A stretch of DNA of 18,142 bases, taken from the IMG/VR virus record IMGVR_UViG_2703718802_000010; one strand, given 5' to 3'. Origin of the DNA: a virus. Taxonomy: Duplodnaviria > Heunggongvirae > Uroviricota > Caudoviricetes. This document shows, piece by piece, positions 1 through 18,142 of the stretch. The stretch's first letter is position 1; every line of letters starts with the position of its first letter. The position numbers were made by a program, and so were the translations under genes. The notes beneath the pieces were generated by a model that saw only the letters and a list, made by a program, of their open reading frames with translations, had not been told where the DNA came from and did no database searches.

Positions 1-405
1 ATGGATCAGGTCGTTGTTTTTCAAAAGATGTTTGAGCAAGTGAGAAAAGAGCAAAACTTCTCCTGGTTTTATTCAGAATTAAAACATCACCGTATTGCAC
101 ATTACATTTATTATCTGGCTACGGATAACATCAGAATTATTACTCACGATGATACGGTTTTGTTATTAAGAGGAACCAGGAACCTGTTAAAAGTTAGTAC
201 GACCAAGAACCCTGCTAAAATAAAAGAGGCCGCATTGCTTCATATTTGCGGAAAATCTACATTTCGGGAATACTGTTCAACACTGGCAGGCGCGGGCGTT
301 TTCCGGTGGGTTACTGATGTTAATCATAACAAACGCAGTTACTACGCCATTGATAATACGCTTTTATATATTGAAGATGTAGAAAATAATAAACCATTAA
401 TCTAG
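1..405 (+). CDS. ycgX: YcgX-like DUF1398-family protein, 134 aa
   Basis: Full ORF starting at window position 1. Translation matches my recollection of E. coli YcgX in length (134 aa) and sequence; sits next to iraM as in the K-12 chromosome. Recall-based, not searched. Confidence 0.6.
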   Translation: MDQVVVFQKMFEQVRKEQNFSWFYSELKHHRIAHYIYYLATDNIRIITHDDTVLLLRGTRNLLKVSTTKNPAKIKEAALLHICGKSTFREYCSTLAGAGVFRWVTDVNHNKRSYYAIDNTLLYIEDVENNKPLI

Positions 406-610
406 CTAAAGTTGGATACTTAAGAAATGCTTCATAATTCAGTAAGGCATTAGCATAATGGAAATAAAAGTGCAGAGACTATCTCTATGGATGATTAATA
501 CTGTCTTTTTATTGTCACCCATAAATAATCACCAGACTAATACTATCAACTTGATATTTGAAATGTGATCACTTGACTTTTGATACGTTATTTTATAACG
601 GTTAACATAT

Positions 611-662
611 TTATAAAAACAACGGCCGTGCCACACGTCCGTTTCAATACTTAACGCACATG
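611..662. repeat. About 50-bp copy of the icd-terminator-like module (imperfect hairpin AACGGCCGTG..ACGTCCGTT plus flank); second copy at 1474-1524
   Basis: Direct comparison: shared blocks aaaacaacgg / cgtg / ccgtttcaata / ttaac / cacatg, roughly 80% identity to the 1474-1524 segment. On the minus strand the hairpin is followed by a T-rich run (gtttttataaat). Confidence 0.6.
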
Positions 663-1010
663 TATTTTGGTTTAGTCATCATCCGGTTATATGTATTTTA
701 GCCAGGAACAGGTTAAATCATTCCTATATAACTCAAAAATTGAAACCTTATTCTCATGTCATGCTTATATTCATTATTATCGTTATATAAAAAGGCAACC
801 ATAATGTTTAGCAAATTGGCACAAAGTAGCATAAAGGCTATGTTTTAATTACAGGATGTTCAGTCATTTGAATGTATAACATTATAGCTAAACAAATCTA
901 AAACGAAGTCAATAATTTATTGCTTTCACAAAATCTCATTTTGTTTAACATCCATTGAGATTCCTTGCTTTAAATTTTATTTTATATAAGCCATCATTTT
1001 AATTAATTTA

Positions 1011-1027
1011 TTTTTTTGAGGGGGGGG
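1011..1027. repeat. Homopolymer pair T7-GA-G8 (tttttttgagggggggg) about 80 bp upstream of iraM
   Basis: Read directly from sequence; a G run of 8 is unusual in an AT-rich intergenic region. Confidence 0.9.
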
Positions 1028-1104
1028 TAATATACTCATATGCAAAATCAAGAAATAAACATCCTAATGAACCATATTAAATACCGTGGGATAAGACATA
1101 ACAA

Positions 1105-1428
1105 ATGAAGTGGATAGTAATTGACACGGTAATTCAACCTACATGTGGTATATCTTTTTCAGCCATATGGGGTAATATGAAAATGATCATCTGGTATCAA
1201 TCTACTATATTTCTCCCTCCTGGCAGTATATTTACACCGGTTAAGTCTGGTATTATCCTTAAGGATAAAGAATATCCTATTACTATTTATCACATCGCAC
1301 CATTCAACAAGGATTTATGGAGTTTACTCAAAAGCAGTCAAGAGTGTCCTCCAGGAGAAAGCAAAATAACAAATAAATGTTTACATAATAGTTGCATTAT
1401 AAAAATATGCCCATATGGGCTCAAGTAA
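1105..1428 (+). CDS. iraM: Anti-adaptor protein IraM (RssB inhibitor, stabilises RpoS), 107 aa
   Basis: 107-aa ORF beginning [24 protein letters not shown], matching my recollection of IraM (YcgW) in length and sequence, in its expected position between ycgX and the icd fragment. Confidence 0.7.
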
Positions 1429-1470
1429 TGGGCTTCATATAAATATGCTCGATATGCTATTAATAATATC

Positions 1471-1507
1471 CACATAAATAAAACAACGGGCGTGTTATAC
1501 GCCCGTT
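1471..1507 (-). terminator. Rho-independent terminator of the icd 3' fragment
   Basis: Perfect 8-bp stem AACGGGCG / CGCCCGTT with 7-nt loop (1485-1507); on the minus strand it is followed by TTGTTTTATTT, immediately downstream of the icd-fragment stop at 1531-1533. Confidence 0.7.
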
Positions 1508-1530
1508 TCAATATTTAACACATGGAGAGA

Positions 1531-1695
1531 TTACATGTTTTCGATGATCGCTTCACCAAACTCTGAACATTTCAGCAGCTTAGCGCCTTCCATCAGACGT
1601 TCGAAGTCATAAGTTACGGTCTTGGCATTGATTGCGCCTTCCATACCTTTAACAATCAGGTCAGCCGCTTCAGTCCAACCCATATGGCGCAGCAG
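1531..1695 (-). pseudogene. icdC: icdC: displaced 3' fragment of isocitrate dehydrogenase, about 52 codons plus stop
   Basis: Minus-strand translation from about 1689 down to the stop at 1531-1533 gives [52 protein letters not shown], the Icd C-terminus. Upstream codons (LEFMVFYILL) are not Icd and there is no start codon, so this is an att-generated fragment rather than a gene. Confidence 0.85.
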
Positions 1696-1700
1696 TATAT
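1685..1700. other. Approximate prophage/host junction (att-derived) where icd homology ends
   Basis: Icd-like translation breaks at about 1690-1697. Exact core sequence cannot be defined without the other prophage end. Confidence 0.45.
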
Positions 1701-1958
1701 AAAAACCATGAATTCAAGTCATTGATATTTAACGATAAAAATTATTTTATTGTCTTTTTATTAGCCAAAATAAACTTTATTCAACCGTTTGATTTCATTG
1801 ACGTTCGTTTTTATTTTGGGGAAAGGTTTTCTCTACCATTTATATCCAAATTACAAGTCTACATTTTATTAACATCTCAATACATGTGAGGCCTTGCAGA
1901 CCTTTGTGAGACCTTATGTGTCTCTGTTTTGTCCCAACTTATGTTAAGAGGCACATAA

Positions 1959-2039
1959 TTAAAAATAAGATAACGATGCCGCCAAGCAGTGCAAAACCTT
2001 GTTTACTCCACGACTGTCTGCCCCATTATCTGCATACAT
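1959..2039 (-). CDS. Candidate small ORF, 26 aa (MYADNGADSRGVNKVLHCLAASLSYF), with a strong Shine-Dalgarno
   Basis: GGAGGA (2050-2045) sits 5 nt upstream of the ATG at 2039-2037; stop at 1961-1959. Not in the ORF track because of its length; no homology recognised. Confidence 0.25.
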   Translation of the reverse strand: MYADNGADSRGVNKVLHCLAASLSYF

Positions 2040-2395
2040 AATTATCCTCCATAACTGAGATAAATGTCGGTTATGAGCGAACAACAGACGTTTAGTTTAT
2101 GATGGCTGTGTCTATACATTAAACATAACATCCATTACCGGCACCGCTTATTAATTGCTATCTGATATTGTCACTAAAAAAATAGGCATTCCCCGATATA
2201 ATAATCACAAAGAAGCTTTTGGTGCTGGCAATCGGTATACCTCATAGTGGACTGCGACTTTCCGGGCACGACAAGGATATATCAATGTATGAGCAGGAAA
2301 ATTAGACCGTGGTGCGTCATATGATGACTAAGCACGGATAACAGCTACTTAATTGAAACTATTGATTATATTACAGCCAGTGCCTTATAGGATGG

Positions 2396-3517
2396 TTAGT
2401 CATCAACCGCGACTCCTGCACAATCATGGGCTATTGCCAGCAATTGTTTTTTAATTGCTTTAGCATCTACCGTCATATCTACTGTAGCAAAATGGATCTT
2501 ATGTCCCTGAGTGACAACATACTCATTAAGCATATAGCCAACAGCTGGATGAAGTAGAAGACCAGCGGCATTGAGCGAAAGCGGATCCGTCTTGTTCTCC
2601 TGTGTTCTAAGGTAGGTATATAGCTGATAAATATAGCCATTACGTAGTGATTGCTCCCGATGCCAACCCTTTGTCAGAATCGAATTAAATTTGGTATCGA
2701 TAATAATACGCCGCTGGGCAGTCTTGTGTTCCAGAATAATGTCTGACTTCATTGTCGGGAAAATCTCTGCACTACCTGCACTTTGATCGCTCAACGCCCA
2801 TTTCAGCTCTTTCCCTGCAGAGACCTGCCAAGTTGTTTTGGCAAGGTGTACACGATATAAGCCAGCGATACCTTTTTCAAATAGTCTTCTCATCCAGTAA
2901 AGGTTATTTGAGGGCGCAGGTAAAAGATATTGGCCTTGATCTTCGGTCGGCATCAGCAGTTCAAAAGCTAATCGTGCGGCATCGACCATCGGTTTATCTG
3001 CGGCATCATGGCGTCCAAAACGCCACACTGAGGGTAATTCGCGGGGGGCAGGATATCCTCCATTTATCCCCTCACGGCGAAGTGATATTGCCATAAAATG
3101 GCAATCTGCCGCCAAAGACGGTTTCACTATGATTGAGGCCAGACGTTCTAACGCACAGCGAACATAGCGATTTCGGGGGGTGTTGAGGGTTATGTCTTGA
3201 AAATGGCAGGCAACCTGTCCCCGTTCCAGCAGTTGATGACTGGCAGTATACAGTATGTCAATGCGCCCTCTCACCCGGTTCAGGGCCGCATGACAAGTTT
3301 GGTATCCCATATTTAAATTGCGACGTCGGCGCAGCGTAATCTCATGAAGGAGGATTGTCGCCACCAGGTCGGGGATTTCTGCTGGGTTATCTTCTACTGC
3401 GATCTGATTGCGCCCTAACTGGCGAAACAGATCTGAAGCGTACAGCATCAGCATCCAGATATTTCGCATGGGAATACGTGATGCTGTATGTTGCTCACTC
3501 CCGGTTATTGTCGTCAT
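2396..3517 (-). CDS. McrC-family nuclease subunit (PD-(D/E)xK-type) of a McrBC-like restriction system, 373 aa
   Basis: N-terminal IPMRNIWMLMLYASD resembles McrC IPVRNIYYMLTYAWG; C-terminal IIIDTKFNS and YIYQLYTYL resemble the McrC catalytic-core motifs. The ATG overlaps the upstream gene's stop in an ATGA 4-bp overlap (3514-3517). Confidence 0.8.
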   Translation of the reverse strand: MTTITGSEQHTASRIPMRNIWMLMLYASDLFRQLGRNQIAVEDNPAEIPDLVATILLHEITLRRRRNLNMGYQTCHAALNRVRGRIDILYTASHQLLERGQVACHFQDITLNTPRNRYVRCALERLASIIVKPSLAADCHFMAISLRREGINGGYPAPRELPSVWRFGRHDAADKPMVDAARLAFELLMPTEDQGQYLLPAPSNNLYWMRRLFEKGIAGLYRVHLAKTTWQVSAGKELKWALSDQSAGSAEIFPTMKSDIILEHKTAQRRIIIDTKFNSILTKGWHREQSLRNGYIYQLYTYLRTQENKTDPLSLNAAGLLLHPAVGYMLNEYVVTQGHKIHFATVDMTVDAKAIKKQLLAIAHDCAGVAVDD

Positions 3518-5496
3518 TTTGCTAATAACACTTTTCTGGCTTCATCGACTTTATTTGGAGCATCGAACCAATATTCGGCGAGCAAAGGGCAGATCTCTGT
3601 ATCAACGACTTGTTCATACCAAGCCTGGGCATCGTTGATTTTTTGGCCGATAGCTGGGGTGACATAGCTGTGACCGATACAAAACTGTGGTCCTAAGGTA
3701 ACATCTTTTGCCAGCATATCGTTTAATACCGTCAGTCGAGATTTGATGAATGCTAACATGTCAAAATCAATTGCGTAATTATAATTTACCCAGTTTCTCC
3801 ACGCGTCATTAAAAGCTGGCTTTAGATCGATAAACGCGAAACGACGGCGCAGCGCTAGGTCAAGTAGTGCGAGTGAGCGGTCTGCAATATTCATCGTACC
3901 GATGATATATAGATTCTCAGGAATGTATATTTTTTCATCAGCATTTTTAGGATAGGAAAGAGATAATGCCTCAGTCGGCGTGCGTTTATCTGCTTCCATC
4001 AACGTGAGTGTTTCACCGAAGATTTGCGCCGGATTGCCACGATTAATCTCTTCAATTATCACCACATATTTCGAGGTAGGATTATTGACTGCAGTTTTGA
4101 TTGCATTTACAAAAGGTCCATCAATTAGCGTCAATTGCCCTTCTTTACCTGGACGCCAGCCTCGAATAAAGTCTTCGTAAGAGAGGTTCGGGTGAAATTG
4201 CACCGCGCTAATACGCTCAGGTGCTTTTTCTCCCATCAAGCAGTACGCCAGACGTCGCGCTAACCAAGTTTTTCCAGTTCCGGGTGGTCCTTGTAATATC
4301 AGGTTTTTCTTGTCGATCAGGCGCTGAAGTGTGAGTTGGATCTTAGCCTCTTCCAAGAAACAGCCATCCTGCACCAGATGACTGATGTCATAAGGAACGT
4401 GGGTGAGTTTTGGCAACAGCGCACTCTCTTCGACAGTTTCCTCAGTTATCGTCTGGGATTCGTTTTTCTCAAAATTCAGGTATTCATAATTTCCGGACTC
4501 GAGGGACTTTAACTCATCATCATTGCATAGTTTCTGTAGATAAAAGTAGATTGAGCTTGTAACAGTTTTGCTCTCAGGATGCTCTACCTTGAATACGTCC
4601 AAGTAGTTTTCTTCCAACTCCGAAGCAGTGAAATAAGGGCCATTTTTTTTCAGGCATAACGCCTTAATTTTATTCAGTAAAGAGGCTTTCCACGTTCTAT
4701 TTGCCACCTCATCTTTAGACTGGCTAAGATCTGTATTCCACGCTGATAAGGAAAGTTCTGGGAAAGAATGAACCGGATAGTTTGGTTGGGTAAAGACCTC
4801 GTTCAGCGCCCGCATAAGACTCAGGTAACTTTGTCCACTACAGCGACCTTTTGCCCCGTTTTTAATGATCTTAATGTTTAACACTGTCTGAATGTAATAC
4901 TGCGACTGGCTATCTAAAGTGGGGTAGAACCAAGGACGGGTCCAGTACAACCCCATGGTGAGATTCCAACCGACATTCATTACTGTAGAAGCGATGTCAT
5001 ATGCGGCAGTGAAGTCTGCAGAGTTAGTATTCTGGTTATCCGCAAAGATCATTGCCTGTGAGAACATTTCCCACAAGCATTCAATGTCATTAGGGTCGCG
5101 TGACTTTTCATAACCAAAGAACCAAGATTTTTGGTTATTCAACAGAGGGATTCCGGCAAAGGAGTCAGGAATCGGTTCGTTCACGCCCAACAAATTCGCT
5201 AGCTTGGCAGCAATAATTTTGCGATTGCTGTCGGTCAAGTTACGATTGAACAAGCCCATAGTAGTAAACGGACAAATGTCTTTTAAGGGAAAGATCTCTC
5301 CCATAATAGATTTGTCCTGCAGATGGGACATTCCTTCCACACCCGAGGCAATTAGATGAATACCTTTGACTAATTCATCTCTACGATTTCGCCAAGTCAG
5401 TAACGCGTTGGCAAAAGCCTCATAAAAACTAGCCCAAGCAAACTTGCCATCATGTTCTGCTGTATCCACGGGAACTCCATTATACTTGTTGAGCAA
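3514..5496 (-). CDS. McrB-family AAA+ GTPase with a long non-canonical N-terminal region, 651-660 aa
   Basis: Walker A LILQGPPGTGKTW (residues about 401-411), Walker B VVIIEEINRGN, then GTMNIADRS and ALRRRFAF, all McrB-type motifs. The roughly 375 residues before the AAA+ domain are not recognisable as the canonical McrB DNA-binding domain. The track start at 5496 is a TTG with no SD; a GTG at 5469-5467 preceded by GGAG (5478-5475, 5-nt spacer) is the more likely start. Confidence 0.8.
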   Translation of the reverse strand: MLNKYNGVPVDTAEHDGKFAWASFYEAFANALLTWRNRRDELVKGIHLIASGVEGMSHLQDKSIMGEIFPLKDICPFTTMGLFNRNLTDSNRKIIAAKLANLLGVNEPIPDSFAGIPLLNNQKSWFFGYEKSRDPNDIECLWEMFSQAMIFADNQNTNSADFTAAYDIASTVMNVGWNLTMGLYWTRPWFYPTLDSQSQYYIQTVLNIKIIKNGAKGRCSGQSYLSLMRALNEVFTQPNYPVHSFPELSLSAWNTDLSQSKDEVANRTWKASLLNKIKALCLKKNGPYFTASELEENYLDVFKVEHPESKTVTSSIYFYLQKLCNDDELKSLESGNYEYLNFEKNESQTITEETVEESALLPKLTHVPYDISHLVQDGCFLEEAKIQLTLQRLIDKKNLILQGPPGTGKTWLARRLAYCLMGEKAPERISAVQFHPNLSYEDFIRGWRPGKEGQLTLIDGPFVNAIKTAVNNPTSKYVVIIEEINRGNPAQIFGETLTLMEADKRTPTEALSLSYPKNADEKIYIPENLYIIGTMNIADRSLALLDLALRRRFAFIDLKPAFNDAWRNWVNYNYAIDFDMLAFIKSRLTVLNDMLAKDVTLGPQFCIGHSYVTPAIGQKINDAQAWYEQVVDTEICPLLAEYWFDAPNKVDEARKVLLAK

Positions 5497-5600
5497 TGAT
5501 AATTTATCTGTGTGAGTTTTAACATATTACTATCAGTTATAGAAAAATTTAACTATCCGATACAGAGAGCGGAATGCTGAATTTGACCTGACTTGCTTCC

Positions 5601-5634
5601 AACCAATTAAAATCAACTTATTTATCAATTGGTT
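5601..5634. promoter_or_regulatory. Perfect 8-bp inverted repeat AACCAATT-N18-AATTGGTT upstream of the McrB-like gene
   Basis: Read directly; lies about 110-140 bp upstream of the McrB-like start in the 330-bp tfa/McrB intergenic region. Function (operator or hairpin) unknown. Confidence 0.3.
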
Positions 5635-5829
5635 ATTTTGGCACATGGCGGTCATCAAGGCAATATCGCGTTGTCATAAGGTGTCGAGGCTCGGAGGTTC
5701 AAATCCTCTCATACAAAAAATAAATAAAATTAATGACGGTTGGAAATTATTCAATACACTCTCGAAAGTACATCAGCCAACCGCAGCACGTTATTGCATA
5801 TAACGTTTCTGCGGCATATCACAAAACTA

Positions 5830-6414
5830 TTATTCCATAACAGGGATTGCAGGCCACTCAATATCAGGTGCAGTTGATGTATCAACACGATTCAGCAACA
5901 CCCGATACTTCTTCCAGGCTTCAAGCAACGAGGTTTCTTCCTCCGTTGCGATTTCCAGATCTGCAGCATCCTGAAGCGGGGCAATATGCTCACTGGCTAC
6001 CTGCATCAGGCTGTTTTTTGTTTCTTCCGCCTCCCGGATCCGGAACAGTTTTTCTGCTTCCGTATCCTTCACCCAGGCTGTGCCGTTCCACTTCTGAAAC
6101 TCCCCTTCCGGGGATAACCAGGTGATATTTTCCGGTAGAGGTCCGAGTTCAGAAATAAATAACGAGTCGCCGGAAGCCACGTCATAGACGGTTTTTCCCC
6201 GATGATCTTCAACGAGATGCCACGATGCCTCATCACTGTTGAAAACAGCCACGAAGCCTACCGGAATATCTGGCGGTGCAATATAGGTACTGTTTGCTGG
6301 CAGACCTGTATGAGGCGGAATATATGCGTCACCTTCACCAATAAATTCATTAGTTCCGGCCAGCAGATTATAAATTTTTATGGTCCGTGGTTGTTCACTC
6401 ATTCTGAATGCCAT
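5830..6414 (-). CDS. tfa: Tail fibre assembly protein Tfa, 194 aa
   Basis: Near-identical over its full length to my recollection of phage lambda Tfa ([24 protein letters not shown] ... [10 protein letters not shown]). Confidence 0.85.
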
Positions 6415-9266
6415 TATGCAAGCCTCACAATGTAGTTAAATGCGATGTTTTTGACGGTGTTTTCCGCGTTACCAGCAGCGTTAACGGTGATGGTGTGTCC
6501 ATGTGAGCCAATCGCAACGGAGTGCGTATGAGCACCAATACCGACAGTATGTGCATGTGCGCCTGCGCTTGCAGCAGTGCCGGACAGCGAGTGGGTATGA
6601 GCACCATCTGATGATGTCTTCCCTGCATTACGAGTCTGGCCACTACCGCTTGTTGTGCTCATAATCCCCGCGCTTAGATTTGAAATCGCGGTATAACCAT
6701 TAGGGAAAATGCTCGTGTTCGTGCCACCAAATGCACCGGAACTCTTGTGTTGGTGCGCACCGGCACTATTTGCGGTCCCGCTAATACTATGGGTATGCGC
6801 CCCGGTGTTATTCGTGGATTTGGTTCCGTAATCAAACGACGATGTGGTTTTCGTCCCCAAATCCGTACTGGATGCGCTGGCGCTGTGGGTGTGCGATTTA
6901 ATGCCGTCCTGTTCCTGAGACAATACGGCCCGACCACTGGCAGGTTTGCCCTTAATCGTCCAGCCACGCATATCAGGGATCACGCCTGACGGATAAGCGG
7001 CTGCAAGTTTCGGGTAAGCAGATTTGTCAAAAGTCTGCCCCTGCATCAGGGCATAACCAGACGGAACGGTATCTGATGGCCACGGGATTGGTGCGCCGAC
7101 TGGGTAGCTTTCTGGTGGAAGATTTTTCGAGGTATAAACTTCTGCCCAGCCTTCCTCAAAACCATAACCGTCTCTTGAAGAACGGTAGAACAGACCACCA
7201 TTTCTGTAATGCGCCTTCATCTGCAGGGTCCGGCAACTTCCGACTCCGGTATAGAAGTTAACCAGAATATAGCTGTCGCCAGAGCGGGTGACATTGTAAG
7301 CGCCTGATTCGGCATTCCAGGGAACGCCACCATCCGCATCGGCATATGTATCCGTTGCCCTTCTGGCAAAAGCAGCCACATGCGCGGCGGTTAAAGTAAT
7401 ATCTTTGGAACCATCAAATGGAACACCGGATATTTTTCTTGCAGTCTGGAGTTTTGTAGCAGTTGCAGCATTACCAGTGGTGTTCTGATTACCCGTAGTG
7501 TTTACACCTGGAAGGTTAATATTTGCAGAACCGTCGAAAACAACTCCACCGATAGATCTTGCCGTCTGCAATTTCGTGGCTGTACTTGCATTACCATTCA
7601 ATGAACCAGTTAATCCACCTGTAACAGACAACGGACCTGAAACTGTTCCTCCGGTTGTTGGCAGTGCTCCAATATCTGATGGTGTAGGTTTCTGATGTGA
7701 GCTATACATCGTATAAACAACACCATAGGTAACGCTGGAAGGCTTACTCGCTGAATATGTTGGCGAGGTATAAACAGAAACTGACGCATTTGCAGTACAA
7801 TCCCAATGGATATTTACACTCGTCGCATAATTGCCAATCTCAACGTAAATATCATATGTATCGCCGGATGTGTTGATCCAGGCGAAATTCGTTAATCCGA
7901 CGGCTGTACGCTTCCACAAAGCCCCGGTAATTCCTTTGGGGTTTCCATTGCCTGCTCGTAGAACCAGTTCTGAAATGCCTGCCTGATGTGGGGAACCGAC
8001 GTTGTAACCAGCGCCACCAATCAATGCGATGTAAACGATGGAACTCGCTTGTGGCATGGTAACCGTAGCCAGTTTGAACCACCCAGCCCCGCCAGAGAAA
8101 GACATCGTTACTGAATTTAAAGTACCAATATCTTTCGGCGTTAATGTTATATCCGCAGTCAGTGCTTTTCCGTTAACTTTTCGGTTAGATGGCACCCTGC
8201 TATTCGCATTGTCATTGGCTGCTTTAACTGCTTTTGGCGTTGCGGCCAGCGATTCACTGGTGCTATCAACAGCACTGCTAAGTTTCACAACACCTTTAGT
8301 TGTAAGGCTTGCGTCTTCCATCGCAACTGCACCGGCAATCTCTTCAGCACGATCAGCAGCAGCTTCCGCACGGGTCGCAGCGGATTCAGCAGTAGTTTTG
8401 CTCTGAGATGCCGCCGTCGCACTGCCAGCTGCCTCTGTCGCCTTCGTGGATGCTGTCGTGGCGCTGCCTTTCGCTGCTGATGCCTGTCTGCTCGCCTCAT
8501 CTTTTGAAGCAGACGCAGATGATGCCGATGACGCCGCCGAACTGGCGGACGATGCAGCTGCCATTTTTGAGGATTCTGCACTGGTTTCCGAGGCTTTCGC
8601 GTTCGTTTCGGATGTCTTCGCTGCGGATGCAGACCTCGCTGCTGCGCTGGCCTGTTCAGCGGCTTCGCCAGCCTTCGTTGTGGCTGTTGAAGCAGACGAT
8701 GCGGCGCTTTCTGCCGATTTTCCGGCGGCGGTGGCACTGGCTGAGGCCTGCCCGGCACTTGTTGACGCGGCACTGGCAGACGACGCAGCCGCTGTTTTTG
8801 AGCCTGCCGCAGCCGAGGCGCTCTGTCCCGCTGCCGTTTCAGAAGACCTGGCGTTTGTCTCAGACGTCTTTGCCGCCTTCGCGGAATTGCCTGCCGCCGT
8901 TGCCGAGGAAGCGGCACTACTGGCGCTTGATGATGCGTTCGTTTCTGATGATTTCGCTGCCTCTTTTGAGGCCGCCGCATCCCGGGCTGAGGTGGCTGCT
9001 TCTGACGCCTTCGTGGTCGCGGCGGATGCAGAAGTGGCTGCTGATTGTTGTGACGCTGCCGCATTCGTTTCTGACGTTTTCGCCGCACCGGCACTGGTAG
9101 CTGCCGCGCTTTTTGAGGACTCTGCAGCAGCAGCACTTTTTGCTGCTTCACGGGCCTTTGTCGATGCCGTTCCTGCGCTGGAAGACGCTGACTGAGCCGA
9201 CGACGCGGCCTGCCCGGCTGACGTGCTGGCGGCACGTGCTGAGCCTGCAGCATCGGTTATTACCAC
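6414..9266 (-). CDS. stf: Side tail fibre protein Stf, 5'-truncated, 950 codons
   Basis: N-terminal Ala/Ser-rich AAKTSETNA-type repeats and C-terminal HxH-rich tip ending [11 protein letters not shown] match lambda Stf. Homology begins at a position equivalent to about lambda Stf residue 135; an in-frame stop lies just upstream (9285-9287) and the GTG at 9266 has no SD, so expression is doubtful. Confidence 0.7.
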
Positions 9267-10116
9267 TTCCCGGATCGCTATACGCTATTCCGTTAAAGAT
9301 AATGGGCGGAATAATGATTTGACGGTCAAAGTTATGATCATCGCTGATGGTGACTGTAACCGTCCCGTTTGGTGTTTCCGTATTACCCCACGTACCAGCC
9401 TGTTTCGGGAATGATTTGGATACAGCTTTAACGAAGTCACCTCTGACCTGAGTCGCCTCCAGCATGCCCTTAATCGTACAGTTTTCATTTACCGTGACAT
9501 TGTTGAGCGTCCCGGCGTTCGCATTCACACTGCCACTGATATCCGCATTTTTAGCGGTCAGCTTTCCGTCCGGTGTCAGGGAAAATGCCGGTGGATTTCC
9601 ACCGCTGGTAATGGTGGGGGCCGTCAGGCGTTTCAGGAACACGTCGTTCATGAATATCTGATCGCCCTGACCAACAAACATCGGTTTTGTGTTGCCATTC
9701 GCAGGATTAACCATCGCAATCCTGTCCGCCGCCAGCAGCACCTGACTCTGCATGCCGTCAGGGGTGTTCTCAATATCCACGATGGCCTCTTTTTCCGGTA
9801 CATGCTGCACGGCGGTGATGGCATACGTGCCGTCGTCGTTCTCACGGATACTCACGCAGCGGAACAGGCGCTGGCGCAACGTCGGCAGCTTCAGCCCCCA
9901 TACGCTGTATTCAGCAACGCCGTCAGGAACACGGCTCACTTTCACCTTCACGCCGTCGGTGACGGACTGAACCTCCACGCTGACCGGACTCCCCTGCCCG
10001 TCAACCAGGCTTATCAGCGTGGTGCCGGAAGATGGCAGCGTGATTTCACGGTCGAGCGTCAGCGTCCGGGTCTGGCTGTTTACCGCCAGCACGCGCCCGC
10101 CGGTGCGGATACCCAA
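9148..10116 (-). pseudogene. J: Internal fragment of the tail tip / host-specificity protein J
   Basis: Translation [28 protein letters not shown] ... [12 protein letters not shown] ... [11 protein letters not shown] matches the lambda J C-terminal region as I recall it. It lacks the J N-terminus and most of the protein, and its last ~40 codons read out of frame into stf. Confidence 0.65.
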
Positions 10117-10334
10117 GCTGGAGTGGCGAACGTTTTACCCTTGCTGATGAGGTATTCACTGATTTCGCTGTACCACATGTGGCTGAGTGCATTCTGGGAA
10201 AGACTGCGTCTCTCGCGCCACGGTTTAAGCACCATGCGAAAGCATTTGCCGTCCTCCAGATAAGGCTGGATCTGCCGACCGATAGCGGTGAAGTTACCGC
10301 GATGCAATTTGATACCATCTTGTGGGAGGTTCAC
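10080..10334 (-). pseudogene. NinB/YbcN-family gene, 5' part only (about 72 codons), truncated by fusion to the J fragment
   Basis: MNLPQDGIKLHRGNF ... RSLSQNALSHMW carries the NinB-type RSL(D/S)QN motif. GTG start at 10334 with SD GGAGGTGA upstream. The reading frame runs into the J-fragment sequence around 10117-10125. Confidence 0.5.
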
Positions 10335-10528
10335 GCTTCACCTCCGCAGAGATCAAACGCTGGATGCAAAATATCGCAGGTGCATTTCTGCATCTGTGAA
10401 TGGAGAAGAGAGGTTGGATTGTATGTGCGCATAAACGTCCCCGTTTAGCGCAGAAGTCACCGGAGTTGTTCAGGCCCCAATGGCATGATTATGGCTGGTT
10501 GATTATTGGAAATCAAATGTGCTGAAAA

Positions 10529-11038
10529 TTAGTCTGCCAAGTCTTCCTCAGTCGCAACTGGGTAATTCCAAATATCAAAAAAAGCTATAGCCTCCTGCCA
10601 TTTGCTCCATAAGTTATCAAGTACTTGTGTAGGTTCCGTACTTTTAAAAACAGAATCAGCCGCATCACCGTTATGAACTTCCTCGTACAGTTCCATTATT
10701 AGCAGATTAACAAAGTACTGTTTCAACATTAATGCCTGATTACCTTCTTTCTGCTGGCTATCCTGCTTGATGATCTCCATCGCCCGTACTAGGCACCTGA
10801 TGATATCCGCTGCATCATTAACGCTCCATTCAGATCCGCGCTTATCTTTAGCTGATGAATTGGCTCTCTCAGCGCAAGCCTTTAAAGACTCATAAAGGTA
10901 AACTCTATTTTGTAGCTGCAGCGCTTTTTTTGACGTGTACCAACTTGCAAGCGCCGACCCCGCTGCGGCTAATGTGCCAAACGCAGAAATACCTGCTGCT
11001 ATTGCACTTAAGTCGGCACTGTCAAAGTTCCACATCAT
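10529..11038 (-). CDS. Hypothetical protein, 169 aa, with a single N-terminal hydrophobic helix
   Basis: ORF with predicted transmembrane segment LSAIAAGISAFGTLAAAGSALASWY followed by a hydrophilic domain; AT-rich upstream region. No homology recognised. Confidence 0.5.
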   Translation of the reverse strand: MMWNFDSADLSAIAAGISAFGTLAAAGSALASWYTSKKALQLQNRVYLYESLKACAERANSSAKDKRGSEWSVNDAADIIRCLVRAMEIIKQDSQQKEGNQALMLKQYFVNLLIMELYEEVHNGDAADSVFKSTEPTQVLDNLWSKWQEAIAFFDIWNYPVATEEDLAD

Positions 11039-11296
11039 CGTTACACCTTATATAAATACCCCTCAGTAATATCCAATAAGGTATGTGCACAATCAATATA
11101 ATTTTATCCGTATCGGCACATAGCGATTTGAACGCTACTGGTAATGGTATATTTTAGATTATATCGTCCAGTTTACAGCACCCGTATTTTATGAAATGGA
11201 CTCGCATATTACCCAAAAAATGCCAGCACTTCCGTCATCGTAGAATGCTGGCAGTATTTCTAACTAGTGACTTTATTGGAACAGATTCTGACGGAA

Positions 11297-11596
11297 TTAT
11301 GGTAACACTCGACTCCACTTATCATCCAGCCACGGCTGGAATTTTACATGTGCCGTTTCTCTGGCGAGGATTGCTCGCGCTCTGTTGAGTATCTGGGGAT
11401 ATTCTTGCTCGATAGAAGTAAAGCGGCCGGCTTCGCGGTGCTCCGCAACCTGAAGTAGTGGAGTAACGTTCTGGCAGGCAGTTAACATCACATCACCTGC
11501 TCGCCATAACCAAGCACGTGCACAAAGTTTGTTATCAGTGAATTGTTTTGTGATTGGGTATTGTTGAACTGCTAGAACGAGAACGCCAGCATCCAT
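11297..11596 (-). CDS. Hypothetical protein, 99 aa (possibly a gene remnant)
   Basis: ATG-initiated ORF with a weak SD; no recognisable domain. Confidence 0.3.
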   Translation of the reverse strand: MDAGVLVLAVQQYPITKQFTDNKLCARAWLWRAGDVMLTACQNVTPLLQVAEHREAGRFTSIEQEYPQILNRARAILARETAHVKFQPWLDDKWSRVLP

Positions 11597-11707
11597 TGGC
11601 AGTCCCTATAGTAAAACCATAGCTCAGGACGCTTCGTTCAGGATAGATAATTTTATTGTACTTACCTAACTTTCTTACTATAGCACGGTTGAAAAAGTGA
11701 TTATTAC

Positions 11708-13234
11708 TCAAAAATAAACCTCACCATCAACCATATATTTGAGAGTACTTATCGCCTGCTGGGCGGATATTGTTTTCATTAAAGGATAGTGTTTAAAAAC
11801 AATGCCATTCATAAAATAGATATCACAGGTTTTATTATCTGTATTGATTATGATTTTTTCGAATGTTTTATAGGCAAGTGTACGACATAGCTCTCGCCCA
11901 TTTTTACTGGTTAAGTCAATAGCATGAAAATCACCAAGTGAACTCACCGCTTTACTCTTCAAAGTTTTTAATGATACAGAAGCCCTTCGTAATTCCTTAT
12001 CTAATACTCTGATTTTTTCTGCTATAGCGGTAACTTCAGGCGCAACAGATAATGCAGCAATTAAATTATTAATTTTCATCTGGAGCTCAATAATTTTCAA
12101 CTCTAAAGTTTCATTAGCATCTTTCTTGTTTTCAACTGGTTGGATTTTACTACAATTAAAAAGCAACTCATTAATGATATTATAATCAACCAAATCTCTC
12201 TTTATTGATGGCCTGTCACATCGATGCAGTCTTCTCATCGGACAAACATAATAGCCATGCAAACTTCCAGATACCGCATGAACAATCATGGTATTACCAC
12301 AAGCCTCGCACTTCATAACTGTTCGAAGTAGATTTATCAACATAGGATTTTTGCTACTATTGCTAATACCAAAAGGTGCCAACCGAATTTCCTGCACAGC
12401 GTAAAACAAATCATCTGATATGACTCTGGGATAATAGCCAGCGATTTCACTTATTCCTTTACCTCTTGCACGATATGAAGGTACGCATATACCTATCAGA
12501 GCTTTATTCGCTAATAATTTTTCAATTACAGAAGGTCCCCATGCACTTTCTTTTCCTGAGAAATTCTTTACAGCATGATCATTTAAATACTTGGCTATTG
12601 CATTCAATGAGCGCCTTTCCATCCTGAGTTTAAAAATTAGCTCAATAGTTTTCACCCTGTCGGGGTCTGGAACAAAAGCCGTTCTTTTGTCATCCAATGA
12701 GAGCCATCTCGGACAAGACGCCGTCATAATCGTGCCTGACTCCAGTGCATCCTGCCGTTTTTTCTTCCATGATAATTTAACCCGACTTGACTTTATCTCG
12801 CTTTCTTCATTTGCCCTTTGTGCTATAAGTATGGCTTTTATTAATGAATATGGCTCATTCAATGAGTCAATATTATAGACTGTATTATCGCAAAGAGTTA
12901 TAACATCAATACCGTGATTCAAAATCAATTTCAGACGCTCAATCGCCTCACCGACTTTTTCTCTTGAAAGTCTGTCCAGACTTTCAACTAACAATGTAGT
13001 CCCTGGCAATATATAACCATGTTCTATAGCATCTAAAAATTCCGAAAAAGCTCCTGATTGTGCATGCTTTCCATTGAATGCGCTTAACCCCAAATCTTCA
13101 TACGTTACGGTATCAAGGTAATAATCACTATTTACCTTTAGCCATTCAGTAATAAGCCTTCTCTGGCGGTTTAATGAATCACCAGACATCTGACTTGGTG
13201 ATGAAAATCGCATATATGCTATGGCTTTTTTCAT
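11708..13234 (-). CDS. ybcK: Large serine recombinase (resolvase catalytic domain, recombinase domain, zinc ribbon), YbcK-like, 508 aa
   Basis: N-terminal AIAYMRFSSPSQ ... SLNRQ is a serine-recombinase catalytic motif; C-terminal Cys cluster (CEACGNT ... CPMRRLHRC). Length and adjacency to emrE match my recollection of DLP12 YbcK. Confidence 0.7.
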   Translation of the reverse strand: MKKAIAYMRFSSPSQMSGDSLNRQRRLITEWLKVNSDYYLDTVTYEDLGLSAFNGKHAQSGAFSEFLDAIEHGYILPGTTLLVESLDRLSREKVGEAIERLKLILNHGIDVITLCDNTVYNIDSLNEPYSLIKAILIAQRANEESEIKSSRVKLSWKKKRQDALESGTIMTASCPRWLSLDDKRTAFVPDPDRVKTIELIFKLRMERRSLNAIAKYLNDHAVKNFSGKESAWGPSVIEKLLANKALIGICVPSYRARGKGISEIAGYYPRVISDDLFYAVQEIRLAPFGISNSSKNPMLINLLRTVMKCEACGNTMIVHAVSGSLHGYYVCPMRRLHRCDRPSIKRDLVDYNIINELLFNCSKIQPVENKKDANETLELKIIELQMKINNLIAALSVAPEVTAIAEKIRVLDKELRRASVSLKTLKSKAVSSLGDFHAIDLTSKNGRELCRTLAYKTFEKIIINTDNKTCDIYFMNGIVFKHYPLMKTISAQQAISTLKYMVDGEVYF

Positions 13235-13489
13235 GGTGACACCTGCTAAAGTATGCTTTTATAAACCTTAGTGGTGAGATATGATTTTTGTTTAATTTTT
13301 ATTTAAAAAGACAATTAAGGTCACATTATCTTGAATATACAACAATAATCGTATTGCAATTTTCTTACACCATAATCTTGAAAGCACAAAAGAATGAATA
13401 AAAACTAAAGACATTAACAAAAAGCATAAAACGAGGCCCATATAAATATACGAGCCTCCATATTTTAGTCGTTTAAAAACAAATTATTT

Positions 13490-13822
13490 TTAATGTGGTG
13501 TGCTTCGTGACAATAAATTAATAACCAACACACCGGCACAAATCAACATCATGCCTATAATGGCTGGCAGGTCCAACCGTTGGCCGAAAAATCCCCATGA
13601 TAGTAAGCTAATCAGGACAATACCGACTCCTGACCAGATAGCATAAGCAATCCCTGTAGGAATATAAGCCAGCGTCTGAGCTAATAACCAGAATGATGCA
13701 CAATAACAAATAATTGTACCAACAGATGGCCATAACCGTGTAAAACCTTCTGAAAACTTCATTAAGGTTGTACCAATGACCTCTGCAAGTATTGCACCAC
13801 CAAGATAAATATAAGGATTCAT
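13490..13822 (-). CDS. emrE: SMR-family multidrug efflux protein EmrE, 110 aa
   Basis: MNPYIYLGGAILAEVIGTTLMKFSEGFTRLWPSVGTIICYCASFWLLAQTL ... LSRSTPH matches EmrE. The longer 128-aa track ORF has an upstream in-frame extension that I reject in favour of the MNPYIYLGG start. Confidence 0.9.
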   Translation of the reverse strand: MNPYIYLGGAILAEVIGTTLMKFSEGFTRLWPSVGTIICYCASFWLLAQTLAYIPTGIAYAIWSGVGIVLISLLSWGFFGQRLDLPAIIGMMLICAGVLVINLLSRSTPH

Positions 13823-13889
13823 AGCATATTCTTTCCTGTTCAAACTGGAGAGAATTGTACTACAGTTTGAACTCAACTCACCTGTTTCA

Positions 13890-14192
13890 TCATTGTGTAC
13901 CCATTGATGTTCTTTTATATACCCTCAATACCCGTTTCATCGCGGCACTCTGGCGACACTCCTTAAAAATCAAATTCGTGCTCACCTTTCCTTCCCATTC
14001 TTCTCTGGTAGCGAACCGATAATACACCGTTCGCCAGACCTTACCATCAACGACTAGGATTCCTGCCCGCGCCATTTTAGCCGCAGCCTGATTTATGCTG
14101 GTTACCGTTGCGCCTGTTACCGCGGCAACGTCCTGCGCACAGAATTTCTTATGAGTCCCCAGGTAATGAATAATTGACTCTTTGCCCGTCAT
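13890..14192 (-). CDS. ren: Ren protein (Rex-exclusion resistance), lambda-like
   Basis: MTGKESIIHYLGTH ... VTSINQAAAKMARAG ... VWRTVYYRFATREE matches lambda Ren as I recall it; start overlaps the P stop. Confidence 0.8.
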   Translation of the reverse strand: MTGKESIIHYLGTHKKFCAQDVAAVTGATVTSINQAAAKMARAGILVVDGKVWRTVYYRFATREEWEGKVSTNLIFKECRQSAAMKRVLRVYKRTSMGTQ

Positions 14193-14890
14193 ACCCTTGC
14201 TCCTTTCAGCCCAAACTTAGCTTTGATTTCTGCGATCTTCGCCAGAGCCTGTGCACGATTTAGAGGTCTACCGCCCATGACAGGAAGTTGTTTTACTGGT
14301 TCAGGTATAGCCTCACCACGGTTAATTCGTGCGGTCATACAGGACAGTTCATCGGCAGCCTTGCGCCGTAATTCCGCGTCAGTCAACGCATTGGCCCGCA
14401 TGTTCTGATACAGGTTGGTAACCAGCCAGTAGTGCGCGTTTGATTTCCACGGATAAGACTCTGCATCCGGATACAGCCCGCGCTTCCGGCAATACTCGTA
14501 AACCATATCAACCAGCTCGCTGGCGTTTGGCAGCCCGGCGGTAACGGATGCTTCTTCCCGGCACCAGGCGACAAACTGCCCGGGTGATGGCAGGAATGGT
14601 CGATTCTGCCGACGGGCTACGCGCATTCCAGCGTTAACCTGTTCCATTGTGGTGATCCCGTTTTCCCGAAAAGCCAGCACCCACTGGCGGCGGATTTCGT
14701 TCAGTTCGTTCTGGTCACGGTTAGCCAGGCTCGCCGGGAAAGTTGCCAGTAACTGGCTGAACACACCGTTGATGATCTGCGCTACCTGCTGTACCTGTGG
14801 CTTTTCGTCATACTGTTCCGGCATGTTGTTGGCGATCCGACGCATCTGCTCACGGTCAAAGTTAACCATCTGTGCGGCGATGTTTTTCAT
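14189..14890 (-). CDS. P: Replication protein P (DnaB-helicase loader), full length, 233 aa
   Basis: Near-identical over all 233 aa to my recollection of lambda P (MKNIAAQMVNFDREQMRRIANNMPEQYDEKPQ ... KFGLKGA). Confidence 0.9.
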   Translation of the reverse strand: MKNIAAQMVNFDREQMRRIANNMPEQYDEKPQVQQVAQIINGVFSQLLATFPASLANRDQNELNEIRRQWVLAFRENGITTMEQVNAGMRVARRQNRPFLPSPGQFVAWCREEASVTAGLPNASELVDMVYEYCRKRGLYPDAESYPWKSNAHYWLVTNLYQNMRANALTDAELRRKAADELSCMTARINRGEAIPEPVKQLPVMGGRPLNRAQALAKIAEIKAKFGLKGARV

Positions 14891-15135
14891 AGATCCACCC
14901 CGTAAATCCAGTCAGTGTTTGTCAGGTCGAGTTTTGGTTTGCCGACTGTCACGCCAGCCTGTTGCTTGTTCCGGTTGATTTCGAGCTGGGTCCACTTGTC
15001 GCGGAGTTTGGCCGGACTCAGCACGTTACCGGACCAGAAGTTGTCCTGGCAGGCCCAGCGGAACAGTACACACATGTCGCGGTGGTTACGTCCATCACGT
15101 TCACGCATCAGACGGATATCGTTAGGCGCGATCAC
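14887..15135 (-). pseudogene. O: C-terminal fragment (about 82 codons) of replication initiator O
   Basis: Ends KPKLDLTNTDWIYGVDL, which I recognise as the lambda O C-terminus. The N-terminal origin-binding domain and the ori sequence region are absent; an in-frame stop lies upstream. Confidence 0.65.
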
Positions 15136-15249
15136 TTTCGTCTACTCCATTACAAAGCGAGGCTGGGTATTTCCCGGCCTTTCTGTTATCAGAAATCCAC
15201 TGAAAGCACAGCGGCTGGCTGAGAAGATAAATAACAAACAGGAGGATAT

Positions 15250-16314
15250 ATGAGTCAGGTTGGTAATCATTCATTCGAATTTCCGGCATCGCAAGGTGTA
15301 CAGGGTGGTACTGTTACACTCTTCCTTACCATACCAGGAAGATCGCTGGCTCGTTTCCTCGCTTCAGATAATTACGGCCATACACTGGAACGCTCTCAGC
15401 GAGAAATTAATCCAAATCGAGTACGAAAATTTTTAAATTATCTCACTAACGCAGACTCAAGAAATGAGCCTTTTATCATTCCCCCTCTCGTAGGTAACTG
15501 TGATTCGAATATAGAATTTGTACCGTTTGGCAACACAAATGTTGGTATAGCCAGAATTCCCCTCGACGCCGAAATAAAACTTTTTGATGGTCAACATCGT
15601 GCAGCTGGCATTGAGATATTTTGCCGAAGTTCCCCATCAACGCTCATGGTTCCCATGATGCTTACAATGAATCTGCCGCTAAAAACCCGGCAGCAGTTCT
15701 TTTCGGACATAAATAACAACGTTTCTAAGCCATCAGCGACCATCAATATGGCGTATAACGGCCGGGATGATATTGCTCAGGGAATGATATCCTTCCTGAC
15801 CCAACATACTGTATTTGCCGATATAACCGATTTTGAACACAACGTAGTGCCATTAAAAAGTAATATGTGGGTGAGTTTCAAGGCACTCACTGATGCAACG
15901 TCAAAGTTCGCTAGGAACGGCAATCAACAACTTGAAATGGGATATATAGAATCTGTCTGGGAGGCATGGATTACACTAACTCAGATTGACTCAATCCGAC
16001 ATGGTGTACACCACGCTACGTACAAGCGCGATTATATTCAGTTCCATGGAGTAATGATTAACGCTTTCGGTTTTGCGGTTCAACAGATGATGGTTAATCA
16101 TTCCATCGCAGAAATAACTTCTATGATCGAAAAACTATGTGCAACTACCAGCTCTGCAGAAAGAGAGGATTTTTTTCTGATGGATAACTGGGCGGGGATC
16201 TGCACGAAAGCCAGCCAGGAAAAACTATCTGTTATTGCCAATGTGGCAGCGCAGAAAGCAGCAGCAAACAGACTGATACAAGCTTTTACCAAAGGAAGTC
16301 TGGAAACAACTTAA
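15250..16314 (+). CDS. DGQHR-domain protein (DndB-like, ParB/sulfiredoxin-fold superfamily), 354 aa
   Basis: Contains the exact motif FDGQHR (KLFDGQHRAAGIEIF) at the position typical of the DGQHR/DndB family, and the length fits. Strong SD (CAGGAGGA) 6 nt upstream of the ATG. Confidence 0.65.
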   Translation: MSQVGNHSFEFPASQGVQGGTVTLFLTIPGRSLARFLASDNYGHTLERSQREINPNRVRKFLNYLTNADSRNEPFIIPPLVGNCDSNIEFVPFGNTNVGIARIPLDAEIKLFDGQHRAAGIEIFCRSSPSTLMVPMMLTMNLPLKTRQQFFSDINNNVSKPSATINMAYNGRDDIAQGMISFLTQHTVFADITDFEHNVVPLKSNMWVSFKALTDATSKFARNGNQQLEMGYIESVWEAWITLTQIDSIRHGVHHATYKRDYIQFHGVMINAFGFAVQQMMVNHSIAEITSMIEKLCATTSSAEREDFFLMDNWAGICTKASQEKLSVIANVAAQKAAANRLIQAFTKGSLETT

Positions 16315-16467
16315 TGAATCAACATTGTCTCATATCAGCATGCTGTACGGCGTCTTTAAGGAACGGTGAGCATGAAAAACAAAATCATCATGGAGCTACA
16401 GGCTCCTTTTTTATTATTCGCATTCACCCTCAAGCGTATTAACCAACAATTCAGGGATTAATGAAAG

Positions 16468-16686
16468 ATGGCAGACATCATTGATTCAGCATCAGAAATT
16501 GAAGAATTACAGCGCAACACAGCAATAAAAATGCGCCGCCTGAACCACCAGGCTATATCTGCCACTCATTGTTGTGAGTGTGGCGATCCGATAGATGAAC
16601 GAAGACGCCTGGCCGTTCAGGGTTGTCGGACTTGTGCAAGTTGCCAGGAGGAGATCGAACTTAAGAACAAACAATGGGGACTGTGA
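16468..16686 (+). CDS. TraR/DksA-family C4 zinc-finger protein, 72 aa
   Basis: CCECGDPIDERRRLAVQGCRTCASCQ has the CxxC-N17-CxxC arrangement of phage TraR/DksA-like proteins. Confidence 0.7.
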   Translation: MADIIDSASEIEELQRNTAIKMRRLNHQAISATHCCECGDPIDERRRLAVQGCRTCASCQEEIELKNKQWGL

Positions 16687-16733
16687 TGGCTTCAAAGCAG
16701 CAAATTTCAACATCGTCCAACTGAGGTGTAAAA

Positions 16734-16973
16734 ATGTTCAGAATCATTTTTCCTAACACCTGGTACGTCGACCACCACGGCACTCCCTGCAAAATCCTGC
16801 GTTCTACCCACAACAAAGTTCACTACATCCGAAAAGGCAGAACATGTATCGCCAGCATGTTCCGCTTTAATCATGACTTTGAACCTGTGAATAAAGCTGA
16901 TGCAGATCGGATAGCAGAAGAGATCGAAACGGCAGAACACATTAAGAAGTTACGTGCCATACGCAGGAAATAG
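16734..16973 (+). CDS. Hypothetical phage early protein, 79 aa
   Basis: ORF with SD GAGGTG 6 nt upstream; co-oriented with xis and int. No domain recognised. Confidence 0.45.
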   Translation: MFRIIFPNTWYVDHHGTPCKILRSTHNKVHYIRKGRTCIASMFRFNHDFEPVNKADADRIAEEIETAEHIKKLRAIRRK

Positions 16974-17112
16974 AAAAATTGATAAATTCAATACTGCATT
17001 ACTCAGCATTAAATTTATCTCTATGACCAGTCAAGAGATGTACCTGCCATGAGCTTAATATCATGTCAGATATATCGGTCACAAACTCCCTCAGCAGCTA
17101 AGAGGAGGACAA

Positions 17113-17349
17113 ATGTCTCGACTAATCACTTTACAGGACTGGGCTAAAGAAGAATTTGGGGACTTAGCACCAAGTGAGCGAGTTCTGAAAAAATACGCGC
17201 AAGGGAAAATGATGGCCCCACCCGCTATAAAAGTTGGTCGCTACTGGATGATTGACCGAAATTCCCGTTTTGTAGGAACGCTTGCAGAACCGCAACTCCC
17301 AATAAACGCAAACCCAAAACTCCAACGGATAATCGCTGATGGCTGCTAG
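17113..17349 (+). CDS. xis: Excisionase Xis, lambda-like
   Basis: LITLQDWAKEEF ... PPAIKVGRYWMIDRNS resembles lambda Xis (YLTLQEWNARQ ... PPPVKDGREYLFHESA). SD AGGAGGA upstream; 3' end overlaps the int start. Confidence 0.75.
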   Translation: MSRLITLQDWAKEEFGDLAPSERVLKKYAQGKMMAPPAIKVGRYWMIDRNSRFVGTLAEPQLPINANPKLQRIIADGC

Positions 17350-18142
17350 ACCCCGATCTCACAAAATCTCTATACCCAATTTATATTGCAAATTAGATAA
17401 GCGAACCGGAAAGGTATATTGGCAATACAAACATCCACTATCCGGTCGTTTTCATAGCTTAGGAACTGATGAGAATGAAGCAAAACAAGTTGCTACTGAA
17501 GCAAATACCATTATTGCTGAACAACGTACCAGACAAATATTAAGCGTCAATGAGCGTCTGGAAAGAATGAAAGGCAGGCGCTCAGACATTACGGTGACAG
17601 AATGGCTTGATAAATATATTTCTATCCAGGAGGACAGGCTGCAACATAATGAACTAAGACCCAACTCCTATCGGCAAAAAGGCAAACCCATTCGTCTTTT
17701 CCGTGAGCATTGTGGAATGCAACACCTCAAGGATATTACCGCACTTGATATTGCCGAAATAATTGATGCTGTAAAGGCTGAAGGTCATAACAGGATGGCG
17801 CAAGTCGTGAGAATGGTGTTGATCGACGTCTTCAAAGAAGCACAACACGCAGGACATGTTCCGCCAGGATTTAACCCTGCGCAGGCAACAAAACAACCGC
17901 GAAATCGAGTAAACCGCCAAAGATTGTCACTGCTCGAATGGCAGGCAATATTTGAAAGCGTAAGCAGACGGCAGCCCTATTTAAAATGCGGCATGCTACT
18001 TGCTCTTGTTACTGGACAACGTTTAGGCGATATCTGCAATTTGAAATTCTCTGATATATGGGACGACATGTTGCACATTACTCAGGAAAAAACCGGTTCA
18101 AAACTTGCTATTCCGCTTAACCTGAATAGACTGGCCCCCTGA
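17339..18142 (+). CDS. int: Lambda-family tyrosine integrase, 3'-truncated by the window edge (267 aa seen)
   Basis: MAARPRSHKISIPNLY ... ALVTGQRLGDICNLKFSDI parallels lambda Int (RRSHERRDLPPNLY ... AVVTGQRVGDLCEMKWSDI). The catalytic C-terminus lies beyond the window. Confidence 0.85.
   Translation: MAARPRSHKISIPNLYCKLDKRTGKVYWQYKHPLSGRFHSLGTDENEAKQVATEANTIIAEQRTRQILSVNERLERMKGRRSDITVTEWLDKYISIQEDRLQHNELRPNSYRQKGKPIRLFREHCGMQHLKDITALDIAEIIDAVKAEGHNRMAQVVRMVLIDVFKEAQHAGHVPPGFNPAQATKQPRNRVNRQRLSLLEWQAIFESVSRRQPYLKCGMLLALVTGQRLGDICNLKFSDIWDDMLHITQEKTGSKLAIPLNLNRLAP

Follow-up and report, generated by a model that had tools for sequence, protein, structure and literature searches.

A predicted McrBC-family restriction cassette with a DUF8425 and winged-helix head in an icd-integrated prophage remnant of Escherichia coli

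We analyzed a window of 18,142 nucleotides of Caudoviricetes DNA (IMG/VR record IMGVR_UViG_2703718802_000010) and conclude from its sequence that two overlapping genes within it probably constitute a restriction cassette of the McrBC family (type IV, GTP-dependent) that is functional and horizontally mobile and is carried next to attR by an icd-integrated lambdoid prophage remnant. As far as domain comparison can tell, the cassette is a McrBC variant with an ordinary motor and nuclease and an uncharacterized head made of DUF8425 and a DpnI-like winged helix (wH). This head, the N-terminal 370 residues of McrB, is unrelated to the DNA-binding domain of EcoKMcrB; it is the most informative part of the protein and was absent from an earlier sequence-only reading of the same DNA.

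Prophage context

The gene pair has tfa on one side and the icdC stub (attR) of the icd-integrated prophage remnant on the other, and occupies the att-proximal cargo position that the sequence-only reading had given it. The landmarks of this region are:

1533..1697 (minus strand): icdC, the duplicated 3' end of icd, which marks attR; its sequence reads ...AIIENM followed by a stop
1698..1944 (unstranded): attR-proximal prophage arm, common to many icd-integrated prophages with other cargo
1945..2338 (unstranded): E. coli-specific spacer from the attR arm to the cassette, co-occurring with the cassette
2339..5577 (unstranded): mobile 3.2-kb cassette, delimited by cross-genus DNA homology
5830..6414 (minus strand): tfa (tail-fibre assembly; Caudo_TAP, E=7e-44), the last phage gene before the cargo

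The icdC region shares 99.9% identity with that of K-12 and 87% with the 3' end of icd. To the left of icdC lie iraM and ycgX, and xis and int are found at the opposite end of the window. Strain FORC 064 (locus L001) carries the same module and has the gene order ycgX-iraM-icdC-...-xis-int-icd, with icdC annotated as a partial isocitrate dehydrogenase. The first ~240 bp of the arm were matched by 1466 genomes at 91-98% identity, always adjoining icdC, whereas at least 80% of positions 1698-2395 was covered in just 301 genomes. The prophage is heavily degraded, with a J fragment, stf and tfa as the structural genes left, and some strains show IS insertions and deletions.

The sequence-only reading had called this an e14-type prophage in which mcrA looked to have been exchanged for the present pair. 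The integration site and the integrase family agree with that label; the DNA and gene content of the prophage do not. Blastn against e14 returned one long match, to the chromosomal flank (1..1697), and a short one at 87% identity between the icdC stub and the 3' end of icd; the DNA shared by e14 and the carrier prophage consists of this short similarity at the attachment site and the flank. By tblastx, Int/IntE are about 57-60% identical to those of e14, and Tfa about 35-45%. Homologues of pin, mcrA, lit and ymf were not detected in the prophage upon comparison with K-12 e14. An e14 backbone with swapped cargo was rejected, since the prophage is without DNA homology to e14, and the one-for-one replacement of mcrA had to be abandoned as well because the attR slot holds varied cargo, namely mcrA, sitABCD, or an acetyltransferase with ompT, depending on the strain.

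Cassette boundaries and upstream DNA

The extent of the cassette was determined by blastn against three homologous loci, giving ranges of 2339-5577 (L008, 86.6% identity), 2365-5565 (L010, 87.0%) and 2463-5427 (L007, 69%). Its upstream end contains the following elements:

5470..5577 (minus strand): upstream DNA travelling with the cassette, with the SD sequence GGAG at 5478..5475; conserved with the Pectobacterium and Salmonella-type loci
5552..5524 (minus strand): promoter-like element read by eye (TTAAAT at 5552..5547, 17-nt spacer, TAATAT at 5529..5524)

The -35 hexamer of the promoter-like element matches the consensus at 3 of 6 positions, a weak match that left it unflagged by a consensus promoter scan, which found nothing above shuffle expectation in the cassette upstream region. 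The intergenic gap between tfa and mcrB spans 333 bp (5497..5829). It had been described as a 330-bp region with its own structured elements, and it does contain a strong hairpin directly after tfa and a further inverted repeat of 8 bp; the part of the description that falls away is structure of the gap as a whole, which folds no better than its shuffles (z = -0.66). A structured RNA in the spacer was rejected on this z-score and because the sole Rfam match (IS009) lies inside tfa. A tRNA or tRNA-derived att site, to which a T-arm-like string at ~5655-5725 would correspond, was likewise rejected, with ARAGORN and Rfam both negative.

Organization of the gene pair

The two genes and their junction are placed as follows (McrB residues are numbered throughout in the 660-aa frame, from TTG 5496):

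3514..5469 (minus strand): mcrB-like gene, 651 aa from GTG 5469; the maximal ORF, to TTG 5496, encodes 660 aa
2396..3517 (minus strand): mcrC-like gene, 373 aa from ATG, with PD-DxK residues D259, D274 and K276
3514..3517 (minus strand): ATGA stop/start overlap of mcrB and mcrC, read from the sequence

Both ORFs are intact on the minus strand (3514..5496 and 2396..3517), and the 4-bp overlap is present as previously described, implying that mcrB and mcrC are translationally coupled. The identical overlap occurs at all homologous loci (L007, L008 and L010), and the coupling is kept across four genera. For McrB, a start at GTG 5469 is more likely than one at TTG 5496, because GGAG lies upstream at 5478..5475 and the codon corresponding to this GTG is ATG in Enterobacter. 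The GGAG-N5-GTG arrangement is conserved, RefSeq WP_000379040.1 is 651 aa long and matches this start, and residues 1-10 have a pLDDT <50 in the AF2 model of McrB. Of the protein lengths proposed earlier, 373 aa is retained for McrC, and 660 aa gives way to the likelier 651 aa for McrB.

RefSeq, which labels the pair "AAA family ATPase" and "McrC", starts McrC at Met17. This methionine is replaced by Leu in Enterobacter, and the residues upstream of it (S13, R14, I15 and P16) are invariant in the Enterobacter and Pectobacterium homologues; the start in the ATGA overlap is supported because residues before Met17 are conserved. Both mcrB (43.4% GC) and mcrC (47.3%) are lower in GC than stf (53.2%), in agreement with the reported AT-richness of the module.

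Domain architecture of McrB and McrC

McrB was divided into four segments:

4726..5466 (minus strand): DUF8425 domain, aa 11-257, mostly helical and very conserved
4477..4725 (minus strand): DpnI-like winged-helix domain, aa 258-340, with recognition helix T313-SSIYFYLQ-K322
4366..4476 (minus strand): acidic low-confidence linker, aa 341-377
3517..4365 (minus strand): McrB-type AAA+ GTPase and lid, aa 378-660

The motor contains a Walker A motif (G403-T410, GPPGTGKT), Walker B (E482-E483), NxxD (N536-D539, NIAD) and an arginine cluster (R550-R552, RRR). It matches Pfam AAA_5 (E=8e-27) and 6hz4, the structure of the EcoKMcrB GTPase (E=5.6e-76; the GTPase motifs are visible in the alignment), is 47% identical to EcoKMcrB across 282 aa, and PF28529 (McrB_lid) is matched on homologues. 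McrC matches Pfam McrBC PF10117 (E=5e-21) and scores 356 bits against the NCBIfam McrC equivalog NF007277 (cut-off 338). It aligns with EcoKMcrC at 24% identity over 352 aa with the D...DxK motif in register; D259, D274 and K276 fall opposite the catalytic residues of EcoKMcrC and are invariant among homologues (alignment A5). The pair has the hallmarks of McrBC systems: McrB-type GTPase motifs, a separate McrC with an N-terminal McrB-binding region and a PD-(D/E)xK nuclease, and mcrB upstream of and closely coupled to mcrC. The sequence-only reading had proposed a McrB-like AAA+ GTPase with a McrC-like nuclease and had named the lack of a significant match to McrB or McrC as grounds for dropping the idea; both HMM matches are significant, with scores far beyond chance. 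PADLOC 2.0 has no system model for the pair and returned generic REase_II matches on the AAA+ part only, with none for McrC.

Against the McrB equivalog NF008457 the protein scores 262 bits (cut-off 637), and the match is confined to aa 378-654. With E-values allowed up to 10, aa 1-383 have no match in Pfam, the DUF3578/ADAM 5-methylcytosine-binding domain of EcoKMcrB included, and DUF8425 as a divergent EcoKMcrB N-domain was rejected (hhalign against EcoKMcrB residues 1-161, probability 0.04%). DUF8425, which heads McrB homologues in at least 2369 clusters at 50% identity, is presumed to be the target-reading or regulatory head of McrB. Its mean column identity is 69% (21 distinct sequences, alignment A4), with N84, R85, W177 and D195 among the invariant residues; conservation this high is unusual for a specificity domain and could mean that DUF8425 does something other than read bases.

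The winged helix is homologous to that of DpnI (DpnI_C), in which E228, K229, R231, Q232 and Q235 make the contacts for the methyl pockets and GATC (PMC3424567). These residues align to S314, S315, Y317, F318 and Q321, respectively, and Q235 alone is kept. Only 18 of 70 DUF8425-McrB proteins contain the wH (alignment A1). In the linker, residues 347-366 have an AF2 pLDDT <50.

Distribution and selection

The cassette is present at ≥99% identity in 305 of 5426 complete E. coli genomes (5.6%, about one in eighteen); FORC 064 and ML35 are among the strains that carry it. It is also found outside prophages in Salmonella-type, Pectobacterium and Enterobacter loci, with settings that include a CP4-like island beside a NACHT-like giant protein and stand-alone islets; such varied settings are typical of defence cargo. 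In the isolated phages and plasmids searched the cassette is absent, and similarity there is at the AAA+ level only. Across the McrB domains and McrC, dN/dS values of 0.09-0.24 against the Salmonella-type and Pectobacterium homologues indicate purifying selection, and the linker has the highest value against the Salmonella-type homologue (0.28) and a value of 0.23 against Pectobacterium. The sequence-only reading had allowed for an identical pair that was both common and characterized in E. coli: the pair is indeed fairly common, and we found no characterizing paper and no study of this gene pair in the literature.

Comparison with known systems

In EcoKMcrBC of E. coli K-12, as in the cassette, two overlapping genes form an operon that begins with mcrB. 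The two systems share the AAA+ GTPase, and McrC aligns end to end with PD-DxK kept, although at low identity. The readers are unrelated, with DUF3578/ADAM (161 aa) in EcoKMcrB and DUF8425 plus wH (about 370 aa) in the cassette, and EcoKMcrBC lies in the hsd-mrr region (immigration control region), whereas the cassette is prophage cargo at icd. EcoKMcrA in K-12 e14 occupies the equivalent slot, from the tail-fibre region to icdC at attR of an icd-integrated element, and would have in common with the cassette that both are modification-dependent restriction genes (predicted for the cassette); it is, however, a single-chain NEco-HNH enzyme unrelated in sequence to the McrB/McrC pair. In R.DpnI (PDB 4esj/4kyw) the wH is fused to a PD-(D/E)XK nuclease, whereas in the cassette it is fused to a GTPase.

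Helbrecht et al. (2024, PMC11037411) have already put forward the architecture of NTD-wH-NTPase plus McrC-like protein as a putative type IV system, and a single purification attempt on this class failed (PMC11037411). The candidates in that study were chosen by a Gm6ATC motif, which the E. coli McrB does not have.

Proposed mechanism and target

By analogy with EcoKMcrBC, McrB would form GTP-dependent hexamers and McrC would plug into the ring and stimulate GTP hydrolysis, and DNA-bound complexes would translocate and cut when two of them meet or stall. The target would be chosen by the N-terminal head (DUF8425 and the DpnI-homologous wH) and not by a 5mC reader of the EcoKMcrB kind. The E. 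coli host is Dam+. Because of this, and because the wH has lost the Gm6ATC contacts of DpnI, the target is most likely something that E. coli DNA lacks, either a foreign DNA modification or a sequence context. We tentatively suggest, as a possibility held at less than even confidence, that DUF8425 is a new DNA-modification (or DNA-lesion) reader defining a large uncharacterized McrBC branch, and that the E. coli cassette restricts phages or plasmids with a modification outside the range of the known E. coli type IV enzymes (McrA, McrBC, Mrr and GmrSD) while tolerating Dam and Dcm methylation.

Two other assignments of the reader were weighed. DUF8425 itself might read or act on a hypermodified or damaged base through a distant HhH-GPD/Ogg-like base-flipping fold, as a sensor of phage hypermodified DNA (glucosyl-hmC, deazaguanines or Mom-type adenine). 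We regard this option as rather doubtful: the hints of such a fold do not reach significance, hhalign gave a probability of 0.4% for E. coli endonuclease III and aligned a different segment, significant similarity to the HhH-GPD fold or motif was not recovered, and DUF8425 has no PDB or Pfam sequence match at E up to 10. It is unlikely that the system depends on 6mA, with the wH reading N6-methyladenine in an ApT context, as DpnI, HhiV4I and other wH-fusion enzymes do, though within a sequence other than GATC, and DUF8425 being structural or regulatory. Homology to the DpnI wH and the invariant Q321, which corresponds to DpnI Q235, speak for it, as does the experimental finding that prokaryotic wH domains of this family are 6mA sensors (PMC11037411). 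Against this, S, S, Y and F stand in place of four of the five DpnI contacts, the mark is called unclear for wH proteins lacking the motif (PMC11037411), and the wH, missing from most DUF8425-McrB proteins, cannot be the core reader of the family.

The pair might instead be a silent or decaying passenger, left behind in a dead prophage and now without function in E. coli. This reading would fit the degraded state of its host prophage, the IS insertions and deletions in some strains, and the lack of a strong promoter in the consensus scan. We nevertheless consider it very improbable, as both ORFs are intact with all catalytic motifs present, every domain is under purifying selection, 289 of the 305 carrier genomes contain the module as a single match of ≥80% coverage and ≥99% identity, and the cassette persists across several genera and contexts.

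Implications

As this locus shows, icd-integrated prophages exchange defence and fitness cargo at their attR-proximal end. If active, the restriction cassette found there would put one more obstacle in the way of phage therapy cocktails, of transforming wild E. coli and of gene flow among strains. A defined DUF8425 specificity might yield a new modification-dependent enzyme for epigenetic mapping and, as this domain heads thousands of bacterial McrB homologues, the specificity of the experimentally tractable E. coli member would annotate the whole branch.

The gene pair and its starts

The gene pair is a McrBC-family system, and the sequence-only reading, which had proposed this, is essentially correct. 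It comprises two open reading frames:

3514..5496, minus strand: mcrB-like ORF, 660 aa counted from TTG
2396..3517, minus strand: mcrC-like ORF, 373 aa counted from ATG

The McrB-like protein matched AAA_5 (E = 8e-27), and its residues 378-652 (660-aa numbering throughout) matched the GTPase structure of McrB from the K-12 system EcoKMcrBC (6hz4; E = 5.6e-76; 47% identity by BLASTP). The McrC-like protein matched Pfam McrBC (E = 5e-21), scored 356 bits in the NCBI McrC equivalog model (above the cut-off of 338), and aligned with EcoKMcrC over the full length (24% identity). Judged by sequence, every motif required for activity is present: Walker A GPPGTGKT (403-410), Walker B EE (482-483), the GTP-specific NxxD (N536-I-A-D539) and an RRR cluster (550-552) in the McrB-like protein, and the PD-DxK residues D259, D274 and K276 in the McrC-like protein. 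Family membership makes this a kind of system already known; what is new is the N-terminal head of McrB, which is uncharacterised and widespread.

At 3514..3517, ATGA joins the stop of the upstream ORF to the start of the downstream ORF in an overlap that would vanish if McrC began at Met17, as in RefSeq. The four residues ahead of Met17, S13-R14-I15-P16, do not vary in the Enterobacter and Pectobacterium homologues, Enterobacter has Leu in place of Met17, and the 4-bp overlap recurs in all three other loci, whose genes were called independently; the ATGA coupling first read from the sequence is therefore right. The 660-aa McrB from TTG 5496 had to be revised: GTG 5469 is the conserved start, preceded by GGAG (5478..5475) at five bases, and Enterobacter mcrB has ATG at this position with no in-frame start farther upstream, so that 651 aa is the most probable protein length, in agreement with RefSeq.

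The N-terminal head

A search of the local Pfam copy with residues 1-377 gave no match up to E = 10, and the McrB equivalog model aligned with residues 378-654 only, scoring far under its cut-off. Precomputed annotations on homologues name DUF8425 (PF28527), DpnI_C, AAA_5 and McrB_lid; the head is thus DUF8425 followed by a DpnI-like winged helix. AlphaFold modelled residues 1-378 with a pLDDT of 85.5, and DUF8425 alone (residues 11-258) with a pLDDT of 92.9 and a pTM of 0.91.

In DpnI, the 6mA methyl pockets and GATC reading are due to E228, K229, R231, Q232 and Q235 (PMC3424567). These positions correspond, in a gap-free alignment, to S314, S315, Y317, F318 and Q321 here, and the Gm6ATC reading set is lost. 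The E. coli host is Dam+, and this loss fits residence there. A winged helix that instead reads 6mA outside GATC is, with these substitutions, unlikely. That DUF8425 reads hypermodified bases is possible, if doubtful; the domain gave weak matches to 8-oxoguanine glycosylases, with a motif resemblance noticed by eye, and neither sign was confirmed when its profile was compared with that of E. coli endonuclease III.

The DUF8425 family holds at least 2369 clusters at 50% identity. Fusion to a McrB-type AAA_5 was found in 53 of 56 long members, and the DpnI-type winged helix in a minority (18/70); one sampled member has Mrr_N in its place, and many carry an extension of ~155 aa without domain assignment. 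Because the AAA_5 fusion is near-universal and the winged helix is not, DUF8425-GTPase looks like the constant core and winged helices like optional additions.

Mobility and selection

Cross-genus blastn bounded a unit of 3.2 kb (2339..5577), with DNA identities of 87% to a Pectobacterium locus, 87% to a Salmonella-type locus and 69% to Enterobacter hormaechei. The ~100 bp upstream of the start belong to this cassette and contain a conserved SD and TTAAAT-17-TAATAT, a candidate promoter read by eye that a promoter scan tool did not flag. The pair is solitary among metabolic genes in Enterobacter and Pectobacterium, and in the Salmonella-type locus (L010) lies within a CP4-like island (CbtA/CbeA, RadC, antirestriction, AlpA), followed there by one further gene that may be a neighbouring defence gene:

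L010 13389-17426: 1345-aa NACHT-like protein, faint NACHT and DUF8371 matches

With the Salmonella-type and Pectobacterium homologues as references, the dN/dS ranges were: DUF8425, 0.12-0.17; winged helix, 0.13-0.24; GTPase, 0.09-0.11; McrC, 0.15-0.17. These ratios show purifying selection on both genes; a silent passenger is very improbable.

Prophage context and cargo slot

The left 1697 bases are 99.9% identical to K-12 ycgX-ymgL-ymgK-iraM-icdC. Landmarks of the prophage are:

1533..1697, minus strand: icdC, duplicated 3' end of icd (marks attR)
9148-10116, minus strand: tail-tip protein J fragment
11297-11596, minus strand: P22-type antirepressor (Ant) fragment
11708-13234, minus strand: large serine recombinase, 508 aa
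13490-13876, minus strand: SMR-family transporter
13890-14192, minus strand: Ren-like exclusion protein
15250-16314, plus strand: DndB-like/DGQHR-domain protein (Pfam DndB E = 4e-46; phrog_7901, unknown function)
Right end of the window: xis and partial int

E. coli FORC 064 has the same module in the order ycgX-iraM-icdC-[IS66]-mcrC-AAA ATPase-tfa-...-xis-int-icd, which together with icdC places the element in icd. The position of the module, immediately inside attR, is the one that mcrA occupies in K-12 e14, as had been suggested. Of the proposed e14 type, integration in icd and the attR-proximal slot stand; the element is not e14 itself, since, setting aside the icdC stub, which resembles the 3' end of icd at the attachment site (87%), its prophage DNA finds no match in e14, and IntE and TfaE are only ~57-60% and ~35-45% identical to Int and Tfa here.

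Besides the landmark genes, stf, tfa and lambda P are left. With J and the antirepressor in fragments and head, tail and lysis genes missing, the prophage is a remnant of ~16.5 kb. Decay is visible at strain level: in FORC 064 an IS66-family insertion sits just within the attR arm (window 1935-1947) and window 6543-14791 is deleted, and in ML35 (NZ_CP025747) the module contains an IS3. The AT-rich patch at 11600-14200 (GC 32-40%), which holds the recombinase, transporter and Ren-like genes, looks like a separate insertion. The DndB-like gene, which belongs to the early region and lies three genes ahead of xis and int, may be a further defence or anti-defence gene. The tail-fibre protein begins with an Ala/Ser/Thr-rich low-complexity repeat that makes up its N-terminal third (8285-9266; GC 0.58-0.63) and yields long spurious ORFs in other frames.

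Rfam IS009 (RF02111) matched at 5873-6000, minus strand (132.6 bits; gathering score 117), within the 3' portion of the tfa coding sequence, and the edge of the stretch searched truncates the match. The tfa-mcrB spacer contains a tRNA-like 3' fragment (~5655-5725, plus strand; T-arm string GGAGGTTCAAATCCTCT), called by neither ARAGORN nor Rfam, close to where homology with tfa-downstream DNA of other prophages ends. A small ORF (~1966-2046, minus strand; 26 aa from an internal ATG, MYADNGADSRGVNKVLHCLAASLSYF, with GGAGGATAATT ahead) lies in E. coli-specific DNA separating the attR arm and the cassette.

Of 5426 complete E. coli genomes, 305 have the 3.1-kb module, each time on the chromosome and at ≥99% identity; one piece covers ≥80% of it in 289 carriers, and the adjoining 698 bp, reaching to icdC, are present in 301. 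The phage and plasmid collections searched held no copy. The first ~240 bp inside attR (1698..~1940) are common to 1466 genomes and the DNA farther in varies: sitABCD in ST131-type strains, an acetyltransferase, HTH gene and ompT in O157:H7, mcrA in K-12. The site is a general cargo slot rather than the place of a specific mcrA-to-mcrBC exchange, and the suggested one-for-one swap is not upheld.

Proposed mechanism and significance

The analysis establishes that the pair belongs to the McrBC family, has intact motifs and coupled genes, is under selection and is mobile. From this anatomy and the EcoKMcrBC precedent (literature summary PMC11090510), a GTP-driven McrB hexamer would be activated by McrC, and DNA chosen by the N-terminal head would be cleaved by the complex; assembly, translocation and cleavage mode would follow that precedent. 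The expected target would be a modification or context missing from Dam/Dcm-methylated E. coli DNA.

In RefSeq the two proteins carry the labels 'AAA family ATPase' and 'McrC', and PADLOC 2.0 has no dedicated model for the pair. 'NTD-wH-NTPase' proteins with McrC-like subunits have been described as putative type IV systems (Helbrecht et al. 2024, PMC11037411); searches on the RefSeq accession, DUF8425 and the locus found nothing beyond that paper. Unsurprising in principle, the E. coli pair offers a tractable way into a large unstudied McrB branch.

What the first reader, a model, noticed from the sequence alone, without database searches (positions are those of the whole stretch)
4372..5496. 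Unrecognised, aromatic-rich N-terminal region (about 375 aa) on the McrB-like GTPase
Canonical McrB has a roughly 160-aa N-terminal DNA-binding domain; here about 375 residues precede the Walker A motif and I cannot match them to it. The region is rich in Trp/Tyr/Phe (KSWFFGYEKS, NVGWNLTMGLYWTRPWFYP), which is compatible with a modified-base reader but is not proof of one. Specificity of McrBC-family systems is set by this region, so it may recognise a different DNA modification. The start codon is also ambiguous (TTG at 5496 versus GTG at 5469 with a GGAG SD).
Basis: inference. Interest (0 to 1): 0.65.

Follow-up and report, generated by a model that had tools for sequence, protein, structure and literature searches.

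The report
Two-domain uncharacterised N-terminus on McrB
The long N-terminal region of this prophage-borne E. coli McrB-like GTPase consists of a widespread domain of unknown function (DUF8425), a DpnI-type winged helix and a flexible linker, an arrangement already noted in the literature but never characterised, so what the enzyme recognises is still unknown.

Summary
About 366 residues, counted from the better-supported GTG start at 5469, precede the McrB GTPase and show no similarity to the EcoKMcrB N-domain. The GTPase itself is 47% identical to EcoKMcrB, and a coupled McrC gene follows.

The region has three parts:
- DUF8425 (aa 1-245, Pfam PF28527).
- A DpnI_C-like winged helix (aa ~257-334).
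- A low-confidence acidic linker (aa ~335-366).

DUF8425 is a large family: 2334 clusters at 50% identity. It sits N-terminal to McrB-type AAA_5 domains in 58 of 61 long representatives, sometimes in tandem and once fused to HNH.

Its AlphaFold model is confident (pLDDT 93.5) but has no significant PDB match. The best sub-threshold hits are HhH-GPD DNA glycosylases, and no sequence-level test supports that link.

The winged helix keeps only one of DpnI's five methyl-pocket residues. All E. coli genomes examined carry dam, so Gm6ATC reading is unlikely.

The NTD-wH-NTPase plus McrC architecture was listed by Helbrecht et al. 2024 with an NTD 'of unknown function' and was not studied further after one failed purification attempt.

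Verdict: a real, probably functional type IV McrBC variant with unknown specificity. It is a new member of a catalogued but untested class, of moderate interest.

The parts
5467..5469 (-). Preferred start codon GTG of the McrB-like gene, giving a 651-aa product. GGAG lies at 5475-5478, five bases upstream.
   Evidence: Sequence read. Homologue N-termini. PGAP CDS WP_000379040.1. Exact 651-aa protein on record.
5494..5496 (-). Alternative in-frame TTG, the first start after the upstream stop. It has no Shine-Dalgarno-like sequence and is the less likely start.
4735..5469 (-). DUF8425 domain (Pfam PF28527), aa 1-245. Mostly helical with one small beta hairpin. Strongly conserved motifs are DICPFT...FNR (aa 64-76), W133 and WNLTxGLYWxRP...LD (aa 168-186).
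   Evidence: Precomputed PF28527 on homologues, named. AF2 model with pLDDT 93.5 and pTM 0.91. Conservation over 267 domain instances. Family size of 2334 clusters.
4912..5022 (-). Candidate helix-hairpin-helix plus Pro-rich loop plus Asp segment inside DUF8425 (aa 150-186). It resembles the HhH-GPD signature and is a hypothesis only.
   Evidence: Predicted helices 150-160 and 169-177, with D186 at the start of helix 187-196. D186 is 91% D and 6% E. The hairpin glycines are only 55% and 47% conserved. Weak structural hits to Ogg/OGG1/MutY. No sequence support.
4468..4701 (-). DpnI_C-like winged-helix domain, aa ~257-334.
4534..4557 (-). Recognition helix of the winged helix, SSIYFYLQ (aa 305-312). 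It aligns to DpnI E228-K229-I-R231-Q232-Q-L-Q235, and only the last Gln is kept.
   Evidence: Alignments. DpnI pocket residues from PMC3424567.
4372..4467 (-). Acidic linker modelled with low confidence, aa ~335-366, between the winged helix and the GTPase.
   Evidence: pLDDT below 50 for aa 327-366. pI 4.7. Homologues without the wH have non-conserved acidic linkers here.
3514..4371 (-). McrB-type AAA+ GTPase domain (aa 367-651) and stop codon. Motifs found: Walker A GPPGTGKT at aa 394, EEINR at aa 473, NIAD (NxxD) at aa 527 and RRRF at aa 541.
   Evidence: Pfam AAA_5 at 8e-27. NCBIfam McrB at 262 bits over the GTPase part. 47% identity to EcoKMcrB. Motif positions.
2396..3517 (-). McrC partner gene (373 aa from the ATG at 3517). 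Its start overlaps the McrB-like stop as ATGA. It carries a D-x-K nuclease motif, IIDTK, at aa 272-276.
   Evidence: NCBIfam McrC equivalog at 356 bits, above the cutoff of 338. Pfam McrBC. Overlap read. 24% identity to EcoKMcrC over 352 aa. Motif.

Best explanation
The gene pair at 2396-5469 (minus strand) is an intact McrBC-type (type IV-like) restriction module. It is carried as cargo at the attR end of a degraded e14-like lambdoid prophage integrated at icd.

The N-terminal ~366 residues of the McrB-like subunit are its target-selection part. They consist of a DUF8425 domain, a DpnI_C-type winged helix and a flexible acidic linker that tethers both to the GTPase ring.

Inferred by analogy with EcoKMcrBC:
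- These N-terminal modules bind foreign DNA that carries some feature absent from the host's own Dam- and Dcm-methylated DNA.
- The GTPase hexamer with McrC then translocates and cleaves.

DUF8425 is the default N-terminal module of a large McrB clade and is probably the primary nucleic-acid-binding unit. The winged helix is an accessory module present in about a quarter of relatives. In Enterobacterales its recognition helix has been remodelled, so it should not read Gm6ATC.

Shown here: domain composition, family membership, operon structure, motif integrity and distribution.
Inferred: DNA binding, dependence on modification and the division of labour between the two modules.
For: System identity:
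- GTPase 47% identical to EcoKMcrB, with Walker A, Walker B-like EEINR, NxxD and the Arg cluster present.
- McrC passes the NCBIfam equivalog cutoff and is translationally coupled through an ATGA overlap.
- The module is identical in 289-305 of 5426 complete E. coli genomes.

Domain composition:
- PF28527/DUF8425 on homologues.
- Low-confidence linker.

DUF8425 behaves as a targeting module:
- 2334 clusters in the family.
- 58 of 61 long representatives carry AAA_5.
- In 80 species-representative genomes, 71 have the GTPase in the same ORF and 70 have an McrC homologue in the locus.
- Tandem copies occur, and one fusion to an HNH_2 nuclease.
- It co-occurs with other DNA-reader-type wH domains: Mrr_N, HARE-HTH and HTH_24.

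Not a Dam reader:
- dam is present in 5426 of 5426 E. coli genomes.
- DpnI pocket residues E228, K229, R231, Q232, Q235 (PMC3424567) correspond to S, S, Y, F, Q here.
- All seven Enterobacterales relatives have [YS][FY]Y where most environmental relatives have xRQ.

Literature: the NTD-wH-NTPase plus McrC class is recognised as a putative type IV system (PMC11037411).
Against: - No experiment on this protein or any DUF8425 protein was found. The one reported purification attempt on an NTD-wH-NTPase/McrC complex failed.
- Both N-terminal modules are acidic (pI 5.6 and 5.4), and the recognition helix has lost DpnI's Lys and Arg. This is not what one expects of a strong DNA binder.
- DUF8425 is unusually conserved across phyla, at 50-60% identity. 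That is atypical for a specificity domain in an arms race and could point to an enzymatic, regulatory or structural role.
- No significant structural or sequence match defines what DUF8425 binds.
- The module was not found in 50,697 phage records, so its link to active phages is indirect.
Confidence: 0.65

Rival explanations
1. DUF8425 is a very divergent HhH-GPD-type DNA-glycosylase-like domain. It flips a modified base into an aromatic pocket. It then acts either as a non-catalytic reader or as a monofunctional glycosylase that uses the conserved Asp186.
For: Structure:
- In Foldseek against PDB, about 45 of the top 50 hits are Ogg2, OGG1 or MutY.

Motif:
- The segment G165-V-G-W-N-L-T-x-G-L-Y-W-x-R-P-x(3)-P-T-L-D186 parallels EndoIII GVGRKTANVVLNTAFGWPTIAVD (sequence).
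- The G-to-D spacing is similar, and the segment falls on a predicted helix-hairpin-helix with Asp at the next helix N-terminus.
- D186 is 91% Asp and 6% Glu. The position matching the EndoIII catalytic Lys is 81% Asn and 11% Lys.
Against: - hhalign against E. coli Nth gives probability below 1%.
- No HhH-GPD hit in Pfam at E<=10 for 36 members.
- No glycosylase in the PDB sequence search, with either the whole-domain or the motif-only profile.
- The hairpin glycines are only 55% and 47% conserved, and the query itself has Asn at the first.
- Tandem copies suit a reader better than an enzyme.
- The structural alignments themselves could not be inspected, so it is not known whether the motif superposes on the real HhH.
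Confidence: 0.3
2. The winged helix works as in DpnI and HhiV4I. It reads fully methylated Gm6ATC (or S6mATS), making this an adenine-methylation-dependent McrBC.
For: The wH is a true homologue of the DpnI C-terminal domain. Several wH-nuclease fusions were shown to be Dam-dependent (PMC11037411).
Against: - Every complete E. coli genome examined has dam, so the enzyme would attack its own chromosome.
- Four of the five DpnI methyl-pocket residues are replaced.
- The same paper states that only about 10% of wH fusions keep the 6mA/GATC motif and that the others have unknown targets.
Confidence: 0.05
3. DUF8425 is not the substrate reader. It is a conserved regulatory, sensor or assembly domain of this McrB clade, and substrate choice comes from appended modules (wH, Mrr_N, HARE-HTH, the ~130-160-aa N-terminal extension) or from McrC.
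For: - Conservation across phyla is very high.
- Its pI is acidic.
- Reader-type domains are added to a constant DUF8425 core in varying combinations.
Against: - Most family members carry DUF8425 as the only domain besides the GTPase. 59 of 80 loci lack the wH, and many have only a 25-90-aa gap before Walker A.
- Those proteins would then have no targeting domain at all.
- A DUF8425-HNH fusion looks like a classic reader-nuclease enzyme.
Confidence: 0.15

Closest known systems
EcoKMcrBC (E. coli K-12 type IV restriction enzyme)
   Same: - McrB-type AAA+ GTPase, 47% identical over 282 aa, with Walker A, NxxD and the Arg motifs.
- McrC partner with a D-x-K motif.
- mcrB-mcrC gene order with overlapping stop and start.
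- N-terminal targeting region tethered by a linker.
   Different: - The N-terminal region is 366 aa rather than about 160-177 aa and shows no similarity to the DUF3578/ADAM 5mC-flipping domain.
- McrC is only 24% identical.
- The module lies in a prophage at icd, not in the immigration control region.
'NTD-wH-NTPase' plus McrC-like systems listed by Helbrecht et al. 2024 (PMC11037411)
   Same: [quoted passage not shown] This locus fits that description exactly.
   Different: - The paper gives no characterisation. One purification attempt failed.
- It does not identify the NTD as a family.
- I could not check whether the E. coli protein is in their data set.
- Added here: the NTD is DUF8425, with its distribution and conservation, and the enterobacterial remodelling of the recognition helix.
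R.DpnI C-terminal winged helix (PDB 4esj / 4kyw)
   Same: Homologous fold and sequence family, Pfam DpnI_C. The invariant Gln equivalent to Q235 and the LQxL core are kept.
   Different: - E228, K229, R231 and Q232, which build the two methyl pockets and read GATC, are S, S, Y and F here.
- The domain is acidic.
- It is fused to a GTPase rather than to a PD-(D/E)XK nuclease.
HhH-GPD DNA glycosylases (Ogg2, OGG1, MutY, EndoIII)
   Same: - They are the best, though sub-threshold, structural neighbours of DUF8425 by two methods.
- DUF8425 has a helix-hairpin-helix-like segment followed about 20 residues later by a conserved Asp.
   Different: - No significant structural or profile score.
- The hairpin is poorly conserved.
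- Other strongly conserved motifs (DICPFT, FNR, W133) have no counterpart that I can name in glycosylases.
EcoKMcrA in prophage e14
   Same: A type IV restriction function carried as cargo in the same slot of an icd-integrated prophage, next to attR/icd' and iraM.
   Different: McrA is a single-chain NEco-HNH enzyme and is unrelated in sequence.

Membership tests
McrBC-type (type IV) restriction system | McrB-family AAA+ GTPase with Walker A, Walker B and the NxxD signature | tested here: met
   AAA_5 at 8e-27. NCBIfam McrB at 262 bits over the GTPase part. 47% identity to EcoKMcrB. GPPGTGKT, EEINR and NIAD all present.
McrBC-type (type IV) restriction system | Adjacent McrC subunit with DUF2357-type N-domain and PD-(D/E)xK nuclease | tested here: met
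   NCBIfam McrC equivalog at 356 bits against a cutoff of 338. Pfam McrBC. IIDTK motif. ATGA coupling. An McrC homologue is present in 70 of 80 related loci.
McrBC-type (type IV) restriction system | GTP-dependent cleavage of modified DNA only | not testable with these tools
   Needs biochemistry or phage and plasmid restriction assays.
EcoKMcrB N-terminal domain (DUF3578 / ADAM, 5mC reader) | Sequence match of the N-terminal region to DUF3578/MrcB_N or to EcoKMcrB aa 1-161 | tested here: not met
   No Pfam hit at E<=10. BLASTP against EcoKMcrB aligns only the GTPase part. The NCBIfam McrB model covers only aa 378-654 and scores far below its cutoff.
PUA-like readers (EVE, YTH, SRA, ASCH) and Mrr_N | Pfam-level match or PUA-like beta-barrel fold | tested here: not met
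DUF8425 (Pfam PF28527) | Significant sequence similarity to family members over the whole domain | tested here: met
   Homologues carrying precomputed PF28527 match aa 2-244 at 47-73% identity, with E down to 1e-147. Family name. The model itself is not in the local Pfam copy, so the query was not scored against it directly.
DpnI_C winged helix (Pfam PF17726) | Match to the DpnI_C profile or to the DpnI wH sequence and structure | tested here: met
DpnI-type Gm6ATC reader function | Conservation of the methyl-pocket and GATC-contact residues E228, K229, R231, Q232, Q235 | tested here: not met
   Only the Q235 equivalent is kept. The query has S, S, Y, F. The host species always carries dam.
HhH-GPD DNA glycosylase superfamily | Significant fold match to HhH-GPD structures | tested here: inconclusive
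HhH-GPD DNA glycosylase superfamily | HhH hairpin (GhG) followed by a Gly/Pro-rich loop and an invariant Asp | tested here: inconclusive
   The pattern is present in the family consensus and D186 is 97% acidic. The hairpin glycines are only 55% and 47% conserved, and the query has NVG.
HhH-GPD DNA glycosylase superfamily | Profile-level sequence similarity | tested here: not met
   hhalign against E. coli Nth gives probability below 1%. No Pfam HhH-GPD hit at E<=10. PDB profile searches are empty or unrelated. A proper profile-profile search against a diverse HhH-GPD alignment could not be run.

The most novel reading that the evidence does not exclude
DUF8425 is a new class of modified-base sensor descended from HhH-GPD DNA glycosylases. 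It flips, and possibly excises, a phage-specific modified base. In that case a large McrB clade, including this E. coli prophage system, would couple glycosylase-like lesion recognition to a GTP-driven nuclease. The remodelled aromatic winged helix would add a second, non-Dam readout.
Probability: 0.15. Interest if true: 0.8.

Novelty: new member of a known kind. Interest (0 to 1): 0.5.

Why it matters
McrBC specificity is set by the N-terminal domain. As far as I know, only a few such domains have been characterised: DUF3578/ADAM, YTH, a PUA-like domain and a B3-like domain.

DUF8425 appears to be the N-terminal module of a very large McrB clade (2334 clusters at 50% identity). No function, ligand or solved structure is known for it.

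This member sits in about 5.6% of complete E. coli genomes, in the same prophage slot where K-12 carries mcrA. The question of what it restricts can therefore be put directly in the best genetic system available.

Knowing its target would:
- explain a barrier to phage infection and to DNA transfer in natural E. coli;
- possibly yield a new modification-dependent reagent enzyme;
- show whether a DpnI-type winged helix can be retuned away from Gm6ATC in Dam-positive hosts.

Tried and rejected
- Direct searches with the 375-aa region found nothing: Pfam (E<=10), NCBIfam, PHROGs and PDB sequences. The domain identities came only through homologues.
- hhalign of the DUF8425 alignment against single E. 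coli Nth gave probability below 1%, both with the narrow alignment (Neff 3.0) and the wider one (Neff 5.4).
- I spent one large protein search on Nth to build a diverse HhH-GPD profile. All 120 listed hits were at least 86% identical, so it was useless for that purpose.
- PDB sequence searches with the whole-domain profile and with a motif-only profile of aa 146-200 returned no glycosylase. The few weak hits (Lmo1076, a phage tail protein, Pol delta) look like chance.
- A Pfam scan of 36 mostly DUF8425-only members at E<=10 gave no HhH-GPD hit. It did reveal an HNH_2 fusion.
- The afdb50 fold library was not available, so no comparison with AlphaFold DB annotations was possible.
- The search for related loci with the diverse alignment A6 failed for lack of a conserved stretch. 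It worked with A4.
- tblastn against 50,697 phage records gave no match.
- Literature searches for the protein accession, for McrB with HhH-GPD, and for e14 with McrBC found nothing on this system.
- Rejected: Gm6ATC reading by the wH, because the pocket residues are lost and the hosts are Dam-positive.
- Rejected: pseudogene or remnant status, because the ORF and motifs are intact and identical in hundreds of genomes.
Full report
**What is at the coordinates**

The minus strand carries an ORF at 3514-5496, 660 codons from a TTG. An ORF at 2396-3517 follows immediately. The first product has a Pfam AAA_5 domain at residues 398-553 of the TTG form (8e-27). The NCBIfam McrB model matches only residues 378-654 (262 bits, far below its whole-protein cutoff of 637).

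The second product passes the NCBIfam McrC equivalog cutoff (356 against 338 bits). BLASTP against E. coli K-12 proteins gives 47% identity over 282 residues between the GTPase parts (aa 371-650 against EcoKMcrB 178-457). It finds no similarity in the N-terminal parts. McrC is 24% identical to EcoKMcrC over 352 residues.

Walker A (GPPGTGKT, aa 394), EEINR (473), the NxxD signature (NIAD, 527) and RRRF (541) are all present. McrC carries IIDTK. The McrB-like stop and the McrC start overlap as ATGA.

About 366-375 residues precede a bona fide McrB GTPase and do not match the canonical N-domain.

**Start codon**

TTG at 5496 and GTG at 5469 both exist. GGAG lies at 5478-5475, five bases before the GTG. 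Three things favour the GTG:
- The closest homologues without N-terminal extensions begin MDAxE.D.RF.W, aligned to VDTAEHDGKFAW.
- PGAP annotates the 651-aa form.
- That exact 651-aa sequence is on record on at least 1000 contigs, named only 'AAA family ATPase'.

All residue numbers below count from the GTG.

**Genomic setting**

The whole window is 100% identical to E. coli NCTC9100. It lies in a degraded lambdoid prophage integrated at icd. The order is ycgX, iraM, an icd' remnant, then mcrC, the mcrB-like gene, a tail-fibre assembly gene and tail-fibre genes.

In K-12 the same slot of prophage e14, next to attR/icdC and iraM, holds pinE-mcrA. Two unrelated type IV restriction functions thus occupy the same cargo position.

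- The 3.3-kb module is present at 99% identity or more in 305 of 5426 complete E. coli genomes, and 289 hold at least 80% of it.
- Its G+C content is about 43-44%.
- In seven other Enterobacterales species the same two-gene cassette sits among different neighbours.
- It was not found in 50,697 phage records.

**Anatomy of the N-terminal region**

A search of the 366-aa region against 5.8 billion proteins gave 277 hits. Most cover only the first two thirds, aa 2-244, at 47-73% identity. They carry a precomputed Pfam accession, PF28527, which is absent from the local Pfam copy. A later look-up names it DUF8425.

About ten hits also cover aa ~250-335 and carry PF17726. Scanning homologues locally showed that this is DpnI_C, the 'Dam-replacing HTH domain':
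- 36 bits for P0002, which is 68% identical to the query over its full length;
- 47-49 bits for P0005 and P0057, against a cutoff of 23.

A profile of nine such segments including the query hits the DpnI winged helix in the PDB at E 4.5e-13.

The region therefore has three parts:
- DUF8425, aa 1-245;
- a DpnI_C-like winged helix, aa ~257-334;
- an acidic linker modelled with low confidence, aa ~335-366.

**What DUF8425 is**

A profile search of 1.84 billion cluster representatives found 2334 proteins at E<=1e-3 and 750 at E<=1e-30.

- Of 61 long representatives, 58 carry AAA_5. Minor additions are Mrr_N, HARE-HTH and TPR.
- Thirteen of 146 new representatives carry two or three full tandem copies.
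- One protein, P0222, is DUF8425 fused to an HNH_2 nuclease.
- Many have an unassigned extra domain of about 130-160 aa in front.
- In 80 species-representative genomes, the GTPase is in the same ORF in 71, an McrC homologue is in the locus in 70, and the winged helix is present in 21.

This is the behaviour of a targeting module of a large McrB clade.

Conservation over 267 domain instances is striking:

| Position | Conservation |
|---|---|
| P67, W133 | 100% |
| D64 | 97% |
| F68 | 99% |
| N75 | 98% |
| R83 | 94% |
| W176 | 97% |
| P179 | 99% |
| D186 | 91% Asp plus 6% Glu |

**Fold of DUF8425**

The domain modelled alone is confident (pLDDT 93.5, pTM 0.91) and mostly helical. It has no significant PDB neighbour:
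- Foldseek gives nothing at E<=0.001. The best hit has E 0.36 and TM 0.30, yet about 45 of the top 50 are Ogg2, OGG1 or MutY.

The family consensus GVGWNLTxGLYWxRPWxFPTLD resembles the EndoIII signature GVGRKTANVVLNTAFGWPTIAVD. It lies on a predicted helix, hairpin, helix, Pro-rich loop and Asp at a helix N-terminus.

Every sequence-level test I could run against this idea was negative:
- hhalign against Nth;
- Pfam at E<=10 on 36 members;
- PDB profile searches with the whole domain and with the motif alone.

The hairpin glycines are only about half conserved. I therefore hold the HhH-GPD-like reading as a hypothesis at about 0.3, not a finding. I could not inspect the structural alignments, and the AlphaFold DB library was unavailable.

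**The winged helix and Dam**

In DpnI the two m6A methyl groups sit in pockets built from E228, K229, R231 and Q232, with Q235 nearby (PMC3424567). The HMMER alignment reproduces these residue identities once the three extra N-terminal residues of the PDB chain are subtracted.

The query has S, S, Y, F and Q at those positions, in SSIYFYLQ at aa 305-312. Only Q235's equivalent survives.

Across 21 winged-helix-bearing relatives, the recognition helix differs by group:

| Group | Recognition helix |
|---|---|
| Most environmental relatives | ..STIARQLQILRD |
| All seven Enterobacterales | [YS][FY]Y in place of xRQ |
| Psychrobacter | further variants of its own |

dam is present in 5426 of 5426 complete E. 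coli genomes. A Gm6ATC-dependent McrBC would therefore be suicidal.

Helbrecht et al. state that only about 10% of wH fusion proteins keep the 6mA/GATC motif and that the targets of the rest are unknown (PMC11037411). The winged helix here is acidic (pI 5.4) and DUF8425 has pI 5.6, which leaves their DNA affinity an open question.

**Relation to what is known**

Helbrecht et al. [quoted passage not shown] They report one failed purification attempt and no further study. Pfam has since registered the NTD as a DUF.

The Koonin-group McrBC census gives DUF3578, EVE, Mrr_N, DUF4357 and COG4127 as McrB aliases or fused domains. My term search of that paper found no mention of a winged helix or DpnI. 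I found no paper on this E. coli protein or on a link between McrB and HhH-GPD.

The locus is thus a member of a catalogued but functionally untested class. This analysis adds:
- the split of the region into domains;
- the size and architecture range of DUF8425;
- the confident model without a significant neighbour;
- the clade-specific remodelling of the recognition helix in Dam-positive hosts;
- the shared cargo slot with mcrA.

**Verdict**

The most likely function is target selection for a modification-dependent McrBC-type nuclease whose target is neither Dam nor Dcm methylation (confidence about 0.65). The chemical identity of the target is unknown.

Interest is moderate. The kind of system is ordinary and the architecture has been noted before. 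But the main domain is a very large family with no known function or fold relative, and it sits in E. coli, where the question can be tested directly.

Noticed in passing
window 3514-3517 and 3466-3517 (minus strand): The McrC start ATG at 3517 overlaps the McrB-like stop as ATGA. PGAP annotates a start 16 codons downstream (357 aa). However, the EcoKMcrC alignment begins at residue 15 (IPMRNIW) and the NCBIfam profile at residue 12, so the 373-aa form looks right. Public records contain both forms.
   Followed up: partly
window 1-5830, compared with L006 (K-12 e14): The McrB-like/McrC module occupies the prophage cargo slot next to the icd' remnant and iraM. In K-12 e14 that slot holds pinE-mcrA. 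Two unrelated type IV restriction functions share one prophage position.
   Followed up: partly
window 15250-16314 (+): A DGQHR-domain protein (354 aa) is encoded in the prophage early region, between the exonuclease/DUF1317 genes and a TraR/DksA-family gene. To my knowledge this family is DndB-like, so it may be another DNA-modification-related or defence function. Not examined.
   Followed up: no
window 8401-9000, within ORF 6414-9266 (minus strand): This segment has G+C 0.62 and AT skew -0.39 inside a 950-codon tail-fibre reading frame. PGAP ends the tail protein at about 8320 and calls an opposite-strand hypothetical protein at about 8457-9194. The gene structure here is unclear.
   Followed up: no
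window 11708-14192 (minus strand): The degraded prophage carries a large serine recombinase (ybcK-like, 508 aa), an emrE copy and the exclusion gene ren. Several neighbouring phage genes are annotated as truncated pseudogenes.
   Followed up: no
L001 8895-11510; hit H1: Insertion-sequence polymorphism around the module. An IS66-family element lies between the icd' remnant and mcrC in strain FORC 064, and an IS3-family element interrupts the module in strain ML35.
   Followed up: no
P0121, P0123, P0125 and others; P0222: In other organisms DUF8425 occurs in two or three tandem copies before the GTPase. In one protein it is fused to an HNH_2 nuclease without any GTPase.
   Followed up: partly
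hits H37-H39 (Bacteroidales plasmids): A stretch about 29% identical to DUF8425 aa 7-195 lies under genes annotated 'FRG domain-containing protein'. This suggests further effector partners for the domain.
   Followed up: no
P0005, P0007 and many others, residues 1-160: Many DUF8425-McrB proteins carry an extra N-terminal domain of about 130-160 aa (motifs WFVGA and GD.IAIK) with no Pfam match. A similar module follows DUF8425 in P0253. Its identity was not resolved.
   Followed up: no
L070, L074, L077, L084, L086 (Psychrobacter): The Psychrobacter relatives have further variants of the winged-helix recognition helix, such as KGTVKFLLKEL. This points to clade-specific retuning of this module.
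   Followed up: partly

Follow-up and report, generated by a model that had tools for sequence, protein, structure and literature searches.

The region between the large serine recombinase gene ybcK and ninB in the DNA studied here lies in what remains of a DLP12-type lambdoid prophage in Escherichia coli, and it forms a mosaic joint that holds two unrelated things. One, ORF-B, is the surviving 3' part of an antirepressor-like gene of the Bro-N + P22_AR_C (Roi/Rha/Ant-like) type, without the Bro-N portion. The other, ORF-A, is by sequence comparison a self-contained accessory cassette, or moron, in a hypervariable slot directly upstream of ylcH-ninB. Taken as a whole, with the remnant, the cassette and the mechanism proposed below for ORF-A, we hold this account to be probable, if not strongly so.

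The window, by which we mean the whole 18,142-nucleotide stretch of DNA that was analysed, encodes both proteins on the minus strand at the positions given by an earlier sequence-only reading: ORF-A at 10529..11038 (169 aa, ATG start) and ORF-B at 11297..11596 (99 aa, ATG start). RefSeq annotates them as coding sequences WP_000990013.1 ('hypothetical') and WP_029785662.1, respectively, and their homologues in many genomes and phages indicate that they are real genes or gene fragments and not chance ORFs. Their placement between a large serine recombinase and a NinB-like gene is also borne out, with ybcK (Resolvase, Recombinase and Zn_ribbon_recom domains) on one side and NinB/YbcN on the other. 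What is left of ninB/ybcN is a 5' fragment (10080..10334, minus strand) that is truncated at ~10110, where homology to the ninB regions of K-12 and phages stops, and that adjoins a fragment of a phage tail-tip gene; its Pfam NinB match is weak and partial, and RefSeq marks partial pseudogenes here. A ylcH-like ORF of 33 aa (10333..10434, minus strand) belongs to the constant flank; it is WP_072097297.1 in identical genomes, and ylcH of K-12 has the same place. Deletions have removed much of the window's prophage; ninB is cut and joined to pieces of tail genes, and genomes identical to the window have a partial replication gene P. An Rfam scan of positions 9900-11900 on both strands returned a single chance snoRNA match (E 3.8).

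The earlier description of this interval as a variable cargo slot is strongly supported. Among the sampled loci, the space between the P22_AR_C gene, represented here by ORF-B, and ylcH-ybcN has eight different occupants, and its breakpoints are sharp, falling at ~11280-11307 and 10516-10529 of the window. The constant flanks on its two sides are at 11297-11330 and 10440-10516. Homology with every alternative occupant resumes at 10516-10529, and the right slot boundary is a promoter-like element (TTGATT-17-CATAAT, a scan match; 10488..10516, minus strand) that starts the constant ylcH-ninB leader and is conserved in loci L006 and L007. Relative to K-12, the replaced segment is 10505..11698; K-12 also lacks the P22_AR_C remnant, and its homology to the window stops 9 bp past the ybcK stop codon. 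As the sequence-only reading had stated, the same ybcK-ylcH interval in DLP12 of K-12 carries ybcL and ybcM, which encode a periplasmic protein and an AraC-type regulator, both unrelated to ORF-A. In strain AR Bank #0349 the identical slot is occupied by BstA (PADLOC E 3.6e-121), an experimentally proven prophage abortive-infection protein (PMC8585504). A HEPN protein is the occupant in O157/O26, and other occupants are proteins of 83, 118 and 260 aa and a 58+210-aa pair. PhiR26_1, a phage that carries ORF-A, has PD-lambda-1 in the neighbouring slot. Our search of the literature on lambdoid/ninB hotspots and on ybcK/ybcL/ybcM found no description of the slot.

Morons of the HK97/HK022 type are promoter-gene-terminator units that one phage carries and its relative lacks. 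ORF-A behaves in this way: it is found in some close phages and is absent from others, with sharp borders, and it has its own predicted promoter, a terminator-like hairpin upstream and a G+C content of 0.40-0.48, lower than that of the adjacent tail genes (0.6). Unlike a classic moron, it is co-oriented with the surrounding operon, and a scan downstream of the gene found no terminator. BstA and ORF-A are alike in being single-gene cargo of the same slot, each with its own upstream non-coding region, but they share no sequence or fold similarity. BstA has 309 aa and HTH-like regions and is not membrane-anchored, whereas ORF-A has 169 aa and an N-terminal hydrophobic helix.

The suggestion that both genes have promoters of their own holds in silico for ORF-A, where a conserved motif was found, but not for ORF-B, which has no comparable promoter evidence. 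A sigma-70-like promoter of ORF-A is predicted at 11068..11096 (minus strand), with TTGATT at -35 (11096..11091), a 17-nt spacer and GATATT at -10 (11073..11068), the latter ending 29 nt ahead of the ATG. The motif is preceded by an A/T tract, and its -10 element is enclosed by an inverted repeat, ATACC...GGTAT. A generic promoter scan missed this motif because 8 of its 12 positions matched and the threshold was 9. The arrangement TTGnnn-17-GATATT is nonetheless present at 26-30 nt ahead of the start codon in six diverged loci, and a relative with 22% identity has the same motif with an 18-nt spacer. Conservation is 0.89 and 1.00 in the two hexamers, compared with 0.56-0.69 in the spacer and flanks. 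These comparisons support, in silico, the view that ORF-A carries its own conserved promoter, which would travel with the gene. A LexA box at the -10 inverted repeat was also considered and was rejected, as judged by eye, on the CTG-N10-CAG spacing, which does not fit.

Between ORF-B and ORF-A lies an intrinsic-terminator-like hairpin (11215..11253, minus strand), a 10-bp stem followed by UUUUUU. Its predicted RNA fold has an energy of -16.6 kcal/mol (z = -3.3), which was equalled in 1 of 200 shuffles. The ORF-A loci outside E. coli have an upstream gap of 80-108 nt and yielded no upstream terminator. For transcripts that read through into ORF-A, an anti-Shine-Dalgarno hairpin was considered and dropped, its fold z being only -1.4 and its pairing not conserved in other loci. 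We propose that in the lysogen the predicted promoter would drive ORF-A, which would also be read through from pR during lytic growth.

The sequence-only reading had found neither protein recognisable. For ORF-A this stands in Pfam and NCBIfam, where it has no match, and in PADLOC, but not in PHROGs: the protein matches phrog_1779, an entry without annotated function, over its full length (E 1.2e-102; residues 1-169 on profile positions 1-169 of 169). For ORF-B it does not stand, as the protein has a P22_AR_C domain and is already so named at NCBI. Neither protein matched any family at E <= 1 in PADLOC-DB v2 (5027 defence models), in which the slot-mate BstA and the neighbouring PD-Lambda-1, our positive controls, matched strongly. 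The ORF-A family is a small orphan one, with 35 clusters among 1.84 billion proteins, all from accessory regions of lambdoid prophages. The gene occurs in 181 of 5426 E. coli genomes (~3% of complete genomes), and at least 80% of its length is covered in 180 of these 181. Carriers include pathogenic lineages, for example O104:H4 2011C-3493 (outbreak lineage). The complete phages PhiR26_1 and PhiR5_1, whose records name the laboratory hosts K-12 MG1655 and E. coli C, have ORF-A homologues with 98.8% and 96.5% identity, respectively, and more distant homologues reach down to ~20% identity with their length kept. The dN/dS ratio is uninformative: close pairs are separated by only 3-9 substitutions, and between distant ones the synonymous sites are saturated. 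In the saturated comparisons, dN is 0.25-0.44. Judged from its distribution, the length-keeping homologues and dN, ORF-A is a real gene under selection. A literature search by accession, phage name and PHROG id found no relevant description.

Family members also lie after gene N in the pL operon (one distant member) and beside pyocin/colicin genes, and the replication modules of the ORF-A-family loci differ, with O/P, DnaB and IstB/DnaT types alike represented. Two functional partnerships were rejected on such grounds. A two-gene system with the Bro-N/P22_AR_C gene was discarded because in other genera ORF-A has other upstream neighbours (DUF551 proteins and unknowns), and a functional linkage with NinB was discarded because distant members sit in the pL operon or by bacteriocin genes.

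In ORF-A, a hydrophobic helix at the N-terminus is followed by a bundle of helices and by an acidic tail (T-x-E-D-L-x-D) at the C-terminus. This tail reads T-E-E-D-L-A-D in ORF-A itself, and A15, S18, A29 and S32 make up a small-residue face of the hydrophobic helix. Its AlphaFold2 model is all-helical with a pLDDT of ~71, falling below 50 in the N-terminal helix, and a Foldseek search with the model gave no informative fold match. The N-terminal hydrophobic segment reported earlier is confirmed at residues 12-30, and is borderline in the window copy, with a Kyte-Doolittle 19-residue mean of 1.59 (the classic threshold is ~1.6) and a Hessa-scale sum, which is position-independent, of +2.7 kcal/mol. 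In 12 relatives the Kyte-Doolittle mean is 1.7-2.3. The segment is kept across the family, flanked by D,D before and KK..R after it, and in one relative (P0042) three extra hydrophobic helices are fused ahead of the conserved one. We consider it probable from these features that the helix is transmembrane and the protein membrane-anchored. The C-terminal domain is predicted to be cytoplasmic because of the charge distribution, and ORF-A would be a single-pass inner-membrane protein with its N-terminus out and its C-terminus in, which would place the helical domain and the acidic tail on the cytoplasmic side. A conserved catalytic motif is absent. Weak Foldseek matches to HEPN toxins (E 0.5-3.5) were obtained, and a HEPN assignment was rejected because ORF-A has no R-x(4-6)-H motif: its sole His (H122) is unconserved and lacks an Arg 4-6 residues ahead of it.

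Location and architecture together point to phage-phage conflict, that is superinfection exclusion or abortive infection, as the most likely role of ORF-A, although we advance this tentatively and its probability is well short of even. The protein would be a candidate membrane-anchored sensor or effector in such a process. Its defence context consists of BstA and the HEPN protein in the same slot and PD-lambda-1 in the adjacent one, and it appears reasonable, from setting and architecture, to regard ORF-A as an ordinary defence-gene candidate. Location is weak evidence in this respect because the slot also holds ybcL and ybcM, which are not defence genes. A more specific proposal, possible but doubtful, is that phrog_1779 and its ~35 clusters are an unrecognised single-gene anti-phage system. 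In this proposal the protein, helical and anchored in the membrane, would be a sensor/effector whose own promoter is under operator control; it would detect an infecting phage and block DNA entry or collapse the membrane, and the conserved C-terminal D-E-D-L-x-D tail may be an interaction or autoinhibition element. Membrane-located superinfection-exclusion morons include HK97 gp15, P22 SieA, SieB of lambda and P22, and lambda RexB, all of them small prophage-encoded inner-membrane proteins from accessory cassettes. ORF-A has no detectable homology to them in PADLOC, Pfam or the functionally annotated PHROGs. One distant relative of ORF-A sits directly downstream of N, which we take to be the position of sieB in lambda and P22.

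ORF-A could alternatively be a delayed-early accessory gene of the lytic cycle, expressed mainly by pR read-through under N antitermination. Its product would then work on the host membrane or a host protein to the benefit of phage replication or recombination, for instance as a tether at the membrane or by inhibiting a host factor that the acidic tail binds, and it would not protect the lysogen. Such a role is equally natural on grounds of orientation, because ORF-A reads in the direction of the early-right operon. Almost all loci have it on the strand of their replication and nin genes, with no other gene between it and NinB/DUF1367. The distant member directly after N in the pL operon, and the short upstream gaps and lack of an identified upstream terminator in the loci outside E. 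coli, are consistent with this idea. However, ORF-A is dispensable, most related phages having another gene in its stead; it is tied to no one type of replication module; and it keeps a conserved predicted promoter that would be superfluous for an operon-internal gene. We judge a lytic role unlikely.

By analogy with YbcL/YbcM, whose genes fill the slot in K-12, ORF-A may instead be a lysogenic-conversion factor that serves host physiology (envelope, stress or colonisation) and not phage defence. Its moron architecture with a predicted promoter of its own and its presence in pathogenic lineages, including O104:H4 2011C-3493, would fit. The bulk of the protein, however, has no export signal, and the charge pattern predicts a cytoplasmic C-terminal domain; sequence and fold searches linked it to no known virulence or fitness factor, and other slot-mates and neighbours are defence genes. 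This possibility is clearly the less likely one when set against a lytic role. Least likely by far is that ORF-A and ORF-B are both decaying, non-functional leftovers of a defective prophage. The extensive deletions in the window prophage and the premature stop in ORF-B, itself a fragment, invite that thought, but for ORF-A it is largely refuted by near-identical copies in the complete genomes of PhiR26_1 and PhiR5_1, by coverage of most of the gene in all but one of the E. coli carriers and by conservation over the 35 sequence clusters.

An exchange slot is hereby delimited directly upstream of ylcH-ninB in DLP12-type and other lambdoid prophages. Because the proven defence gene BstA alternates there with uncharacterised genes, the slot provides a short, testable list of candidate defence or lysogenic-conversion genes. 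At least five occupants are uncharacterised, namely ORF-A, the 83-aa, 118-aa and 260-aa proteins, and the 58+210-aa pair. Among these, the most readily testable is ORF-A, a single gene with a conserved predicted promoter, present in two complete sequenced phages with laboratory E. coli hosts on record. If it is a defence gene, one small family would be added to a long list, a useful addition that leaves concepts unchanged.

ORF-B has a different history. Pfam assigns it P22_AR_C (PF10548; E 9e-13, 48.6 bits against a gathering cut-off of 22.4), with residues 15-85 on profile positions 3-73 of 73, and it matches phrog_7640 and the C-terminal parts of anti-repressor Ant PHROGs. Its closest known counterparts are the Bro-N + P22_AR_C proteins (PF02498 + PF10548) of the HK022 Roi, P22 Ant or 'Rha' type from lambdoid phages. 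Full-length counterparts of this type, of 202 and 249 aa, are encoded by PhiR26_1 and PhiR5_1 in the same place as ORF-B, between the replication genes and ninB, a region that roi presumably also occupies in HK022. Residues 5-99 of ORF-B align to the C-terminus of these counterparts with 83-86% identity. Unlike them, ORF-B has no Bro-N (Pfam finds P22_AR_C alone, and the upstream room to the ybcK stop codon is 111 bp), takes its start codon from the ybcK junction and is missing its last 8 residues. Both blastn and a DNA alignment place the beginning of homology to PhiR26_1 and PhiR5_1 at ~11583, which is the boundary between the Bro-N and P22_AR_C domains. The junction segment (11584..11707, minus strand) runs from the ybcK stop codon to the start of homology with the full-length genes, and it supplies the new ATG. 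The emrE-ylcJ-ybcK block has replaced the 5' half of the antirepressor-like gene, sparing the C-terminal P22_AR_C behind this ATG. The same junction is found in the infective phage Turner, SE11, AR Bank #0349, STEC384 and M37H, and the identical ybcK/P22_AR_C junction is present in many E. coli genomes. ORF-B is a gene fragment and not independent cargo, and its annotation is to be corrected in this sense.

A remnant of this kind could still be a functional stand-alone P22_AR_C protein, for example a modulator that binds the full-length Bro-N/P22_AR_C partner of co-resident prophages, which we regard as conceivable but rather unlikely. Truncated copies with the same junction have diverged (dS 0.2-0.35) at a dN/dS of 0.16-0.38, although such low ratios could be imported through recombination with full-length alleles. 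The truncated form is retained in the infective phage Turner, proteins of this type form a PHROG of their own (phrog_7640), and 845 of the 5426 E. coli genomes have ORF-B-like DNA, truncated or full length, with at least 80% of the query covered in 669 genomes. At 6 nt ahead of the ATG there is AGGGA, a weak Shine-Dalgarno-like sequence, but a promoter scan of the 111 bp up to the ybcK stop codon gave no convincing promoter. In the window copy, a TAT->TAA change creates the premature stop by which the last 8 codons of its relatives are lost. Because the private changes of this copy comprise 5 non-synonymous and 3 synonymous substitutions in addition to this nonsense change, relaxed constraint on ORF-B in the window is suggested.

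ORF-A (window 10529..11038, minus strand) is a real, conserved, orphan accessory gene. It and ORF-B (11297..11596, minus strand) lie where the sequence-only reading had placed them, as ATG ORFs of 169 and 99 aa. That reading called both unrecognisable. For ORF-A this stands as far as Pfam, NCBIfam and PADLOC are concerned, none of which gave a match, but the protein is a full-length member of phrog_1779 (E 1e-102), a family without annotated function. The family is small: its clusters number 15 at the 90% identity level, and only 35, almost all of 150-180 aa, came out of an exhaustive profile search against 1.84 billion representatives. Of 5426 E. coli genomes, 181 carry ORF-A, O104:H4 2011C-3493 among them, always annotated as 'hypothetical'; in 180 of these carriers the match spans at least 80% of the ORF. 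The copies in phages PhiR26_1 and PhiR5_1 show 97-99% identity.

The surrounding 1451 bp (window 10300-11750) recur at 100% identity in several E. coli chromosomes, those of ML35 and RM10410 included, as part of a lambdoid prophage remnant adjoining emrE and ybcK. At least 80% of this stretch is present in 176 of 5426 complete E. coli genomes, and 2957 carry the flanks only. ybcK encodes a large serine recombinase whose domains are Resolvase, Recombinase and Zn_ribbon_recom. In DLP12 of K-12, ybcL and ybcM both lie between ybcK and ylcH-ybcN, in agreement with the sequence-only reading. Homology between the window and K-12 ends at 11699, 9 bp past the ybcK stop codon, and restarts at 10504; the exchanged segment is therefore 10505..11698. 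The emrE-ylcJ-ybcK block is usually regarded as part of cryptic DLP12, and emrE encodes an SMR multidrug efflux protein. The same gene order (window 11708-13876) is also found in Turner (PP925837.1, 1774-4324; locus L005), a lambdoid phage that is infective and came from water; emrE is therefore cargo that moves with phages.

The proposal that ORF-A sits in a variable cargo slot is borne out by comparison of E. coli loci with the same flanks. Between breakpoints at window ~11280-11307 and 10516-10529, we found eight different occupants: ORF-A; ybcL with ybcM; an 83-aa protein; a HEPN protein with a 133-aa protein; a 309-aa protein; 58-aa and 210-aa proteins; a 260-aa protein; and a 118-aa protein. 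The 309-aa occupant, in E. coli AR Bank #0349 (NZ_CP041996.1; locus L014, 4023-4952), is a full-length homologue (PADLOC E 3.6e-121) of BstA, a prophage protein with proven abortive-infection activity whose location downstream of the cI repressor is described as strikingly conserved (PMC8585504); its position before ninB is thus a different one. The HEPN protein matches the PADLOC candidate PDC-M28A (E 1.8e-7). One slot further upstream, flanked by ren and the bro gene, PhiR26_1 and FDAARGOS_1290 carry PD-lambda-1 (E 1.9e-198). The region is a genuine hotspot that includes defence genes, and cargo without a link to defence, such as ybcL/ybcM, also occupies the slot.

PhiR26_1 (L003, 3653-3741), an O157:H7 prophage (L013, 2679-2787) and FDAARGOS_1290 (L015, 2699-2787) have, upstream of the Bro-N/P22_AR_C gene, a second copy of an 89-109-bp piece of the ylcH leader (window 10364-10472; 93-94% identity). 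Direct repeats thus enclose the bro gene together with the variable slot, a plausible substrate for cassette exchange by homologous recombination.

In all closer relatives examined, the ORF-A gene is co-oriented with replication genes and lies directly before NinB, or before DUF1367 in the same place. What precedes it changes from locus to locus (a Bro-N/P22_AR_C gene, genes for DUF551 proteins, or unknowns). Distant family members are found behind gene N in the pL operon, or in accessory regions of prophages next to pyocin/colicin genes. ORF-A is thus mobile cargo. Pairings with the Bro-N/P22_AR_C gene and with NinB were considered and rejected, the first because the upstream neighbour differs, the second because distant members lie elsewhere.

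ORF-A appears to bring its own regulatory DNA. A predicted terminator upstream of ORF-A (11253..11215) consists of a 10-bp hairpin followed by UUUUUU (-16.6 kcal/mol, z -3.3). The promoter-like element combines an upstream A/T tract, a -35 TTGATT (11096..11091), a 17-nt spacer and, 29 nt before the ATG, a -10 GATATT (11073..11068). TTGnnn-17-GATATT recurs, 26-30 nt ahead of the start codon, in six loci; their proteins share only 51-75% identity with ORF-A, and the non-coding DNA around the element has diverged. A more distant relative (22% protein identity) keeps the arrangement with an 18-nt spacer. An inverted repeat, ATACC(C)...(G)GGTAT, brackets the -10 as a possible operator; in one locus it extends to 9 bp. 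Just downstream of ORF-A (window 10420-10516, minus strand), the constant ylcH-ninB leader begins with a conserved promoter-like TTGATT-17-CATAAT. Two hairpins follow, with stems that vary between phages yet stay paired and with conserved loops (CCUGAACAA and GGGA). The fold (-22.9 kcal/mol, z -2.4) has no Rfam match; for the nin operon it could act as a leader, as an sRNA, or as a signal for processing or antitermination.

The AlphaFold2 model of ORF-A is all-helical (pLDDT ~71), with a long helix starting in the hydrophobic N-terminus and then a bundle. Conservation in the family falls on a pattern of small residues along the N-terminal helix, an A-x-R-A-N motif, the tryptophans W71 and W147, and an FF pair, and no catalytic signature is visible; about two-thirds of members share a C-terminal acidic tail, (T/R)-D-(E/A)-D-L-x-D. 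The N-terminal transmembrane helix of the sequence-only reading is borderline in the window copy (Kyte-Doolittle 19-residue mean 1.59) but reaches 1.7-2.3 in relatives. Acidic residues precede the segment and KK..R follows it, and one relative has three extra hydrophobic helices fused ahead of it. Because of the relatives' hydrophobicity, the flanking charges and this fusion, we regard the helix as a probable membrane anchor, N-terminus out and C-terminus in.

ORF-A would be produced from its own predicted promoter in the lysogen, plus read-through in lytic growth, and would sit in the inner membrane, the helical domain facing the cytoplasm. The hotspot setting and the way ORF-A is built (small, probably membrane-anchored, a single-gene cassette with probably regulated expression) lead us tentatively to place a role in phage-phage conflict first, as the single most likely class, though in itself less likely than not. 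An accessory role in the lytic cycle ranks second and is rather unlikely; some other role in lysogenic conversion ranks third and is improbable. No homology or fold match directly supporting any of these three classes was found. ORF-A belongs to phrog_1779 and to no characterised family, and it behaves like a moron, an autonomous accessory gene cassette. An uncharacterised cargo gene in a prophage hotspot will not surprise a specialist; what is gained is a slot with clear limits and a candidate gene that can be tested.

The 99-aa ORF proved recognisable. ORF-B matches Pfam P22_AR_C (PF10548; E 9e-13, 48.6 bits, threshold 22.4) and the C-terminal parts of 'anti-repressor Ant' PHROGs, and RefSeq already names it 'P22AR C-terminal domain-containing protein'. 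Residues 5-99 share 83-86% identity with the C-terminal end of the 'Rha' proteins (202 aa and 249 aa; Bro-N + P22_AR_C) of the complete phages PhiR26_1 and PhiR5_1. By DNA alignment and blastn, homology to the full-length genes begins at window 11583, the Bro-N/P22_AR_C domain boundary; upstream of it, the window matches the ybcK 3' flank instead. ORF-B thus has a true P22_AR_C domain but is not a full antirepressor-like protein, because it is without Bro-N; it is a remnant of a Bro-N + P22_AR_C gene. The junction giving its N-terminus, MDAGVLVLAVQQ, is shared by infective phage Turner and by SE11, AR Bank #0349, STEC384, M37H and DFL.5, and is therefore a single old event and not a recent strain accident. 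The truncated copies have diverged from one another (dS 0.2-0.35, dN/dS 0.16-0.38), which leaves room for a stand-alone function of the domain; the low dN/dS could also come from recombination with full-length alleles. The window copy looks to be under relaxed constraint, with 5 non-synonymous versus 3 synonymous private changes and a premature stop (TAT->TAA) that costs it the last 8 residues. The lambda-like phages 4A7, D2, 1W, 3W, Lambda_4C10 and Perceval (database matches H37-H44) carry, at about 41.5 kb, an unannotated stretch matching residues 1-45 only (67% identity), so that they probably retain another remnant of this gene, shorter still.

The NinB-like flank is present, but as a 5' fragment only, its homology stopping at 10110. 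Here ninB is fused directly to phage tail-tip and tail-fibre gene fragments (window 10080-10334, about 9148-10116), and the nin-Q-lysis-head region is entirely deleted from the window prophage; RefSeq marks partial pseudogenes at this junction in identical genomes. Beyond it, a 950-aa tail-fibre-like ORF (window 6414-9266, minus strand) has an Ala/Ser/Thr-rich, low-complexity N-terminal third of about 60% G+C, which accounts for long ORFs, all spurious, both in other frames and on the complementary strand (8285-9253, 8408-9100 and 8446-9195).

Follow-up and report, generated by a model that had tools for sequence, protein, structure and literature searches.

Proteins of the DndB family have until now been regarded as components of phosphorothioation clusters. 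Canonical DndB, a repressor modulated by ATP, limits modification and is not a helper of it, and in the Salmonella enterica protein Cys29 is essential for both DNA binding and regulation (PMC4507180). A DndB-like protein has been found to bind ATP and GTP (PMC12704722). DpdB, which acts with DpdA and DpdC, is an SspE/DUF262-like protein whose ATPase is required for DNA modification by DpdA and which has been proposed to work as an NTP-gated clamp; it carries DGQQR, not DGQHR (PMC10164549). The DGQHR domain itself is defined by three motifs, QR, DGQHR and FxxxN (PMC4619093). Here we describe a large and coherent branch of this family that lies outside phosphorothioation clusters, and that is found where mobile DNA keeps its first-expressed genes, namely the early-left operon of temperate phages and what appears to be the leading region of conjugative plasmids.

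The gene considered here lies in an 18,142-nucleotide stretch of DNA (IMG/VR record IMGVR_UViG_2703718802_000010), referred to below as the window. The window represents a defective prophage of the lambdoid, phage-21-like type, integrated at icd in E. coli. Its features are as follows.

Left part, minus strand, in order: ycgX, iraM, a duplicate of the icd 3′ end, a McrBC-like gene pair, tail-fibre genes, ybcK, emrE, ren, P and the stump of O
13890–14192, minus strand: ren
14189–14890, minus strand: P
14887–15124, minus strand: C-terminal remnant of the lambda-type replication gene O, recognised by sequence identity to the C-terminal end of the O protein (339 aa) in an intact prophage (L018)
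About 15123/15124: deletion junction between truncated O and the DUF1317 remnant, placed by blastn break points
15124–15253, plus strand: 3′ remnant (last 43 codons) of an orf60a-like DUF1317 gene, with 97.7% tblastn identity over 15122–15250
15240–15245, plus strand: Shine-Dalgarno sequence AGGAGG, 4 nt 5′ of the DGQHR ATG, as read from the sequence
15250–16314, plus strand: orphan DGQHR/DndB-family gene, 354 aa, ATG start
15583–15600, plus strand: FDGQHR codons, F112 to R117, the DGQHR signature
16392–16416, plus strand: terminator-like GC hairpin with a T run, between the DGQHR and TraR genes, from a consensus scan only
16468–16686, plus strand: TraR/DksA zinc-finger gene, the lambda orf73 counterpart (PF01258)
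16734–16973, plus strand: DUF4222 gene
17113–17349, plus strand: excisionase gene xis (PF07825)
17339–18142, plus strand: lambda-type integrase gene int, cut off at the window end
Plus-strand block as a whole: DGQHR, TraR, DUF4222, xis, int

An initial annotation of the window, made from its letters alone, had called a lone 354-aa DGQHR gene at 15250–16314, and this open reading frame proved to be exact, on the plus strand. HMM searches with the 354-aa protein matched TIGR03187 (DGQHR) at 188.8 bits, against a curated cut-off of 58.85 bits, with an E-value of 1.5e-55 and coverage of profile positions 1–276 of 276; Pfam PF14072 (DndB) was matched at 158.2 bits (E 3.8e-46; cut-off 29.1 bits). 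The PADLOC DndB model also matches the protein (E 4e-37), which is furthermore a near-perfect member of PHROG 7901, a family of function unknown (E 7e-216). The match therefore extends over the whole domain and not the pentapeptide alone, and lies far above chance, so the concern raised in the initial annotation that FDGQHR might be an isolated resemblance can be set aside.

The hallmark motifs are all present, as Q50-R51, D113-G-Q-H-R117 and F151-S-D-I-N155, and in alignments of 48 and 62 sequences the invariant or near-invariant columns are R48, Q50, R51, D113, G114, Q115, R117, F151, D153 and N155. The DGQHR signature corresponds to the GxxR P-motif of ParB and to the GCHR motif of sulfiredoxin. 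An alignment-based structure model gives a two-domain layout, with an N-terminal α+β domain of the ParB/sulfiredoxin fold (approximately residues 8–200) and a C-terminal helical domain; the N-domain shows the features that define the ParB/sulfiredoxin superfamily. No significant match for the protein was returned by Foldseek against the PDB, a PDB sequence search gave no relative with a solved structure, and the structural matches found in BFVD were generic ParB, DndB or GmrS-like proteins that offer no functional clue. Literature searches returned no study of this protein and no experiment on any close relative.

Although it is a member of the family, the DGQHR protein is outside any Dnd or Dpd system. 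Against the DndB equivalog model TIGR03233 it scores 106.9 bits, well under the cut-off of 328, and it is only 20–25% identical to proteins named DndB by NCBI. It does share with DndB the PF14072/TIGR03187 domain, the QR, DGQHR and FxxxN motifs, a similar length and the two-domain layout, and the two align along most of their length. The DGQHR protein differs, however, in a clade-specific insertion and a conserved Cys318 in the C-domain, in being carried on phages and plasmids with no dndC, dndD or dndE neighbour, and in a co-occurrence with dnd genes that is not above chance. Where true DndBs have the regulatory Cys29, it has Ile28, and the mobile-element clade has Ile, Val, Ala or Met.

The initial annotation had noted that no dnd or dpd partner accompanies the gene in the window, and this holds. 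Using queries from a genuine dndBCDE locus (L060), which served as a positive control, tblastn searches for DndC, DndD and DndE gave no match in the window, and the annotation of a near-identical stretch, about 0.68 kb longer at the junction of truncated O with exo′, contains no dnd or dpd gene. Nor were DndC, DndD or DndE found within 6 kb in 40 usable loci of the 41 from related species (one genome per species), or in the phage loci. Whether dnd genes lie elsewhere in the host, a check that the initial annotation had suggested, was addressed at the population level. Among 5,426 complete E. coli genomes, 207 carry dndC and 284 carry the DGQHR gene. The two occur together in 10 genomes, against 10.8 expected if they were independent, which is chance level; the count of 10 comes from a concatenated query for which 274 records were best matched by the DGQHR part, and depends on the best-place ranking rule. 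The remaining 274 of the 284 carriers are without dndC. As for Dpd, the premise that DGQHR proteins go with such clusters is doubtful, since DpdB has DGQQR (PMC10164549). Compared with DpdB by its published description, the protein encoded here differs in its DGQHR motif and has no SspE/DUF262-like features, and no dpdA-like, dpdC-like or transglycosylase-like gene is annotated in the stretch.

The position of the gene is best seen in intact prophages that carry it at 99–100% identity, of which L018 is an example. These read cI, then after other genes gam, bet, exo, DUF1317, DGQHR and TraR, followed further on by xis and int, and every E. coli-type locus with intact flanks has the order DUF1317(orf60a)-DGQHR-TraR(orf73)-DUF4222-xis-int. 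Lambda orf60a is a DUF1317 gene, and lambda Orf73 is described, in the title of one study, as a TraR homologue (PMC9239242). Because its flanks are homologues of orf60a and orf73, the DGQHR gene sits in the exo–xis region, where it replaces lambda orf63/orf61. Its place on the pL strand is after exo/orf60a and before xis, and the window keeps only the 3′ part of orf60a. The early-left accessory slot proposed in the initial annotation is thus supported, and so is the arrangement described downstream, a TraR/DksA zinc-finger gene at 16468–16686 followed by DUF4222, xis and int. The alternative of a conserved recombination gene of lambdoid phages whose role is already established can be dismissed, as the DGQHR gene replaces orf63/orf61 and has no known role. 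With the lambda exo–xis genes (orf60a, orf63, orf61, orf73, ea22 and ea8.5) it shares the slot and presumably the same early pL-dependent expression, but it is unrelated to them in sequence, its 354-aa product is far larger, and the fold of that product resembles an enzyme's.

Two local associations were considered and rejected. A fixed partnership of the DGQHR gene with DUF1317/orf60a does not hold, because lambda has orf60a at this place with no DGQHR gene and many relatives of the DGQHR gene have no DUF1317, so the adjacency is positional. As for the McrBC-like pair, approximately 10 kb away in the same prophage, a functional link is unsupported because copies of 99–100% identity occur in prophages with another integrase and other genes, within the stretch that was fetched.

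The DGQHR gene is at least 99% identical across the 284 E. coli genomes that carry it. Over 17 alleles, the variable sites comprise 18 that are synonymous and 7 that are non-synonymous, with a nonsense change (E47*) among the latter, and one further copy (H47) is split by IS1. Taken together, the allele spectrum indicates that the gene is maintained in E. coli.

On the opposite strand, immediately to the left of the copy in the window, are the O remnant, P and ren, so the immunity and pL region is absent; pL, N, cI and exo have all been lost from this prophage at icd. The DUF1317 remnant lacks its first 28 nt, and its stop overlaps the DGQHR start (ATGA). At the junction, FORC_064 and NCTC9100 hold 677 bp, comprising exo′ and the start of DUF1317, that are absent from the window, and the closest genomes read O stump, truncated exo, DUF1317 and then the DGQHR gene. 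The same junction was found in one IMG/VR contig (L014) and in one of the 5,426 complete E. coli genomes (RM10410). It follows that the description of DGQHR as the first gene of the operon reflects a deletion artefact: relatives have exo′ and DUF1317 before the gene, intact prophages have gam-bet-exo-DUF1317, and the apparent first position arises because the deletions removed all upstream genes. A promoter scan predicted no sigma-70-like promoter 5′ of the DGQHR gene in the window. With pL, N, cI and exo lost and orf60a deprived of its 5′ end, the window copy is an intact but stranded open reading frame that is probably silent or only adventitiously transcribed.

It is accordingly rather likely that this particular copy is a functionless, promoterless relic, kept since its decay is recent, a reading that would be compatible with any function at the level of the family. 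The deleted upstream genes, the truncated orf60a and the lack of a predicted promoter all point this way, as do the damage to other copies by IS1 (H47) and by a nonsense change (E47*) and the presence of the exact junction in only one of 5,426 genomes. On the other side, neither the open reading frame nor its Shine-Dalgarno sequence is damaged and both are the same as in the intact-prophage copies, the polymorphism among alleles is mostly synonymous, and read-through or cryptic transcription could still reach the gene. For the window itself the lesson is a more modest one, of a well-conserved accessory cassette left in a decaying prophage.

Beyond E. coli, homologues of 53–73% identity are spread across the Enterobacterales. 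Those in phages (56–73% identity) occupy early-left operons in temperate phages that are unrelated to one another, again between recombination genes and the integrase, in elements that include the Uetakevirus SPN1S, Klebsiella lambdoids, and Serratia and Tatumella prophages. The downstream neighbour was recorded in 56 phage loci that are not of the E. coli type, many of them near-duplicates in IMG/VR, so that the neighbour counts are not independent events: it is a multi-HTH protein in 26, a DNA methyltransferase of one of three unrelated families in 15 (MT-A70 in 13, Dam PF05869 in one and N6_N4 PF01555 in one), an Ea22-like protein in two and some other gene in the rest. Where a methylase gene follows in the phage loci, it usually overlaps the DGQHR stop by 4 nt. 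In SPN1S the gene after DGQHR encodes an MT-A70 enzyme. In the Vibrio temperate phage p42, a longer DGQHR protein is followed by a C5-methylase and then by the integrase. Across the 40 usable of 41 species loci, there is a methyltransferase downstream in 7 and ArdA nearby in 8. No modification enzyme adjoins the DGQHR gene in E. coli-type loci, the window included.

Plasmids hold a second large group of relatives, with 36–56% identity. These were matched by tblastn in 1,071 PLSDB records, of which 885 are typed as conjugative. Their neighbours, on the same strand, are RadC/JAB, Hha, ArdA anti-restriction, SSB, KorA/TrfB, DnaJ-domain and SprT/ArdC-like genes, and the DGQHR gene lies a few kb from mobA/traI or stbB. 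Such a context is seen in IncL/M plasmids, in other E. coli and Salmonella plasmids and in one MOBF plasmid. This suggests that the plasmid relatives belong to the leading or establishment region, an assignment that is drawn from neighbours and orientation and in which the oriT positions are inferred. [quoted passage not shown] In IncL plasmids of the pOXA-48 type and size the homologue is split by IS1, yet these plasmids have spread successfully, which makes the gene dispensable on them at least. A sister plasmid lineage, 35–40% identical to the query, pairs its DGQHR gene with a DndC-like protein of 626–670 aa that is 30–32% identical to the PP-loop part of DndC; no DndD or DndE is found beside this partner, which in pF217-2 is truncated by a mer/IS26 insertion. 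Over the phage and plasmid relatives together, adjacency to DNA-modifying enzymes is recurrent and involves at least five unrelated kinds.

Tentatively, we read the DGQHR protein as an early-made, NTP-dependent DNA-binding factor for establishment or counter-defence, most plausibly one that assists or regulates self-modification, a reading that we find plausible while stopping short of calling it probable. The gene forms a single-gene accessory cassette of the pL-driven early-left region, placed between the recombination genes and xis-int, and its context suggests that the protein would be produced very early once the element's DNA enters a cell. It would then bind DNA in an NTP-gated manner and may help the incoming element to establish itself or to evade host defences. 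The likeliest mechanism would be to assist or regulate covalent self-modification of the element's DNA, by analogy with the ATPase of DpdB, which enables DpdA, or with the tuning of Dnd by DndB.

Several observations count against this reading. Canonical DndB limits modification; E. coli-type loci have no modification enzyme adjoining the gene, and a multi-HTH protein is the neighbour in 26 of the 56 phage loci; and the early or leading-region location is correlative. The dispensability of the homologue on pOXA-48-type plasmids and the lack of a predicted promoter for the window copy also weigh against it. Osa-like exclusion genes occupy early and leading regions too.

A developmental regulator is an unlikely alternative in our estimation. 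Here the protein would act as an NTP-modulated, sequence-specific repressor like DndB, tuning phage or host transcription and with it the lysis-lysogeny decision, and effects on that decision have been reported for other exo–xis genes. However, the mobile-element clade does not conserve the residue on which DndB depends to bind DNA and to regulate, and Cys29 is Ile28 in this protein. The same family is present in plasmid leading regions, where there is no lysis-lysogeny decision to take, and a role as a regulator alone leaves unexplained the repeated coupling to several unrelated families of modification enzyme.

The ParB-like fold invites comparison with other mobile-element proteins. Phage and plasmid ParB-domain proteins and ParB-methyltransferase fusions, Osa and KorB included, have the same superfamily fold and a similar early-entry context on mobile elements. 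An association with methyltransferases is shared with the fusions, but in the DGQHR relatives the two are adjacent genes and are not fused. Unlike PF02195 ParBc proteins, the DGQHR protein belongs to the DGQHR/DndB branch and has no ParA partner, no HTH_ParB and no fused effector domain; in line with this, Pfam gives only DndB for the protein, and no ParA was found in the window. Its likeness to the GmrSD/SspE type is structural and confined to the N-domain; no C-terminal HNH or DUF1524 match was found by Pfam.

These comparisons bear on the possibility that the gene encodes an exclusion or defence factor, in which a ParB/sulfiredoxin-fold NTPase or DNase, like Osa of pSa or the N-domains of GmrS and SspE, would attack or block competing incoming DNA to the benefit of the resident element. 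We consider this quite unlikely. The protein has no nuclease domain, with Pfam finding DndB and neither HNH nor DUF1524, and its only PADLOC match is to the DndB model, with none to a stand-alone defence family. The place of the gene in intact prophages is the pL operon, which, from what is established for lambda, the repressor is expected to silence in lysogens, and not the position of a lysogen-expressed moron. The plasmid copies, in turn, keep company with genes that act when a new host is entered and are not in defence islands. Of the three functions suggested in the initial annotation, genomic context favours anti-defence or establishment over stand-alone exclusion.

Direct interference with Dnd, for example through titration of DndB operators or by drawing host DndACDE to incoming DNA so that this DNA evades restriction by DndFGH, is highly improbable: homology to DndB, the DndC-like partner in the sister plasmid lineage and the dnd clusters in 207 of 5,426 E. 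coli genomes, which mean that such hosts are met, speak for it, but identity to true DndB is only 20–25% with the regulatory Cys29 lost, co-occurrence with dndC departs from chance in neither direction, and most hosts of these phages and plasmids are without dnd.

Returning to the reading of an early-made establishment or counter-defence factor, it can be extended to the whole mobile-element branch, meaning the prophage gene, PHROG 7901 and the homologues of more than 1,000 plasmids, IncL/M among them. It is possible, if doubtful, that this branch constitutes an unrecognised class of establishment or counter-defence protein. Its members would be NTP-gated DNA clamps or regulators made on entry, which team up with any available modifying enzyme (MT-A70, Dam, N4/N6, C5 or DndC-like), whether the element's or the host's, to mark or shield DNA before restriction. 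If this were true, the repertoire of anti-defence and establishment functions would gain a new protein class, a general role for DGQHR/ParB-fold NTPases as partners to DNA-modification enzymes would be suggested, and the finding would have a bearing on the spread of IncL/M resistance plasmids. A seven-member DGQHR family is present in the supplement of a paper on leading regions, where it is passed over in the text.

Among relatives of the DGQHR gene, those in one plasmid lineage form part of a two-gene module:

L182 8001-11012, DGQHR and DndC-like genes, plasmid
L184 8001-11536, the same module, plasmid
L139 8001-9653, the same module, plasmid

The first gene encodes a DGQHR protein with 35-40% identity to the query, and the second encodes a DndC-like PP-loop protein of 626-670 aa, with 30-32% identity to DndC. 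We see neither DndD nor DndE near the module in this lineage, and the pair may represent a minimal or novel DNA-modification module. In pF217-2, a mer/IS26 insertion truncates the DndC-like gene.

Two other gene neighbourhoods belong to a phage and to a group of prophages:

L055 1935-6553, DndB-like gene neighbourhood, Pseudoalteromonas phage KB12-38 (record of ~78 kb, deposited as a partial genome)
L096 1711-2247, example of a small HTH-repeat protein gene, prophage

The DndB-like gene of KB12-38 (31% identity) lies close to a gene for a PAPS-reductase-domain protein and to another that is called a C5 cytosine methylase by the record annotation alone; together, these three genes suggest a phage-encoded DNA-modification cluster. 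For one group of prophages (L096-L126, 26 IMG/VR loci), the DGQHR gene is followed on its 3' side, and sometimes also preceded on its 5' side, by genes whose small products carry two or three copies of an HTH or sigma-70 region-4-like motif.

Within the window, three further features describe the prophage that carries the query:

1478-1694, duplicate of the icd 3' end, 92.6% identity to the real icd end
2396-5496 (-), McrC-like gene and AAA_5 ATPase gene
11708-14192 (-), ybcK, emrE and ren, grouped and adjoining P

In the annotation, the icd duplicate is a partial isocitrate dehydrogenase pseudogene; it shows where the icd-integrated prophage has its left attachment site. Between this duplicate and the tail-fibre assembly gene, at the far end of this defective prophage from the DGQHR gene, lies a candidate type IV restriction pair, comprising the McrC-like protein (PF10117, 373 aa) and a McrB-like AAA_5 ATPase of 660 aa; the RefSeq annotation reads 'mcrC' / 'AAA family ATPase'. 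The group beside P, in which ybcK encodes a large serine recombinase, resembles the DLP12 arrangement, and because of this likeness the element seems to have been pieced together from remnants of several lambdoid phages. The emrE gene is a multidrug efflux gene situated inside the prophage.

Finally, IS1 interrupts the plasmid-borne homologue of the DGQHR gene in the PLSDB matches H116-H131, which are IncL plasmids of ~63.6 kb (pOXA-48 size). Other IncL/M plasmids, L059 among them, carry it unbroken. The split homologue belongs to a very successful carbapenemase plasmid family.
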